A stretch of DNA of 64,000 nucleotides from Nitrosopumilus sp. (GCA_965205215.1 OZ242041.1:768001-832000); one strand, 5' to 3'. Shown: positions 1 to 64,000, counted from the stretch's first letter. Program-made: numbers and translations. The notes: a model not told the origin generated them from the sequence alone.

Positions 1-61
1 ATAGGGCTGACCGCGGCCGGATGATGCAGCACGCCCGCAGGCCGCTTACATCGTTATAGAA

Positions 62-70
62 TATTTATAC
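62..70 (+). promoter_or_regulatory. archaeal TATA box of the 4-hydroxybutyryl-CoA dehydratase gene
   Basis: TATTTATAC about 25 nt upstream of ATG 92 in a GC-rich background. Confidence 0.6.
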
Positions 71-91
71 GGCAACGTTCCAAATCCGTGT

Positions 92-1627
92 ATGGCGGCC
101 AACGTCCTCAAGACGATCAGGACGGGCGACGAGTACATCGAGAGCCTGCGGAACCGCGATCTCAAGGTGTACCTGTTCGGCGAGCTTGTAAAGGAGCCCG
201 TGGACCACCCGATGATAAGGCCCTCTATCAACGCCGTAGCCGAGACGTACGATCTCGCGGTGCGCGAGGAGGAGCTGGCGTCGGCCGAGTCCGGCATCAC
301 GGGGCTGCGCGTCAACCGCTTCCTGCACATTGCAGAGTCGGCCGAGGATCTCGTGCTGCAGAACAAGATGCAGCGCAAGCTGGGCCAGAACACGGGGACC
401 TGCTTTCAGAGGTGCGTCGGGATGGACGCGCTCAACTCACTCCACTCCACCACGTTTGAGATAGACGAGAAGCACGGCACCGACTACCACAAGCGCTTCT
501 TGGAGTTCGTAAAGATGGTCCAGCGCGAGAACCTGGTGATAGGCGGCGCCATGACCGACCCCAAGGGCGACCGCAGCAAGGGGCCGTCGGAGCAGGCGGA
601 CCCCGACCTGTTCACTAGGATAGTCGACCGCGACGAGCGCGGCGTGTACGTGTCGGGAGCAAAGGCGCACCAGACGGGGTGCATCAACTCGCACTGGATA
701 ATACTGATGCCCACGGTCAGGCTCACGGAGACTGACAAGGACTGGGCCATCGTGGGCGCCGTCCCGGCCGACGCCGAGGGCATCACTTACATTTACGGCA
801 GGCAGTCCTGCGACACGCGCAGCATGGAGGGCGGCGAGGGAATCGACGCGGGAAACGCAAAGTTCGGGGGCCAGGAGGCCCTGATGGTGCTTGACAGGGT
901 GTTCATCCCGTGGGAGCGCGTCTTCATGCACGGCGAGCACGAGTTTGCCTCTATGCTGGTGGAGCGCTTTACGTGCTACCACAGGCGCAGCTACGTCTGC
1001 AAGACGGGGCTTGGCGACGTGCTGATAGGCGCCGCGGCCTCTATGGCCGAGTACAACGGCGTCCCCAAGGTGTCCCACATCCGGGACAAGCTTGTGGAGA
1101 TGACGCACCTCAACGAGACCATATTCGCGGCCGGCATAGCGTCGTCGCACCAGGGGCACCGCATGAAGTCCGGCGTGTACCTCAACGAGGACATGCTCGC
1201 CCAGGTCTGCAAGCACAACGTCACCAGGTTCCCGTACGAGATAGGGAGGCTTGCGCAGGACATAGCGGGGGGGCTGGTAGTTACGTTGCCGTCCGAGCGC
1301 GACCTGCGCCACCCGGAGATCGGCCCCATACTTGAAAAGTATCTGGTCGGCCGCCAGGACATCCCCGTCGAGGAGCGGGTGAGGATGCTGCGCCTCATAG
1401 AGAACATGACCCTCGGGCGCAACGCTGTCGGGTACCTTACAGAGTCGATGCACGGGGCCGGCTCGCCGCAGGCCCAGCGCATACAGATACAGCGCCAGAT
1501 GCAGCTGGAATACAAAAAGGACCTTGCAAGGAACCTGGCCGGCATACGCACCAAGGACGACGCAGAGACAAAGGAGCAGTCCGAGTACTTTAAGCGCATA
1601 TTCAAGACCGACGACTCGATAATCTGA
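92..1627 (+). CDS. abfD: 4-hydroxybutyryl-CoA dehydratase (3HP/4HB carbon fixation cycle)
   Basis: 511 aa; GTCFQRCVGMD FeS motif, AMTDPKGDR, CYHRRSYVCK, MHGAGSPQAQ. Confidence 0.95.
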   Translation: MAANVLKTIRTGDEYIESLRNRDLKVYLFGELVKEPVDHPMIRPSINAVAETYDLAVREEELASAESGITGLRVNRFLHIAESAEDLVLQNKMQRKLGQNTGTCFQRCVGMDALNSLHSTTFEIDEKHGTDYHKRFLEFVKMVQRENLVIGGAMTDPKGDRSKGPSEQADPDLFTRIVDRDERGVYVSGAKAHQTGCINSHWIILMPTVRLTETDKDWAIVGAVPADAEGITYIYGRQSCDTRSMEGGEGIDAGNAKFGGQEALMVLDRVFIPWERVFMHGEHEFASMLVERFTCYHRRSYVCKTGLGDVLIGAAASMAEYNGVPKVSHIRDKLVEMTHLNETIFAAGIASSHQGHRMKSGVYLNEDMLAQVCKHNVTRFPYEIGRLAQDIAGGLVVTLPSERDLRHPEIGPILEKYLVGRQDIPVEERVRMLRLIENMTLGRNAVGYLTESMHGAGSPQAQRIQIQRQMQLEYKKDLARNLAGIRTKDDAETKEQSEYFKRIFKTDDSII

Positions 1628-1680
1628 GCCCGCCTGGAGCAGGGTACGGACAGCTACAACTGCCAGTCATTTGCGCGCCG

Positions 1681-2493
1681 TTATGGCGCGGCGGCATCGT
1701 CGCCGTCCTTGTCCCGTCCGGGCCTGCCGTCCGGACTTTTGGACTCTTCGCCGCCTTTCTCCTGCGGCCCGTCCTCCACGTATTCCGGGTCGCCGCCATA
1801 TCCGGATGCAGCCGGCCCGTCCGCACCATCTTGGCCTGCATCCGGGACTGCGCCATCGCGCCCCGGAGCATCGGCCTGCAGCCCGTCGGCATCTCTCTTG
1901 TCCGTGTCTGTATCGTCGCCGACGACATCGTCACCAGTTCCGTCTTCGCCGTCCCGGGCCGCGCCAGAAAAGACGGCCTTGCCGTCGTCCTTCTTTCTTG
2001 CCAGGAGCTGCTTTGATATCATCACCCCTATGATGACTGCTATTATGATATAGTTGACAGGTGGCTTTAGCGCCTGCGTTACGTATCCTATCTGGGGTAT
2101 CACGTGCTCGACCTTGCCGATATACTCTTTCTCCGTAATGGGAAAGTCCGTCCCCGGTATGGAGGCCCTGTTGGCGTCGCCCTTTGTGCGCAGAGTTCTG
2201 GGATCGTCGTCTATCACGTTTGCAACCCTGTGGACTATGACCCTGTTGTGGTCAGACGGCCTGTCGAACACGATGACGTCGCCTATTCCCAGCTCGTCAA
2301 ATGGATGGTTTCCCTGCACTATGAGCACGTCGTATATCTCAAGCTCGGGCACCATGCTTCCGCTTGCCACCACGTAAAACGGGTTTGGCATGCCGAATAC
2401 GGCGTACAGCCCCGCCCACACTATGATTATTCCCGCTATGACTATGCCGGCATCTCGCAGGATGCCCCTCGGTATTGAACTTGATGCTGACAA
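1681..2493 (-). CDS. signal peptidase I (archaeal Sec11/SipW type) with acidic C-terminal extension
   Basis: N-terminal TM, VVASGSMVP catalytic Ser, IVHRV, TKGDAN, second TM. Confidence 0.9.
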   Translation of the reverse strand: MSASSSIPRGILRDAGIVIAGIIIVWAGLYAVFGMPNPFYVVASGSMVPELEIYDVLIVQGNHPFDELGIGDVIVFDRPSDHNRVIVHRVANVIDDDPRTLRTKGDANRASIPGTDFPITEKEYIGKVEHVIPQIGYVTQALKPPVNYIIIAVIIGVMISKQLLARKKDDGKAVFSGAARDGEDGTGDDVVGDDTDTDKRDADGLQADAPGRDGAVPDAGQDGADGPAASGYGGDPEYVEDGPQEKGGEESKSPDGRPGRDKDGDDAAAP

Positions 2494-2533
2494 CTGACTG
2501 ATCGTTTTTCGCCGGGGCTGCCAATATCAACCA

Positions 2534-3436
2534 TTACAATTTGGCGCCGCATTCTTCGCAGAACCTAGAGCCTTCCCTGTTCTCAAATCCGCAGCTGCCG
2601 CATCTGCCGCTGTTTCCGCCGTCGGCCGTCTCCGCTGTTGCCACCACGGATGCGTCTGCCGGGCCACCGCTTCCAAGCAGTACTATCTCCCCTACCTTTC
2701 TGACGCGGCTCCACGGTATTGCCTCCTCGCCCCCGCCGTCCTTTGCTATCACTAGCACCATTGCATTTGCAGAGTCTATGCCAATTCGGTTTACAATCCC
2801 GATCTTTATCGCATTCTCATCGTATACCGCCCTTCCGTTGATGTCGCTGACCCCGGACGCATCAGATGGCGCGTCGGCCGGTTGCGATTGCTGCTGTGTT
2901 TGTGGCGGCTGTTCTGCCACCTCTGGCTGCGGCGGCGACGGCTGTTGCGGCGCGGTGGTGGCAGTAGTAGGCGGCACAGATGGCGTTGGCACAGATGGTG
3001 ATGGCGCTGGCGGCGGCGCAGGTGGTGTCTCGACTGCCACCGTCGGCGTCGGAGCTACGCTTGGCTGCTGCTCTTGGCCCTGCAGCTGCTCCGCAGCCAG
3101 GCCCGCCGCCTGCTCGTCTTCCTTTCTGAACTCCCTGTACTCTGCGATTGTGCTGTTGCACACCTTGCAAAAGTACCTGCCCTTCTCAACCAGTGTCAGG
3201 CCCTGGGCGACCTCCTCGTTGGGGTTCTCGTAATGTATCTCCGGGGATCCCTCGTACTCCTTGTCGCACATGTTGCACATGTGCTTTGACATCCTGTCCG
3301 TGTCCATCCTGCAGAGGGGCGCCAGAAACAGGTCGGGGCCTCCTATGCTTGCCTTTGTCTGCTGTTCGTCAGTCAGGGCCGCTACCACGTAGCCGCCGGA
3401 TCCTCTGAGCTTTTTGACCCTGAGTTCCGAACTCAT
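2534..3436 (-). CDS. zinc-ribbon / PRC-barrel domain protein
   Basis: CxxC pairs at N-terminus, Pro/Gln linker, PRC-barrel-like segment (GRAVYD...IPWSRVRKVGEIVLL), C-terminal CGSCG...FCEECG. Confidence 0.75.
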   Translation of the reverse strand: MSSELRVKKLRGSGGYVVAALTDEQQTKASIGGPDLFLAPLCRMDTDRMSKHMCNMCDKEYEGSPEIHYENPNEEVAQGLTLVEKGRYFCKVCNSTIAEYREFRKEDEQAAGLAAEQLQGQEQQPSVAPTPTVAVETPPAPPPAPSPSVPTPSVPPTTATTAPQQPSPPQPEVAEQPPQTQQQSQPADAPSDASGVSDINGRAVYDENAIKIGIVNRIGIDSANAMVLVIAKDGGGEEAIPWSRVRKVGEIVLLGSGGPADASVVATAETADGGNSGRCGSCGFENREGSRFCEECGAKL

Positions 3437-3575
3437 GATCTGCCATCATAAAGTAGGGATTTAAGCATATGCGGCACTCTTGTGATCATCTTCCTTCTCG
3501 GGCGCGGGCGCCCCCTCCCCGGCCCTGCAGTCCGGGCTGTCAAGGTTTTTAGGTAGTAATGCTGTGAGGGGTTGC

Positions 3576-3902
3576 ATGGGCACCATACCAATCAAGGATG
3601 CGCAGACTTGGGAGTCGGAGGTAATCAACTCTGAGATTCCCGTATTCGTGGACTTTTGGGCAGAATGGTGCGGCCCGTGCCGCATGGTCGGCCCCGTGGT
3701 AGAGGAGCTGGCAGGCGACTATGACGGAAAGGTCAAGTTCGTCAAGGTCAACATAGACGAGGCCAGCGAGCTGGCCTCCAAGTACCAGGTGTACAGCATC
3801 CCCACCCTGTTCCTCTTCAACAAGGGCGAGGTGGTGAAGCAGCAGATCGGAGCCGCATCCAAGGAATCCTATCAGGGCATGATAGACGGAGTTCTTGCGT
3901 GA
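3576..3902 (+). CDS. trxA: thioredoxin
   Basis: FWAEWCGPC and SIPT motifs; start set at ATG 3576. Confidence 0.95.
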   Translation: MGTIPIKDAQTWESEVINSEIPVFVDFWAEWCGPCRMVGPVVEELAGDYDGKVKFVKVNIDEASELASKYQVYSIPTLFLFNKGEVVKQQIGAASKESYQGMIDGVLA

Positions 3903-3948
3903 CGCGCGCAGCCGATCCTAAAGTAATTAATACAGTCCGCGCCGGAGC

Positions 3949-4524
3949 ATGGCCATGTCGTTTGGCGAAGTGGATACGCTCAACATGCTGTTTGAAAAGC
4001 TCAGCAGCCTCTTTGACGAGTCCCAGGGGTATTACGAGTCGTTTCTTGACACCAACAACATGTACAAACAGGGCCAGATCAGCGACAAGGAGTTCTTTCA
4101 GAGGCTCGGGGACTACGTGGTCGCGTACTCTGCACTGGAATTTCTTGCAATAAAGGTGCTGTTTGAGATTAAAAAATCGGTGGCCACCGGGTCGGGGGCC
4201 ACGCAGTCGCCGGGGCTGATGCCCGGCATGGGGAGCCCCGGCATGATGCCCGGAGCGGGAGGCCCCGGGATGATGCCCCCGAGAAGCGGGACGGCCCAGA
4301 ATCCTGTGGGAGGCCCCCCCGGAATCGTCTCTGCAAACGAGGCGTTTGGAAACGTGGGCACGCTGCCGTCGCCGGACCCCTCGCTCGTGCACCGGCAGCA
4401 GGCCGGCACCGCGCAGCCTGGTGCGGGCGCCGCTACTCCTCCTCCTTCTGGCGCATGCGCCTCGTGCGGGGCCGCGCTGCGGCCCAACGCAAAGTTCTGC
4501 ACCGCGTGCGGGACGAGGCTGTGA
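3949..4524 (+). CDS. zinc-ribbon domain protein
   Basis: helical N-terminal domain, PGMM-rich linker, C-terminal CASCG...FCTACG. Confidence 0.75.
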   Translation: MAMSFGEVDTLNMLFEKLSSLFDESQGYYESFLDTNNMYKQGQISDKEFFQRLGDYVVAYSALEFLAIKVLFEIKKSVATGSGATQSPGLMPGMGSPGMMPGAGGPGMMPPRSGTAQNPVGGPPGIVSANEAFGNVGTLPSPDPSLVHRQQAGTAQPGAGAATPPPSGACASCGAALRPNAKFCTACGTRL

Positions 4525-4583
4525 TCGCAGCCGCCCCTGGCCGGCGGCGCGCGGGGTTGGTTATTGAAATTTTACAACAAAAC

Positions 4584-4958
4584 TTACTGCGTGGTGCCGC
4601 AGTCCGGGCAGAACTTTGCAGTCTGTGATATGCTGCCGCCGCACTCAAAGCAGAACCTGCCCCTGGCGTCTTCCTTTGGCGCCTCCTCCCTGCCGTAGGT
4701 GTTGCCGTACGTGGCGCTGCTCAGGACCGCCCCGGACGGCTCGTACTTGTCGTCGTCTATCATGACGGGGGCATAGTCCTGCTCCGTTATGAAAGTCAGC
4801 ATCCTTGGCACGCCGTCGGGCTTCTGCCCCTTCGGGTCCGGCACGGTGTCCCCCAGCCAGAAGGCGAACCTCGTGAGCGTGAGCTCGGGGGTGGAAAAGG
4901 CCAGCGTGTGCTTTGACATGTACTCCTGCGCCGCCTTCTTGCCGTCAAAGACCTCCAT
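4584..4958 (-). CDS. zinc-ribbon domain protein
   Basis: MEVFDGKK start; C-terminal FCFECG...FCPDCG. Confidence 0.75.
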   Translation of the reverse strand: MEVFDGKKAAQEYMSKHTLAFSTPELTLTRFAFWLGDTVPDPKGQKPDGVPRMLTFITEQDYAPVMIDDDKYEPSGAVLSSATYGNTYGREEAPKEDARGRFCFECGGSISQTAKFCPDCGTTQ

Positions 4959-5099
4959 GCGCGTCACATCCGGCGCGTGCGTATAAGAGTTTTCAAGCGG
5001 TGCGCGCAGTATCTGCCGCCTCGCGGGGCACGCGCAGCGGTCCCCGAGGGGGCGCGGACCCACCGGCCGCGGGCCCGTACCGTAACATCATGATGATGG

Positions 5100-5174
5100 T
5101 GGTGGACCGGGGGGGATTTGAACCCCCGACCTCCTCGTTGCGAACGAGGCATCATACCCCTAAACCACCGGCCC
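5100..5174 (-). tRNA. tRNA-Ala(CGC)
   Basis: cloverleaf GGGCCGG...CCTCG TTCGCAA CGAGG...GGTTCAAATCC...CCGGTCCACCA; G3:U70 pair; CCA encoded. Confidence 0.95.
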
Positions 5175-5267
5175 TCTGGCATGCTCCGCACAGTCCGCTT
5201 TTATTCATTTTCAACCGCCTCCTGCGTACGCCTCAAGGCATAATAGCGCAGCAGGGCCACGCCAGGC

Positions 5268-6674
5268 ATGGCCACGCACGACACAGTCATCGCCGGATCG
5301 CACGTCGTGCTTCCGGACACCGGGGAACTCTCGGATGCAAACATCGTGATTGACGATGGTATCATATCCGACATTACCACGGACCTGCCGCCGGCCGACG
5401 TCCGCATAGACGGCAGGGGCCTCGTGTCCGTCCCTGGGCCGATAGACCCGCACGTCCACTACGGGGTGTACTCGCCCATCGACAAGGCCGCCCGGACCGA
5501 GTCGCGCGCGGCCGCCATCGGCGGCATAACCACCATGATGCGCATGCTCCGGCTTCCCGGCCCCTTTGACGAGTCGCTGCCCGAGCAGCTCGATGCGATG
5601 TCGGCAAACCACCACGTGGACTATTCCATACACGCGTCGGTCTTTACGCCCGAGCAGGTGCGCACCATGGAGTTCTGCTCTGAGAAGTGCGACGTGAGGT
5701 CGTTTAAGATATACATGAACCTCGGGGGCGAGGTGGGACACGTATACATGGACATGCCGCCCGGCTCCAAGGAGCTGGCGCCCTCAAGCGTCCACGTGGA
5801 TGACCGCATGGTGCGGGAGACGGTAAGGGAGGCCGCGCGGCTCGGCTGCCCCGTGCTCGTGCACGCCGAGGACTATGAGATGTGCGGCTGCGGGATCAAG
5901 ACGGCGCGGCAAAAGGGGCTCGACGGGCTCTCCGCCTGGTCCGAGAGCCGCCCGCCGACGTCGGAGGCAAAGGCGATCAAGACCGTGTCGGGGTTCGGCC
6001 GCGAGTACGGCTGCACCATATACTTTGTCCACGTGGGCTCGGCCGAGGCCCTCGGGCAGATCAGGGCCGAGCGTGCGCTTGGCACCCGCATATACGTGGA
6101 GACCTGCCCCCACTATCTCACGCTGTCGCACGAGGGGAGGGGCGACTACCTTGCAAAGGTGATGCCGCCGATCCGGACGGGCCACGACAGGGACTCCGTG
6201 TGGCAGTCCATATCCGACGGCTCCATTGATACCATAGGGACGGACCACGTGGCAAACCAGCTGTCGCTAAAGCTCGGGGGCGAGGACGTCTGGGGCGCGC
6301 TGGCGGGGTTTCCGGGAGTCGGGACGTCGGTGCCGATAATGCTGCACGAGGGCGTCAACTCGGGCCGCATCACGATCGGCGAGTTTGCCCGCCTGACCAG
6401 CCAGAACACCGCCAGCATATTCGGGCTGCGCGGCAAGGGCCGGATTGCAGTCGGGTGCGATGCCGACATTGCGATGCTGGACCTCAAGCGCGAGAAGAGG
6501 GTCACGTCGGAGATGTTCGGGGGCTTTTCGGACTATTCCGTATACGAGGGCATGACGCTTCGGGGGTGGCCCGTCAGGACGATCGTGCGCGGACAGGTCG
6601 TATCCGACGAGTTCGAGATGGTCGGCAGGCCCGGGTATGGCAGGATGGCAGGGCGCCCCGGCCCGTCGGACTGA
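5268..6674 (+). CDS. cyclic amidohydrolase (dihydroorotase/allantoinase/hydantoinase family)
   Basis: PGPIDPHVH, SFKIYM, VHAED, ETCPHYL, GTDH motifs. Confidence 0.85.
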   Translation: MATHDTVIAGSHVVLPDTGELSDANIVIDDGIISDITTDLPPADVRIDGRGLVSVPGPIDPHVHYGVYSPIDKAARTESRAAAIGGITTMMRMLRLPGPFDESLPEQLDAMSANHHVDYSIHASVFTPEQVRTMEFCSEKCDVRSFKIYMNLGGEVGHVYMDMPPGSKELAPSSVHVDDRMVRETVREAARLGCPVLVHAEDYEMCGCGIKTARQKGLDGLSAWSESRPPTSEAKAIKTVSGFGREYGCTIYFVHVGSAEALGQIRAERALGTRIYVETCPHYLTLSHEGRGDYLAKVMPPIRTGHDRDSVWQSISDGSIDTIGTDHVANQLSLKLGGEDVWGALAGFPGVGTSVPIMLHEGVNSGRITIGEFARLTSQNTASIFGLRGKGRIAVGCDADIAMLDLKREKRVTSEMFGGFSDYSVYEGMTLRGWPVRTIVRGQVVSDEFEMVGRPGYGRMAGRPGPSD

Positions 6675-6729
6675 CGGCCTCTTCCCCGCGTGGAGATGTA
6701 CCTGCCGCGCGCGCCGCGCGACTGCCGCG

Positions 6730-7533
6730 TCATGCCTTGAGGTCCGGGTCCCTTTCGCCGTACGCGTCGGCGCGTCCGGACCTTGCGCGGATCTCCCTGA
6801 ACTTGCCGCGCCTGCCCGCCTTGTATATGACGTCGGGCCTCCTTGCAAAGATTCCGGACTCTGCGACCCCGGGTATGCGCCTTATGGCGCCAGTCAGCCT
6901 GCCGGGATCCCGTATGGTCCCAAAGCCGCAGTCCAGAATGATATTTCCGTTCTCGGTGAATACGGGATACCCAGAGTCCTGCACGCGCAGGACGGGCTCC
7001 CCTCCCATCTCCGCTATCCTTCTCTGGACCAGACGGCGGGCGAGCCTGTGCGCCTCCACCGGGACGGTCCTGGATATGTTCCTGACGAACTTTGTGGCAT
7101 CCGCCATTACTACCACCCTCTGCGCCATGTTGAACAGTATGTTCTCGCGCAGGAGGGCGCCCCCGCCCCCCTTTACCACGTATCCGCTGGCGTCTATCTG
7201 GTCCGCGCCGTCGTATACTATGTCGACCATGTCCGTCTGGTCCGCGCCTATGAGGGGTATCGCGTCACCCACCTCCTCCTCGATTACGAGCTTGATCTGA
7301 AGCGAGGTCGGGACGCCGATTACCCTGAGGCCTCTGTCCCTGACCAGCCCTGCAATCTCCCTTGCGACTGCCGTCGCGGCGCGGCCGCTGCCAAAGCCCA
7401 CCCTCGTGACGTCGTTTCTTGAGGCGGCGGTGCGCGTGACGTACTTTGTCGCATCCCTTGCCGCCGCCCTTACGGCGGCGCCGTATGCGGCCGACGACCT
7501 TGGCGCCATCTTATTCGGACTCCGCCCTGTCAA
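6730..7533 (-). CDS. rpiA: ribose-5-phosphate isomerase A
   Basis: GFGSG, DGADQID, KGGGGALLRE, TENGN motifs; start uncertain. Confidence 0.92.
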   Translation of the reverse strand: MTGRSPNKMAPRSSAAYGAAVRAAARDATKYVTRTAASRNDVTRVGFGSGRAATAVAREIAGLVRDRGLRVIGVPTSLQIKLVIEEEVGDAIPLIGADQTDMVDIVYDGADQIDASGYVVKGGGGALLRENILFNMAQRVVVMADATKFVRNISRTVPVEAHRLARRLVQRRIAEMGGEPVLRVQDSGYPVFTENGNIILDCGFGTIRDPGRLTGAIRRIPGVAESGIFARRPDVIYKAGRRGKFREIRARSGRADAYGERDPDLKA

Positions 7534-8689
7534 GCTTTTCCAGGGTCTTCTTGATGTCGCTTATGGCCTCCTCGAGCTCCTTGTCATCTTCTTCCTCTTC
7601 CTTTCCGTCATCCGCGCCGCCCTGAATGCCGCCGTCGTCACCGGTGAGCCTTGCCGCCTCGCCCTCGTCTTGTTTTGGCGGCGTGACCTTGCCGCCTGCA
7701 ATCGCCGCCGCCGCTGGGGAGGGCAGCGTGGCGGGCCCGGGCTTGTCTGCCGCGGCATCTTTCGTGCCCGCGGTGTCGGGTATGGTTTTGGGCACTATCG
7801 CAGTTGCGACGTCGGGTACGATCAGCGATGACACGTCTGGCATCTTTTTCTCCTCCTCCTCTTTCTCTACTGCCGCGGATTCCTTTTCTGGCGCATCCTC
7901 TTTCTGTACGGCAGCGGGCTTTTCTACCGGGAGCTGCTCCTGCAGGCTCTGCCTCGGCTGCTGAATAATCTGCTCCTGCCTTTGCGTCACCGGCGCTTCT
8001 GTTGCGGCCTGCTGTTCTGCTACCGCCGCCGCAGGTACCTTCTTTTCGTCCGTCTTTATCCTGAACTCTGGTTTTTTCGCGGCAGGGATGCTCGTAAGCG
8101 TGGTAATCTCAAACGGCCTGACGCGCTTCTGCCCTGGGATCGGCATGTCTGGCACAACCTTGGTGTCTGCCGCCGCCACAGTTGGCGCCACCGTCGTTGG
8201 CGCCGCCGCCGCCGCCACGCCCCCTGCGCCTCCCGTACCCTGCGCCCCCGCCTTCCCGGGCGCTATCACCTTTTGCTGCACCGCCTTGATGTCGGCCACG
8301 GCCGACGATATGTCGTAGATCTTTGCGTCCAGGCCCGACAGCTTTTGATCCATCAGCGTGATCAGCCCGTCCCCGACGGGGCCCAGGTCCGGATGCCTCT
8401 TCGCGTCCTCCATCTTTTCAAGCCTTGCCATCACCATCCCCATCTGGCGCTGGTACCTGGCAAGCAGCCCCTCCTTCTGCTCCCTGGGCATCTCCCACTC
8501 TGCCTGGTACAGCCTAGTGATTGTCTTTGCAAGCACCTCCTTCTCCATTTTCAGGGCCTTTATCTGGCTCTGGATCTGGGAGCTTGCGCCCAGCGTGAGG
8601 ATCTGGCCGCTGCTGCCCGTCCTCGCCCGCACTGCCGCCGCTGTGGCAATTCCTGCTAGCGAGCTTAGAAGAAGGGCAATCTCCTGCAT
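7511..8689 (-). CDS. hypothetical membrane-anchored coiled-coil protein
   Basis: hydrophobic N-terminus, coiled coil, low-complexity middle, acidic helical C-terminus; downstream of rpl37e. Confidence 0.7.
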   Translation of the reverse strand: MQEIALLLSSLAGIATAAAVRARTGSSGQILTLGASSQIQSQIKALKMEKEVLAKTITRLYQAEWEMPREQKEGLLARYQRQMGMVMARLEKMEDAKRHPDLGPVGDGLITLMDQKLSGLDAKIYDISSAVADIKAVQQKVIAPGKAGAQGTGGAGGVAAAAAPTTVAPTVAAADTKVVPDMPIPGQKRVRPFEITTLTSIPAAKKPEFRIKTDEKKVPAAAVAEQQAATEAPVTQRQEQIIQQPRQSLQEQLPVEKPAAVQKEDAPEKESAAVEKEEEEKKMPDVSSLIVPDVATAIVPKTIPDTAGTKDAAADKPGPATLPSPAAAAIAGGKVTPPKQDEGEAARLTGDDGGIQGGADDGKEEEEDDKELEEAISDIKKTLEKLDRAESE

Positions 8690-8690
8690 T

Positions 8691-8858
8691 CTACGTGTAC
8701 CACTTTATCCAGGAATACTTTCTGCGCTTTGCGTCGGGAAATCCGCAGCTGGCGCACCTGTGGTGTCGCTTGTGGAGCGAGTTCTTGCCGCAGCGCCTGC
8801 ACCTTATGTGCACCTTTTTCTTTGTAAAGCCGCCCATTGATGTGGTGCCCTTTACCAT
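8691..8858 (-). CDS. rpl37e: 50S ribosomal protein L37e (not in ORF track)
   Basis: manual translation [55 protein letters not shown]; canonical lsm-rpl37e linkage. Confidence 0.95.
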
Positions 8859-8871
8859 TGCACGCCACCCA

Positions 8872-9111
8872 CTACTGATGCGATGCCGGGGGCGGGGATA
8901 TCATCACCACGTTGTCGCCCCTCACCACGATGGAGCCCAGGCTCTCCGCCTCGCCCTCCGCGGGTATCTCCTCAGAGGCGTCAAGCAGCAGGTTCATGTG
9001 CTGGTCAAAGCCGAGCAGGTTTCCCCTGATGGTCTTGTTCCCCTTTAGCTTTATCAGTACGACCTGGTTGATGCTCTCATCAAGCACCTTTACTGCCATA
9101 TCAACGGACAT
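8872..9111 (-). CDS. Sm-like (LSm) RNA-binding protein
   Basis: [10 protein letters not shown] Sm1 motif, VVRGDNV Sm2 motif. Confidence 0.95.
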
Positions 9112-9169
9112 CTTTCTCGACTTTGGGGCCTTTCGCTAGTATATTAAAATTTACGGCGTTCTTTTATGA

Positions 9170-10594
9170 TCAGTATGGTGAGACGCCGTCCATCCCAAGC
9201 AGCATCTTGGCGTACTCGGCCACGATGCCGTCGGCCTCGCCCTGGGTGGGGGCCTCGGCGTACACGCGCAGGGCCGGCTCGGTGCCGCTTGGGCGCACCA
9301 GGACCCACCTGTCGCCGGCATCCGACAGCAGGACCTTGAGGCCGTCGGAGTCGTCCGATACGTCCAGCTCGTCCCTGAGGCGTTCCATGACGGACCGCGC
9401 GGTGCTGCCGGCACTCCTGCCGCCACCGCCGACATTCTCCGCGCACCTCACCTTTGTCTTTGCAGTATACGAGGGGGGCAGCCGGCCGGCGTGCTGCGAC
9501 AGCGTGATCTCGGAGCTTGCCAGCGCGTCGAGCATGAGCGCCAGCGTCATGCATCCGTCGCGGACCGCGTTGTGCGCCCCGTACATGAACCCGCCGTTCT
9601 CCTCGTATCCGATCAGGGCGCCGGTCTCCCTCATGCACTGCGAGACCTCGACGCTGCCTATCCTGGTGCGTATGACGTCGGAGCCGAACTCGGCGGCCAC
9701 CTTTTCTGCCGACGAGCTGGAGTTGAGGCAGGTTGCAATGCTCGAGCCCCTGCTGCCTCCCAGTATGTGCCTTGCAAGTATGAGGGCCGAGCGGTCGCCT
9801 ATCACTACGCCGCCGGCCTCGTCGCAGAATATGCTCCTGTCCCCGTCGCCGTCAAACGCGACCCCGAGGTCGGCGCCGCTGCGCACCACCTCCCGGGACA
9901 GCTGCGAGAGGTTCTCCGGCGTGGGCTCGGGGCCCCGCCCCGGGAACCGGCCGTCCACGTCCTGGTTTATCACCGTGTACCGGCAGCCGAGCATGCCGCA
10001 CAGCTCCGCGGCAAACGGCCCCTGCGCGCCGTTTCCGGAGTCTATCACGACCCTGAGGCCCCTTGCCGATATCGCCTGTCTGTCGACCCGGGACGCCACG
10101 TCGGACACGTAGTCAAACTCCCGCGCGGATGATATGGCGCCCCATCTCTCATTCCCCGCCGCGCGGACCCCCCCGGATGTAATCATGTCCTCTATTCGCA
10201 GCTCGTCTTGGCGGGATACCTCGATGCCGTCTGACGCGACTGCCTTGAGCCCGTTGTATTCAGGCGGGTTGTGCGACGCCGTAATCATTATCCCGCCCGC
10301 GTACTGCGGCTTCTTTCTTACCTCGTACTCGAGGCAGGGGGTTGACAGCATGCCGGCAACCGCGCAGTCTATGCCCGCGTAGCTGAGCGCGGCCGACACC
10401 GCGCTGCATATGAGCGGCCCCGTGCTGCGCCCGTCGTATCCTACCAGCACCGTTGTGCCGCCGCCCTCGCCGCCGCGTGCAGACGCCAAGAGGTGGGCGC
10501 CTATCGCCGCCGCCGCGATGCATGCAAAGTCGAGCGTAAAGAATCCGCGCCCTGGGATCCCGCGTATGCCGTTTGTACCAAAGTATGTGCCCAC
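9170..10594 (-). CDS. phosphohexomutase (PMM/PGM/GlmM family)
   Basis: FGTNGIRG, ITASHNP, DGDGDR, RPSGTEP; probable GTG start at 10594. Confidence 0.92.
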   Translation of the reverse strand: MGTYFGTNGIRGIPGRGFFTLDFACIAAAAIGAHLLASARGGEGGGTTVLVGYDGRSTGPLICSAVSAALSYAGIDCAVAGMLSTPCLEYEVRKKPQYAGGIMITASHNPPEYNGLKAVASDGIEVSRQDELRIEDMITSGGVRAAGNERWGAISSAREFDYVSDVASRVDRQAISARGLRVVIDSGNGAQGPFAAELCGMLGCRYTVINQDVDGRFPGRGPEPTPENLSQLSREVVRSGADLGVAFDGDGDRSIFCDEAGGVVIGDRSALILARHILGGSRGSSIATCLNSSSSAEKVAAEFGSDVIRTRIGSVEVSQCMRETGALIGYEENGGFMYGAHNAVRDGCMTLALMLDALASSEITLSQHAGRLPPSYTAKTKVRCAENVGGGGRSAGSTARSVMERLRDELDVSDDSDGLKVLLSDAGDRWVLVRPSGTEPALRVYAEAPTQGEADGIVAEYAKMLLGMDGVSPY

Positions 10595-10646
10595 GGCGTG
10601 ACGGCGCGCTGACAATAGATAAATTTGTGTCCGGGGTAGCGGGCGT

Positions 10647-10734
10647 GCGGGAGTTGCCAAGCCTGGTCAAAGGCGTAGGGCTTAGGACCCTATCTTTTAG
10701 GAGTTCGTGGGTTCAAATCCCATCTTCCGCACCA
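10647..10734 (+). tRNA. tRNA-Leu(TAG)
   Basis: GCGGGAG...TAGGG CTTAGGA CCCTA, long variable arm, GGTTCAAATCC, CCA end. Confidence 0.95.
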
Positions 10735-10946
10735 CATTCACGCGGGTTGCGGACGATCCGCCTCCTCCTCTGCCGCATGTCCGGCGGGCCCGGCCGTACC
10801 CCAATGTCGGACTGCCGCAGGCAGCCTCCGCGGTGCCGACCCCGCATCACGGCTTGCCGGCATCATACGCAGGCGTAATTATATGATCTAATAGAATCCA
10901 ACATCGACGTATAAATCTTTATAAACACAAGATTGACAGGAGTGAC

Positions 10947-13900
10947 GTGAATACCGGAGCCAAATATGGCATTATCGGAGCTGCAATAGCGATTGCAATA
11001 GGCATAGCCGTTGCGGCATCGATGGGCGGAGACGGCGACGTGCCCGTTGAACCCCCCGTGGAGCCTGTGGTACCGGTGGAGCCCGAGGTGCCAGTTGAGC
11101 CCGTAGAACCCGAGGTACCCGTTGAAGAACCAGACGTGACAGAGGAAGAGCCCGGCGAGATCATGACCGTGGACGTGGGAGTACTTCTGCCCGCCACCGG
11201 CGACTTGGCAAGCCACGGCAACGAGAACAAGATTGCGCTGGAGTTTGCCGTGGAAGACTTTAACGAGTACCTAGAGGAGAAGGGCGCCGACTGGCGCATG
11301 AACCTGGTAGCCGAGGACACGCAGTCCAACCCGGTAGTCGCGCTTGAAAAGGTACAGTCCCTGAACTCAAAGGGGATAAAGTACGCGCTGGGCCCAGAGT
11401 CCAGTGCGGAGACCCGCAACATCATGTCGTATGCGGACTCCAATGATATGATTATACTCTCACCGTCATCCACGTCGCCAAAACTGGCCGTGGCCGACAA
11501 CATATTCAGGTTCGTCCCCGACGACACAAAGCAGGGCAAGGTGGTCGCCACGCTGCTTGCAGACAGCGGCATAAAGGTGGTGGTCCCGATATACCGCGGC
11601 GACGTGTGGGGCGACGGACTGTTCGAGTCAACCCAGGAGTCGTTCACGGAGATTGGCGGTGTAGTCGCAGAGGGAATACGCTACAACCCGGAGATAACGA
11701 CATTCTCCACCGAGGCCGAGGTGCTCTCAAACGCGGTGGAGGCGCAGCTTGCCAATTATGAGGCCGGCGAGGTCGGCGTATTCGTGATAGGCTTCGACGA
11801 GGTGGTCCACCTGTTCAACTCCGCCATAGAGTATGACACGCTCAACTCCGTGCCGTGGTTCGGCTCCGACGGCAACGCCGGCGCCGCCCCGCTCGTAGAG
11901 GACGCGCGCTCCGCCGAGTTTGCCACCAACACGGGATTCGTGGCGACGCAGTTTGCCGCATCCGACAACGAGGTCTCCGAGATGCTCAGGGCGGACTTTG
12001 TCGAACTGACCGGCTCGACGCCCAGCAACAACTACGTCTTCTCATCGTACGACAGCGTGTGGGTGCTGGGACTCTCCATGGAGGAGGTCGGCTTTGACTC
12101 ACTGGACATAAAGGAGCAGCTTCCGGCCACCGGCATGTCGTACACGGGCGCACTCGGGACGGTCCAGCTCAACGAGGCAGGCGACCTGGCCATATCAGAC
12201 TATGAGCTCTGGTCCGTCATTGAGGGCGAGTGGTTTGCCACTGCCAGGTACAATGCGGCCACCGGCGAGATCATGCAGAAGATGGACACCGGCGATGCGA
12301 TGATGGAGGACACAGAGGTCATGACCGTGGACGTGGGAGTACTTCTGCCCGCCACCGGCGACTTGGCAAGCCACGGCAACGAGAACAAGATTGCGCTGGA
12401 GTTTGCCGTGGAAGACTTTAACGAGTACCTAGAGGAGAAGGGCGCCGACTGGCGCATGAACCTGGTAGCCGAGGACACGCAGTCCAACCCGGTAGTCGCG
12501 CTTGAAAAGGTACAGTCCCTGAACTCAAAGGGGATAAAGTACGCGCTGGGCCCAGAGTCCAGTGCGGAGACCCGCAACATCATGTCGTATGCGGACTCCA
12601 ATGATATGATTATACTCTCACCGTCATCCACGTCGCCAAAACTGGCCGTGGCCGACAACATATTCAGGTTCGTCCCCGACGACACAAAGCAGGGCAAGGT
12701 GGTCGCCACGCTGCTTGCAGACAGCGGCATAAAGGTGGTGGTCCCGATATACCGCGGCGACGTGTGGGGCGACGGACTGTTCGAGTCAACCCAGGAGTCG
12801 TTCACGGAGATTGGCGGTGTAGTCGCAGAGGGAATACGCTACAACCCGGAGATAACGACATTCTCCACCGAGGCCGAGGTGCTCTCCAAGGCCGTCGACG
12901 CGCAGCTTGCCAATTATGAGGCCGGCGAGGTCGGCGTATTCGTGATAGGCTTCGACGAGGTGGTCCACCTGTTCAACTCCGCCATAGAGTATGACACGCT
13001 CAACTCCGTGCCGTGGTTCGGCTCCGACGGCAACGCCGGCGCCGCCCCGCTCGTAGAGGACGCGCGCTCCGCCGAGTTTGCCACCAACACGGGATTCGTG
13101 GCGACGCAGTTTGCCGCATCCGACAACGAGGTCTCCGAGATGCTCAGGGCGGACTTTGTCGAACTGACCGGCTCGACGCCCAGCAACAACTACGTCTTCT
13201 CATCGTACGACAGCGTGTGGGTGCTGGGACTCTCCATGGAGGAGGTCGGCTTTGACTCACTGGACATAAAGGAGCAGCTTCCGGCCACCGGCATGTCGTA
13301 CACGGGCGCACTCGGGACGGTCCAGCTCAACGAGGCAGGCGACCTGGCCATATCAGACTATGAGCTCTGGTCCGTCATTGAGGGCGAGTGGTTTGCCACT
13401 GCCAGGTACAATGCGGCCACCGGCGAGATCATGCAGAAGATGGACACCGGCGATGCGATGATGGAGGACACAGAGGTCATGACCGTGGACGTGGGAGTAC
13501 TTCTGCCCGCCACCGGCGACTTGGCAAGCCACGGCAACGAGAACAAGATTGCGCTGGAGTTTGCCGTGGAAGACTTTAACGAGTACCTAGAGGAGAAGGG
13601 CGCCGACTGGCGCATGAACCTGGTAGCCGAGGACACGCAGTCCAACCCGGTAGTCGCGCTTGAAAAGGTACAGTCCCTGAACTCAAAGGGGATAAAGTAC
13701 GCGCTGGGCCCAGAGTCCAGTGCGGAGACCCGCAACATCATGTCGTATGCGGACTCCAATGATATGATTATACTCTCACCGTCATCCACGTCGCCAAAAC
13801 TGGCCGTGGCCGACAACATATTCAGGTTCGTCCCCGACGACACAAAGCAGGGCAAGGTGGTCGCCACGCTGCTTGCAGACAGCGGCATAAAGGTGGTGGT

Positions 13901-15758
13901 CCCGATATACCGCGGCGACGTGTGGGGCGACGGACTGTTCGAGTCAACCCAGGAGTCGTTCACGGAGATTGGCGGTGTAGTCGCAGAGGGAATACGCTAC
14001 AACCCGGAGATAACGACATTCTCCACCGAGGCCGAGGTGCTCTCCAAGGCCGTCGACGCGCAGCTTGCCAATTATGAGGCCGGCGAGGTCGGCGTATTCG
14101 TGATAGGCTTCGACGAGGTGGTCCACCTGTTCAACTCCGCCATAGAGTATGACACGCTCAACTCCGTGCCGTGGTTCGGCTCCGACGGCAACGCCGGCGC
14201 CGCCCCGCTCGTAGAGGACGCGCGCTCCGCCGAGTTTGCCACCAACACGGGATTCGTGGCGACGCAGTTTGCCGCATCCGACAACGAGGTCTCCGAGATG
14301 CTCAGGGCGGACTTTGTCGAACTGACCGGCTCGACGCCCAGCAACAACTACGTCTTCTCATCGTACGACAGCGTGTGGGTGCTGGGACTCTCCATGGAGG
14401 AGGTCGGCTTTGACTCACTGGACATAAAGGAGCAGCTTCCGGCCACCGGCATGTCGTACACGGGCGCACTCGGGACGGTCCAGCTCAACGAGGCAGGCGA
14501 CCTGGCCATATCAGACTATGAGCTCTGGTCCGTCATTGAGGGCGAGTGGTTTGCCACTGCCAGGTACAATGCGGCCACCGGCGAGATCATGCAGAAGATG
14601 GACACCGGCGATGCGATGATGGAGGACACAGAGGTCATGACCGTGGACGTGGGAGTACTTCTGCCCGCCACCGGCGACTTGGCAAGCCACGGCAACGAGA
14701 ACAAGATTGCGCTGGAGTTTGCCGTGGAAGACTTTAACGAGTACCTAGAGGAGAAGGGCGCCGACTGGCGCATGAACCTGGTAGCCGAGGACACGCAGTC
14801 CAACCCGGTAGTCGCGCTTGAAAAGGTACAGTCCCTGAACTCAAAGGGGATAAAGTACGCGCTGGGCCCAGAGTCCAGTGCGGAGACCCGCAACATCATG
14901 TCGTATGCGGACTCCAATGATATGATTATACTCTCACCGTCATCCACGTCGCCAAAACTGGCCGTGGCCGACAACATATTCAGGTTCGTCCCCGACGACA
15001 CAAAGCAGGGCAAGGTGGTCGCCACGCTGCTTGCAGACAGCGGCATAAAGGTGGTGGTCCCGATATACCGCGGCGACGTGTGGGGCGACGGACTGTTCGA
15101 GTCAACCCAGGAGTCGTTCACGGAGATTGGCGGTGTAGTCGCAGAGGGAATACGCTACAACCCGGAGATAACGACATTCTCCACCGAGGCCGAGGTGCTC
15201 TCCAAGGCCGTCGACGCGCAGCTTGCCAATTATGAGGCCGGCGAGGTCGGCGTATTCGTGATAGGCTTCGACGAGGTGGTCCACCTGTTCAACTCCGCCA
15301 TAGAGTATGACACGCTCAACTCCGTGCCGTGGTTCGGCTCCGACGGCAACGCCGGCGCCGCCCCGCTCGTAGAGGACGCGCGCTCCGCCGAGTTTGCCAC
15401 CAACACGGGATTCGTGGCGACGCAGTTTGCCGCATCCGACAACGAGGTCTCCGAGATGCTCAGGGCGGACTTTGTCGAACTGACCGGCTCGACGCCCAGC
15501 AACAACTACGTCTTCTCATCGTACGACAGCGTGTGGGTGCTGGGACTCTCCATGGAGGAGGTCGGCTTTGACTCACTGGACATAAAGGAGCAGCTTCCGG
15601 CCACCGGCATGTCGTACACGGGCGCACTCGGGACGGTCCAGCTCAACGAGGCAGGCGACCTGGCCATATCAGACTATGAGCTCTGGTCCGTCATTGAGGG
15701 CGAGTGGTTTGCCACTGCCAGGTACAATGCGGCCACCGGCGAGATTATGAGTAAATGA
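10947..15758 (+). CDS. Liv-type ABC transporter substrate-binding protein with four tandem binding domains
   Basis: N-terminal TM anchor, PVE-rich stalk, 4x periplasmic-binding-protein type I domain (VGVLLPATGDLA...SPSSTSPKL...FRFVPDD...SYDSVW); first gene of the livGFHM operon. Confidence 0.9.
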   Translation: MNTGAKYGIIGAAIAIAIGIAVAASMGGDGDVPVEPPVEPVVPVEPEVPVEPVEPEVPVEEPDVTEEEPGEIMTVDVGVLLPATGDLASHGNENKIALEFAVEDFNEYLEEKGADWRMNLVAEDTQSNPVVALEKVQSLNSKGIKYALGPESSAETRNIMSYADSNDMIILSPSSTSPKLAVADNIFRFVPDDTKQGKVVATLLADSGIKVVVPIYRGDVWGDGLFESTQESFTEIGGVVAEGIRYNPEITTFSTEAEVLSNAVEAQLANYEAGEVGVFVIGFDEVVHLFNSAIEYDTLNSVPWFGSDGNAGAAPLVEDARSAEFATNTGFVATQFAASDNEVSEMLRADFVELTGSTPSNNYVFSSYDSVWVLGLSMEEVGFDSLDIKEQLPATGMSYTGALGTVQLNEAGDLAISDYELWSVIEGEWFATARYNAATGEIMQKMDTGDAMMEDTEVMTVDVGVLLPATGDLASHGNENKIALEFAVEDFNEYLEEKGADWRMNLVAEDTQSNPVVALEKVQSLNSKGIKYALGPESSAETRNIMSYADSNDMIILSPSSTSPKLAVADNIFRFVPDDTKQGKVVATLLADSGIKVVVPIYRGDVWGDGLFESTQESFTEIGGVVAEGIRYNPEITTFSTEAEVLSKAVDAQLANYEAGEVGVFVIGFDEVVHLFNSAIEYDTLNSVPWFGSDGNAGAAPLVEDARSAEFATNTGFVATQFAASDNEVSEMLRADFVELTGSTPSNNYVFSSYDSVWVLGLSMEEVGFDSLDIKEQLPATGMSYTGALGTVQLNEAGDLAISDYELWSVIEGEWFATARYNAATGEIMQKMDTGDAMMEDTEVMTVDVGVLLPATGDLASHGNENKIALEFAVEDFNEYLEEKGADWRMNLVAEDTQSNPVVALEKVQSLNSKGIKYALGPESSAETRNIMSYADSNDMIILSPSSTSPKLAVADNIFRFVPDDTKQGKVVATLLADSGIKVVVPIYRGDVWGDGLFESTQESFTEIGGVVAEGIRYNPEITTFSTEAEVLSKAVDAQLANYEAGEVGVFVIGFDEVVHLFNSAIEYDTLNSVPWFGSDGNAGAAPLVEDARSAEFATNTGFVATQFAASDNEVSEMLRADFVELTGSTPSNNYVFSSYDSVWVLGLSMEEVGFDSLDIKEQLPATGMSYTGALGTVQLNEAGDLAISDYELWSVIEGEWFATARYNAATGEIMQKMDTGDAMMEDTEVMTVDVGVLLPATGDLASHGNENKIALEFAVEDFNEYLEEKGADWRMNLVAEDTQSNPVVALEKVQSLNSKGIKYALGPESSAETRNIMSYADSNDMIILSPSSTSPKLAVADNIFRFVPDDTKQGKVVATLLADSGIKVVVPIYRGDVWGDGLFESTQESFTEIGGVVAEGIRYNPEITTFSTEAEVLSKAVDAQLANYEAGEVGVFVIGFDEVVHLFNSAIEYDTLNSVPWFGSDGNAGAAPLVEDARSAEFATNTGFVATQFAASDNEVSEMLRADFVELTGSTPSNNYVFSSYDSVWVLGLSMEEVGFDSLDIKEQLPATGMSYTGALGTVQLNEAGDLAISDYELWSVIEGEWFATARYNAATGEIMSK
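11163..15745 (+). repeat. four near-identical 1158-bp intragenic tandem repeats
   Basis: units start at about 11163, 12321, 13479 and 14637; shadow ORFs recur at exact 1158 offsets; the only internal difference I noticed is SNAVEA (copy 1) vs SKAVDA (copies 2-4). Confidence 0.95.
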
Positions 15759-16504
15759 GTCTCTTAACAATCAGCGACCTTCGAAAGTCCTTTGGGGGGC
15801 TGCACGCCTTGGATGGCGCCACCCTCGATCTCCACCCAAACAAGATCAACCTTCTGATCGGGGCCAACGGCTCGGGCAAGTCCACCCTGATCAACACCAT
15901 ATCGGGGCTCTGGAAACCCAACGGGGGGCGCGTCACGCTGCGCGGCAAGGACATCACCGGCTTCCCGCCTCACCGGATATTCGAGCACGGCATCATGAGG
16001 ACGTTTCAGATACCAAAGCACTTTGCGGGACTCTCGTTGATGGAGAACATGCTGATGGCACACCCCGAGCCCGGGGAGAGCTTCCGCAAGGCCCTCGTGC
16101 CGTTACAGTGGAAGTCGTACGAGGCGAGCCAGACAAAGAAGGCCCTCGGCATCCTCGAGTCGCTGGAGCTGCTGCATCTCAAGGACAAGCTGTCCTACGA
16201 GATATCCGGGGGGCAGATAAAGCTGCTCGAGCTGGGAAAGACGCTGATGGCCGATATGGAGATAATCATGCTCGACGAGCCGATAGCGGGCGTAAACCCC
16301 ACGCTGGCGCACAAGATCTTTAAGAAGATAAAGGAGATACTGAAGGGCGGCGTCACGTTCCTGATCATAGAGCATCGGCTTGACATCGCGCTGCACTACT
16401 CCGACTATGTCTTCGTGATGGGCGACGGCAGGGTGGTGGCGCACGACCTGCCCGACCGCATACTGGACAACAAGGCGGTACAGGAGTCGTACCTTGGCAA
16501 GTAG
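15755..16504 (+). CDS. livG: branched-chain amino acid ABC transporter ATPase
   Basis: GANGSGKST, RTFQ, ISGGQ, LDEP, EH motifs. Confidence 0.92.
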   Translation: MSLLTISDLRKSFGGLHALDGATLDLHPNKINLLIGANGSGKSTLINTISGLWKPNGGRVTLRGKDITGFPPHRIFEHGIMRTFQIPKHFAGLSLMENMLMAHPEPGESFRKALVPLQWKSYEASQTKKALGILESLELLHLKDKLSYEISGGQIKLLELGKTLMADMEIIMLDEPIAGVNPTLAHKIFKKIKEILKGGVTFLIIEHRLDIALHYSDYVFVMGDGRVVAHDLPDRILDNKAVQESYLGK

Positions 16505-17300
16505 CGGCGACGGCGCGCCGGGCGGCGGAGACCACCGGGGGGCGCCTCTCACACGAAACACGGGGGGCACCGCAGGCAGCGGCGACGGCGCGCCGGACGT
16601 CGACGGCGGCCACCCTGCCATAGAGATCAAGGAGCTGGCCTGCGGATACGGGAAGAACCAGGTGCTGCACGGGGTGGACTTTAGCGCCGACCTCTCAAAG
16701 ATAACCGCGATAGTGGGCTCCAACGGGTCTGGAAAGAGCACGCTGCTAAAGGCGCTCTTCGGGCTGTGCGACGTAAAGTCCGGCTCCATACGGGCACTGG
16801 GGCGCGACATCACGCACATTCCGACCCATGCCATACTGAACTACGGGATATCGTACATGGCGCAGAGGAAGAATGTCTTCCAGGACCTCACGCTGCGCGA
16901 GAACCTCGCGGTGGTGGCGGGCCGCCACAAGGCCGACAGGGCCATGGACCACTTCCCGGAGCTCCTGCCGTTCTTGGACAGGCCCGCCGTAACGCTCAGC
17001 GGCGGGCAGCGGCAGCTCCTCGCCATGGCCATGATCCTCGTGCACAACCCCAAGATAATGCTCTTCGACGAGCCCACCGCCGCGCTCTCGCCCAAGAACG
17101 CGGACATCATAATAGAGAAGATCAAGGACCTGAACGCGGAGCACGACAACTGCATAGTGCTGGTCGAGCAGAACGTAAAGCACGCGCTCAGGAACTGCGA
17201 CAAGGTGTACCTGCTGGCAAGCGGGAACGTCGTGTACGGCGGCGATCCGGAGACCCTGCTCAACGACAAGGACCTGGCGTCCAAATACCTGGGGATGTGA
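16494..17300 (+). CDS. livF: branched-chain amino acid ABC transporter ATPase
   Basis: GSNGSGKST, LSGGQRQ, DEPT, VEQN; Gly-rich N-terminal extension. Confidence 0.92.
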   Translation: MASSGDGAPGGGDHRGAPLTRNTGGTAGSGDGAPDVDGGHPAIEIKELACGYGKNQVLHGVDFSADLSKITAIVGSNGSGKSTLLKALFGLCDVKSGSIRALGRDITHIPTHAILNYGISYMAQRKNVFQDLTLRENLAVVAGRHKADRAMDHFPELLPFLDRPAVTLSGGQRQLLAMAMILVHNPKIMLFDEPTAALSPKNADIIIEKIKDLNAEHDNCIVLVEQNVKHALRNCDKVYLLASGNVVYGGDPETLLNDKDLASKYLGM

Positions 17301-17307
17301 TGAGCCG

Positions 17308-18300
17308 ATGACGATCATACTGTTCGACGGACTGATATACGCCTCGGTGCTCGCCGTGCTGTGCGTGGGGCTCTCGCTCACGTACAAGATCACGAGCGTC
17401 CCGAACTTTGCGCACACCTCGTTTGCGATCCTCGGCATGTACATGGCGCTGATAATGGCAAAGGTGCTCGACGTGTCCGTGTACCTGGCTCTCCCGGTGG
17501 CGTTCGCGGCCTCCGGGGCGCTGGCGCTGTTCATGTACTACGGGATAATCCGCATACTGCAGAAGAAAAAGTCCTCCCTCATCTCGCTGATCATCGCGAC
17601 GCTGGCCTTTGACATGTTCATGATCGGCGTGCTGAACATAATAGCGGACGGGATCCGCAACACGTACCAGGTCAACTCGCGCGACTTTACGCTGCGGAGC
17701 CTGGACATCGTGATCGGCGGCGACGGGGGGCTGCCGCTCGTGTTCATAGTGACGCTAGTCCTGCTGGCGGGACTGGCGCTCGGGCTGTACTGCCTGCTGT
17801 ACCGGACGAGCTTTGGCATGAGCCTGAGGGGGGCCATAGAGAACGAGTCGCTGGCCCAGACGCTGGGCATCAACACGCGGACGATATTCTGCTTTGCGTG
17901 GTTTTTGAGCGGCGGCCTCGCGGGCATGGCCGGCGTGCTGATGTCCATGTGGTTCCAGGGGGACCCGAGCCTGGCGGCCATAATGCTGCCGAGCATATTC
18001 GCGGGGAGCATAGTCGGCGGCTTTTCGAGCGTGTACGGGGCCATACTGGGCGGGGTCCTCGTGGGGCTGTCGGAGGTGGTGGGGACCAGCATCCTGATCG
18101 ACCTTCTGGGGTACTGGGTTATCCCGTACAGGCCCGTCATACCGTTCATCGCCATGATCGCGACCCTGCTCGTGCTGCCGGGAGGGCTCATACAGCTGAT
18201 CACCAAGTACCAGAAGCGCAAGAACATGACCATGAAGAAGGCAGAAGAGGAGAAGGAAGGAAGCAAAGAGAAGGAGGAGGAGGACGGCGTTGGCGCTTGA
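17308..18300 (+). CDS. livH: branched-chain amino acid ABC transporter permease
   Basis: GLSLTY...NFAH, multiple TMs, GGFSSVYGAILGG. Confidence 0.9.
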   Translation: MTIILFDGLIYASVLAVLCVGLSLTYKITSVPNFAHTSFAILGMYMALIMAKVLDVSVYLALPVAFAASGALALFMYYGIIRILQKKKSSLISLIIATLAFDMFMIGVLNIIADGIRNTYQVNSRDFTLRSLDIVIGGDGGLPLVFIVTLVLLAGLALGLYCLLYRTSFGMSLRGAIENESLAQTLGINTRTIFCFAWFLSGGLAGMAGVLMSMWFQGDPSLAAIMLPSIFAGSIVGGFSSVYGAILGGVLVGLSEVVGTSILIDLLGYWVIPYRPVIPFIAMIATLLVLPGGLIQLITKYQKRKNMTMKKAEEEKEGSKEKEEEDGVGA

Positions 18301-19315
18301 CCCCGGGATAATATTCATAGGCGACCTGGTTGCCATATTCTCGGTATACCTGATAATCAACCTCAGCCTCAACCTGGAGTTCGGGTTCGGGGGGGTGCCG
18401 AACTTTGGAAAGGTGCTTGCGGTGGCGGGGGGCGCGTTCGTCATGGGGACCATCCCGTTCATGGTGTTCGGGATGCTCGTCGACTACGGGGGGCTCGAGC
18501 CCGTGGACGACAACATAATGCTCGTGCACCAGATAAACGCGTACATCGAGGTGCATCCGGAGAGCGTGCTGGGCGTCTTTGCCATTACGCTGATCGTGGC
18601 GGTGGCCGTGGGCGGGCTGCTGGGCCTGGCGTCCGCGTACCCGGCAATCCGGCTGCGCGGCGACTACCTGGCCATCACGCTGCTGGGGTTCGGCGAGATA
18701 ATCAGGATCGTCGGGATCAACCACACGTCGCTGGTAGGCGGGACGCTGGGCATCTCGCTGCCGGACATGCTGGCGTTCGTGCCAAACGAGTACAGGTTCC
18801 TGACGGCCAGCTTCGTGCTGCTGGCGTTCGCGGGTGTAATCTACCTGCTCGTGGCGCGCTTTACAAAGTCGCCGGTGGGCCGGCTGCTGAGGGCGACGCG
18901 CGACGACGACCTCGCGCTGCAGACCCTCGGGCGCGATCCCGTCAAGATAAAGTTCAAGGTCATGATGCTTGCTGGGATGCTCGGCGCGGTGGGCGGCGTG
19001 ATGTATGCCTCGTACGTGGAGGGCGTGGTCGCGTTCGGCTACGACAGGCTGAACTGGACGTTCCTCCCGTTCGTCATGATTATAGTCGGCGGCATGGCCA
19101 ACAACAAGGGCGTCCTTGTCGGGACGTTCCTGTTCGTGGCGATCAGGAAGCTGGTCATATATTACAACGACTCGCTTGACGGACTGCTGCCGTTTGACAT
19201 CATATGGCTGGACTATCTGGCGCTCGGAGGGCTCATGATACTGGTGCTGATATTCCGCCCCCACGGGATCATACCGGAGCGGCCGCAAAAGACCGAGAGC
19301 CTGGAGAAGGGCTGA
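18290..19315 (+). CDS. livM: branched-chain amino acid ABC transporter permease
   Basis: RLRGDYLAITLLGFGEI, RATRDD, RPHGI motifs. Confidence 0.9.
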   Translation: MALDPGIIFIGDLVAIFSVYLIINLSLNLEFGFGGVPNFGKVLAVAGGAFVMGTIPFMVFGMLVDYGGLEPVDDNIMLVHQINAYIEVHPESVLGVFAITLIVAVAVGGLLGLASAYPAIRLRGDYLAITLLGFGEIIRIVGINHTSLVGGTLGISLPDMLAFVPNEYRFLTASFVLLAFAGVIYLLVARFTKSPVGRLLRATRDDDLALQTLGRDPVKIKFKVMMLAGMLGAVGGVMYASYVEGVVAFGYDRLNWTFLPFVMIIVGGMANNKGVLVGTFLFVAIRKLVIYYNDSLDGLLPFDIIWLDYLALGGLMILVLIFRPHGIIPERPQKTESLEKG

Positions 19316-19506
19316 CCCGGGGCCGCGCGGACGGCGCGGCGGCAGCAGCAGTAAGGAGGCAACGGCATGCGTGCCGGGTGCGCATTCCGCTGCTGCGGTG
19401 CCGGGCGGCCTCCCTCCCTCCACCTGCACCCCTCCGCACGCACCGCGCCGCATGGGCGGGGGCAGCCATCTCAAAGTACATATTTCACAGGTTGCGCCGT
19501 CCCTAT

Positions 19507-19594
19507 GCGGGAGTCGCCCAGCCTGGTCAACGGCGTAAGGTTCAGGTCCTTATCTCTCAGGAGTTCGTGGGTTCGAATCCCATCTCCCGCACCA
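19507..19594 (+). tRNA. tRNA-Leu(CAG)
   Basis: GCGGGAG...TAAGG TTCAGGT CCTTA, variable arm, GGTTCGAATCC, CCA end. Confidence 0.95.
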
Positions 19595-19798
19595 TTACTG
19601 CCTTGCAGCGTCTCTTGCCTCTGTGCCTGTGAGGCGCGCAAGGCCCCGCTCTCTGCCAAGGCCAGCGCTTTCTGGTCGGGGATCCATCCGCCTCCTCCAC
19701 TCTACATCCTCGCCCCTCTCACAATGCGGTCCGATGCGCCCCCTCGGTGATCCGCTACTTTAGGTCCGGGCGCCGCCTGCCGTATTCCGGTCCCGCAG

Positions 19799-20785
19799 TC
19801 ACACGTTGCAGGAGATCAGCCCCCTCGCGGTCGCATAATCCAGCCGCCGCCGGTAGTGCCCGTCCTCCCTCAGCCCCTTGAACGGGGCCAAAAACACGTC
19901 GTGTATGTCCCGGCGGAATCTGTACAGGAACTCGTTCAGCTCCTCTATGGTCCTTGATGTCACCCTGACCCCCGGATCAATCCTGGTTATGCTCCGGTCG
20001 CTGTGCTTGACCGTGCGGTGCGCCAGCTCGGAGCCCCGGCAAAACCTTATGGACGGCTCCTTGGTATTGTCCACCCCCCTCAGGCCCAGCGCGCCCCCGG
20101 GGGCGTTGAAGCGCACGCGCCTGCCTGCCGCGGTCCGGACGTTGAGGTTGTACCTCTCCTCTAGCTCGTCAAGGTACCCGAGGCGCTCGTTGTCGGCCCA
20201 TACCTCCGTCCGCCGCGGGCGCGGCGTAAACAGCGCAAGGCACACGGGATTGTCGGTGTCGGTGAAGAGGCGCCGCTCCAGTAGCACGAATGCCCTGAGC
20301 CTGTGACGGAACAGGCGGCTCCGGAGGAACGTGGCAGGTATTATGAAGGCGACATAGCTGCAGCTTGCAAGCGCCAGTTCCAGCGCATACTTGTAAACGT
20401 CGTCGTACCTGCAGGGCGCCCTGAACTCGAGGCCCCTGCGGCGGGCGGAGTTCCGGGCAAGCCAGGGCGGGTTCGTTACGCACGCGCGGTATCCTGTTGG
20501 AAACGACTCGAGCGTGTCCTGGCGCCTTACCCGGACGCCACCGTCTGCAGGCCGCCCGGCCCCGCCTGCAACGTCGTAGCATGCGAACCTAGAGCACGCG
20601 CTGGAGTCCTGCAGCATGCGCACTATGTCCTTGGCCCCTGCAAAGGGCTCCAGAACCGTGCAGTCGTCAAGGCCCGCGCCCCGCGCCCAGTCCTTGAACG
20701 GCCTGAGCTCAAACGGGCTCTGCTTTGTATAATACGCGCCGTACTGCCGTTTTCTTGCAGCATGGGGCATGCGGTTGTACCGCAC
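19799..20785 (-). CDS. putative amino (N6A/N4C) DNA methyltransferase, orphan
   Basis: GAYYT (motif X), LEPFAG (motif I), TNPPW (motif IV). Confidence 0.7.
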   Translation of the reverse strand: MRYNRMPHAARKRQYGAYYTKQSPFELRPFKDWARGAGLDDCTVLEPFAGAKDIVRMLQDSSACSRFACYDVAGGAGRPADGGVRVRRQDTLESFPTGYRACVTNPPWLARNSARRRGLEFRAPCRYDDVYKYALELALASCSYVAFIIPATFLRSRLFRHRLRAFVLLERRLFTDTDNPVCLALFTPRPRRTEVWADNERLGYLDELEERYNLNVRTAAGRRVRFNAPGGALGLRGVDNTKEPSIRFCRGSELAHRTVKHSDRSITRIDPGVRVTSRTIEELNEFLYRFRRDIHDVFLAPFKGLREDGHYRRRLDYATARGLISCNV

Positions 20786-20876
20786 CGCTGCCTTATATCT
20801 CGTAATAACCGCACCGCCGCCGCCCTCCCGCTTTTAAGAATTAATATGCCCGACCCCGTCCCCGTAACCGTCCATA

Positions 20877-21728
20877 ATGAGCCGCAAACCAAAGAGAACC
20901 GTCGTGGGGATCACGGCGGTGGGCCCCGACAAGGAAGGGGTGGTCGCCGCGTTTACCAACTTTGCATTCAGGCAGGACGGCAACGTCGAGAAGATAAACC
21001 AGAACGTCATCAAGGGGCTATTCGGGATGCACATGGAGGTCTCGTTTGCAAGGGAGGTTGACACGGGACGGCTTGACAGGGAGATACAGCGCCTTGCCTC
21101 CGAGCAGAACATGGAGGTCTCGGTGCACCACGAGACAAACTCGGAGAAGAACATAGCCGTGATGGTCACAAGGGAGCCGCTCTGCCTCGAGGCCATAATC
21201 GCGGGGCGCAGCTCCCTCGCGGGCCGCATATCCGTGGTGATCGGCACGGAGAGGACGCTTGCCCCCGTCGCGAGGCGCGCGCACATACCGTTCGTGCTGA
21301 TTCAGGAGAGAAACCAGTCAAAGGCCGAGGAGCGCATCCTGCGCGCGTGCAAGAAATACGACATCGACGTGATTGCGCTGGCGCGGTACATGCGCATACT
21401 GACCCCGAACTTTGTGTGGAGATATCCCAACCGCATCATCAACATACACCCGTCGCTGCTCCCGGCGTTCCCCGGGGCGTCGGCGTACGAGCAGGCCCAC
21501 GAGCGCGGCACCAAGATAGTGGGGGTGACGGCCCACTACGTCTCCGAGGACCTGGACCAGGGGCCCATAATATTCCAGGACTCCTTTGAGGCGGATCCCG
21601 ACTACACGCTTGCGGAGATAAAGCAGAGGGGGCAGCGGCTGGAGGCGGCGCTGCTTTTCAAGGCCCTGAAGATGCACCTTGCAGGCAGGCTCGAGGTCAG
21701 GTGGCGCAAGGTGCACGTGCGGAGGTGA
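20877..21728 (+). CDS. purU: formyltetrahydrofolate deformylase
   Basis: N-terminal ACT domain (GPDKEGVVA), LARYMRIL, INIHPSLLPAF, DLDQGPII. Confidence 0.92.
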   Translation: MSRKPKRTVVGITAVGPDKEGVVAAFTNFAFRQDGNVEKINQNVIKGLFGMHMEVSFAREVDTGRLDREIQRLASEQNMEVSVHHETNSEKNIAVMVTREPLCLEAIIAGRSSLAGRISVVIGTERTLAPVARRAHIPFVLIQERNQSKAEERILRACKKYDIDVIALARYMRILTPNFVWRYPNRIINIHPSLLPAFPGASAYEQAHERGTKIVGVTAHYVSEDLDQGPIIFQDSFEADPDYTLAEIKQRGQRLEAALLFKALKMHLAGRLEVRWRKVHVRR

Positions 21729-21760
21729 CGCCCGTGGGTGCGCGCCGTGAAGCCTGGGGG

Positions 21761-22564
21761 ATGACCGATCCGGACATCCGGACATCCGTGCGCGGCGGCA
21801 TCCGTGACGCTGCGACGGCGGCGGCAACGGCAACAGCAGCGGCAACGGACGAGGATAAGACATCAGTGGCAGCCGCAGCAACAGCGGTAATACCCGTCGG
21901 CTCGCTTGAGCAGCACGGGCCCCACCTGCCGGTCTCTACTGACTCTGTCATCGCGTCGGAGGTGTCCCGCATGGTGGCCGAGCAGAACGGCTACCTGCTG
22001 ATGCCGGTTATCGCGTACGGCGTGTCGTACGAACATGCGCCACTCTTCAATGCCAGCACGAGACCGGACTCGCTGTCCCAGATGATATCGGACCTGTGCG
22101 GGTCGCTGTACGAGAGCGGCATCTGTAATATAATCATAATAAACGGGCACCACGGGAACATGGAGGCGCTTGGCAGGCTTGAGCGCCTGGTGAAGGGATC
22201 GACTGGCAGCGGCGGCGGGCCCGCAGTCCGGGTGTTCCACTACTGGCGCCACATGCAGCGGCAGCAGGAGCTTGGCCACGCCGGGTTTGCGGAGACCTCC
22301 ATGATGCTGGCAATATCTGCCGGTTCGGTGAGGATGGACCTGGCGCAGAAAGGGCTGGTAACGGACGGGATGCCGCCGGAGCGGGTCCGGGAGATCTCCG
22401 AGCTTGCAAAGCGGTCGTTCCCGGAGGCGACCGGCAACGGCGTCTGGGGGGATCCGGCCGGCGCGACGGCGGAGGCCGGGCGCCGACTCCTAGTCGAGTC
22501 GGCCGACGGCATAAGCGGGGAGTGCGCGGAATGGCTCGGCGGGCGCGCGGCGCAGGCGGGATGA
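21761..22564 (+). CDS. creatininase / creatinine amidohydrolase family protein
   Basis: GSLEQHGPHLP.TD, SYEH, NGHHGN, GHAGFAETS, GVWGDP. Confidence 0.9.
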   Translation: MTDPDIRTSVRGGIRDAATAAATATAAATDEDKTSVAAAATAVIPVGSLEQHGPHLPVSTDSVIASEVSRMVAEQNGYLLMPVIAYGVSYEHAPLFNASTRPDSLSQMISDLCGSLYESGICNIIIINGHHGNMEALGRLERLVKGSTGSGGGPAVRVFHYWRHMQRQQELGHAGFAETSMMLAISAGSVRMDLAQKGLVTDGMPPERVREISELAKRSFPEATGNGVWGDPAGATAEAGRRLLVESADGISGECAEWLGGRAAQAG

Positions 22565-22780
22565 TTCACGGCGTGCGGACTGGATGACGGGACGATGACA
22601 GCCGGTTCCATCCGGCGCCTGCATCCGGCACGCGGATCATGCCGCCTGACGCCTCGGACTGCGCGCGGCACGTGCCGGGCGCAAAGGCGGCCGTCGTGGC
22701 GGCTGCCTGCCCTCATATATGTATAGATTAGGGGACCGTCGGGCGGGGCTCTGCGATCGTCTTGGCGGGTTTGAGGCAGG

Positions 22781-24229
22781 GTGCCGCGTTCATGCTTTGC
22801 GGCGCGTGATCTGGGCTGCGCCCGCTCACTCACAAATGTTATTAACCGGTTGGATGACGGTACAACAGTGTACGTGCACGATCTTTCAGACACACCACGG
22901 GCAAGGCTGGCGCGCGGCCCAAAGGCCGCCCCTGTCCCGCATGCCACAGGCAAGCTGCTGATCGCAGCGGTGGTAGCCGTGGCAGCCTTGGTTGCCGTCG
23001 GCATGTCAGAGACGGCGATGGCGCAGACCCCCGAGAAGATAAAGATCGGCGTGCTCTCGGCATCCCTGCCCATCTTTGAGGAAGGCCCCAACCTGGCAAT
23101 GGAGATGGCCCGGGATGCTTGGAATGAGGAGTCCTCAGCTCACTTCAACGCAGAGCTGGAGCTGAAGTTTATTGACATCAAGGGGAACTTTTCGGATCCG
23201 GCCCATGGGGCATATGTGGCACAGCAGCTTGGCGCCGCCGCCCAGGACGGCTACAAGCACTTTATCGCCCCGTCCGACGATCTGGCCCTTGCAGTAGTCC
23301 AACATGTCGTAAACAGCATACCAACCCTGTCAAATACAATACTCATATCGCCCGCGTCTCAGTCCACCGTGCCGCCCTCCCTGGCTGCGGACGACAATCT
23401 CTTCAGGCTGGCGCCCAACGTTGCGACGCAGGGCGAGCGTCTCTTGGAGCAGTTTGACAGGCAGGGCGTCGGGAGCGTGATCATAGTCACCGATGCGGCG
23501 TTCGAGTCGTTCGTAGAGCAGGGCTTATTCCCAGACGACTTTCACGATCACTACCAGCCTGATGCAATTCCAATATATGGTCCCACCGACATAGCGAATA
23601 ACATCGCGTCGCTGACCCAACTGAACAACGATCTAGCCGCGCTGATTGACCAGTACGGCAGTGATCGGATAGGGGTATTCGCTGCCATGCAGCCGCCCGC
23701 CTTCGTTACCATGGCCCACGTCCTTGCGGCCAACCCGCAGCTGGACGTCATAGACGACGTAAAGTGGTTTGGCTACAATTATCTCGGACACTCTCCCTTC
23801 CTTACGGGCGACCCGACTGCCGCCATGCTTGCCGATCGCGTGGACATGAACGTCATTGTATTCGAGATTGCGCGCACCGACGTCAACGCCCCGCTCGCAG
23901 AACTGCCGACGTTCAGCCCCGGCTTTAGAAACTTCAACTTTGCCTCGTACGATGCAGTCCACCTCTTGGCCGATGTCCTTGCAATCGGCGGCGTTGACAG
24001 TGACAGTGACGCCCTAAAGGCCGTCGTATTTGAAATAGCCAACGACAACTTGGATCCGGTGCCCCACGAGAACAGAATCCTGGGCGAGGGGGCGATGGGC
24101 GACTACATGCTGGATCCGGCGACAGGTGACCTGACTGAAACCAGGATGTACGTCGTATACCACGTGACCGAGGTCGCCGACGGCGTCTACGACTGGGTGG
24201 CGCTGGCTTCGCCCAACGTGTGCCGCTGA
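22781..24229 (+). CDS. divergent secreted periplasmic-binding-protein type I (ABC SBP-like)
   Basis: signal peptide (KLLIAAVV...TAMA), IKIGVL, ISPAS...LFRLAPN, ASYDAVHLLA; true start probably about 22870. Confidence 0.75.
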   Translation: MPRSCFAARDLGCARSLTNVINRLDDGTTVYVHDLSDTPRARLARGPKAAPVPHATGKLLIAAVVAVAALVAVGMSETAMAQTPEKIKIGVLSASLPIFEEGPNLAMEMARDAWNEESSAHFNAELELKFIDIKGNFSDPAHGAYVAQQLGAAAQDGYKHFIAPSDDLALAVVQHVVNSIPTLSNTILISPASQSTVPPSLAADDNLFRLAPNVATQGERLLEQFDRQGVGSVIIVTDAAFESFVEQGLFPDDFHDHYQPDAIPIYGPTDIANNIASLTQLNNDLAALIDQYGSDRIGVFAAMQPPAFVTMAHVLAANPQLDVIDDVKWFGYNYLGHSPFLTGDPTAAMLADRVDMNVIVFEIARTDVNAPLAELPTFSPGFRNFNFASYDAVHLLADVLAIGGVDSDSDALKAVVFEIANDNLDPVPHENRILGEGAMGDYMLDPATGDLTETRMYVVYHVTEVADGVYDWVALASPNVCR

Positions 24230-24952
24230 TCACGGCGTGCCGGGGTTTCTTATTTGCAGGACGTGCCTGTCTGTTACTGGCAATGAACAAGCCTCTCCGC
24301 TTGCTCGCTTCGCGGGCAGGGCCAAGGCCGTGCTCGCAATCGTGATTGTCGTTGCTGTGGCGGGATCCAGTCCCGTCCCTGTCTCCGGCCGGCGGCGACT
24401 CTGCCGAGATGGCGGTGGCGGCGGCAAAGCTCAGGCGGACGGATCGGGCGCAGCTTGCGGGCATTTACACGGCCGGCCAGAGGGGATGCCATCTGGACAC
24501 CGGCATGGCAGCCGTCACAGGGCCGTTCGGCTTTGAGGGCGCGCCCGTTGGGGACGCGGTTGCGGGCGCCGACGGGCTTGCCAATCGCGCAGTCCGGCGG
24601 TGCCGACGCGCGCCCCGGCGGTCACATGCCGGCAGAGCCCGCCTGCGGCGATGGCGCTAAGGGAGTCCGGAATCGCGAGCCGCGGAACCGGGAAAGATGC
24701 TCGGGGCGCCCGGCGACGAGTCGGAGTTCATGATAGGGAGCATGCCGGCCAGCCGGGGCATGGACCATGGCAGCGACGTGACTATATCTCCCATGGGGTT
24801 TGGCACACCTCTGCTGCCGGACGTAGCCGTACGAGCTCCTGCTGAATTACGGAATCATTGACTGGGCCCGACGTAGGCGAGTCGTACACGACGGAATTTC
24901 TAGACTCGCGCCGCGCACGGCACGGATGATATACGGCGGTTGTCGGCGCCGC

Positions 24953-26329
24953 CTACCTGCGATAGTCCACAATCTCGCCCGTGGCCGCGTCGTATCGGGC
25001 CGCGGGCGCCCACTTGCCGTCTGCAACTATCAGAAATTCATAGTCCGTGACGTCCAGGTCCCCCGCCTCGTTGAACATGACGTTCCCCAGAGCGCCGGTG
25101 CGCCCGGTGACGGTATCTGGAAGCTGTTCCATGATGTCCTGCACGTCAGGACCCGCCGCCTCAATTGCGAGGCCCAGCGCCCACAGGCTGTCATACGACG
25201 CGTAGATGTAGTTGTTGTTGGGGGTGGTGCCCGACCGCCTCTCAAACTCGTCCCTGACGTCCCTGAACACCTCATTGTCCGACGCCGAGAACTGCAGTGC
25301 CATTAGCCCGGTGCCCTCTGCAAACTTGGCCGCGCGCTCGTCGTCCACGATGGTGTGCGCCCCCGTGACCCCCTCAGAGCCGATCCACGGTATGCTTCGC
25401 AGGTTCTCGTACTCGACCGCGGCGTTGAACAGGTGCGACGCCTCGTCGAAACTGATGAGAAGGATGCCTACCTCGCCGCGCTCGTACGTGTCGTATAGCT
25501 GGGCCACCAGACTCGAGAGAGCGTGCATCTCCGAGGAGAACGTGGTTATCTCCGGGTTGTAGCGTATGCCTTCTGCCACGATGCCGCCCCTGTCCTCAAA
25601 CGCGGCCGCCGCCGTCTCAAACAGCCCGTCGCCCCATATGTCGCCGCGGTATACGGCTACTACGGCCTTGATGCCGCGGTCTTCTAGCAGCGCCGCTATC
25701 ACGGTGCCCTGCTTGCTGTCGTCGGGAACAAACCTGAATATGTTGTCGCCCGGGATTGCCAGCTTGGGCGATGTGGACGAGGGCGATATCAGCAGCATGT
25801 TGTTGGAGTTCACGTACGCCATGATGTTGCGGATCTCCGCGCTCGACGACGGCCCTAGTATGTACTTTATCCCCTTGGCGTCAAGCGACTGTACCTTTTC
25901 AAGGGCGGTGATCGGGTTGGTCTGTGTGTCTTCTGAAACAAGCCTCATGCGCCAGTCCGCCCCCTTGTCCTGCAGGTACTCATTGAAGTGATCCACTGCC
26001 ATGTCCAGACCGTACTTTGTGTCTATTCCATAGCTTGCCAGATCTCCGGTTACTGGGATCAATACTCCGACATCTATCATCCTTGTGTCTGATGACGCCG
26101 CGCTACTGTCTACGTCGGTGCCACCGTCACTCTCACCAGCATCCTCGCCTGCCGTCTCGTTGACATCGCCGGGCACCCCTGCATTTTCTGGCACCGTCGT
26201 GGCGGCATCCTCCGGCTGCATGCCGGCGTCCATGTCTGCGGGCCCGTCGGTTGGGGCCGAAACGGCCGTAGCTGCAATCCCTATTGCGATTGCGGCCCCG
26301 ATGATGCCATATATTGCGGCCTTATTCAA
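24953..26329 (-). CDS. Liv-type ABC substrate-binding protein, single domain (paralog of 10947..15758)
   Basis: same N-terminal anchor YGIIGAAIAI and a domain clearly homologous to the tandem unit. Confidence 0.9.
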   Translation of the reverse strand: MNKAAIYGIIGAAIAIGIAATAVSAPTDGPADMDAGMQPEDAATTVPENAGVPGDVNETAGEDAGESDGGTDVDSSAASSDTRMIDVGVLIPVTGDLASYGIDTKYGLDMAVDHFNEYLQDKGADWRMRLVSEDTQTNPITALEKVQSLDAKGIKYILGPSSSAEIRNIMAYVNSNNMLLISPSSTSPKLAIPGDNIFRFVPDDSKQGTVIAALLEDRGIKAVVAVYRGDIWGDGLFETAAAAFEDRGGIVAEGIRYNPEITTFSSEMHALSSLVAQLYDTYERGEVGILLISFDEASHLFNAAVEYENLRSIPWIGSEGVTGAHTIVDDERAAKFAEGTGLMALQFSASDNEVFRDVRDEFERRSGTTPNNNYIYASYDSLWALGLAIEAAGPDVQDIMEQLPDTVTGRTGALGNVMFNEAGDLDVTDYEFLIVADGKWAPAARYDAATGEIVDYRR

Positions 26330-26734
26330 TACGGATCTCTACAAGCAATCTTCTATAAGTCTTTTTAACTGATCAATTATAAAAATGATACGCGTTCACA
26401 CGCACTCCTCCCGAGCGGGATACGCAAGATATTTGTCATATGCGGCAATGTCAGTGCTCGCAAACCCACAAGGATGCGGGGTGCCAAGGGGGAAGCCGAC
26501 GGTGACGTCGTACTGTAGTTTCTGCCTCCGCATACCCTGTAGCAAACCCCGTCGAGACACTGGCGCGAGATCAGGCGCGCGGTTGCGGGAAGGCGCTGAG
26601 GACGGACTTGAACAGGCGCAGGCTTCCATCATGCGGATGCTGCGCAACGGCGAGGCTGCCGCTGCCAAGCTGTTCCGGTATGTGCATACGCGCCAAGTAA
26701 CGGCAGGCGCAGGACGCCGCTCCCTGTGCTCCAT

Positions 26735-26807
26735 GATATTAATAAATCTGATAATTTTTAATAATAACTATGAAACATTCTGAAATACTTAATAATATAT
26801 AAATAGT
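26735..26807 (+). promoter_or_regulatory. AT-rich promoter region with TATA box for the small-ORF/FeoB-like operon
   Basis: TATATAAA about 25-30 nt before ATG 26828; three TTAATAA words upstream. Confidence 0.55.
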
Positions 26808-26827
26808 GCCGGGCCGATACCAGTAGC

Positions 26828-27079
26828 ATGACCAAGACATTCCAAGTAAATCTTGAAGTTGAAGAGATCGGCAGGGCGCAGGACCGGATGCATAAAGTTC
26901 CAAATGTCTACGCCGGCATGGGAAGGGTGTACGGCGTTAGCGTGTCTGGGAGCAGCATACCTTTCCAGGCCTGGCTTTCCAAAATGGATGACGCGACCTT
27001 TGGGGACAGGGGGCAGAGGATTGACTGGCATCACGCCATGAGCGGGATCCCTCAGATTAAGAACGCATCATGCGGCTAG
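26828..27079 (+). CDS. small hypothetical protein, first gene of the FeoB-like operon
   Basis: 83 aa, correctly spaced TATA box, 29 nt from the next gene. Confidence 0.55.
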   Translation: MTKTFQVNLEVEEIGRAQDRMHKVPNVYAGMGRVYGVSVSGSSIPFQAWLSKMDDATFGDRGQRIDWHHAMSGIPQIKNASCG

Positions 27080-27108
27080 TCCGCGCTCCCACCCTTTTAT
27101 GATCTGCA

Positions 27109-28746
27109 ATGAACGTTCCCAGATTCATAGTAATTGGCAAGGAGGGAGTTGGAAAATCACAGCTAATCTCGTCGCTTACAGGAAAGGATGCAGGGGGCAG
27201 CAACATCAGGGGCTCTACGATCTCAAGTGAATCCTACAGCGGCAACAGGTTCGACTTTGTAGACACGCCGGGAATAGTTTTTGACTCTGACAGTGAAACG
27301 ACAAGGACTGCAATCGCGTCAATGCAGGGGGACGATTCCATACTGCTTGTCGTCCGTGCCACAAGCATGGATGAGGATCTCGAGTACCTCTTTTCATTGG
27401 TCAAGGCCAAAAAGGGGGCGATAATAGTGACGAATTGGGACAGGGTGGCGAATTCAAAGAATGTTGCCATAATTGAGCAGCTGGAGCGGGATCTGGGGAT
27501 GCCCGTAATTGCCCTCGACGCGCGGAGGATCACAGAGTTTCAAAAGAGCAGGATCGGCAAGACGCTAGAGAACCCCTGCACCTTTTCAAACAAGACGTTC
27601 CACACCGGAATCTCACTCAGGCCCAAGTCGACGGTCCTTGAAAAGAGGCACATGGGGATCGTAATCGGGATGGCATCGCTGCTGGCCCCTTCTATACTGT
27701 CAGTTGCAGGGGCCAATTACTTTGCAGGCCTCGTCCACCCCATAGTGGCAGATCTCATGGCAGGGCCGGTGGAGCGCCTGGAGGCACTGCTGTTGCCGCC
27801 TTTGCTGACGTACATCCTTGTCGGGGAATACGGGCTCTTTTCCATGGGCCCGTTCCTCTTTGTCTGGGCAGCGCCGACAATTACCATATACTCGCTGCTG
27901 CTCGGTGTCTACAAGTCGACAGGGCTGCTGGACCGCACGTCATTGGCAATTCATCCGCTGGTAAGAAGGATCGGGGTGAGTGGAAGGGACGTGACCAGAA
28001 TAGTGATGGGTTTTGGCTGCAACGTGCCTGCTGTAATCAGCAGCAGGTCCTGTTCAGGTTGCTCTAGGGGCACGACCGTCTCGGCAATAAGCTTCGGCTC
28101 TGCGTGTTCGTATCAGTTTGGTGCGACCATCGCGGTCTTGGCCGCGTCCGGCATGCCGTGGCTGGTGGTTCCGTTCCTGATTTACCTGGCCGGAACCACC
28201 GTTGTCTACTCCCGGCTGGTCAGTACAAGGAAGAACCGCTCCAAGCTTGGCATGCCGGTGATTGACGGCCAGGTGTTCTTTGAGAGGCCCACGTTCAGCT
28301 CCACTTGGAGGGAGTCAAGGCAGAGCATAACGCAGTTCTTCAGGACGGCACTCCCGATCTTTTTTGCGATCACGTTTGTCGCATCCCTCCTGAACTGGAC
28401 GGGCGTCATAGCCCTTCTTGCAGGGGAGCTTGGCCTCATAATGAGCCTGTTCAACCTGCCGGGGGACTCGGCGCTTGCAATAATGTTCGGCTCCATCCGG
28501 AAGGACGGGCTGCTGCTTCTTGCCGAACCCGGCATGGCGGACTCGCTTTCGGCGCTGCAGGTACTGACGGGCGTCTACCTGGCCGGGACGCTGCTGCCGT
28601 GCATCGTGACTTTCCTGACCATAGTGCGCGAGATGTCGTGGAAATTTGCAGTCAGGATGGCGGCAAAACAGATCATTGCAGCCGTCGCGTTTACGCTGCT
28701 GCTGGCGCATTCTGACAAACTCTGGAATGCCTTTCTTCAGATTTGA
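27109..28746 (+). CDS. FeoB-like GTPase plus Gate-domain membrane transporter (short, Cys-rich variant)
   Basis: GKEGVGKS, DTPG, TNWD G-motifs; GFGCNVPA gate motif; SCSGCS...ACSYQ; LLPC; multiple TMs. Confidence 0.85.
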   Translation: MNVPRFIVIGKEGVGKSQLISSLTGKDAGGSNIRGSTISSESYSGNRFDFVDTPGIVFDSDSETTRTAIASMQGDDSILLVVRATSMDEDLEYLFSLVKAKKGAIIVTNWDRVANSKNVAIIEQLERDLGMPVIALDARRITEFQKSRIGKTLENPCTFSNKTFHTGISLRPKSTVLEKRHMGIVIGMASLLAPSILSVAGANYFAGLVHPIVADLMAGPVERLEALLLPPLLTYILVGEYGLFSMGPFLFVWAAPTITIYSLLLGVYKSTGLLDRTSLAIHPLVRRIGVSGRDVTRIVMGFGCNVPAVISSRSCSGCSRGTTVSAISFGSACSYQFGATIAVLAASGMPWLVVPFLIYLAGTTVVYSRLVSTRKNRSKLGMPVIDGQVFFERPTFSSTWRESRQSITQFFRTALPIFFAITFVASLLNWTGVIALLAGELGLIMSLFNLPGDSALAIMFGSIRKDGLLLLAEPGMADSLSALQVLTGVYLAGTLLPCIVTFLTIVREMSWKFAVRMAAKQIIAAVAFTLLLAHSDKLWNAFLQI

Positions 28747-28776
28747 CCAAAACGGTCCACGGCCGGTCCAGCCATG

Positions 28777-29454
28777 TCATGGCGTGGCCCCGGCCTGGGT
28801 TTTTAGGATTTTTGCAAACTCCTCAGACAGTTTGCGCCACGCCTCATCCATGCGCTGGACCGGATCGGATGCATACTCGCTCTGCAGTGACTTGCTGCGG
28901 TATGACTGTCCGCACGTGGCATGCACCCAGTTTTCATAGCTTTCCAGCCACCTCATGGATTTAACGAGCATCTGCAGCATCCGCAGCGCCTCCTCCGCAG
29001 TTTTTGGCATTGTGCGTCGCGGAAGCTGGTCACAGCTCCACGTGTTGGGCAGGAGCGAGCTGACCCTGACGAATTTCGGTTCAAACTCGTGGCGCCACAA
29101 GAACAATCCGTCGTTTTTTGCAGAAAACATCATTCCAAAACCCCACAAAAGTACCTGCCCGTTCTGTGTAATGAGCGAATACTGGCTGCTTCCCATGTCC
29201 GGGTTTGGGGGCCTCTGTCTTGTAAAGCCGTACCGCAGCAGCAGGTTGTCTCCGTGCCGTATGTCTTGTCCCATGCAGTACAGCTGCTTTGTAAACAGTT
29301 TTTTCCACTTCTTCTGAAGGCGCTTGGGGACGCGCATCGTGTGGATGTGGGCCGACTTTCCCATTGTAGATCTCTGCGCGGTCATTTCAGATCTGCAACA
29401 AGTCAGTCCTTGGGACATGCGTCTTGGCCCCTGCCTCAGGCACCCCGCAGTCAT
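28777..29454 (-). CDS. hypothetical protein
   Basis: 225-aa ORF with globular-looking core (YCMGQDI..NLLLRYGF.R.RPP..GSSQY..LWGFG..WLESYE.W); start probably internal. Confidence 0.65.
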   Translation of the reverse strand: MTAGCLRQGPRRMSQGLTCCRSEMTAQRSTMGKSAHIHTMRVPKRLQKKWKKLFTKQLYCMGQDIRHGDNLLLRYGFTRQRPPNPDMGSSQYSLITQNGQVLLWGFGMMFSAKNDGLFLWRHEFEPKFVRVSSLLPNTWSCDQLPRRTMPKTAEEALRMLQMLVKSMRWLESYENWVHATCGQSYRSKSLQSEYASDPVQRMDEAWRKLSEEFAKILKTQAGATP

Positions 29455-29705
29455 TTCGTCCTGCAGGCCTCGGCCCTTTCTGGCATCCGAGATGCTGCCA
29501 GGCCTGCCTCAGGGCCCCCATCTCCCGACACCCCGCGCCCGCCCCCGGCTCAGTAATGTCTGCATTCCTTCCAGCCTCGATGTTACAACCTTCATGCTCC
29601 CAATACCCCCATGGCGCCTCTGTTTATTAAAATTTTGAACAATATTAATATTTTTTGATAAAAAAAATCCAAACATTAATAACATTATTGCCCAGACCGC
29701 AACTA

Positions 29706-30797
29706 GTGTTTGAAACAGTCGTGGTGGGTGCAGGACCGTCGGGAATAGGCGTGTCAATAATACTGAAAAAGTTGGGGATCAACTTTACAGTCCTGGAACG
29801 CAATGCCGTCGGCAGTTCCTTTCTCAAATGGCCAAAGCAGATGAAGCTGCTGACTCCCTCGTTCTTTAGCAACACCTTCAAGATGATAGATCTCAACGCA
29901 ATAACATACGACACCTCGCCTGCACTGACGCTGCAGACGGAGCATCCCAGCGGGCAGGAGTATGCGACATACCTAAAGAACCTCTCAAAGCACTTCAAGC
30001 TGCCAATCCGGACCGGCATCAATGTAAATTCGGTGCTAAAGACAGAGGGTGGATTTGTCCTGGACACCGACAAGGGGAAGATAGAGACCATATTTCTAAT
30101 CTGGGCGGCGGGGGAGTTCCAATACCCGAGGGACAACTCGTTTCCGGGTGCAGAGTACTGCATACACAACAGCCTGATTACCAACTGGGACGAGGTTAAG
30201 GGTGACGATTTTTTTGTCATAGGCGGTTATGAAAGCGGCATGGATACTGCGATTAATCTTGCAGAGCGCAACAAGCGGGTCACGATAATCGACACGAAGA
30301 ACCTGCTTGACAGTGATGAAATAGATCCCAGTAGGATAATATCCCCGTACACAAAGGACAGGCTGAGAAGGGTCAACTCTGCCGAGACGATAAAAATATT
30401 CATCGGGCGCGTGACCCAGGTGGCAAAAAAGCACGACGAGTTTGTAATTTCGACGGGGAAAACAAAGATCCGGTCAAAGACAAGGCCGATCCTTGCCACC
30501 GGTTTTACGGGAGGCCTCTCGCTGATCAAGGAGATGTTCCACTGGGAAGAGGAAAAGGCACTGTTGAATTCCTATGACGAGTCCACAAAAACCCCGGGCC
30601 TCTATGTGACGGGGCCGTTGCTACAGCAGCACAACACGATCTTCTGCTTTATCTACAAGTTTCAGCAGAGGTTTGCCGTGATTGCAAACCACATTGGGAT
30701 GAGGTTGAGCAAGGACGTGTCCGTAATCAACGAATACAAGAAGGAAGGCATGTACCTTGAGGATCTCAAAAGCGTCAAGGACAAATGCCAGTGCTAA
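29706..30797 (+). CDS. NAD(P)/FAD-dependent oxidoreductase (flavin monooxygenase-like)
   Basis: VVGAGPSG, WAAGEFQYP, IGGYESG, ILATGF, FCFIYKF, C-terminal KCQC; probable GTG start. Confidence 0.88.
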   Translation: MFETVVVGAGPSGIGVSIILKKLGINFTVLERNAVGSSFLKWPKQMKLLTPSFFSNTFKMIDLNAITYDTSPALTLQTEHPSGQEYATYLKNLSKHFKLPIRTGINVNSVLKTEGGFVLDTDKGKIETIFLIWAAGEFQYPRDNSFPGAEYCIHNSLITNWDEVKGDDFFVIGGYESGMDTAINLAERNKRVTIIDTKNLLDSDEIDPSRIISPYTKDRLRRVNSAETIKIFIGRVTQVAKKHDEFVISTGKTKIRSKTRPILATGFTGGLSLIKEMFHWEEEKALLNSYDESTKTPGLYVTGPLLQQHNTIFCFIYKFQQRFAVIANHIGMRLSKDVSVINEYKKEGMYLEDLKSVKDKCQC

Positions 30798-31019
30798 AAC
30801 CAAGAACTACCGGCCGTCACATGGACGGTAAGCCGTCCCGCTGGAATCGCATACATTAGCGGGACACGATATGCAAGTCCGGCGTGGAACTTGTCATCCC
30901 GGGTCGCAATGCCCTGTTGTAGCGGGCTAATCCATTTGCATTCTGCCCGCACTGGGATCCCGGCGCCCGCTGCATGCGGCACAACCCGGAAACTGCTTCC
31001 TTGGACTATGAATAGAAAA

Positions 31020-31093
31020 TGGACCGGAAGGGATTTGAACCCTCGATCCGATGCATGCCATGCACCTATCCTACCGGACTAGACGACCGGCCC
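31020..31093 (-). tRNA. tRNA-Ala(GGC)
   Basis: GGGCCGG...GGTGC ATGGCAT GCATC...GGTTCAAATCC...CCGGTCCA; G3:U70; CCA not encoded. Confidence 0.92.
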
Positions 31094-31311
31094 ACGGTCA
31101 GCAAAACTGACCATTCTTGCCACTTTTTAATCAATTATTAACGTTAGCACCTTATGCGGCCCTCGTTCACCGCTATTGTCGTAACTGCCTGCTTGGTCCC
31201 CCTACATCAGCCCGTCAGCGTGGTGAGGGCATCTCTACGCGTGACAAACGTCCTTGGAAAAACCAAAGCCGCTGAATTTGTAAAAAGCTGCCGCCCTCTC
31301 CCGTTACTCTT

Positions 31312-33378
31312 CTAGCGGCCGGCAGCCTCCGGGCACACCAGCTCCGGTATCCCTATCCCGCGCAGATACTCGTACGTCCTGTCGTAGTACCCGGGATCCC
31401 TGGTGCCGTCCCCGTCGTCTCCGGGCGGGACGAATATCACCATGCCCTGCCTTGCCCGCGTCAAAAGCACCCTGTACGCGTTCTTCAGGTACCTCTGCTT
31501 GTGGTCCTTGCGTATGTTGTTCCACCTGTCTCCTACAAACTCCTTGTAGTTCCACCCGTCCTCAGTATATCTGAGGTCCGCGTCCCATGCGACGCACGCC
31601 CAGTCAAGCTCCAGTCCTTGTATCTCGAATTCGGTCGCCACGTACTCCAGCCCGTTTGAGGAACGCGGGTCGTCCGGGGGGTTGAGGAACCAGTGGGTGG
31701 CCTTTGGCGTGAGCTCCACGTATATGCCGTGCGGCCTCAGCCGGTACGACTTTGCGGCCGCGACAATCCCGAACCGCTCCGTGCCCCGCGCCCTGCTCCG
31801 TAGCCACCTCTTTGCACGCCCAAAGTCCCTTGTCACCATGATGGGATACTTGTCTATGCCGGACAGCGTGACGCCCGCCGCTCCGGCGTCAAGGTCCAGA
31901 AGAAGCCTGACGAACTCCGACACGTGCCTGCTTCTAAACGACCTTATGGACGTGGCAAGGTGGAGCTCCGCGCGGTATCTGGGGCGTATGCCGCCGAGCA
32001 TGTCCTCGATCCGGCCGCGGCCGTCGTCGTAGTTCCTGCCCAAGTATTCCTCCCCGTTTATCTCCGGGGAGACGTACACGTCCCATCCGGGGTGGCTGCG
32101 CCTCACGGAGTCAAACCATTCTGGCAGGCCCGCCTCCCCGTGGTTGATCTCCTGCCCTCCCCCGACAAGGCAGACGAGCACCGCCCAGTCCGCGTGCCTA
32201 TCCATCGTATTGATCAAGTATTCCGGCTGCGACATGCCGATCTCCCTCCCCTTCCTCTTCTTCATGAACCTGTCAAGCTCCTTCCTGCTCCACGCGCGCT
32301 GCGCCTCGTCGAACACCACTACCCTTTCGTGCGGCGGGCGATCCGAGTCCATGGCCTCGGTGATGAACTCCCTGACGGGCTGTATGAGGGCCGCGGCCTC
32401 CCTGTACGCGCTGCTCTTCGTGACCCTGGCAAGGGTGGGATCCCTGGCGCGTTTGGAGCGCTCCCTGTCGAACTTGTCGCGCGCGAGCGCCTCGCGCAGG
32501 ACGTTTACGAGCGGGCCGTTGCCGGACAGAAAGACGGATCCGGTGTCATCATCGCCATCATCATCGTCGTAGTCGTGGGACGGCCAGTCACGGGGCTTTA
32601 CAGTCAGGTTCAACCCCACCAGGGTCTTGCCCGCCCCCGGTATGCCGGTCACAAAGCATATCGATTTTCTGCCGTTTTCTCTGGAGTGTTCTATCACGCC
32701 CTCGACTGCCGACTTGGTACTGGTGAGGTTCTCAGCTCCCGCCTCGGAGCGCGTTATGTCGCGCACGTCGTGGTTGTTGTACAGGGCGCGCGCGGCCTCG
32801 ATGATGGTCGGCGTGGGCTTGTATGCTGATCTCTCCCACTCGAGCGGGTCTATCGTAACCCCGCCGCCCTGGACCCCGGCCGCCCTGCGCATGATCTCGT
32901 GCAGGTTTGATCCGTTGGAGCACACGACCCCAAAGACCCCGTCCTCCCGCATGTCCAGGCCGTATGCAGCCGTCCCAGCCTCGCTGGCCACCAGAACGGG
33001 GAGTATGGGCTTGTCGTGGCTCCCCTCGTGGAAGTTCTTCAGGTCCACTGCATAGTCTGTGCACTGGTCCATGTCCGCCCGCCTGTACTGGCCTTCGCCG
33101 ATCTTGAACTCCAGCACGAACACCACGCCGCCGTAAATTATTACGGCGTCGGACCTCTTTCCCATGCGTGGGATGACAAACTCCAGGTAGACGTGGCCGC
33201 TGCCATCGCCGACATCCAGCCTGCGCAGCTCACGCGCCATTATGCCCAACTGGCCCTGCCACGCCCGCTTCTGCTCGTCTGTGGGGGGCATCTCGCTCCG
33301 GTCTGCCAGGACCGAGCGCACCTGCGCGGCATCAGTCCCCAAAAAGGACTCCAGACTGTCCGAATAGTACGCCCTCAC
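31312..33378 (-). CDS. DUF2075 / Schlafen group 3-like nuclease-helicase protein
   Basis: N-terminal PD-(D/E)xK-like segment (RSDAVI..LEFK), GIPGAGKT, FDEAQR, QGLELD, YRVLLTRAR. Confidence 0.85.
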   Translation of the reverse strand: MRAYYSDSLESFLGTDAAQVRSVLADRSEMPPTDEQKRAWQGQLGIMARELRRLDVGDGSGHVYLEFVIPRMGKRSDAVIIYGGVVFVLEFKIGEGQYRRADMDQCTDYAVDLKNFHEGSHDKPILPVLVASEAGTAAYGLDMREDGVFGVVCSNGSNLHEIMRRAAGVQGGGVTIDPLEWERSAYKPTPTIIEAARALYNNHDVRDITRSEAGAENLTSTKSAVEGVIEHSRENGRKSICFVTGIPGAGKTLVGLNLTVKPRDWPSHDYDDDDGDDDTGSVFLSGNGPLVNVLREALARDKFDRERSKRARDPTLARVTKSSAYREAAALIQPVREFITEAMDSDRPPHERVVVFDEAQRAWSRKELDRFMKKRKGREIGMSQPEYLINTMDRHADWAVLVCLVGGGQEINHGEAGLPEWFDSVRRSHPGWDVYVSPEINGEEYLGRNYDDGRGRIEDMLGGIRPRYRAELHLATSIRSFRSRHVSEFVRLLLDLDAGAAGVTLSGIDKYPIMVTRDFGRAKRWLRSRARGTERFGIVAAAKSYRLRPHGIYVELTPKATHWFLNPPDDPRSSNGLEYVATEFEIQGLELDWACVAWDADLRYTEDGWNYKEFVGDRWNNIRKDHKQRYLKNAYRVLLTRARQGMVIFVPPGDDGDGTRDPGYYDRTYEYLRGIGIPELVCPEAAGR

Positions 33379-33528
33379 GCCCTGTCACCGCGGCGGCGCT
33401 AAATATGGATGCTGATCCTCCCTTGCGTGCCGGCCCCTCTGATTGGCGCCCCGGCGCGGCCCTCGGGGGCGCCGCACCTGTATGTGATCATCACAATATA
33501 TTTAACATCTGGAGTGGCCGTTTTTCTA

Positions 33529-34374
33529 TTGGTTGTAGACAACAAGGCGACGGTCACGTACGTCCAGCTGCTCAAGGAGGACCTGGTGATCATGAGGCTC
33601 GTCCCAAACGAGGGGCCCGTGCCGGAGTTCAGGGCCGGGCAGTTCATAACGCTTGGCATGCCGAACCCCAACGAGGGCGGCAAGATTGTGAGGCGCGCCT
33701 ACTCCATAGCGTCGCATCCGGAGAACAGGGACTATATCGAGCTCGTAATCCGGTGGGTCCGCAAGCCCCTGCCGGGCAGGCTCACCACCCAGCTGTTCAA
33801 CGCCAAGGAGGGCGACGAGGTGCTGTGGCTCAAGCCGAGCGGCAAGGCGCTCGACATAAACGAGACCCTGCCGGACGGCTCGCCTGACACGAGGAGGATG
33901 GTCTGCATCGGGGGCGGCACCGGGCTTGCCCCGTTTGTCAGTTATGCGCAGCACCTGCACCACGTCGGCGACAAGCGTGAGATCGTGGTGCTGCACGGCG
34001 CAAGCTACGTCGACGAGCTGTCCTACAAGGACCTGCTGACCGACCTGGAATATGACAGCATGCAGAGGGGCAAGGACCAGTGGAATTTCAGGTACAGGGC
34101 CGCGATCAGCAGGCCGCAGGAGTGGTTCAACCGGTCGTGGTCGGGCCAGATTGGGCGCGTCGAGACGTTCCTGCGCCCGCGCGCGGACGGCGTGTCCCCA
34201 CTGGAGGACTTGGTAGGCGAGGAGATAACAAAGGAGAACACCATGTTCTACGTGTGCGGCTGGCAGGGCACGATAGACGGGGTGATGGACTTTTTAAAGC
34301 CGAGGGGGTTTGTGACGGAGCACGACAAGCGCGACGACGGCAGCTTTGAGGTCAAGTACGAGTCGTACGGGTGA
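33529..34374 (+). CDS. ferredoxin--NADP+ reductase family protein
   Basis: RAYSIAS, GGGTGLAPF, YVCG, terminal YESYG; probable TTG start after a TATA box. Confidence 0.9.
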   Translation: MVVDNKATVTYVQLLKEDLVIMRLVPNEGPVPEFRAGQFITLGMPNPNEGGKIVRRAYSIASHPENRDYIELVIRWVRKPLPGRLTTQLFNAKEGDEVLWLKPSGKALDINETLPDGSPDTRRMVCIGGGTGLAPFVSYAQHLHHVGDKREIVVLHGASYVDELSYKDLLTDLEYDSMQRGKDQWNFRYRAAISRPQEWFNRSWSGQIGRVETFLRPRADGVSPLEDLVGEEITKENTMFYVCGWQGTIDGVMDFLKPRGFVTEHDKRDDGSFEVKYESYG

Positions 34375-34448
34375 CCTCCCCTTCCCACCGCCACCATCGC
34401 CGCCGCATGGCCACAGTTGAAATAAGAGACATTACGGTTTAGACGCAG

Positions 34449-35177
34449 TTGGCCACCCGTGACGATGATGCTACGGCCCTGTACCTCGCCCACCTCAACC
34501 CCGTCACGAACGCGCACGTCGAGATCATATCGGACCTCAAGGGGGCCGCCGGCACGGTCAAGGTGATGCCGGTCGTGTTCAGGGACCGCGATCACAACGA
34601 GGTCAACAGCCGGAGCTTTCCGTTCAGCTTTGAGTGCAGGAGGGAGATGCTAGAGTCCGTCTTTGGCGACTCCATTGTGATATCCGACGACTATACGTTT
34701 CACGCCCCCTTCAAGTGCTACATGCCGCCCCTCCTCTCGCCTAAGTCCTGGAGGCTGCGGAGGCAGATACTGCGCGGGGTGGAGCGCCGGAGGTACTTTT
34801 CGTACACGGGCGACCGCACGGAGGGCTACATGCTGCGGCTCTATAGGCTAAAGCCGCGGGTGGGCACGAGGAGGCCCATCTCGGCCGCGTCAGTCAAGGA
34901 GAGGATGTACGGGGCCGCGCTGGCGGAGGGGGGCGCCGGCGGTGGTCACGGTCCTGATGATAATGATGATCATGATCGCGGTGATGATCATGGCAGTGAC
35001 GATCGTGATGGCAGCGGCGCCGGCCCGGGAGAGGGACGCGCCCCCGGCGGGTGGGAGTCCGACGTACCGGAGCCGGTCGCGCGCATAATCCGGAGGGAGT
35101 GGGACGTGGTCAGGAGGTTTGCGGGCGCCGAGGACCTGACCGCCAGAATTTTCGGCATGAAGTTTCCAAAGGAGTAG
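34449..35177 (+). CDS. HIGH-superfamily nucleotidyltransferase-like protein
   Basis: HLNPVTNAH, FPFSFECR, ISAASVKE, VPEPV; Asp/His-rich insertion. Confidence 0.7.
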   Translation: MATRDDDATALYLAHLNPVTNAHVEIISDLKGAAGTVKVMPVVFRDRDHNEVNSRSFPFSFECRREMLESVFGDSIVISDDYTFHAPFKCYMPPLLSPKSWRLRRQILRGVERRRYFSYTGDRTEGYMLRLYRLKPRVGTRRPISAASVKERMYGAALAEGGAGGGHGPDDNDDHDRGDDHGSDDRDGSGAGPGEGRAPGGWESDVPEPVARIIRREWDVVRRFAGAEDLTARIFGMKFPKE

Positions 35178-35252
35178 CGCCGGCGCGGCACGCGCCTCGC
35201 CGCCCGGGCCCGGTTGAAAATAGATTAATACAGAAACACGGCCGCAACATGC

Positions 35253-36182
35253 GTGAAGCTTCCGCTGTGCCCGCTCGTGTGGATTGACGGCTCGTACGTG
35301 CCGCTTGAGCAGGCCACCATACCGATAACCACCCATGCGATGCATTATGGCACCACCATCTTTGAGGGGGTCAGGGCGTACTGGAACGGCGAGGACCTCA
35401 ACGTGTTCCGCCTCGACGACCACATACGCCGCTTTAGGCGCTCCGGCGGCTTTTACGGGATATCGCTCAACCATACGGACTCCGAGGTGTCCGACGCCAT
35501 TACCGGGATCTGCAGGGAGAACAAGCTCAGGGAGTCGTGCTATGTCAGGCCCTTTTACTTTGTGGGGAACCACGGCATAAACCTGCACGTCACGCCCGAC
35601 GCGCCCACCGTGATGGCCGTCTTTGCGTTCCCGTTCGGCGACCTGTTTGAGAAGGGCGGCATATCGGCGGTCACGTCCTCGTGGCGAAAGTTCTCCGACG
35701 CGTCGACCCCGGTCCAGGCAAAGATGGGCGGAAACTACCTCAACTCGATAATCGCCACAGGCGAGGCCAAAAAGGCCGGCGCGGACGAGGCCATACTGCT
35801 GGACCTGTCCGGAAACGTGAGCGAGGCGCCCGGCGAGAACATATTCGCGGTCATAGACGGCAGGCTGGTCACGCCCACCCTGGCGTCCTCCGCGCTGGAG
35901 GGCATCACCCGCGACACGATACTGGAGGTGGCCCGCGCCGCGGGGATAGAGGCAGTGGAGCAGGACATGACGCGCGCCGATATGATGTCGGCGCAGGAGG
36001 TGTTTCTGAGCGGGACGGCTGCCGAGATCACGCCGGTGACGACGATCGACTCCAAGAGGATAGGGGACGGCGGCGGGCCCGGCCCCGTCACGCGCGAGAT
36101 GATGGAGCGGTACACCGACATCGTAATGGGGCGCGCGCCAGAGTACGCCGACCGCTGGCTGACACCGGTGTATGGCACATGA
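35253..36182 (+). CDS. ilvE: branched-chain amino acid aminotransferase
   Basis: HYGTTIFEG, AKMGGNY, EAPGENIF, LEGITR, SGTAAEI. Confidence 0.95.
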   Translation: MKLPLCPLVWIDGSYVPLEQATIPITTHAMHYGTTIFEGVRAYWNGEDLNVFRLDDHIRRFRRSGGFYGISLNHTDSEVSDAITGICRENKLRESCYVRPFYFVGNHGINLHVTPDAPTVMAVFAFPFGDLFEKGGISAVTSSWRKFSDASTPVQAKMGGNYLNSIIATGEAKKAGADEAILLDLSGNVSEAPGENIFAVIDGRLVTPTLASSALEGITRDTILEVARAAGIEAVEQDMTRADMMSAQEVFLSGTAAEITPVTTIDSKRIGDGGGPGPVTREMMERYTDIVMGRAPEYADRWLTPVYGT

Positions 36183-37327
36183 CCAGAGGCGGCGGCACGA
36201 GGCTGGCGCTCGTCGGCGCGGGCGGGCCGGAGTGCGGGCGGATTGCAAGGATATTGTCCGACATGGGCGCGCTTGCGGCCGTGTGCGACCCCGATGAGCG
36301 CAGGGCCGCGTCGTGCGGCCAAGAGCACTCCGTGGGCCATTACGGGGACGTCGGCGGCATGATCCGGGGCGAGGCGTTTGAGGGGGCCGTCGTGGCCGCA
36401 CCCGCTGCTGATGGTGCCCGCGCAGCTGCGGCCTCTGAGCTGCTCGGCGCGGGAAAGCACGTGTGCGCGCAGTGGCCGCCCGCGTGCGACGCGGCCGGTA
36501 TGGAGTCGCTGCTGGAGCTGGCAGGCCGGAAGAAGGCGGTACTGTCGTGCCTTCCTGTGGCGCCCTCGGGCATGGCCGCAGAAGCGATGCGCGACGCGGC
36601 GTCGTCTGGCGCGTACGGCCGCCTGATGTCGTTTGACATCCGCGCAAGGGGCAGTACCGCGTTGGCGTACGCCGGCCGGGACGACTGCGACTATGGGGAC
36701 GAGCGCGACGGCGGCCCGGGCGGCGGCCATACAGATAGTGACCATACAGATAGTGACCATACAGATAGTGACCATACAGATGATGACCCTGCCGGCGATG
36801 CCCGCGCCAGCGCCATGCGCGCCATGCAGGCAGACTACGTATACGCCGCAAACCTGGCGTTTGACGCCGCTCCACACGTGGTCTTTGCCGTATCAGGCAG
36901 CCTGGGGGACGGCCGCCCGGAGGGCCGCCTGACCACCATATTCGGATACGGCGGCGGCTCGGCTGCCACGATATCCATCCACCTGGAGGCCGGCAACATC
37001 TCTGAGACGGCGGAGGCGGTGCTGGAGGGGGCGGTCATAAGGGCGGACCTGTCCGAGGGGTTAGTCGTAACCGAGCCTGCCGCGGCCGGCCCCGGCCCCG
37101 ACAGCGCCGCAGAGAGCCGGGGCCATCCGCACGACAGCCTGGACCCCGACTCGCAGCTGCGATCCTGGCTTGGGGACTTTGCGAACGCCGTAAATCACGG
37201 GGACAATCCGGAGCGCCGCGCACGCGTCGCGCGGAGCGCCGCGCACGCGCTGGCGGCAATCAAGGCCGCCAAAGCTTCACTTTTATCTGCAAGGCGGGGG
37301 ATCCCCATATACCTGGATCTGAGATAG
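36179..37327 (+). CDS. Gfo/Idh/MocA-like oxidoreductase (divergent)
   Basis: Rossmann LVGAGG..G, AVCD, AGKHV; the EKP motif is replaced by QWP; ATG overlaps the ilvE stop. Confidence 0.7.
   Translation: MTRGGGTRLALVGAGGPECGRIARILSDMGALAAVCDPDERRAASCGQEHSVGHYGDVGGMIRGEAFEGAVVAAPAADGARAAAASELLGAGKHVCAQWPPACDAAGMESLLELAGRKKAVLSCLPVAPSGMAAEAMRDAASSGAYGRLMSFDIRARGSTALAYAGRDDCDYGDERDGGPGGGHTDSDHTDSDHTDSDHTDDDPAGDARASAMRAMQADYVYAANLAFDAAPHVVFAVSGSLGDGRPEGRLTTIFGYGGGSAATISIHLEAGNISETAEAVLEGAVIRADLSEGLVVTEPAAAGPGPDSAAESRGHPHDSLDPDSQLRSWLGDFANAVNHGDNPERRARVARSAAHALAAIKAAKASLLSARRGIPIYLDLR
36728..36787 (+). repeat. 15-bp tandem repeat x4 encoding (HTDSD)3-HTDDD
   Basis: CATACAGATAGTGAC x3 plus CATACAGATGATGAC. 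Confidence 0.9.
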
Positions 37328-37603
37328 ATGAAGAAGAGCGTGATGATGGACATACTGGCGTGCCCCATTGACAAGCACCACCCGCTGGAGCTCCACGTCG
37401 TGAGCGAGAAGGGGGACGGCACCGTGTCGGAGGGCGCGCTGTACTGCGAGAAGTGCTCCCGGTTCTATCCCATTATAGAGGAGATCCCGATAATGCTCCC
37501 CGACGACCTGCGCGACAAGGAGCAGGAGACCGAATTTCTCGGCAGGCACTCCGGGTCGCTGCCCGAAAAGATAACCGCGCGCGCGAACCCGTGGCACCTG
37601 TGA
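37328..37603 (+). CDS. Trm112 family protein
   Basis: DILACP..L..LYCEKC.RFYPI.EEIP.ML. Confidence 0.9.
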   Translation: MKKSVMMDILACPIDKHHPLELHVVSEKGDGTVSEGALYCEKCSRFYPIIEEIPIMLPDDLRDKEQETEFLGRHSGSLPEKITARANPWHL

Positions 37604-37645
37604 CCGCATGCGAAATCTCTAAATCATCCACCTGCGCGCGCGCCG

Positions 37646-39037
37646 TTGCTATTGTCTCCTAACCTGCCCCGCGGCATGAGGGATTTTGACGGGGCCGACT
37701 CTGCGGGAATCGAGCGCATCAGGGAGCGCTTTGTGCGCGCGTGCGGGCTGTACGGGTACGGGCTCGTGGACCCCTCGCCGCTTGAGAGCCTCTCGACCCT
37801 GGAGACCAGGTCGGGGCCCGCAATCAGGGACGAGATATACCACTTTGAGGACAAGGGCGGCCGCCGGGTGGCCCTCCGCTTTGACTTTACCATGGGGCTT
37901 GCGAGGCGCGCCGCGCAGCAGCGCTCGGAGAGGCTGCCCTCCAAGGTCGCCAGCTTTGGGGGCGTGTTCAGGTACGACGAGCCGCAGCAGGGCAGGTACC
38001 GGTACTTTCACCAGTGGGACATGGAGGTGTTCGGCAGCCCTTCTGCGGACGCGGACGCGGAGATAATCGAGGCCACGTCCCTGCTGTTCGAGTCCCTCGG
38101 GATGAAAAAGGGCATCTCGATACGGGTCTGCCACCGCGGGCTGGTGGAGTCCCTCGTGCGCAGCGTCTTCGGGCAAGAGACGCCTGCAGGCGAGATGTCA
38201 GATATACTGCGCGCCATGGACAAGGCCGCAAAAAAGCCGAGGGATGCAATAATATCCGAGTATGCGGACGCCGCGGGAGGCGGTGGGCGCCCGGACCGCG
38301 CCGACATGCTAGGCGAGCTGCTCGAGTATGCCTCCATGCGCGGAGGCGCGGACGAGATAGCCGGCAGGCGGGGGGAGATCTCGTCGCTGGACGGGTGGGA
38401 CGATCTCGCGTCGCTGTCCGACTCGCTTGGGAGCCGCGGCGTGGACTGCGCCGTGATAGACCTTGGAATCGTGCGGGGGCTTGACTACTACTCCGGGATG
38501 GTCTTTGAGGTGTTCGATGACAGTGATGACGATGGCGGCGGCGACGGCCCGCCCTCCCAGTACGGCTCGCTTGCCGGGGGAGGCAGGTACGACGCGCTGA
38601 TGAAGGCCTTTGACAGGCCAGACCTCGGGGCCGCCGGCGTTGCAGGCGGGGTGGAGCGCACGATGCTTGCGATGCGCCGCAGGGGGCTGCTTGACGGTGA
38701 CCGTGACGGCTCCACCCGGGCCGGCGCGGCGGCAGCAGCAGCGGACCTGGTCGCCGTCATATGCGCCACGCCGGACGCCAGAGGGGTGGCCGCCGGAATC
38801 GCGTCGGCCCTGCGCCGCGGCGGCATTACGACCGAGTTTGATATTGCAGGACGCCCCCTCAAAAAGCAGATGGCCGCCGCGTCCCGCGCGGGCGCCCATG
38901 CCGCCATAATCATAGGAACCGAGGAGGTGCAGAGCGGGCAGGCGCTGCTCCGTATGATGGACACCGGGGAGCAGCGCACGGTAAGGCTCGATGAGCTGAC
39001 AGGCGACCCTGGCTCGGTCATTGCGCGCGTCAGCTAA
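37646..39037 (+). CDS. hisS: histidine--tRNA ligase
   Basis: PRGMRDF, LRFDFT, FRYDEPQQGRYR, RGLDYYSG, GGGRYD, anticodon-binding domain. Confidence 0.92.
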   Translation: MLLSPNLPRGMRDFDGADSAGIERIRERFVRACGLYGYGLVDPSPLESLSTLETRSGPAIRDEIYHFEDKGGRRVALRFDFTMGLARRAAQQRSERLPSKVASFGGVFRYDEPQQGRYRYFHQWDMEVFGSPSADADAEIIEATSLLFESLGMKKGISIRVCHRGLVESLVRSVFGQETPAGEMSDILRAMDKAAKKPRDAIISEYADAAGGGGRPDRADMLGELLEYASMRGGADEIAGRRGEISSLDGWDDLASLSDSLGSRGVDCAVIDLGIVRGLDYYSGMVFEVFDDSDDDGGGDGPPSQYGSLAGGGRYDALMKAFDRPDLGAAGVAGGVERTMLAMRRRGLLDGDRDGSTRAGAAAAAADLVAVICATPDARGVAAGIASALRRGGITTEFDIAGRPLKKQMAAASRAGAHAAIIIGTEEVQSGQALLRMMDTGEQRTVRLDELTGDPGSVIARVS

Positions 39038-39710
39038 GAAAGGCCCTTGTGAGCATCATTATCTCGGGCCCCGTCGTGAGGGATCCGACCACTATCGCGT
39101 TGTTGTTTGCAAGCATGCCGGACGCCACGTACGGTATACCGTTGTTTATGGACGCGTGCTCTATGCCGCGCACCCCCAGCAGGTTGGCAAACGCCTTCAT
39201 CTCCTCCTCGTCGGTCTCCGGATGGACGGCCGCGCCCGTGTTGTTCGCGGCCATTACGGATCCCGTCTGGTACATGCCGGCTATCCTGCCCTGCATGACC
39301 TCCACCCCCAGCGTGTCGGATATGGCGCCGCACTCCGCCCTTGAGAGCCATGGGGACGCAATGGCCCCCCTGTCGTTTGCGCACACCAGGTTGCCGAGCG
39401 CCGTGAACTTGGAGTCAAGCACGCCCACGTTGAGGCCGGTCTCCGACTTGAGCATGTCATACTCGTCCTCAAACGCCGTCCTCGGCAGCATGATCCCGGA
39501 GTTGTTCATCACAAGCAGGGTGCCAAGCAGCCTGGTGTTTGCCACCGACGCGTTCACGCGGCGCTCCACCCCCAGGTGACCTGCAAGCCTGTCGGCCTTT
39601 TCGGGCGCAAACCCGCTTGGCAGGAGCAGGACCGAGTCGTTTGCGGCCGCGTACACGCCCACGTTGGGCCCCCTGTACAGGTCGTACTTTATGATGTCCA
39701 CGCGAAACAT
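39030..39710 (-). CDS. eif6: translation initiation factor 6 (aIF6)
   Basis: PNVGVY, ALGNLVCAND, AVHP, TTGPE. Confidence 0.93.
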   Translation of the reverse strand: MFRVDIIKYDLYRGPNVGVYAAANDSVLLLPSGFAPEKADRLAGHLGVERRVNASVANTRLLGTLLVMNNSGIMLPRTAFEDEYDMLKSETGLNVGVLDSKFTALGNLVCANDRGAIASPWLSRAECGAISDTLGVEVMQGRIAGMYQTGSVMAANNTGAAVHPETDEEEMKAFANLLGVRGIEHASINNGIPYVASGMLANNNAIVVGSLTTGPEIMMLTRAFLS

Positions 39711-39839
39711 GGGCGGCGGTGCGTTATGAACCTAGGGGATTCGAGGCCTGTGCCGCGTGCGCCGCGCGGCCAGCCGTTCCGGCCCTGCGCCGCCCCCGCA
39801 CTGTTTATCTTTAAATAGCAACACCTCGCCTGTATCTTC

Positions 39840-40391
39840 ATGCCGATAGCAGAAAACTTTCCAGAGGGCCTGGAGCCCATAGGCAAGATCGAGACGGCCG
39901 ACGGCCAGTTCCACTTTATGTGGGGCCCCGGCAAGGACAAGAACGCGGACGGATCGCCGGCAGAGGTACTCTCCGACGAGGAGGTAAAGTCCGCGTACGC
40001 GGCGCGCGGCGAGGAGCAGGTCCCGCTCGGAGTCAGCGGGACGATGGTGGCAGTCGACTGGGACTCGTGCGTGGCAGACGGCGCCTGCATAGAGGCGTGC
40101 CCTGTCCAGGTCTTCCAGTGGTACCGCACGGAAAAGGACATCCCGGCCAAGGACGTGCTGGGGCAGTACTTTGAGGGCACGGGCAGCTCAGTCAAGGACG
40201 AGAGGGCCGACTTTACCGACAAGGCCGACCCCATCAGGGAGCACGACTGCATATGGTGCATGGCGTGCGTATCCGTATGCCCGCCCCAGGCCATAAAGGT
40301 GGACCAGTCGAACCTGGAGGCGCACGAAAAGGCGGCCGGGACCTTTGTAAAGATAGAGGCCGGCACGCCAAACCCGCACTCGCACGACTGA
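39840..40391 (+). CDS. dicluster ferredoxin (zinc-ferredoxin-like)
   Basis: CVADGACIEACP and CIWCMACVSVCP. Confidence 0.9.
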   Translation: MPIAENFPEGLEPIGKIETADGQFHFMWGPGKDKNADGSPAEVLSDEEVKSAYAARGEEQVPLGVSGTMVAVDWDSCVADGACIEACPVQVFQWYRTEKDIPAKDVLGQYFEGTGSSVKDERADFTDKADPIREHDCIWCMACVSVCPPQAIKVDQSNLEAHEKAAGTFVKIEAGTPNPHSHD

Positions 40392-40453
40392 CACCACTTT
40401 AGTTTCGACTAATTTTATTTAGATTTAAATAATAATCACAGGCACGTGGAATC

Positions 40454-40990
40454 ATGCCAATAGACGAGAAATTTGTGGAGAATCTTGAAGTCATCGGCAA
40501 GACCAGCCACGCGGATGGGGAGAACAAGCACTTCATCTGGGGGCCTGGTAACACCGAGGGCGACGCGTTCTCCAACGACGATGTCAAGGCCGCATACGAG
40601 GAGCACGGCGAGGAGCAGGTCCCGCTCGGCATCCACGGCACCACCGTGGCAGTCGACTGGGACTCGTGCGTCGCCGCGGGCTCGTGCATGAGCGTCTGTC
40701 CCGTGCAGACATTCCAGTGGTACCGGACCGAGCAGGACATTGCTGCGGCCGACTGCCTGGACGCCACCTTTGAGGGCACGGGCCTGACGGAGCAGGACGA
40801 GCGCCTGGACTACTCCGACAAGTCACAGCCGATCAGGGAGCACGACTGCACCCAGTGCATGGCATGCCAGGAGGCATGTCCGACGCACGCAATCCTGATA
40901 GAGCCGTCATACCTCGAGTATCACGAGAAGGCAGACGGGACCTTTGTCAAGATGCAGGGCAGCTCGGTCAACCCGCACGCACACGATTAG
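40454..40990 (+). CDS. dicluster ferredoxin paralog
   Basis: CVAAGSCMSVCP and CTQCMACQEACP. Confidence 0.9.
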   Translation: MPIDEKFVENLEVIGKTSHADGENKHFIWGPGNTEGDAFSNDDVKAAYEEHGEEQVPLGIHGTTVAVDWDSCVAAGSCMSVCPVQTFQWYRTEQDIAAADCLDATFEGTGLTEQDERLDYSDKSQPIREHDCTQCMACQEACPTHAILIEPSYLEYHEKADGTFVKMQGSSVNPHAHD

Positions 40991-41006
40991 AGGATATCTC
41001 CTCTGA

Positions 41007-41024
41007 CTTTTTTTCCATTTGTTG
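41007..41024 (+). terminator. oligo-T terminator after the ferredoxin genes
   Basis: T8 tract about 16 nt after the stop. Confidence 0.55.
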
Positions 41025-41068
41025 TGTACATGTGGCCGCACGTACACACGTATGCGCATACGTACGTA

Positions 41069-41172
41069 CGTACACACGTACACACGTACACACGTACACA
41101 CGTACACACGTACACACGTACACACGTACACACGTACACACGTACACACGTACACACGTACACACGTACACA
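41069..41172. repeat. microsatellite (CGTACACA)13
   Basis: 13 perfect 8-bp units, one more at 41041, within an alternating Y/R tract 41037-41180. Confidence 0.95.
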
Positions 41173-41328
41173 CGCGCGCGGCCTGCGGCACGTCCGGCCT
41201 GCGGTCTTTCAATATCCCCCGCGGGTTTGATACACAGGTGATGTCGCGGAACTGGATCCAAAGAATATGTTCTGTTTTTGTACCACGCAGGGTATTTATG
41301 TGGGGAAAATGGTACAAAACCCAAAGCA

Positions 41329-42531
41329 ATGCTGAAAACGACGCTACTCTTGATCACGGCAACCGTGCTGCTAGGGGGAATACTAATTGGATCGACTGAC
41401 GCCCACGCATACCTTGGGATTGACTCGACAGACAAGACAGTAAGTGTCAACGCTGACAAGGTCATAGACGCAAGCATCGCAACAAACGGCACGATTCCGA
41501 CTGACGGCAGCGCGGGCGCGTTCGGCTATGGCTTGATATACCTCGGGGCAGACGGCAACGCCGACCTGTCCAACATAATCGTCAGCACGACCCATGCGGG
41601 CGTCCGGGACAGCGAGGCGCAGAGCAGCGCAAGCGATCCAATATTCCACAACCACTACGTGTCCCTGACCAACAACCAGAACGACGCCAAGTGCCCGGGA
41701 CTGGAGGTGGTGGACATTACGTTCCAGCAGCCCGGCAGCACCAGCGTGTCCGGCAATACTGTGAGCCTTGCCGACGTGCCGTTCGTCTTTGAGGGTACGC
41801 ACAGCCTGAGCAGCGCGGACGTGTCGTTTGACGCATCTGGGCATGTTGCCAAGGCCGTGTCATTTACCATCAACCCGGTGGACGCGACCGGCGCGACCAG
41901 CGTCACCGACATACAGGCAGTATGCATAAACGACGTCTCCCTGCAAGATCCGACCGACGTTGCAACCCACCTGCTGATATCCGCTCCGCGAACCGTTGTT
42001 ACATCCGACAGCCTGGCCTCCGCATCCATTGCAGCCGGCGAGGCGATTCCGACTGACGGCAGCGCGGGCGCGTTCGGCTATGGCTTGATATACCTCGGGG
42101 CAGACGGCAACGCAGACCTGTCCAACATAATCGTCAGCACGACCCATGCGGGCGTCCGGGACAGCGAGGCGCAGAGCAGCGCGAGCGATCCGGTATTCCA
42201 CAACCACTACGTGTCCCTGACCAACAACCAGAACGACGCCAAGTGCCCGGGACTGGAGGTGGTGGACATTACGTTCCAGCAGCCCGGCAGCACCAGCGTG
42301 TCCGGCAATACTGTGAGCCTTGCCGACGTGCCGTTCGTCTTTGAGGGCACGCACAGCCTGAGCAGCGCGGACGTGTCGTTTGACGCATCTGGGCATGTTG
42401 CCAAGGCCGTGTCATTTACCATCAACCCGGTGGACGCGACCGGCGCGACCAGCGTCACCGACATACAGGCAGTATGCATAAACGACGTCTCCCTGATAGA
42501 TCCGCTGAGAAGCGCGCCCATGTGCAGATAG
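41329..42531 (+). CDS. secreted protein with two near-identical domains (552-bp period)
   Basis: signal peptide ending AHA; IPTDGSAGAFGYG...HNHYV...CPGLEV...VCIND duplicated. Confidence 0.85.
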   Translation: MLKTTLLLITATVLLGGILIGSTDAHAYLGIDSTDKTVSVNADKVIDASIATNGTIPTDGSAGAFGYGLIYLGADGNADLSNIIVSTTHAGVRDSEAQSSASDPIFHNHYVSLTNNQNDAKCPGLEVVDITFQQPGSTSVSGNTVSLADVPFVFEGTHSLSSADVSFDASGHVAKAVSFTINPVDATGATSVTDIQAVCINDVSLQDPTDVATHLLISAPRTVVTSDSLASASIAAGEAIPTDGSAGAFGYGLIYLGADGNADLSNIIVSTTHAGVRDSEAQSSASDPVFHNHYVSLTNNQNDAKCPGLEVVDITFQQPGSTSVSGNTVSLADVPFVFEGTHSLSSADVSFDASGHVAKAVSFTINPVDATGATSVTDIQAVCINDVSLIDPLRSAPMCR

Positions 42532-42685
42532 TAACGCACTAGACTTGCGCAATGGCGGCGCGCCGTCCAGATTTTATTCTGCCTCAAAGCCCCTTGAAAT
42601 GAACACAGGTGGGGCGGAAAACTCCCGATTGGGAGGCGCCGGTCCCAGTGCAACAAATTTTAACCGCAAGTGGACGTGTCTTCCT

Positions 42686-42769
42686 GCAGAGGTCGCCTAG
42701 TTCGGTAGGGCGCGGGCCTTGAGAGCCTGTGTGCGAAAGCACGCGGGGGTTCAAATCCCTCTCTCTGCG
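42686..42769 (+). tRNA. tRNA-Ser(TGA)
   Basis: GCAGAGG...CGGGC CTTGAGA GCCTG, variable stem GTGC-GAAA-GCAC, G73. Confidence 0.93.
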
Positions 42770-42885
42770 CTAATTGTTGCTGCCATTGCCGTTATGGACT
42801 TGACGCGTCCGCCTTACAGTATGTTCATAGCACTGGCATGCCTATAAGATGACCCGTACGCCAGTCCCGAGCGCCGCGCGCCCGC

Positions 42886-43860
42886 CTACTTGCCGGCCCC
42901 GAGCGCCGCGAGCTCCGCGAGCATGGCGGCGAGCTGCACCTCCGGGTTTGCGCCAGACAGTATGCGGTAGTCGTACTCGGCGACCACCCTCAGCATGGCG
43001 CCGAGGTTCTCGGCGCCGGCCGACCTCACAACGGCGGCGCTCGCGTACTTTACAAAGTCCGACTCCGACATGCCGTACACGCGGGTCAGCTCTATCATCT
43101 TCTCGCGCGCACCCGCGACGTCCCCCGCCACGGCCGACGCGAGTATCTTGTCCACGTCTGAGACCTTTGAGAGCCCGGCCGCCGCCTCTATCCCCTCCGG
43201 CGTGACCGCCCTGTCCTTGCCCGCGGCGGCCTGCATGATGTTGATGGCGTGCCTCATGTCGCCGCCCGCATACCCGTATACGGCCTCCAGCCCGTCCTTT
43301 TTGGCGCTCACGCCCTCCTTCTTGGCGATGTGCGCCAGCCTTGCAACGACGTCCTCCCTAGAGACCGCCGTAAACTTGAAGGTCGCAAACCTGCTCTGTA
43401 TGGGCTCGATTATCTTCGATATGTTGTTTGCAATCATGATGAACCTGCACGTGCGCGACGCGTCCTCTATGATGCGGCGCAGCGCGGTCTGCGCGTCGGA
43501 CGTCATCTCGTCGGCCTCATCCAGTATCACTATCTTGAAGGGCACCTCGCTGATGCCCGCAAACCGGGAGTAGCGCTTTATCTTGTCCCTGACCATCCCA
43601 ATGCCGCGCTCGTCTGACGCGTTCAGCTCAAGCGTGTGGTCCCTGTAGTGCTTGCCCAGCACCTGCCTTGCTATGCACAGCGCGGTGGTCGTCTTGCCCA
43701 CGCCGGCAGAGCCCGAGAAGAGCAGGTGCGGCATCTCTGACGGGTTCTTGAGCAGGGCCTCCAAACTCTTGATTATCTCCGACTGGTTCACCACGTCTGC
43801 AAGCTTTGCGGGCCTGTACTTTTCGACCCACATGCCCGCGGCAGCCTCGCCCAGTGACAT
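42886..43860 (-). CDS. rfcS: replication factor C small subunit
   Basis: WVEKYRP, GVGKTT, ELNASDERG, LDEAD. Confidence 0.95.
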   Translation of the reverse strand: MSLGEAAAGMWVEKYRPAKLADVVNQSEIIKSLEALLKNPSEMPHLLFSGSAGVGKTTTALCIARQVLGKHYRDHTLELNASDERGIGMVRDKIKRYSRFAGISEVPFKIVILDEADEMTSDAQTALRRIIEDASRTCRFIMIANNISKIIEPIQSRFATFKFTAVSREDVVARLAHIAKKEGVSAKKDGLEAVYGYAGGDMRHAINIMQAAAGKDRAVTPEGIEAAAGLSKVSDVDKILASAVAGDVAGAREKMIELTRVYGMSESDFVKYASAAVVRSAGAENLGAMLRVVAEYDYRILSGANPEVQLAAMLAELAALGAGK

Positions 43861-44000
43861 GGCGCGCGTGCGGCGATCCCATTAATAAACTCAGGATCGG
43901 TTCCCGCCATCAAGGCCGGCCATATGCAACGGTAAAGTACGGTATTTATATGGGGCCGCACGGCCGTTACCGCACATGATGGATAAATACAGACTTTGTA

Positions 44001-44642
44001 ATGGTGGGCCAAATGAGCGTCGATAAGGTTGGCCAGATACACGCAGTCGAGTACGGGCTTGAGGAGGTCGAGTTTGAGGCCGGCAGCGACTTCAAGGTGA
44101 GGGTCGGGGGGATAGACGTCGTCGCGCGCCGCGGCGAGACGACCAGGGTGCCCTACTGGGCCGGGCTGGTGCTTGAGAAGAACAAGCTGGGAAGCATGAG
44201 GCTGCCTGACATGATAGCGGCGCTCAAGCAGGCGCTTGCAAAGGAGAGGATCGCCGGCTCCCGCGCGTTCCAGGCGCTCGAGCCGCTGTTCTACGTAAAG
44301 CTAAAGGCGGCCATGAGGCATCTTGAGGGGCGCGACTACGACAGGGTGTACGACATGCTCCTGGAGCTGTTCCGCATGCGCAACGCCAAGATCGTCTCAA
44401 AGGCAAGCTCCATGAAGCTGAGCGCGGACATGAAGTCAAAGCTGACCGTCGAGGAGCAGGCGTTCTACAGCGTGGTGCACCGCACGTGCGCCGAGTTCGA
44501 GGAGCAGATAACGGCCGTATCGTCTGACGGCATGGGCGACATGGAGGTCGTGCGCGAGGAGGAACCGGAACAGGGCCGGACGCCCGGCGGCAGCGCAGCA
44601 ACAACAGCGGCAGCGGCAGCGGGGGGTGAGCAGCGGCAGTGA
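44001..44642 (+). CDS. GINS complex subunit (Gins23-like)
   Basis: VPYWAG..L, LTVEEQ.FY; directly upstream of mcm. Confidence 0.8.
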   Translation: MVGQMSVDKVGQIHAVEYGLEEVEFEAGSDFKVRVGGIDVVARRGETTRVPYWAGLVLEKNKLGSMRLPDMIAALKQALAKERIAGSRAFQALEPLFYVKLKAAMRHLEGRDYDRVYDMLLELFRMRNAKIVSKASSMKLSADMKSKLTVEEQAFYSVVHRTCAEFEEQITAVSSDGMGDMEVVREEEPEQGRTPGGSAATTAAAAAGGEQRQ

Positions 44643-46768
44643 GCGAACAGGACTCGGCCCAGATGGAACCGAGGGAAGAGGCCGACGACGGTTCGGGCTC
44701 CGAGTATACGAGCTCGGCGCTGTCCGACAAGGTCAAGCAGTTCCTGACCGGCTTCCAGGACCAAAACGGCGAGCGCAAGTACGTGAAGATGATAGACGAG
44801 ATGATGCCCCGGGAGACGCGGCACATCGTGGTGGACTACAACGACCTAATCGACGAGCGCGAGATTGCAGACATGTTCGTGCACAGCCCGGACCTCATAC
44901 TCGCCGCGTTCTCGAGGGCCATCTGGGAGATACTCCAGGTCCGCTTTTACGACTACGCGGAGCAGGTGGGCGAGGAGATCAGGGCGCGCATAAGCAACTA
45001 CCCGCTGATGCGCAGCCTCCGCAAGATAAACGCCGACACCATCGGCACGATGACCAGCGTGTCGGGCATGGTGGTCAGGGCGTCTGAGGTCAACCCGCTT
45101 GCAAAGGAGCTGGTGTACGCGTGCGGGGACGGCCACTACACCAAGATCGTGCAGATAAAGGGCATGGACACAAAGCCGCCCGCGGTATGCGACAACCCGG
45201 ACTGCAAGCTGCGCGACTTTGAGCTAAAGCCCGAGTCCTCAAAGTTCATCGACTTCCAGATACTCAGACTGCAGGAGCTGCCCGAGGACCTGCCGCCGGG
45301 CCAGCTGCCCGACTACATCGACATCATGGTAAAGCAGGATCTGGTCGACAACGCCAGGCCCGGCGACCGCGTCGCGCTCACGGGGCTCGTGCGCGTCGAG
45401 CAGGAGTCCGTCGCCGGCATCGCGAGGACGCGCAGCAGCCTGTACAGGCTGCGCCTGGAGGGCAACAACATAGAGTTCCTCGGCGGCCGCTCAAAGTCGT
45501 CGCGGAAGATAGAGCGCGAGTCGATATCGCCAGAAGACGAGAGGGCCATACTGGCGCTAAAGCAGGACCCGGACATATACGGCAGGCTGATCGAGTCGTT
45601 TGCCCCCCACATCAAGGGGCAGCACCTGATCAAGGAGGCCATCCTGCTGCTGATGGTCGGGTCCGTGCAGCGGGAGCGCGCGGACGGCAGCAAGATACGT
45701 GGCGACATCAACGTGTTCCTGGTCGGCGACCCCGGGACGGCAAAGTCCGAGATGCTAAAGTTCTGCTCCAGGACGGCCCCGCGGGGGCTGTACACGTCCG
45801 GGCGCGGCTCGACTGCCGCGGGGCTCACGGCCTCCGTGGTCAGGGACAAGACCGGCATCATGATGCTCGAGGCGGGCGCCGTCGTGCTGGGAGATCAGGG
45901 GATGGTCGCAATAGACGAGTTTGACAAGATGAGCGCGGAGGACAGGAGCGCGCTCCACGAGGTGATGGAGCAGCAGTCGGCAAGTATCGCAAAGGGCGGG
46001 ATCGTGGCCACCCTGAACGCGAGGACGTCGATACTGGCGGCCGCAAACCCGCTGTACGGCAGGTACGACCCGTTCCGCAACATTACGGAGAACATCAACC
46101 TGCCGATCCCGCTGCTCTCGAGGTTCGACCTGATATTCGTGGTCAGGGACCAGCCGTCGGAGGAGATGGACACGGAGATCGCGCAGCACGTCATAAAGCT
46201 GCACTCTTTGCAGGGGGCCGACACGGCCAATCTGGTCGACGCGGACATGCTGACGAAATATCTGGCGTACGCAAAGCGCTTCACCCCCAAGATGACAAAG
46301 GAGGCAGAGCAGCTGATTGTGGACTATTACATCAAGATGCGCAAGATGGCCCAGTCAGAGGACATGACGCCCGTAACCGCCAGGCAGCTTGAGGGGCTCA
46401 TACGCATATCGACTGCGCGCGCCCGGCTCCTGATGAAGGACATGATAGAGAAGGAGGACGCGGAGAGGGCCATATACCTGCTGGAGCAGATGCTCCAGGA
46501 TGCCGGCGTGGACGTCGACACGGGGGAGATCGACGTCGGGGTGCTGAGGGGCAGGCCCCGCAGCGAGGTCACAAAGATGCAGCTCTTCATGGACGTGCTG
46601 GGGCGCCTGTCCGGCGAGCAGAAGGAGCCGGTGGAGGAAAAGACGCTGGTCACCGAGCTGGAGAACACCGACAAGTTCACGGCCGACGAGGCGCGCAATT
46701 TTATTAAAAAACTCCACCGTGATGGAGTTATTTATGAGAATCGCTCCGGCTTTTACAGCAAGGCATGA
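44639..46768 (+). CDS. mcm: MCM replicative helicase
   Basis: GDPGTAKS, IDEFDKM, AAANP, SRFD. Confidence 0.97.
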   Translation: MSEQDSAQMEPREEADDGSGSEYTSSALSDKVKQFLTGFQDQNGERKYVKMIDEMMPRETRHIVVDYNDLIDEREIADMFVHSPDLILAAFSRAIWEILQVRFYDYAEQVGEEIRARISNYPLMRSLRKINADTIGTMTSVSGMVVRASEVNPLAKELVYACGDGHYTKIVQIKGMDTKPPAVCDNPDCKLRDFELKPESSKFIDFQILRLQELPEDLPPGQLPDYIDIMVKQDLVDNARPGDRVALTGLVRVEQESVAGIARTRSSLYRLRLEGNNIEFLGGRSKSSRKIERESISPEDERAILALKQDPDIYGRLIESFAPHIKGQHLIKEAILLLMVGSVQRERADGSKIRGDINVFLVGDPGTAKSEMLKFCSRTAPRGLYTSGRGSTAAGLTASVVRDKTGIMMLEAGAVVLGDQGMVAIDEFDKMSAEDRSALHEVMEQQSASIAKGGIVATLNARTSILAAANPLYGRYDPFRNITENINLPIPLLSRFDLIFVVRDQPSEEMDTEIAQHVIKLHSLQGADTANLVDADMLTKYLAYAKRFTPKMTKEAEQLIVDYYIKMRKMAQSEDMTPVTARQLEGLIRISTARARLLMKDMIEKEDAERAIYLLEQMLQDAGVDVDTGEIDVGVLRGRPRSEVTKMQLFMDVLGRLSGEQKEPVEEKTLVTELENTDKFTADEARNFIKKLHRDGVIYENRSGFYSKA

Positions 46769-49215
46769 CGAAGAAGAAGGGAAGGGAGCCCGGAGGAGGG
46801 GATTCTCGCGTATCCGGGCTTGGCGCGGTACCGGCCAGCGCCAGAAAGTTTCTCGAGTCGCGCGGGTTTGCGGACCTGTACCCGCCGCAGGCCGCGGCCG
46901 TCGAATCTGGGTTGCTTGACGGTAAGAGCCTGCTCGTCTCGGCGCCCACCGCAAGCGGCAAGACACTCGTAGCAACGCTTGCCATCCTGTCTCACCTGGC
47001 GCGCGGCGGCGGGCGCGTGGTGTACCTGAGCCCGCTCCGGGCGCTCGCGGCAGAAAAGTACGACGAGTTCGCGGCCCTCTCCGGGGTAAAGGTGTCGGGG
47101 GCCGGATGGCGTGGGAGGCTCCAAGCGCTGCGGCAGCAGCAGCAGCAGGACGGGGCCGCGCGGACAGACGCCGCAATCACGACTGCCCGCTTGACCGGCG
47201 AGCGGGGGGCCGCGGCCGCCTCCCGGGGCCCCGTGAAGATCGACGACGCGGACATCGTGGTGGCCACAAACGAGGCCATGGACGCGGCCATGCGCCGCGG
47301 ACGGGAGTGGACGCAGGAGATAGGCCTGATGATAATCGACGAGATACACCTCATCGGCGACGAGTCGCGGGGCCCGACGCTGGAGATGATACTGACGCAG
47401 CAAATACAGCAGCAGCAACAACAACAACAGCAGCAGCGCGAGAAGCAGCACCAAAAGAGTTCACCTCCGCCCAAAATGCAGATCGTCGGCCTGAGCGCCA
47501 CCGTCAGCAACGACGAGGAGATCGCCGAGTGGCTCGGCTGCACGCTGGTCCGCAGCACGTGGAGGCCCGTCCCGCTTGCGGAGGGCATCTGTGACGAGGC
47601 AGGCAGCGTCATGATGAACGACGGCCGCAGGTTCGAGGTCGGGATCGGTACAGAGGGGATGCCGGCGCGGCTGGGCATACACGCGGTGTCGGAGGGCGGC
47701 CAGAGCCTGGTGTTCGCGGCCACGCGGGCGAGCGCCAGGGCGACCGCGGTAAAGGCATCAAAGCGGATTGGCAAGCTGCTCTCAGACGACGAGAGGAGGG
47801 CGCTTGGAAAGATATCTTCAAGGATACTGCCCGCAAGGCTGAGAGCCGGCGCCACCACCACCGCGGTAGCAGCTCCTAAATCTACTGCTCCTTCTCCTTC
47901 TCCGCCTCCTGCCACCACCACCCCTGCATCCCCTCCCACGGAGCTCGAAAAGGATTTGGCCACGCTCGTCTCCACCGGCGTGGCGTTCCACCACGCGGGC
48001 CTCTCCGAGCGGCTCCGGGGCATAGTCGAGTCCGAGTTTCGCCGCGGCTCGATCAGGCTGCTTGCATCGACCCCCACCCTCGCGGCGGGGGTCAACCTAC
48101 CCGCAAGGCGAGTCGTCATAGCATCCGTCAGCCGCTACGACGCAAGGTACGGGTTCAACAGGCCCATCAGCGTGCTCGAGTACAAGCAGCTCTGCGGGAG
48201 GGCCGGCAGGCCCCAGTACGACAAGTACGGCGAGGCCGTCATATCCGCGACGGGCCCGCTGTACGAGCTCCTGGAGCGATACGTGGAAGGCGAGCCCGAG
48301 CCGCTGGAGTCCGGCATCATGGCCGAGAAGGCCATGCGCACGCACCTTTTGACCGTGGCCGTGCTGAACCCTGGAATCCGCCGGGACGACCTGCAGTCGT
48401 TCTTCTCCGCGACGCTCGGGGGGCTCCAGTACCCCGAGAGCGAGGTGGAGGACGCGGTCGGCACGGCGGTGGAGTTCCTGCTCGAGCACGGCATGATCGT
48501 CTCAAAGGGCGGGAGGTACGCGGCCACCTCCCTGGGGAGGAGGACCTCCGGCCTCTACGTGGATCCCGTAACGGCGTCGTACCTGCGCAACGTGGCCGGG
48601 GGCGCCCCGCGCGGCAGCGGCAAGCGCGCGCAGAGGCACACTCTCGGGTTCCTGCACGCGATCATATCCTGCGACGAGTTCAACCCTAGGCAGGACCTCC
48701 TGAAGAACCACTACCATTTCGCGGAGAGCCTGCTGTCGGGCCCGCACCGCTCGGAGCTGCTCTCCCCGGTGTACGCCGAGGAGTGCTCTCGGAGCCTGCT
48801 GGTGCTGCACGACTGGATGAACGAGCGCACGGACAGGGAGATAGAGACCGCATACAAGACGCAGTCCGGCGACCTGCACCGCATGACCGAGAGCGCGGCG
48901 TGGCTTGCATATGTGATGCGCGAGATGGCACGGGACGCGGGCCGCGACGACCTGCTGGCGGAGCTTGCCACCCTGCGCACTAGGCTGAGGTCGGGGATCA
49001 AGGAGGAGCTTGTGGAACTGGCGTCAATCCGGGGGGTGGGCAGGGTCAGGGCGCGCGCCATATATGACGCCGGGCTGCGGAGCATCTCCGACATCAGGGC
49101 CGCGTCCCCGGCCAGGCTTGCCACCATACGGCAGATAGGGCCCACCGTCGCAGAGTCGATAATGCGCTCGGTGTCGGGCAAGTCGGCGGGGTATGGCAGG
49201 AGGCGCGCGCCATGA
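46765..49215 (+). CDS. hel308: Ski2-like DEAD/H helicase Hel308
   Basis: PTASGKT, DEIH, LSAT, FHHAGL, TLAAGVNLP, GRAGRP, C-terminal HhH. Confidence 0.92.
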   Translation: MTKKKGREPGGGDSRVSGLGAVPASARKFLESRGFADLYPPQAAAVESGLLDGKSLLVSAPTASGKTLVATLAILSHLARGGGRVVYLSPLRALAAEKYDEFAALSGVKVSGAGWRGRLQALRQQQQQDGAARTDAAITTARLTGERGAAAASRGPVKIDDADIVVATNEAMDAAMRRGREWTQEIGLMIIDEIHLIGDESRGPTLEMILTQQIQQQQQQQQQQREKQHQKSSPPPKMQIVGLSATVSNDEEIAEWLGCTLVRSTWRPVPLAEGICDEAGSVMMNDGRRFEVGIGTEGMPARLGIHAVSEGGQSLVFAATRASARATAVKASKRIGKLLSDDERRALGKISSRILPARLRAGATTTAVAAPKSTAPSPSPPPATTTPASPPTELEKDLATLVSTGVAFHHAGLSERLRGIVESEFRRGSIRLLASTPTLAAGVNLPARRVVIASVSRYDARYGFNRPISVLEYKQLCGRAGRPQYDKYGEAVISATGPLYELLERYVEGEPEPLESGIMAEKAMRTHLLTVAVLNPGIRRDDLQSFFSATLGGLQYPESEVEDAVGTAVEFLLEHGMIVSKGGRYAATSLGRRTSGLYVDPVTASYLRNVAGGAPRGSGKRAQRHTLGFLHAIISCDEFNPRQDLLKNHYHFAESLLSGPHRSELLSPVYAEECSRSLLVLHDWMNERTDREIETAYKTQSGDLHRMTESAAWLAYVMREMARDAGRDDLLAELATLRTRLRSGIKEELVELASIRGVGRVRARAIYDAGLRSISDIRAASPARLATIRQIGPTVAESIMRSVSGKSAGYGRRRAP

Positions 49216-49254
49216 CGGCATCTTCGTAACGTGCAGCCGGGGACGCCCCCCTCG

Positions 49255-49710
49255 TCATCTTCCGTCCGCAAGGCATCTGCCGCTTTGTAAAAAGTCAATT
49301 ACCTGGTCGTGCGGGACGTCCAGCGCGTACGAAAACTCGGGGCCGCAGCCCGCGCTGACCTCTATCCCCTGGTGCAGGACGTTCTTTCTTACCGTCATTG
49401 AGATGCTTTGCGCGTCGCCGGTTTCCGAGGTGTACTGGACTACCCTCCATGCCATAAAATCGCCATAGTGGGAAGTGCCGTAATTCGGATATTCTTCAGT
49501 GAAGACCTTTACCTCTGGAATCCGTGCAAAGTCTTTTTCAACTGACTCCTCTGAGGGATCCGGCATTATGCTGGCAATCGTGCCAAAGGCAATCATAAAG
49601 AGAACCGGCCCCATGATGATTGCCGCCAATCCGGCCGGGACGGCGATGCCTATTATCAGCGGAATCTTGTACCTTGCCCTCAACACCCCGGTTAGGCCCG
49701 TCATGCCCAT
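49255..49710 (-). CDS. hypothetical membrane protein
   Basis: N-terminal hydrophobic segment, soluble domain with two Cys. Confidence 0.65.
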   Translation of the reverse strand: MGMTGLTGVLRARYKIPLIIGIAVPAGLAAIIMGPVLFMIAFGTIASIMPDPSEESVEKDFARIPEVKVFTEEYPNYGTSHYGDFMAWRVVQYTSETGDAQSISMTVRKNVLHQGIEVSAGCGPEFSYALDVPHDQVIDFLQSGRCLADGR

Positions 49711-49858
49711 AAAGAGTTCCGACCGGCCGCTACGTGCCGCAGTACTCACAGGGCCGCCAAGGCATGTGGTGGCCAAAACGGATGGTTCGACGCATGGCCG
49801 TCCGCCTCGGGGCGGACTGACTGCTGCGCGGCGCGGGGCATGCGTGACACAAGCAGAC

Positions 49859-49882
49859 GAAAAAAAAAGAAAAGAAAAGAAA
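49859..49882 (-). terminator. T-rich terminator downstream of the 32-aa ORF
   Basis: long A-rich run on + strand (T-rich on -). Confidence 0.5.
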
Positions 49883-49896
49883 TGTGCGGATGCCCG

Positions 49897-49995
49897 CTAC
49901 TCGCCTGAGAACTCTCGCACTATCCTCGGAAAGAAGATGGGCGGGGGCCTCTCACCCCCCCGATGACTGTGCAATAGCGTGATCTGTTTCTGCAT
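49897..49995 (-). CDS. candidate 32-aa small protein
   Basis: MQKQITLLHSHRGGERPPPIFFPRIVREFSGE; AT-rich TATA-like region upstream, T-tract downstream. Confidence 0.45.
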   Translation of the reverse strand: MQKQITLLHSHRGGERPPPIFFPRIVREFSGE

Positions 49996-50135
49996 ACAGT
50001 CTGAATCCGTCTATAACTATTAAGTATCATTACCATACTATGCATAGTTTACATAATATTGTAAATACTCATACCTTGCGTGACATGTGGCTTCGTGACG
50101 GGACTCTTTTTAGCGTGCGGCGAGCTTGTGTCTGC

Positions 50136-52034
50136 ATGGGCGCGGGATGCGGCACGAAGACGGCCCCTGCGGCCGCCGCTACGGCAGTCTCCGTAGCCCT
50201 TCTCTTTACTGCCGCCGCCTTTACCGCCGAGCCGGCCCACGCCGCCGGGCCGTACGCGCAGGCCGACTATCCGGCACTGGGCGTCCGCGTCCAGACCGTC
50301 GCGGACGGGCTGGCCGTACCCTGGAGCATCGACTGGCTTCCGGACGGCACCGCCATATTCACCGAGAGGGGCGGCACTGTCAGCGTCATAAGGGACGGCC
50401 TGCAGGAGCCCGAGGCCGTGCTGTCCGTCGCCGCGGGGGGAGGGGCGGAGGCCGGCCTGCTGGGAGTCGCAGTCGATCCGGACTTTGAGGAGAACGGGTA
50501 CGTCTACCTGTACTACACCTACGTTGATCTCTTGTCGCCCCCCTACAACAGGATAGAGCGCTATACGTATCACGACGGTTCTGACGGTAGCGGCGGGGAC
50601 GCCACCGCCGCCTCGCCGCGGCTGGACGACGCGCACGTCATACTTGACCGCATACCGGCAAGCTCCTGGCACGACGGGGGCAGGATACAGTTCGGGCCCG
50701 ACGGCATGCTGTACGCGGCCACGGGTGACGCCATAGTTCCGGAGCTGTCGCAGGACGCATCGTCGCTTGCCGGGAAGATACTGCGCATGGACCGCGACGG
50801 CGGGGCGCCCGCCGACAACCCGTGGGAGGGCTCGCTCGTGTACTCGATGGGCCACAGGAACCCGCAGGGCATGGACTGGGATCTCGACGGGCGCATGATC
50901 ATAACGGAGCACGGGCCGTCCGGGCGCCTGGGGGTGGGGCACGACGAGATAAACGTGATTGCAAAGGGCGGGAACTATGGCTGGCCCGTCGTAATTGGTG
51001 ACAGTACCAACAACAACAACAACGGTGGCGGCGGAACGCCGTACGAGAACCCCGCGTTCCACACGGGCGGCAGCACGTGGGCCCCGTCGGGCGCCGAGTT
51101 CTACGAGTCCGACGTGATACCCGAGTGGCAGGGCCGCTACTTTGTGGCAACGCTGCTTGGGCGCACCCTCCAGATGGTACAGCTGGGCGCCGACGGCGCG
51201 GTGGTGTCGCACACGCCGCTGTTTGGGGGCGAGTTTGGCAGGCTGCGCGACGTCCAGACGGGCCCCGACGGGCACCTGTACGTGCTCACAAGCAACAGGG
51301 ACGGCCGGGGGGCCCCGGTTCCGGAGGATGACCGCATACTGCGCATCGAACCGCTGTACGAGGCGGCGCACGGCGGCAGCAGCGGCGGCGCGGCCCCGGA
51401 GCAGCAGCTTCGCGTGCTCACGTATGACGGCCCGGAGACTGCCGATACGGGTCAGCTGACGGCCGCGCTGAGGCATCCGGGGTATGATGTCTCGTCCCTC
51501 ACATTTGACATAGAACAGAAGAGCTTGGACTTTGGGTTTGCCAAATCCGACACGGACAGCGGCCACGGGCATGCGGGCTCGTCCCTCTCCCTGTACGTGC
51601 AGAGGCCGCTGGTCTCGGCCCCCTTTGAGGTCGTGATATATGACGAGTCCGGGGACATGGTGCCCGTCTCGGAGGCCTCCGGCCATGCCGGCTATCTGGA
51701 TAGCAGTGACGACAATAGCAACAACGGCGCGACGGATCCCGTGGCCGCCTATGCGGTACGGCACGGGCCGGACCACTATGTCATAACGGTTGGCACGGGA
51801 CTGGAGAGCGGGCGCGTTGCGATAATCGGGGAGCACGTGGTGCCGGAGTATCCGAGCGCGATACTCGTGATGGCCGCGGCCGCAGTTGCCGTCGTCGCGA
51901 CCATTGTCCTTGCCGCGGTAGCCCCGCAGTCGCTGGCGCACGGCGCGCTGCGCGCCGCGCGCAGCGCGGGCGCGCGCCCAAGCTACGGCCCGTCGGCCGC
52001 CGCGCCGGCAAGCCCGATGGCCTCTCCAAAGTAG
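50136..52034 (+). CDS. PQQ-dependent sugar dehydrogenase (sGDH family) with PEF-CTERM-like anchor
   Basis: PW...TERGG, GLLG...PDF, HDGGRI.FGPDG.LY, GHRNPQG, GRLRDV; VVPEY plus TM. Confidence 0.9.
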   Translation: MGAGCGTKTAPAAAATAVSVALLFTAAAFTAEPAHAAGPYAQADYPALGVRVQTVADGLAVPWSIDWLPDGTAIFTERGGTVSVIRDGLQEPEAVLSVAAGGGAEAGLLGVAVDPDFEENGYVYLYYTYVDLLSPPYNRIERYTYHDGSDGSGGDATAASPRLDDAHVILDRIPASSWHDGGRIQFGPDGMLYAATGDAIVPELSQDASSLAGKILRMDRDGGAPADNPWEGSLVYSMGHRNPQGMDWDLDGRMIITEHGPSGRLGVGHDEINVIAKGGNYGWPVVIGDSTNNNNNGGGGTPYENPAFHTGGSTWAPSGAEFYESDVIPEWQGRYFVATLLGRTLQMVQLGADGAVVSHTPLFGGEFGRLRDVQTGPDGHLYVLTSNRDGRGAPVPEDDRILRIEPLYEAAHGGSSGGAAPEQQLRVLTYDGPETADTGQLTAALRHPGYDVSSLTFDIEQKSLDFGFAKSDTDSGHGHAGSSLSLYVQRPLVSAPFEVVIYDESGDMVPVSEASGHAGYLDSSDDNSNNGATDPVAAYAVRHGPDHYVITVGTGLESGRVAIIGEHVVPEYPSAILVMAAAAVAVVATIVLAAVAPQSLAHGALRAARSAGARPSYGPSAAAPASPMASPK

Positions 52035-52528
52035 TATCCCGCCAGTATGGTCGCGCACGCCCAGACCGCCGAGCCCGCGTACGTGTATGTGACGAACTTG
52101 AGCGCCCTCATCTTGAACAGTCCCGCCGGTATGGATATCATCTCCCTCATGACGGGCATCATCCTGCATATGAACACGGTCTTGTCGCCGTGCCTCTCAA
52201 ACCATTTCTCGACGCGCTCTAGCTTCTCCTCCGATATGCGGAGGCGCCCGAGGTACCTGAGCATCACGGCCCTGCCGAGCTTTAGCGCCACCGCGTATAT
52301 GGCAGTGGAGCCTATCGTGGCGCCCGCGGCCCCCAGCATGACGAGCGGGATGAGGCCCTCCGGCGGAATGCCGTTTTGCGACGCGATGAATCCTGCCGTC
52401 GGAAACACGGCAAGCGTCGGGACGGGCGGCACGATGGTCTCTATCAGGGCGGCCAGAAATATGCCCTCGTACAGGTGCCCGCCGAGAATCTCCGCAATCC
52501 ATGCAAGGAACTCCTCAAACGGCTCCAT
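51983..52528 (-). CDS. DedA family membrane protein
   Basis: ETIVPPVP, WFERHG, CRMMPVMR..ISIPAG. Confidence 0.9.
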   Translation of the reverse strand: MEPFEEFLAWIAEILGGHLYEGIFLAALIETIVPPVPTLAVFPTAGFIASQNGIPPEGLIPLVMLGAAGATIGSTAIYAVALKLGRAVMLRYLGRLRISEEKLERVEKWFERHGDKTVFICRMMPVMREMISIPAGLFKMRALKFVTYTYAGSAVWACATILAGYYFGEAIGLAGAAADGP

Positions 52529-52614
52529 GCTGTGCGGCACCTGTGCCTCACTAACTACCTTTCCGATCCCAGAATGGGACAATCTGCTATATATGGAGAG
52601 GACGTCGTGACCGC

Positions 52615-53166
52615 ATGGGAGCAAAAAAGCTCGCCGCGATTGCAGCGATCGTCATCGTAGGGGCGGGGGTAGGCTACGCCGTGTCCCCGTATTTCACGGA
52701 GTCTACAATCGACGAGCCGATGCCGCAGGGCGTGACAGTGATGCCGCCCGCGGAGCCCGCCGTTCCGGTTGTTGGCGGTGGTGGCGACGACGGCGACAGC
52801 AGTAGTGCAGGCCCGTCCGATCCGCAGGATGTGATGACCCCCGTATCGTACGCCGGGACCTTTGTCGGGGTGGGCGACGGGATACACGATGCCGGCGGGA
52901 GCGCCTACACGATCCCCCTTGGGGACGGCAGCAACGTCCTGCGCCTGGAGGACTTTTACTCTACAAACGGCCCGGGTCTGCGCGTCTACCTTGCCACCGA
53001 CACGGAGGCCACGGACTACATGTCCCTGGGCGACCTGAAGGCAAACCGCGGAAACCAGAACTATGAGATTCCGGAGGGGCTCGACCTTGACAAGTACAAC
53101 CACGTGCTGATATGGTGCGAGCCATTTAGCGTCCTGTTCGGGAGCGCGGAGCTCTCCGCCCGGTGA
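52615..53166 (+). CDS. DM13 domain membrane-anchored protein
   Basis: GTF.G..H.A.G, NGPGLRVYL, LKAN.GNQNY, IWCEPF.VLFG. Confidence 0.9.
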   Translation: MGAKKLAAIAAIVIVGAGVGYAVSPYFTESTIDEPMPQGVTVMPPAEPAVPVVGGGGDDGDSSSAGPSDPQDVMTPVSYAGTFVGVGDGIHDAGGSAYTIPLGDGSNVLRLEDFYSTNGPGLRVYLATDTEATDYMSLGDLKANRGNQNYEIPEGLDLDKYNHVLIWCEPFSVLFGSAELSAR

Positions 53167-53221
53167 CACCCCGGCTTTGCCGCGCGTGAGATGTTAATAG
53201 TGGCACCGTTCAGGCAACCGC

Positions 53222-53704
53222 GTGGAGCGAGGCTACCGATTCTTGGAGCACGCCACCGACGCGGTTGTCGAGGCGGAGGGGAAGAGCATGCGGGAGGCCT
53301 TTGCCGCGGCCGCCGACGCGACGGTCGACCTGACGCTTGACCCGGGCTCGGTGGCCGAGGACGGCCATATGGAGATAAGGGCGGAGGGCGAGGACCTGTC
53401 GTACCTCTTGTACAGCTGGCTTGAGGAGGTAATATTCGCGCTGATAACGCGCGGGTTTGCGATAAGGCGTGTCGAGATTGACGAAGAAGCGTCGTCTGAC
53501 CTGGACGCCGCGGCCGCCTCTGGTGGTGATGATGGCAGCGACAGTGCCGCGGAGCCCCTCGCCATACGCGCAAGGGCCTACGGCGAGCCGCTTGACCTGA
53601 AACGGCACGGGTTCAAGCTGGAGATAAAGGCGCCGACCTTTCATGAGATGAGCATCAATAGGTCGGAGGCTGGCGCGTCGGTGCGCTTTCTGCTTGATCT
53701 GTGA
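53222..53704 (+). CDS. archease
   Basis: YRFLEHATD, EIKAPTFH, terminal LDL. Confidence 0.92.
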   Translation: MERGYRFLEHATDAVVEAEGKSMREAFAAAADATVDLTLDPGSVAEDGHMEIRAEGEDLSYLLYSWLEEVIFALITRGFAIRRVEIDEEASSDLDAAAASGGDDGSDSAAEPLAIRARAYGEPLDLKRHGFKLEIKAPTFHEMSINRSEAGASVRFLLDL

Positions 53705-53778
53705 CCTGCAGACGTGTGCGAATCCCGCGCGCGGCGGCCTGCTCACGCTTTTAAACAGTTAGCGCGAGCATCGAATGA

Positions 53779-55407
53779 ATGCATGCGAGCACCATGCCTA
53801 TGATCGCCGTGGTGGCAGTGGCAGCGATCGCCGCCGCCTGCCTCGTACCGTCCGCCATGCCCGCCCACGCGCAGGCAGCCGGGTCCCCGCCGGTCCCCGC
53901 CGGATTCGTAGAGCCCGGCGTCGACCCCCAGACCTACGTGGACCGCTACCACGCGGAGCCCTCGTACAAGGAGTGGTTTGACAATAACTATTCACAATAT
54001 GACTCGATATACCACGCGGTGGGGCTTCCCGACCCCGACGCGGCACCAGAGCCGGCACCGCCCCCGTTTGCAAGGGATACCGCGGCGCTCGCGCCGTTCG
54101 TCGACCCGACAGTCGACCCCCTTACCTACGTGGAGCGGTACCTCACCGACCCCTCGTACAAGGAGTGGTATGACGCGAACTACCTTGCAGAGTACGGCTC
54201 CATATACGACGCGGTGGGGATTCCAGACCTCGACACGTTTGTAAGCGAGATGACGCCACCACCCCCGTCAAGGGACATCGCGGCGCTCGCGCCGTTCGTC
54301 GACCCGACAGTCAGCCCTTGGACCTACGTGGACCGGTACCTCACCGACCCCTCGTACAAGGAGTGGTATGACGCAAACTACCTTGCAGAGTACGGCTCCA
54401 TATACGACGCGGTGGGGATTCCCGACCCCGACGTGTTTATGGACGAGCCGGAACCGTCCCAGCCCGCAAGGGATCTCTCGGCGCTCGCGCCGTTCGTCGA
54501 CCCGGCAGTCGACCCCAACACCTACGTGGACCGCTACCACACGGAGCCCTCGTACAAGGAGTGGTATGACTCAAACTACCTTGCAGAGTACGGCTCCATA
54601 TACGACGCCGTGGGCATACTTTTGATACCTGCCAGTTTTGTGGACCTGTCAGTCGACCCCCAGACCTACGTGGACCGCTACAACTCGGAGCCCTCGTACA
54701 AGGAGTGGTTTGACAATAACTATTCACAATATGACTCGATATACCATGCCGTCGGGCTGCCTGATCCCACCGGCGGCAGCGGCGGTGTCCCGACCGAGCC
54801 GGAGCTGCCCCCTCCGGTGGTGGCCCCGGGAGTAGAGCTTCCGCCCGGGCTTGAGCTAAAGCCGGGCCAAGAGTACGGCGAGTGCGGCGAGGGGACCGAG
54901 CTTGCCAACGGATACTGCGTCATAATCGGGACCGCGCCGCCCGAGCCTCCGACAACCTCCACGGCCGGCAGTGACGACACGAGGGGTGGAGGATGCCTCA
55001 TCGCGACTGCCGCGTACGGCTCTGAGATGGCGCCCCAGGTTCAGCTGCTCCGGGAGATACGGGACGGCCGGCTCGCGCAGACGCAGGCCGGCTCGTCGTT
55101 TGTGGAGGGGTTCAACGTCGTGTACTATTCGTTCTCGCCGCACGTGGCCGACTATGAGCGCGAGAATCCCGTGTTCAGGGACATGGTCAGGACGCTCCTG
55201 ACCCCGATGCTCTACACGCTGGGCATCATGGATCACGCCGGCTCCGAGTCCGAGGTACTGGCGTACGGCATTGCAGCGCTGCTTGCAATCTTGATGATAT
55301 ACGTGGGGGCGCCCGTACTGGCGGCGTCATTCATGTATCGGTATTACGCGCGATGCCGGGAAGACGGCGCGGTTGCACACGAGAACCATGGGAGGGAGTC
55401 ATGTTGA
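53779..55407 (+). CDS. surface protein with five Tyr-rich repeats and a CFI-box-CTERM domain
   Basis: signal peptide; 5x FVD..VDP.TYVDRY..EPSYKEW.D.NY..Y.SIY.AVG; GGCLIATAAYGSEMAPQVQLLRE.RD; C-terminal TM. Confidence 0.88.
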   Translation: MHASTMPMIAVVAVAAIAAACLVPSAMPAHAQAAGSPPVPAGFVEPGVDPQTYVDRYHAEPSYKEWFDNNYSQYDSIYHAVGLPDPDAAPEPAPPPFARDTAALAPFVDPTVDPLTYVERYLTDPSYKEWYDANYLAEYGSIYDAVGIPDLDTFVSEMTPPPPSRDIAALAPFVDPTVSPWTYVDRYLTDPSYKEWYDANYLAEYGSIYDAVGIPDPDVFMDEPEPSQPARDLSALAPFVDPAVDPNTYVDRYHTEPSYKEWYDSNYLAEYGSIYDAVGILLIPASFVDLSVDPQTYVDRYNSEPSYKEWFDNNYSQYDSIYHAVGLPDPTGGSGGVPTEPELPPPVVAPGVELPPGLELKPGQEYGECGEGTELANGYCVIIGTAPPEPPTTSTAGSDDTRGGGCLIATAAYGSEMAPQVQLLREIRDGRLAQTQAGSSFVEGFNVVYYSFSPHVADYERENPVFRDMVRTLLTPMLYTLGIMDHAGSESEVLAYGIAALLAILMIYVGAPVLAASFMYRYYARCREDGAVAHENHGRESC

Positions 55408-58400
55408 TGAAGGCCGGCCGCAACGGCACTGGGCGGGCCCTGCCGATCCTTGGGAGCTACGCGCTCGCGGCCGCAGTAGTCGTCGCAGTCGCCACGGTCG
55501 CGCTCGCGGCCGCATCACTGACATCCGGCGCCTATGCCGCGCTGGAGTTTGGCCACCTATTTGATGATGAAGACATAGACGGCGGGGCAATCGACGGCCC
55601 CTATGACGTCGCGCTGAGTGAGAATGGTAGGGACGTTTACGTCGTGGAAAAGGACAAGGACCGGATCAGCATATTCTCAAAGGACGGCTCGTTTGACAAG
55701 CGGTTTGGCTCCGCCGGCAGCGGCGATGAGCAGTTCTCCGGCCCGGTATCGATCGTAAGGTATGACCGCGACTTTTTTGTGCTTGACGTGGGAAACAAGC
55801 GGATCCAGGTGGCGGACAAGGACGGCGAATTTACGGACGAAGGGTTCAGCTCAAACAAACTGTTGTCGCCGACGGATATCGCGGTGGACACGGCGACCCA
55901 GAGGGTGTTCATATCGGATGAAAGCGGCGACAGGATACACGTGTTCTCGCTGGACGGCGTGTACAAGTACGACATTAACAAGTTCAACACGACCGGCATG
56001 ACGGATCCCTCGGGGCTTGTAGTAGACGAGATAGGCAGGTATCTGTACGTGTCGGATACCGGAAAGCACCGCATAGGCATATTCAAAATACTGACTGAGC
56101 GGGAAGAGTGCCACAGCTACACGGTGAAGGCGGCCACGGGGATCTGCTACGTGGGGGAGTTCGGCACCGCGGGCGTTCCGGGCACCGCGAACGGCACATT
56201 TAACGGTCCAACCGGGCTCGCGATAGACAAGAAGACCACGCCCAACAGGGGGGAGCTGTACGTGTCAGACACCAACAACGGCCGAATACAGATCTTCAGC
56301 TTCCTTGAGAGGGGGGGAGGCGGGTCGTGCCCCGACGGGACGCAGAACCTGACTGACGTGGTATGCTACGTGGACAAGTACGGCTCTTTAGGCGAGGACG
56401 ACGGCAAGTTCAGGTCGCCGCACGGGATTGCGATCGATACAAAGAACCGGCTGCTGTACGTGGCAGACACCGGCAACGACCGCGTGCAGGTGATAGAGCT
56501 TGACGCGCAGTCCGCCTCTTCATCGTCATCGTCTTCATCGTCTTCATCTTCATCGTCGTCCGGCACTTCCTCCTCCTCCTCCTCTTCCTCCACTACCACC
56601 GTCACAAAGCCGAACTCTCCGCGCAACGTCCAGGCGGTTCCGATCTCCCCGACGTCCATACTCGTCGACTGGGATGAGCCGAGGCCAAGTGGTGATCCCG
56701 TTTTGCCCATAATCGGATACGCTGTAGAGTACAAGTCCAAGGCCGCCACGGGATCCTCCGTGACCGACTTTACGGTGATCACGTCAAAGACCAACACGAA
56801 TGCGACGGCGCTCTACCACACCGACCTTGACCCCGGCACCACCTACACCTACAGGGTCTCTGCCGTCTCTAGCGGCGCGGACGCCGTCAGCACCCCGTCG
56901 GCGCATGCATCGGCGCGGCCTGCGGGTACGGACAGGCCCACCATGGTGGATATCGTGGCGATGTCCCCCACCCATGTAAAGATGACGTGGCTGCCCCCCT
57001 CAGACACGTTCGATCTGCCGATCAACGGTTATGTCGTGCAGGAGAAGATCGGCAGGACCTTTTTCACGGTAGACGACGGCGAGGTGGGCAGGAGCGAGTT
57101 CTCGTTCATGCACAGGGTGGATACGGGCAGGGAGAACTCGTTCCACGTGTACGCCCAGATTGGGCCTGCAAGCACGCCGCCCTCGGATCCCGTCTCGATC
57201 AGGGCGATCGACTCGTCGTTCCATACCGGCGTAATCGAGCCCTATCCGGTGAAGCTTGTGTCGTTGTCGGAGCCCAGCCCACCGATAAAGGTGAGCGCAA
57301 AGCCGGTAAACGACAGGCACATAGAAGTAACCTGGAGCCCGCCCGCCGACGACGGCAACTCGGCCGTCACCGGATACACGGTAGAGGCCAAAAAGAAGGG
57401 CTCGTCCTCGTTCTCGGAGATCGCCAGCAGCGTGACTGGAACAAAGTACGCACACAGGGGACTCGAGCCCGGCTCCGAGTACACCTACCGCGTATACGCG
57501 ACAAACGCACAGGGGACAAGCGGGGCCTCAAACGAGAGCACCGCTGAGGCCCGCATAGTCGGACTGGTGATAAACTCTGTCGGCTCGCTGACAGTCGACG
57601 AGGGCAAGCCGGCGACGTTCATCGTGACTGTGTCCGGCGACGCCTCCTCAGGCGCCGCCCTCTCGCTTGCCAACGAGCCGGAGGGGGCCAGCATCGTGCC
57701 GGGGACGGGGGCCTTTTCATGGACGCCTTCATACGACCAGGGCGGCAAGACGTACACGTTTGACGTTGTGGCGGCCCGGGGCGAGCACAGCGACAAAAAG
57801 ACCGTCCGCATAAAGGTCAACGACGTGCAGGATGTCGATGTGGGACAGCAGCAGCAGCAGCCGCAAACAAGGTCCGAGGCGCCAAGTGACGCGCAGCAGC
57901 CTGACGCCGGCACCGGACTGGCGCCGTTCGTCGACGAGTCAGTCGACCCCCAGACCTACGTGGACCGCTACAACGCGGAGCCCTCGTACAAGGAGTGGTA
58001 TGACGCGAACTACCTTGCAGAGTACGGCTCGATATACGACGCGGTGGGCGCGCTGCAGGTGCCTGCCAGTTTCGTAGACGGGTCAGTCGACCCCCAGACC
58101 TACGTGGACCGGTACAACGCGGAGCCCTCCTTCAAGGAATGGTTCGACGCGCACTACTCGGAGTATGATTCCATATACCATGCCGTGGGACTCGACGATC
58201 CTGCCGCAGCGGACGACACTTCTGGTGGCGCCGTTGGCGGTGATGGTGATGATGGCGCCGACACCACCGAGCCGGCTCTGGATGAAACCGGTGCAGGGAA
58301 GGCACCGGACGAGCCCGCGCGCCCTGACCTCAGGCTTGACGTCCCGCTTGCGCCGTTCGTCGACGAGTCAGTCGACCCCCAGACCTACGTGGACCGCTAC

Positions 58401-58730
58401 AACGCGGAGCCCTCGTACAGGGAGTGGTTTGACCAGAACTATGCGGCCGAATACGGCACCATATACAGGGCGGTAGGACTGTTTGAGATCCCCGCGCCGT
58501 TCGTCGACGAGTCAGTCGACCCACAGACCTACGTGGACCGCTACAACGCGGAGCCCTCGTACAAGGAGTGGTTTGACCAGAACTATGCGGAATACTTCTC
58601 GATATACCACGCCGTGGGGCTGCCGGAGCCCGCCGCGGAGGAACCCGAGCCGCCTGCAAAGCAGTACGGCATATGCGGGCCCGGCACGAAGCTGATCGAG
58701 GGCGTCTGCACGATCGTAAATAATGGATAG
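55401..58730 (+). CDS. secreted NHL-repeat / fibronectin-III / cadherin-like protein with four Tyr-rich repeats
   Basis: signal peptide, NHL (F..P.GIA.D...YVADTGNDRVQ), poly-Ser linker, 3 FN3-like units, Ig/cadherin-like unit (GAFSWTP), 4 repeats. Confidence 0.88.
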   Translation: MLMKAGRNGTGRALPILGSYALAAAVVVAVATVALAAASLTSGAYAALEFGHLFDDEDIDGGAIDGPYDVALSENGRDVYVVEKDKDRISIFSKDGSFDKRFGSAGSGDEQFSGPVSIVRYDRDFFVLDVGNKRIQVADKDGEFTDEGFSSNKLLSPTDIAVDTATQRVFISDESGDRIHVFSLDGVYKYDINKFNTTGMTDPSGLVVDEIGRYLYVSDTGKHRIGIFKILTEREECHSYTVKAATGICYVGEFGTAGVPGTANGTFNGPTGLAIDKKTTPNRGELYVSDTNNGRIQIFSFLERGGGGSCPDGTQNLTDVVCYVDKYGSLGEDDGKFRSPHGIAIDTKNRLLYVADTGNDRVQVIELDAQSASSSSSSSSSSSSSSSGTSSSSSSSSTTTVTKPNSPRNVQAVPISPTSILVDWDEPRPSGDPVLPIIGYAVEYKSKAATGSSVTDFTVITSKTNTNATALYHTDLDPGTTYTYRVSAVSSGADAVSTPSAHASARPAGTDRPTMVDIVAMSPTHVKMTWLPPSDTFDLPINGYVVQEKIGRTFFTVDDGEVGRSEFSFMHRVDTGRENSFHVYAQIGPASTPPSDPVSIRAIDSSFHTGVIEPYPVKLVSLSEPSPPIKVSAKPVNDRHIEVTWSPPADDGNSAVTGYTVEAKKKGSSSFSEIASSVTGTKYAHRGLEPGSEYTYRVYATNAQGTSGASNESTAEARIVGLVINSVGSLTVDEGKPATFIVTVSGDASSGAALSLANEPEGASIVPGTGAFSWTPSYDQGGKTYTFDVVAARGEHSDKKTVRIKVNDVQDVDVGQQQQQPQTRSEAPSDAQQPDAGTGLAPFVDESVDPQTYVDRYNAEPSYKEWYDANYLAEYGSIYDAVGALQVPASFVDGSVDPQTYVDRYNAEPSFKEWFDAHYSEYDSIYHAVGLDDPAAADDTSGGAVGGDGDDGADTTEPALDETGAGKAPDEPARPDLRLDVPLAPFVDESVDPQTYVDRYNAEPSYREWFDQNYAAEYGTIYRAVGLFEIPAPFVDESVDPQTYVDRYNAEPSYKEWFDQNYAEYFSIYHAVGLPEPAAEEPEPPAKQYGICGPGTKLIEGVCTIVNNG

Positions 58731-58807
58731 GCGCATACGCGACAACGGCAACGGCCGCCTGCTGCCCAAACCAGTAGCTTTTAATCACAATGCGTGGCCG
58801 CCGCGTC

Positions 58808-58957
58808 ATGGGCAAGCTCTCAAGGAACCTGCGCATCTGCGGCAACTGCGGAATCGTGTACTCTTCTGTGAGCTTTACCAAGTATATCGACCAGTGCCCC
58901 ATATGCAAGTCGCGGCGGTACGAGCAGATCCCCCTAAAGGATCAGGGTGACGACTAG
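58808..58957 (+). CDS. small zinc-finger protein (49 aa, not in ORF track)
   Basis: MGKLSRNLRICGNCGIVYSSVSFTKYIDQCPICKSRRYEQIPLKDQGDD; TTTTAA about 25 nt upstream. Confidence 0.75.
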   Translation: MGKLSRNLRICGNCGIVYSSVSFTKYIDQCPICKSRRYEQIPLKDQGDD

Positions 58958-58965
58958 GACGGTGC

Positions 58966-59469
58966 GTGGCTGCCATGGCGAGCGGTGCTGGTCCGGACGG
59001 CGGCGGCGACGGCGCGGACGATCCCGAGCTTGAGAGGCTAAAGCGCAAGAAACTGCAGGACATGATAAGCGCGCAGCGCAGCAGGGAGCAGGGACAGCAA
59101 CGACAGCAACAACACCCGGAAACCCCCCGCGGCGTTGCAAGCCTGTCGTCTGCCACCTTTGCAGGCGCGGTGTCCTCCCCCCGCCCGACGCTAGTCGACT
59201 TTTGGGCCCAGTGGTGCGGGCCCTGCAGGGCGATGCATCCGGTATTCGAGGATCTGTCCGGCTCGTACCCCGGCATCGCGTTTGCGCGCGTCAACGTGGA
59301 CGAGTGCCCGGACGTGGCGGCCCGCCTTTCTATAAGCTCGATTCCGACCTTTGTCATGTTCAGGTCGGGCGCCCCGGTGTCCCGCGTGGCCGGCGCGGTG
59401 GGGCGCGACGCGCTCGACTCGATGTGCCGCGCCGCCGCTGCCGCGGCCCGCCCCGGCGATGCGAACTGA
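58966..59469 (+). CDS. thioredoxin with N-terminal helical extension
   Basis: DPELERLKRKKL helix, FWAQWCGPC, SIPT. Confidence 0.9.
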   Translation: MAAMASGAGPDGGGDGADDPELERLKRKKLQDMISAQRSREQGQQRQQQHPETPRGVASLSSATFAGAVSSPRPTLVDFWAQWCGPCRAMHPVFEDLSGSYPGIAFARVNVDECPDVAARLSISSIPTFVMFRSGAPVSRVAGAVGRDALDSMCRAAAAAARPGDAN

Positions 59470-59532
59470 CCGGTATGTCCTGCGCGTGGACGCCCCCGCC
59501 GCACCTGCGACACCCTTCCCTTTCTGGATTCG

Positions 59533-61383
59533 TCAGTACGCGTACGCGGGATCCTTTTCGCGCTGCATCCTCACTATCTCCTCGAGCACCTGCTGCTCCT
59601 CGGGGCTCAGCCTGCCCCAGAACCTGTTCTGCAGCTCCTTTGCCTCCCTTGAGGAGGGGGCAGTATAGTACGTCGAGCCCTCCGTCACCTGCCTGCCTAT
59701 GGCCACGTCGTTGACGGAGCACGCCACCTCCTGGCCCGCCGAGGCGGCCGGCACGGTCTTCTTGTCAAGCTGCAGCTGGTGTATCGTACCTATCCTCCTT
59801 GCCGACTCGCTCATGAACGGCGCCTTTTGGCGGAGCGTCCCCACGTCGACCCGTATGCCGAACACGGCCGGGTTGCTGTTTCGGAACGCCATGTCTTTCA
59901 GAAAGGTGAACCTTGCGACCGGCGTCATTTCTGAGAATATAGCGTTCTCCTGGTCTGCCGTGTCCTCCGACACCCACGCGCTGTACGAGTCTATCATGCT
60001 GTAGATCACCTTGTCCTCGAAGATCCGTATGTGCGCCGTGTCGGCCTCCTCCCTCGCGTCCGGCAGCACCCTCACGTTGAACGCGAGTATGACGCCAAGG
60101 TGCCTGTCCTTCTCCTTTATCGCCTTTGCCTGCACTATGTCGCGCCTGTTGACGGGCCCGATGTCGGCCTTTGAGACGGCGACCCCCGCGTCCCGCAGCA
60201 TGGACACCGTGGCCTCCAGGGACCCTATGGTGTCGCACCTCAGTATGACGCCGCTTGCAGTCTGCGTGTCGTCGACGAACACGGACTCCATCTCGTCCCT
60301 GATCATCTTGGCGTACCTCTCGGCGTCGGACTCGGCCGAGTCCCCCGACGCCACGTACAGGGTGCTGCCGGGCAGCACGCCGTCGAGCTCCGGCGAGGTT
60401 ATCTTCAGGCCCGCCGCCGCGTCGACGCGGCTGACTGGCGTGAACTTGTCGCGCGGATCGCGCATCTCGTCGAGCGCCTTTGGCAGCAGGATCGCCTTGG
60501 GTTTTGCCACCGCGACGGAGTCGCGCCTGGCGGCCACCACGATGTCGTCCTTTCCCATGGACCCGTCGATGAGTATGACGTTGGCCGAGGGCCCCAGCCC
60601 CACCTCGTCGTTGACCTCGAGGATCATCCCGCGGGTCTCCTTGCCGGAGACGCCCAGCTTTTTCTGCAGGTACTGCTGGGTCAGCCCCACGAGCACGCCG
60701 AGCAGCTCGGGTATCCCGACCCCGCTCCGGGCAGACATCGGAACGATTGCAACCTCGCTCTTAAAGTCCCGCACGCGGCTGAACGCCTCGGCCTTGTACC
60801 CCCTGACCGACAGGGTGCCGACCACGTCGTATATCTTCTGGTCCAGGTCGGCCTGCACCGACGGATCCTGCTCCTTTAGGGCCTGCGATATGTACGGCGA
60901 CTCCGTCTGCCGCCACCCGGATATCTGGTCGCACTTGTTGAGGGCTATAACGAAGGGCACCTTGCGCTCGCCGAGTATCTTGAGGCTCTCGGTGGTCTGC
61001 GGCTGGAAGCCCCTGTTTGCGTCGACCACGAGTATGGCTATGTCTGCAGCCGAGCCGCCCCTGGACCTCAGGTTCGTGAACACCTCGTGCCCGGGCGTGT
61101 CGATTACTAGTATGCCCGGGATCGGGCTGCCGGTCTGCGACTCGAGCCTGTTGTACAGGGCGGGCCCGCACATGTCCCGTATGACCTCGATTGGCAGGAA
61201 GCTCGCGCCGATGTGCTGCGTGATGCCGCCTGCCTCCCTGCCCTGCACGCCGGTGCCGCGTATGCGGTCAAGCAGCGAGGTCTTGCCGCTGTCTACGTGG
61301 CCCAGGACGGCCACTATGGGCTGGCGTACGGCCCCTCCCTCTGGGGCCTGCTGTCCTTTCTGCGTGGCTGGCGACGTACTGCA
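59533..61383 (-). CDS. infB: translation initiation factor aIF5B (IF-2); start codon anomalous
   Basis: RQPIVAVLGHVDSGKT, GGITQHIG, DTPGHE, NKCD; frame open up to the ndk stop. Confidence 0.93.
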   Translation of the reverse strand, partial: CSTSPATQKGQQAPEGGAVRQPIVAVLGHVDSGKTSLLDRIRGTGVQGREAGGITQHIGASFLPIEVIRDMCGPALYNRLESQTGSPIPGILVIDTPGHEVFTNLRSRGGSAADIAILVVDANRGFQPQTTESLKILGERKVPFVIALNKCDQISGWRQTESPYISQALKEQDPSVQADLDQKIYDVVGTLSVRGYKAEAFSRVRDFKSEVAIVPMSARSGVGIPELLGVLVGLTQQYLQKKLGVSGKETRGMILEVNDEVGLGPSANVILIDGSMGKDDIVVAARRDSVAVAKPKAILLPKALDEMRDPRDKFTPVSRVDAAAGLKITSPELDGVLPGSTLYVASGDSAESDAERYAKMIRDEMESVFVDDTQTASGVILRCDTIGSLEATVSMLRDAGVAVSKADIGPVNRRDIVQAKAIKEKDRHLGVILAFNVRVLPDAREEADTAHIRIFEDKVIYSMIDSYSAWVSEDTADQENAIFSEMTPVARFTFLKDMAFRNSNPAVFGIRVDVGTLRQKAPFMSESARRIGTIHQLQLDKKTVPAASAGQEVACSVNDVAIGRQVTEGSTYYTAPSSREAKELQNRFWGRLSPEEQQVLEEIVRMQREKDPAYAY

Positions 61384-61791
61384 TCACCCACCAAAGACCA
61401 CCCTCGATTCGTGCTCGAAACTCTCCCCCGAGTCCGACGCGTGTATGATGTTGTCCGTGAATCCCAAACCGTAGTCGCCGCGTATGGAGCCCGGCTGGGC
61501 CTCAAACGACTTTGTGGCCCCTATCATGGTGCGCACGGCCGGGACCGCGTGGCCGCCCTCGATGACTGCAGCCACCACCGGCCCCGAGCATATGAACGAG
61601 ACGAGCTCGCCGAAGAACGGCTTTTCGCTGTGCACCTTGTAGAACTGCTCGGCCTGCTGTTCCGTGAACTGGAACATCTTCAGGTGCGTGATCTTGAAGC
61701 CCTTCTGCTCGAACCTGGCTATGATGGAGCCCGTGAGGTTCCTGGATACCGCGTCCGGCTTTACTATGAACAGCGTCTTCTCAGTGGTCAT
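61384..61791 (-). CDS. ndk: nucleoside diphosphate kinase
   Basis: IVKPDAV, PGSIRGD, NIIHASD. Confidence 0.96.
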   Translation of the reverse strand: MTTEKTLFIVKPDAVSRNLTGSIIARFEQKGFKITHLKMFQFTEQQAEQFYKVHSEKPFFGELVSFICSGPVVAAVIEGGHAVPAVRTMIGATKSFEAQPGSIRGDYGLGFTDNIIHASDSGESFEHESRVVFGG

Positions 61792-61830
61792 CTTGTATCA
61801 TCCCTCGCGTGGTGCCGCCATGCATGGCTA

Positions 61831-62031
61831 TTACTTTCTTTTGATTCCGCCCTTTACGTACTTTTTCGTCCACTTTAGCTTGCGCGGGTCCCTCTTCAGC
61901 TCGAGCGCGTTCTTCTTGCACTTTGAGGAGCAGAACCACAGGACGGTGCCGTCGTTCTTTGCAAGCATCGTACCGGAGCCCTTTGGGACGGGCCTGTCGC
62001 AAAAGCTGCACGGCTTTACAAGTAGGCTCAT
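61831..62031 (-). CDS. rpl24e: 50S ribosomal protein L24e
   Basis: CSFC..GSG..FCSSKC..PRKLKWT. Confidence 0.96.
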   Translation of the reverse strand: MSLLVKPCSFCDRPVPKGSGTMLAKNDGTVLWFCSSKCKKNALELKRDPRKLKWTKKYVKGGIKRK

Positions 62032-62050
62032 CTCATCACTACCTCTCAGA

Positions 62051-62308
62051 CTACTTTATCTTCTTGGCCTCGCGCTCAGTCTCCCTCAGCATGAGTATCT
62101 CGCCGGTCCTGATGGAGCCCTTTACGTTCCTGGTCAGTATGCGCCCCCTGTCCTTGCCGGTCAGTATGCGCACCCTGACCTGTATGACCTCGCCTGCTAT
62201 GCCGGTCCTGCCGACTATCTGTATCACCTCTGACTGGACGACGTCGTCAGCAGACGCCATGGACTGCTTTGAGCTGCTGCTGCTGCTCGACGAGTCCGCC
62301 GCGCTCAT
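62051..62308 (-). CDS. rps28e: 30S ribosomal protein S28e (poly-Ser N-terminal extension)
   Basis: [21 protein letters not shown]. Confidence 0.95.
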
Positions 62309-62691
62309 TTGCCGTCAGCGCCGTCCTTTATCTTGGCTATGGATGCGACCACTTGGTCGACTATGTGCTGGGCGTCGCCGGGGTCGAGTATGGCTGCCGC
62401 CGCGGACGTGATGTCGATGCCGATGGACTTGCCCAGGTCGTCCTTGGAGGGGACGAACGCGTACGCAGCTCCCTGCTCCTCGCACAGTATGGGCAGGTGG
62501 GCCACCACCTCGGGGGGCTCCACGTCCTCTGCTATTACCACCAGTTTGGAGGTGCCGCGCTCTATGGCCTTTGTGGCCTCGTTTGTGCCCTTTCTCACCT
62601 TGCCGCTTGTGGCGGCCACGCGGACTGCCTCCAGAATAGGGCTTACCAGGTCCTCGGGCGTCTCGAATTTAACGTAATATGCCTTTGCCAT
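62305..62691 (-). CDS. rpl7ae: 50S ribosomal protein L7Ae
   Basis: [25 protein letters not shown]. Confidence 0.97.
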
Positions 62692-63118
62692 AGTTTGTGG
62701 TCACCTTTTGGATCATTCTCAGACTGGGCTCCAGATTTTGGTTTTAAAAGTGTTGAGAGCCTTTCTTGCCGTGCGGTCACTTGATCCTCGACGAATGTGC
62801 AGGCACGCCACCTGCATGACGAGCAGTGCGATACTGACTGGGTACTACTGTGAATTCGGTTGATGAATTCTGGGATCCTAGTCATCCTTATTCCAGCAGA
62901 TCCACTGCGTTGTCTCTGCACGATGCGTGGTGGAAAGCTCAGGGAGGAAAATCGCCGAAATCGCATCCAAAATGTCCGGCTTACTTTTACATGCGGTTGG
63001 GATCCCCCATATATGGAAGCAGGAATTGGCGCCGGCCGGTTCGCGCCGGCGGGACGCAACGCGGAACCTACTCCCGCCAAGGATGTCAGCAGGCGGGGCT
63101 GCCCACGTGGAGGATGAA

Positions 63119-64000
63119 ATGATAACCGAGGACGAGAAGCAGCAGATCGCAGATTCGATAGTGCGGGCATTTGACAAGCACGCACATAGACAGTACCGCA
63201 ATCTCTTCGCTGGAATTGCGGAAAAAAAGGGCGGAATACGCGAGACGACCATCGAAGACCGATTCCTCAGCCTACGTGCCAGCAGCATCGACTCGTACAT
63301 GCGCGTGCTGGAGATGCGCGCCAGAAGCAAACCTGTCATGAAGCGCAGGCCGATCCTGACGAGGGCCGCCATACTCTCCCTTGCAAAGGGCGACTTTGCG
63401 CTGTCGGAGCTTGACCGTGACACGGACCGATTCCGCAGCGACGGAGATTCGCGCCGAGGCTACACGGACCGGCAACAGCGGAGGCTTCTCCGCGAGATCC
63501 ACGGGGACATGTTCTTCGATCCAGAACCCGATCCAGCGCAAAAGCAGGGAGACAGAAGAGAAAGGCGGATTGCTAGCGTGTTTTCGGATGGCGGCCCGCC
63601 CTGGGACCCGGCAGGTGATCGGGCGCGCGAATTTCTTGACGATGCCGCCAAGATCCTGCCGGCAGTCTCCGGTGCTGGCAAAATGAGGCGGGTTGCCCTC
63701 AACTCGATCCTCCGGCTTGCCTTCCCAAAGTATCTCGAGGGGGTAATGGCATTCAGGGACGAGTGCAGGGCCGTCTTCGAAAGCCTGGGCCAGAGCAATG
63801 ACAGGATCGACTTTCTGCGGGAGCAACTAGTCGAAAGCCCGCGCCTGCTTGATGGGGTCTACTCCCATCTGACTTCGATCCTCGACTTGGCGTGGTTCCG
63901 AACTCGGAAAAATGCGGAAAAGGAACTGCTCCTCAAACCGGCCCCACAGGCAAAGTACGGCCCCGATGACGCCCGGAATGCGCGCGGGATACTGGTCGGC
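63119..64000 (+). CDS. hypothetical protein, truncated by the window end
   Basis: manual reading gives an open frame from ATG 63119 (MITEDEKQQIADSIVRAFDKHAHRQYRNLF...) to the window edge; no family recognised. Confidence 0.6.
   Translation, partial: MITEDEKQQIADSIVRAFDKHAHRQYRNLFAGIAEKKGGIRETTIEDRFLSLRASSIDSYMRVLEMRARSKPVMKRRPILTRAAILSLAKGDFALSELDRDTDRFRSDGDSRRGYTDRQQRRLLREIHGDMFFDPEPDPAQKQGDRRERRIASVFSDGGPPWDPAGDRAREFLDDAAKILPAVSGAGKMRRVALNSILRLAFPKYLEGVMAFRDECRAVFESLGQSNDRIDFLREQLVESPRLLDGVYSHLTSILDLAWFRTRKNAEKELLLKPAPQAKYGPDDARNARGILVG

Follow-up and report, generated by a model that had tools for sequence, protein, structure and literature searches.

A FeoB-like transporter and a flavoprotein in an accessory block beside tRNA-Ala of Nitrosopumilus: a probable undescribed metal-uptake system

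Beside a tRNA-Ala(GGC) gene of Nitrosopumilus sp., four genes lie together in a patch of lower GC content, and one of them resembles the iron transporter FeoB. The locus raises the question of whether these genes form a metal-transport system and, if so, which metal is carried. The original prediction, made from the sequence alone, described a GTP-gated uptake system for a metal or metal chelate, coupled to a flavoenzyme and transferred into an archaeon.

The block beside tRNA-Ala is an accessory island

The window, which is the whole stretch of 64,000 nucleotides that was analysed, contains the predicted ORFs, the tRNA gene with the block on its 3´ side, and the deviating composition (Table 1). 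The GC content per 500-nt segment is 0.49–0.58 in the block and 0.60–0.68 in the flanks. The block as a whole has a GC content of 0.531 compared with the genome mean of 0.603, a value at the 5.7th percentile when 4188 segments of 4.4 kb are ranked; the dip is real but modest. The GC3 of the block genes is 0.65–0.69, versus 0.71–0.86 for the neighbouring genes. The third gene (p225) runs on the strand opposite to that of the other three ORFs. The direct neighbours of the block in the window encode solute-binding proteins and a Schlafen-like helicase (Pfam), and none is a metal gene.

Table 1. Positions of the block features in the window.
Feature	Position	Strand	Remark
Left border and promoter region of the p83/transporter operon	26717..26827	+	AT-rich
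p83 gene	26828-27079	+	83 aa ORF
FeoB-like transporter gene	27109-28746	+	545 aa ORF
p225 gene	ORF 28777-29454 (225 aa)	-	likely start 29385, giving 202 aa, as relatives are called
Pyr_redox_3 flavoprotein gene	29655-30797	+	380 aa ORF
Spacer between flavoprotein gene and tRNA	30798..31018	.	right border of the block ~30882-30900
tRNA-Ala(GGC)	31019-31094	-	ARAGORN; 3´ end towards the block; flank varies among close relatives

Both borders are visible in comparison with two close relatives, L001 and L002. High-identity homology to both begins at 26717 on the left. On the right, the spacer of L001 carries a 1.39-kb insertion, with window bases 30882–30900 matching on both its sides, and the homology to L002 stops within a degenerate version of the tRNA's 3´ end, which is followed by unrelated DNA; tRNA-Ala(GGC) itself was called in L001 but not in L002. 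The block is 98.1% identical to L001 and 97.4% identical to L002, versus 90–94% for the flanks. At four-fold sites, the block differs from L001 at 13/580 positions and the flanks at 90/903 (Fisher p = 2e-9), and the corresponding values for L002 are 17/577 and 46/435 (p = 1e-6). The synonymous divergence of the block is 3- to 5-fold below that of the flanks, which indicates a history distinct from theirs.

The block occurs in five of 200 other Nitrosopumilaceae genomes and in none of the 16 within the same genus. The four ORFs alone fill it, with no integrase-like match in Pfam, and the left border holds no second copy of the tRNA 3´ end that could serve as an att-like direct repeat. By its distribution, composition and history, the block is a mobile accessory island beside tRNA-Ala, without the integrase and tRNA-end repeat of a tRNA-targeted one. 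Transfer into an archaeon is plausible for such a rare accessory element, while the tree does not settle the direction between the domains.

A short FeoB-like family and its flavoprotein partner

The 545-aa transporter matches Pfam FeoB_N (51.9 bits) and, in two stretches, Gate (PF07670; 62 bits), and FeoB_C is not listed for it by Pfam at E ≤ 0.01. Against the TIGR00437 equivalog it reaches 99.3 bits, with a cut-off of 315.65, and against NF007105 (PRK09554) 39.8 bits, with a cut-off of 683; the closest canonical FeoB proteins match it at only 105–118 bits, in two stretches. In a FastTree phylogeny with 55 family representatives and 12 canonical FeoB proteins as the outgroup, the family is monophyletic with a support of 1.0. 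FeoA (PF04023) has no match in the 2.10-Mb genome of this archaeon, which is 95% complete, and the control search was positive in 12 of 14 genomes. Rather than a canonical FeoB, the 545-aa protein is a member of a separate clade, as had been supposed of a short FeoB-like protein with no FeoA partner. The family members are 520–590 aa long, versus 574–699 aa for the canonical representatives. The 545-aa protein differs from canonical FeoB (600–770 aa) in its shorter length, in having no Pfam FeoB_C, which in canonical FeoB lies between the Gate motifs, and no FeoA match in its genome, and in scoring far under the equivalog cut-offs.

The family shares with canonical FeoB (TIGR00437/PRK09554) the N-terminal G domain with G1–G5, two Gate motifs, and the cysteines in GxGC, PCSxQ and PC. 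The G motifs of the transporter are conserved (GKEGVGKS, T37, DTPG, T108-x-W-D111 and D137-A-R), and G10-K11-x3-G15-K16-S17, T37, D52-T53-x-G, T108-x-x-D111 and A138-R139 vary little or not at all among 18 sequences. Its cysteines lie in GFGC304NVPAV, RSC315SGC318SR, GSAC333SYQ and LPC498. C304 is Cys in all 55 family rows and C333 and C498 each in 54 of them, and the equivalents of all three are Cys in the 12 canonical FeoB rows. The PCSxQ and PC cysteines are the counterparts of Cys429 and Cys675 in P. aeruginosa FeoB, both of which are a subject of PMC4847171. In contrast, the T-R-x-L-x4-E-R of canonical FeoB is replaced by R-x-C315-x-x-C318-[ST]-R, in which the CxxC is found in 47 of the 55 family representatives and in none of the 12 canonical ones. 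The dense Cys cluster that the original prediction singled out is therefore present but only partly special: the CxxC is, whereas the GC-NVPA, ACS and PC cysteines are common to 12/12 canonical FeoB proteins.

The 380-aa flavoprotein matches Pyr_redox_3 with 312.6 bits (gathering score 30). GAGxxG (residues 25–30) and GGYESG (residues 190–195) are invariant in its family, and so are four cysteines: C169, C331 within FCFIYKF (from F330), and C378 and C380 of the K-C378-Q-C380 end; the FCFIYKF motif and KCQC tail had both been read correctly from the sequence. The bacterial members end in LSCCxxxCxC. The closest solved structure is PDB 3D1C, a structural-genomics entry named 'flavin-containing putative monooxygenase', which aligns over the full length (214 bits), including the Cys-rich tail. 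It has LCYIYKF for FCFIYKF and the C-terminus CCEVSCTC, and the entry has no function attached to it. The flavoprotein was rejected as YpdA (101.8 bits versus a cut-off of 339.9), as ArsO (59.6 versus 425) and as TRX_reduct, thioredoxin reductase (32.3 versus 343.45), the internal TrxR-type CxxC being absent. YpdA/Bdr bacillithiol-disulfide reductase and thioredoxin reductase belong to the same two-dinucleotide-binding superfamily, and thiol/disulfide chemistry is plausible. The invariant cysteines and the C-terminal tail of our flavoprotein differ from theirs. Another flavoprotein that accompanies a metal transporter is CzcO of Bacillus subtilis, a COG2072 protein encoded with the cation-diffusion facilitator CzcD (a Zn/Co/Cd transporter), which it is reported to enhance. 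Our flavoprotein is of the same broad class, and CzcD is an efflux transporter of a family other than the FeoB-like one.

Of 80 genome loci with the transporter (52 cyanobacterial and 13 thaumarchaeal, as labelled on the tree's 78 rows), 70 also contain the flavoprotein gene; kinship among the loci makes the counts overstate the independent observations. In 57 of the 70 the flavoprotein gene precedes the transporter gene in the same orientation, at a gap of <400 nt except in two. Where it is missing (10 loci), a contig end truncates the relevant side in six, and the true exceptions with full flanks number four (L045, L056, L064 and L068). Two Acidobacteriota loci that lack the flavoprotein have another Rossmann-type NAD(P)-binding protein next to the transporter, which would agree with a redox partner being needed. 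The two genes occur in the identical 5 of 200 other Nitrosopumilaceae genomes and in the identical 3 of 201 genomes of a cyanobacterial phylum sample, and plasmid records hold 531 transporters and 538 flavoproteins with agreeing genus tallies. The pairing is obligate and near-exceptionless, and a literature search found no description of it. The expectation that the block genes co-occur elsewhere is borne out for this pair; a four-gene system is too wide a description, since the pair alone is universal, p225 being present in 16/94 loci and p83 in Thaumarchaeota only.

Zinc-limitation context and the likely cargo

Within ≤5 kb of the genes, the neighbours include hisI (22 loci), COG0523 (20, including the thaumarchaeal L006 and L014), a γ-CA with SSUL domain (16), thrS (8), cysS (8), an ABC-3 permease (6) and its ATPase (8), and bacterial clusters with the pair also carry folE2 and dksA paralogues. 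The text of Haas et al. 2009 (PMC2770081) gives these enzyme paralogues as members of Zur regulons and marks the pLVPK-type Klebsiella plasmid cluster as Zur-regulated. About 500 Klebsiella plasmids carry the pair in such zinc-starvation clusters, the order on a Klebsiella pneumoniae plasmid being carbonate dehydratase, folE2, dksA, COG0523 GTP-binding protein, repressor, flavoprotein, FeoB-like, zigA, hisI and repressor. Haloarchaeal plasmids hold the pair in a cluster similar to the bacterial one, and Haloferax gibbonsii pHG2 has a NikR-like regulator, COG0523, the flavoprotein, an rpS14 paralogue, the FeoB-like protein, hisI and a metal ABC binding protein. The bacterial pair thus lies inside clusters of the described Zur-regulated kind (COG0523/ZigA, FolE2, DksA2, HisI, CysRS, ThrRS and γ-CA paralogues; PMC2770081) and behind Zur-type boxes, yet the text of that paper names neither the FeoB-like protein nor the flavoprotein: 'FeoB' has no match, the single 'ferrous' is in a reference title and the single 'oxidoreductase' is a Background remark.

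The 15-mer TGATAATNATTATCA is listed as an Anabaena Zur-binding site (PMC10957091, S3 Table). With ≤2 mismatches, 167 copies are present in 1.03 Mb of loci versus 3–15 in 20 shuffles, and 149 in the 66 non-thaumarchaeal loci, where 40 composition-matched palindromes have a median of 3. The regulon search that the original prediction had proposed yields a box of this kind, termed Zur-type by its sequence (Fur boxes look similar), in 42 of the 54 bacterial loci that could be tested, where it lies at the start of the flavoprotein gene. The Zur operator is a feature of the bacterial orthologues only. The zinc link for this archaeon rests on its relatives, because its own genome has no Fur/Zur family match above the cut-off and the neighbours of the block are not metal genes; clustering with COG0523 or zinc paralogues is absent from the window. 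Within Thaumarchaeota, clustering of the zinc type is seen only in L006 and L014 (COG0523 and WD40) and in L004, L005 and L011 (ABC-3 and NikR-like).

A NikR-family regulator, not Zur, probably controls the pair in Thaumarchaeota. A NikR_C/RHH regulator adjoins the module in L004, L010 and L011, lies at the same locus in L005, and is also found on Haloferax pHG2. The p83 promoter region contains a bipartite element, TATTAATAA-N13-TTAATAATAA, at 26737–26767. The pattern, which was derived post hoc from both sites, has only two matches in the genome, one upstream of p83 and the other upstream of a NikR-like gene. The same element is located between the p83 gene and NikR in L004 and L011, and a variant of it in L010; the AT-rich architecture upstream of p83 is conserved in L003, L006 and L014.

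Because the genes co-occur and the transporter is outside canonical FeoB, GTP-gated metal uptake by an uncharacterised system coupled to a flavoenzyme is the best-supported reading, which the neighbouring genes in bacteria restrict to the response to zinc limitation. The pair is probably an undescribed metal-uptake system rather than an ordinary iron importer. The cargo is most likely Zn2+ or a Co2+/Cd2+-type stand-in, because the bacterial pair belongs to the zinc-limitation (Zur) response. We lean towards an uptake module for Zn2+ or a thiophilic stand-in (Co2+, Cd2+) that works under zinc scarcity, with the flavoprotein servicing the thiolates of the transporter. The cytoplasmic GTPase domain of the short FeoB-family permease would gate a Cys-lined membrane pore; the permease retains the three canonical FeoB cysteines and adds the family-specific CxxC. 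Its obligate partner, the NAD(P)H/FAD flavoprotein, would be cytoplasmic and has a tail rich in Cys (CxC in this archaeon, CCxxxCxC in bacterial members). The flavoprotein could either keep the Cys cluster of the transporter reduced in these aerobic organisms or pick up the metal at the pore exit with its tail. Mercuric reductase, in which C-terminal cysteines take over the metal, is a model for the latter. In Thaumarchaeota, p83 and p225 travel along with the pair.

The weakest link of this mechanism is that zinc is redox-inert, which leaves an NAD(P)H flavoprotein without an evident task in its import. A doubtful version of the model is a redox-driven zinc pump, in which the flavoprotein would power the transporter by cycling the CxxC between reduced and oxidised forms at the expense of NAD(P)H, with its Cys tail as the shuttle. 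The tetrathiolate state would capture scarce Zn2+ with high affinity, the disulfide state would release it, and GTP binding would only gate the pore. If this were true, a NikR-family regulator acting on TATTAATAA-N9-13-TTAATAATA would serve as the Zur of Archaea without Zur. To our knowledge, redox-driven pumping is the mechanism of no metal importer.

The NikR family is best known as a nickel sensor, which counts against the zinc reading in archaea. The true cargo, at least in archaea, might then be another thiophilic metal (Ni2+, Co2+ or Cu+), which we consider unlikely. A NikR-like regulator stands near the archaeal module and the bipartite element is common to both; the cells need Ni (urease), Co (cobalamin) and much Cu; cobalt chaperones are also among the COG0523 proteins, according to the text of PMC2770081; and a tetrathiolate-like pore fits soft metals generally. 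However, the same archaeal clusters carry hallmark genes of a zinc response (hisI, the rpS14 paralogue, COG0523 and Znu/Tro-type ABC-3), the bacterial orthologues are behind Zur boxes, and urease, cobalamin and copper genes do not recur in the 80 loci.

FeoB homology and the cysteines common to FeoB would equally fit Fe2+. An ordinary Fe2+ importer, served by a ferric/flavin reductase that supplies Fe2+ and controlled by Fur boxes in place of the Zur-type palindromes, would have to be reconciled with scores of 99 versus 316 and 40 versus 683 bits, a separate clade, a genome with no FeoA match, neighbours that are zinc-paralogue and COG0523/ZigA genes with no iron genes among them, and a box identical to the listed Anabaena Zur sites. 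Fe2+ from a cytoplasmic reductase would also be out of reach of the outer face of an importer. This makes iron import rather improbable, although FeoB_N and Gate domains are present, the three canonical cysteines are kept, many relatives are named 'ferrous iron transport protein B' by their sources, and a redox-active cargo would account for the reductase; Nitrosopelagicus brevis T478_0963, which we assume to be a family member, is treated as an Fe2+-specific FeoB in the text of Shafiee et al. 2019 (PMC6776035). Unlike canonical FeoB, the family is paired with a flavoprotein, and it is found in a setting of zinc rather than iron limitation.

It is very improbable that the flavoprotein is a monooxygenase which makes or modifies a small metal-binding molecule, with the permease moving that molecule or its metal complex and not the bare ion. 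Genes for biosynthesis (of NRPS, opine or nicotianamine type) are not among the recurrent neighbours of the pair, and the invariant Cys-rich tail and the extra pore CxxC point to direct thiolate-metal chemistry. Flavin monooxygenases do belong to Pyr_redox_3, 3D1C is deposited as a 'putative monooxygenase', F163-x-G-x-x-x-C-x-H of the flavoprotein resembles the FMO signature, and the Gate domain is 'nucleoside recognition' in Pfam. The view that four unrelated genes happen to lie side by side in a patch of odd composition, to which the flanks with no metal genes and the third gene on the opposite strand would lend themselves, has next to no probability: it is refuted for the flavoprotein-transporter pair by co-occurrence across two domains of life and plasmids, and all four genes survive together through rearrangement within Thaumarchaeota (p83+ feoBL+ p225- flav+ in the window, flav- p225+ feoBL+ p83- in Nitrosopelagicus).

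The small proteins p83 and p225

p83 has no family match in Pfam or NCBIfam. Its profile HMM finds 13 thaumarchaeal loci in addition to the window's copy and none elsewhere among 94 loci; p83 is a Thaumarchaeota-only accessory gene. The model (pLDDT 78) has a predicted ferredoxin-like β-α-β-β-α-β fold, which matches only generic ferredoxin-like, ACT or PII-like folds in the PDB, at E ~3e-3 or weaker. As the predicted fold is ferredoxin-like and not SH3-like, p83 was rejected as a candidate FeoA. The SCG end that had drawn attention is present, but its terminal Cys is not invariant, being Phe in two of eight aligned relatives.

p225, which likewise has no family match in Pfam or NCBIfam, is a lineage-restricted orphan. 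The 16 loci with p225 among the 94 comprise 13 thaumarchaeal, 2 Planctomycetota and 1 Chloroflexota loci, and its family consists of 107 clusters, all called hypothetical and none with a Pfam match. p225 belongs to an α/β family (model pLDDT 84); Foldseek returns no PDB match at E ≤ 0.001, and VIA-align gives generic helical matches with a best Z of 7.2. A C-terminal C4 zinc ribbon (CGxCG...CPSCxW), absent from the window's copy only, is present in seven of the eight thaumarchaeal p225 rows.

The transporter and its flavoprotein partner

The 545-aa transporter encoded in the block beside tRNA-Ala(GGC) is a distinct FeoB-family GTPase-permease, with a CxxC added beside the conserved pore cysteines. 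By sequence it is a relative of FeoB and not FeoB itself. Its Pfam matches are FeoB_N and two Gate stretches, with no match to FeoB_C, and it scores 99 bits against the 316-bit cut-off of one FeoB equivalog and 40 bits against the 683-bit cut-off of another. Its PDB matches are G-domain structures only. A search of 1.84 billion representatives returned 114 proteins at E <= 1e-30; the full-length family members (520–590 aa) are aligned in one stretch, and canonical FeoBs (570–700 aa) appear in the same search only at ~105–118 bits and in two stretches. In the tree, 55 family representatives form one clade with a support of 1.0, apart from 12 canonical FeoBs, which agrees with the separate clade envisaged in the original prediction.

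The dense Cys cluster noticed in the transporter turned out to be family-specific in one part. The motif R-x-C315-x-x-C318-[ST]-R is found in 47 of the 55 family representatives versus 0 of the 12 canonical FeoBs, which carry T-R-x-L-x4-E-R in its place. GxGC304, C333 and PC498 are common to canonical FeoB, with C333 and PC498 at the positions of Cys429 and Cys675 of P. aeruginosa FeoB. The G motifs are intact. The lack of a FeoA partner extends from the block to the whole genome, in which no FeoA was found.

The 380-aa flavoprotein is a Pyr_redox_3 protein (313 bits) that contains both dinucleotide-binding motifs and falls far under the YpdA and ArsO cut-offs. Its nearest solved relative, the structural-genomics entry 3D1C, can be aligned over the full length (214 bits) and likewise has a Cys-rich C-terminus (CCEVSCTC). 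C169, C331 (in FCFIYKF), C378 and C380 are invariant in 66 flavoprotein sequences, and the bacterial members end with LSCCxxxCxC. A complex prediction of the transporter with the flavoprotein gave no verdict in either direction (score 0.02).

A locus scan that covered one genome for each species yielded 513 pattern matches, 476 of which encode a transporter relative, and the best 80 of these 476 were used for counting. Of the 80 best loci, 70 contain the flavoprotein gene; it lies upstream on the same strand in 57 of these 70, where the gap is <400 nt with two exceptions. Among the ten loci without the gene, six end at a contig end on the relevant side, and four (L045, L056, L064 and L068) have full flanks. 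In two of the latter, both from Acidobacteriota (L045 9643–10743 and L056 6857–7915), a protein of ~350–366 aa with a Shikimate_DH-like Rossmann-type NAD(P)-binding domain adjoins the FeoB-like gene. This protein may stand in for the usual flavoprotein as a non-orthologous redox partner.

Among 200 other Nitrosopumilaceae genomes, the transporter occurs in 5 (4 of 27 genera; 0 of 16 same-genus genomes) and the flavoprotein in exactly those five, and in the phylum of a Crocosphaera genome both genes occur in the same 3 of 201 sampled genomes. Plasmid records number 531 for the transporter and 538 for the flavoprotein, with genus tallies (transporter/flavoprotein) of 498/497 in Klebsiella, 20/20 in Escherichia and 2/2 each in Haloferax, Halocatena and Staphylococcus. 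Enterococcus plasmids are the outlier: 6 match the flavoprotein (E <= 1e-40; 42% identity in one row listed) and 0 match the transporter among the named genera (E <= 1e-30), the one case here in which the flavoprotein may occur without the transporter. Kin do not count as separate observations, so all of these figures are too high as tallies of independent events. The pairing covers two domains of life and outlasts rearrangement, and the co-occurrence in bacteria mentioned in the original prediction is borne out for these two genes by the loci and the plasmids alike.

Zinc-limitation clusters and candidate regulators

The transporter, which has an obligate Cys-tailed flavoprotein partner, belongs to zinc-limitation clusters. 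Within 5 kb of the transporter gene in the best 80 of the 476 loci, the recurrent neighbours are hisI (22 loci), COG0523 (20 loci, including the thaumarchaeal L006 and L014), a γ-carbonic-anhydrase-like protein with an SSUL domain (16 loci), thrS and cysS (8 loci each), an ABC ATPase (8 loci) and an ABC-3 permease (6 loci). Paralogues of HisI, CysRS, ThrRS, γ-CA and DksA, together with COG0523 and FolE2, are given as predicted Zur-regulon members in passages of Haas et al. 2009 (PMC2770081), where a cluster on Klebsiella plasmid pLVPK is also marked as Zur-regulated. The gene order on an annotated Klebsiella plasmid is carbonate dehydratase, folE2, dksA, COG0523, repressor, flavoprotein, FeoB-like, zigA, hisI and repressor. 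The order on Haloferax gibbonsii pHG2 (L094) is NikR-like regulator, COG0523, flavoprotein, rpS14 paralogue, FeoB-like, hisI and metal ABC binding protein. In bacteria, ribosomal protein paralogues that lack zinc typify zinc-starvation regulons; here, the paralogue of 30S ribosomal protein S14 (6742–6927) lies between the flavoprotein and FeoB-like genes in a haloarchaeon.

The 15-bp palindrome TGATAATNATTATCA was set as the query before it was matched to the literature, and it is listed as an Anabaena Zur-binding site (S3 Table of PMC10957091). With <=2 mismatches, this box occurs 167 times in 1.03 Mb of loci, compared with 3–15 times in shuffles. In 66 non-thaumarchaeal loci, it is found 149 times. 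For 40 palindromes of matched composition, the median count is 3, and the single control with a high count (122) is the same site in a shifted register. The box is located at the start of the flavoprotein gene in 42 of 54 testable bacterial loci; several of the other 12 have a box farther upstream, before thrS or common with a divergent COG0523 gene. In the same loci, boxes are also located upstream of the COG0523, hisI, thrS and γ-CA genes. What is new here is a FeoB-family transporter inside a zinc-starvation regulon.

Two further families recur in these clusters. A WD40-repeat protein (~350 aa, cluster c13) is encoded in 11 loci, namely L006, L014 and nine cyanobacterial ones, and goes with COG0523 in Thaumarchaeota and cyanobacteria alike. 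PEP-CTERM proteins are encoded in six cyanobacterial loci (cluster c28; e.g. L077 3230–3997), where their genes stand beside hisI near the pair and have promoters with Zur-type boxes. These proteins could be related to ZepA, a zinc-acquisition exoprotein for which PMC10957091 describes an association with PEP-CTERM proteins.

In the window's genome, no match to a Fur-family regulator scored above the cut-off, and the two cobW-family (COG0523) matches, ORFs of 237 and 437 aa, are not close to the island. This genome has one NikR-like gene and a single ABC-3 permease gene, 3 kb apart. In relatives, the NikR-like gene adjoins the module in L004, L010 and L011 and lies in the same locus in L005. 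The AT-rich promoter of p83, the 83-aa protein of the block, is conserved even in this genome of 60% GC and contains TATTAATAA-N13-TTAATAATAA (window 26737–26767). The same bipartite element lies upstream of the NikR-like gene (genome C1:265221–265248); these are the only two matches in the genome, to a pattern derived from both. L004 and L011 have it too, between the divergently oriented p83 and NikR-like genes, and L010 has a variant there; the form common to the module and NikR-like promoters is AT-rich TATTAATAA-N9-13-TTAATAATA(A). Promoter sequence and gene order hint at control of the module by a NikR-family regulator, and the bipartite element may serve as operator for an archaeal metal sensor of this family in place of Zur.

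Proposed mechanism and cargo

A cysteine-lined, GTP-gated pore model has been put forward for FeoB in PMC4847171, and the path that we propose is modelled on it. Under metal scarcity, the permease would import Zn2+ or a thiophilic substitute via a thiolate-lined, GTP-gated path. The flavoprotein would either maintain the transporter thiols in working order with NAD(P)H or take the metal on its tail. In this general form, import of Zn2+ or a thiophilic substitute by the permease and flavoprotein when metal is scarce appears somewhat probable, and zinc as the cargo is close to an even call. Another soft metal in place of zinc is unlikely. Ordinary Fe2+ uptake would keep this relative of FeoB to the FeoB function, and we give it slightly less weight again, with the family standing apart from canonical FeoBs and among zinc-limitation genes. 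Metallophore transport is improbable.

If import of zinc or its substitute is correct, the pair is a widespread metal-uptake module that annotation has so far hidden: the transporter is labelled 'FeoB' or 'nucleoside recognition domain protein', and its partner a generic oxidoreductase. The spread amounts to 476 confirmed matches in one-per-species prokaryotic genomes and ~500 Klebsiella virulence-type plasmids. The same reading would correct a premise of marine biogeochemistry: in PMC6776035, the 'FeoB' of Nitrosopelagicus is taken to show that ammonia-oxidising archaea have an uptake route specific for Fe2+. It would also pose the testable puzzle of why a transporter linked to redox-inert zinc should always need a cysteine-tailed NAD(P)H flavoprotein, and would give a handle on metal-scarcity sensing in Archaea without Zur, with the NikR-family regulator as the candidate sensor. 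A literature search, with subscription journals outside its scope, found no description of the FeoB-like/flavoprotein pair as a system and no link to zinc, and neither is given in the searched portions of PMC10957091, PMC3323870, PMC2770081, PMC13339975 and PMC11672702.

The block as an island and its small proteins

Genes of the block and the adjoining tRNA gene, in window coordinates
Feature	Position	Strand	Remarks
p83	26828–27079	+	83-aa ORF
FeoB-like transporter	27109–28746	+	545-aa ORF; starts 30 nt past p83
p225	28777–29454	-	ORF convergent with the transporter gene
Flavoprotein	29655–30797	+	380-aa ORF, divergent from p225
tRNA-Ala(GGC)	31019–31094	-	3′ end towards the block

The block lies in a single 2.10-Mb contig that represents the genome of a Nitrosopumilaceae member. 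A search of sequencing runs listed six that contain this stretch, from three studies, with no RNA run among them. As predicted, it is AT-richer than its surroundings, although the dip is modest: its GC content is 0.531 where the genome averages 0.603, which puts it at the 5.7th percentile among windows of 4.4 kb, and GC3 is 0.65–0.69 versus 0.71–0.86 in the adjoining genes. The same block is present in the nearest public relatives, L001 and L002. From 26717 to about 30900 it is 98.1% and 97.4% identical to these two, compared with 90–94% in the flanks. The divergence at four-fold sites is 13/580 in the block versus 90/903 in the flanks for L001 (Fisher p = 2e-9), and 17/577 versus 46/435 for L002 (Fisher p = 1e-6). 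Because the gap also appears at four-fold sites, it is not attributable to purifying selection on the proteins alone.

The tRNA-Ala flank is variable among close relatives. L001 has a 1.39-kb insertion (11808–13199) between the flavoprotein gene and tRNA-Ala, with window 30882–30900 matched on either side, and in L002 a degenerate copy of the tRNA 3′ end, 24 nt long (11920–11945), gives way to unrelated DNA. Directly past tRNA-Ala, window 31312–33378 (-) encodes a 688-aa protein with a Schlafen group-3 helicase domain (PF09848, 251 bits); its presence in L001 (94% DNA identity), with no match in L002, adds to the picture of a variable region. A classic tRNA-integrating element was rejected, as neither an integrase nor an att repeat is found at the block. 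Synteny via the flanking solute-binding protein identified no empty site in same-genus genomes, because this family is multi-copy and the nearest match outside its own genome is 50% identical. The periplasmic-binding-protein family is strongly expanded in the window's genome and in some same-genus genomes. One 1623-aa open frame (10950–15749) consists of four tandem domains of this type, which are 57–60% identical to the 458-aa binding protein at 24953–26329.

The window's copy and all 13 other thaumarchaeal copies form one clade (99% SH-aLRT), and a quick IQ-TREE tree resolves no order among Thaumarchaeota, Haloferax, Chloroflexota and bacterial branches. As to the suggested transfer into the archaeon, the block behaves as an island, but this tree gives no donor.

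The four-gene system of the original prediction contracts to its broadly paired members, the flavoprotein and transporter. Among the 94 loci, p83 is found in Thaumarchaeota only, with a remnant in L003, and p225 in 16 (13 thaumarchaeal, 2 Planctomycetota and 1 Chloroflexota). Both small proteins are kept through the rearrangement that separates the window gene order from that of Nitrosopelagicus. The p83 model is a small ferredoxin-like domain; p83 as a FeoA analogue was rejected, its fold having only generic ferredoxin-like matches.

The likely start of p225 is at 29385; the resulting length of 202 aa is the one called for a relative with 97% identity. Each of the 107 clusters in its family is labelled hypothetical and lacks a Pfam match. 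Named members are few and belong to Nitrososphaeraceae, Planctomycetota (Pirellulales among them) and a single gammaproteobacterial bin; TARA ocean sequences are also among the members. The p225 model is confident (pLDDT 84). Its fold has no Foldseek match in the PDB at E <= 0.001 and no usable ESM Atlas match, and the best VIA-align wide hits (Z 7.2) are generic helical bundles within the stated background of the tool. A C-terminal C4 zinc ribbon is present in seven of eight aligned thaumarchaeal p225 sequences and is missing from the window's copy. Between the flavoprotein and p225 genes, three thaumarchaeal loci encode a 57-aa basic protein (L005 6951–7124, L003 10491–10661 (-) and L006 10433–10603 (-)); it is absent from the island, and a 72%-identical copy is located elsewhere in the genome, at C1:201492–201662.
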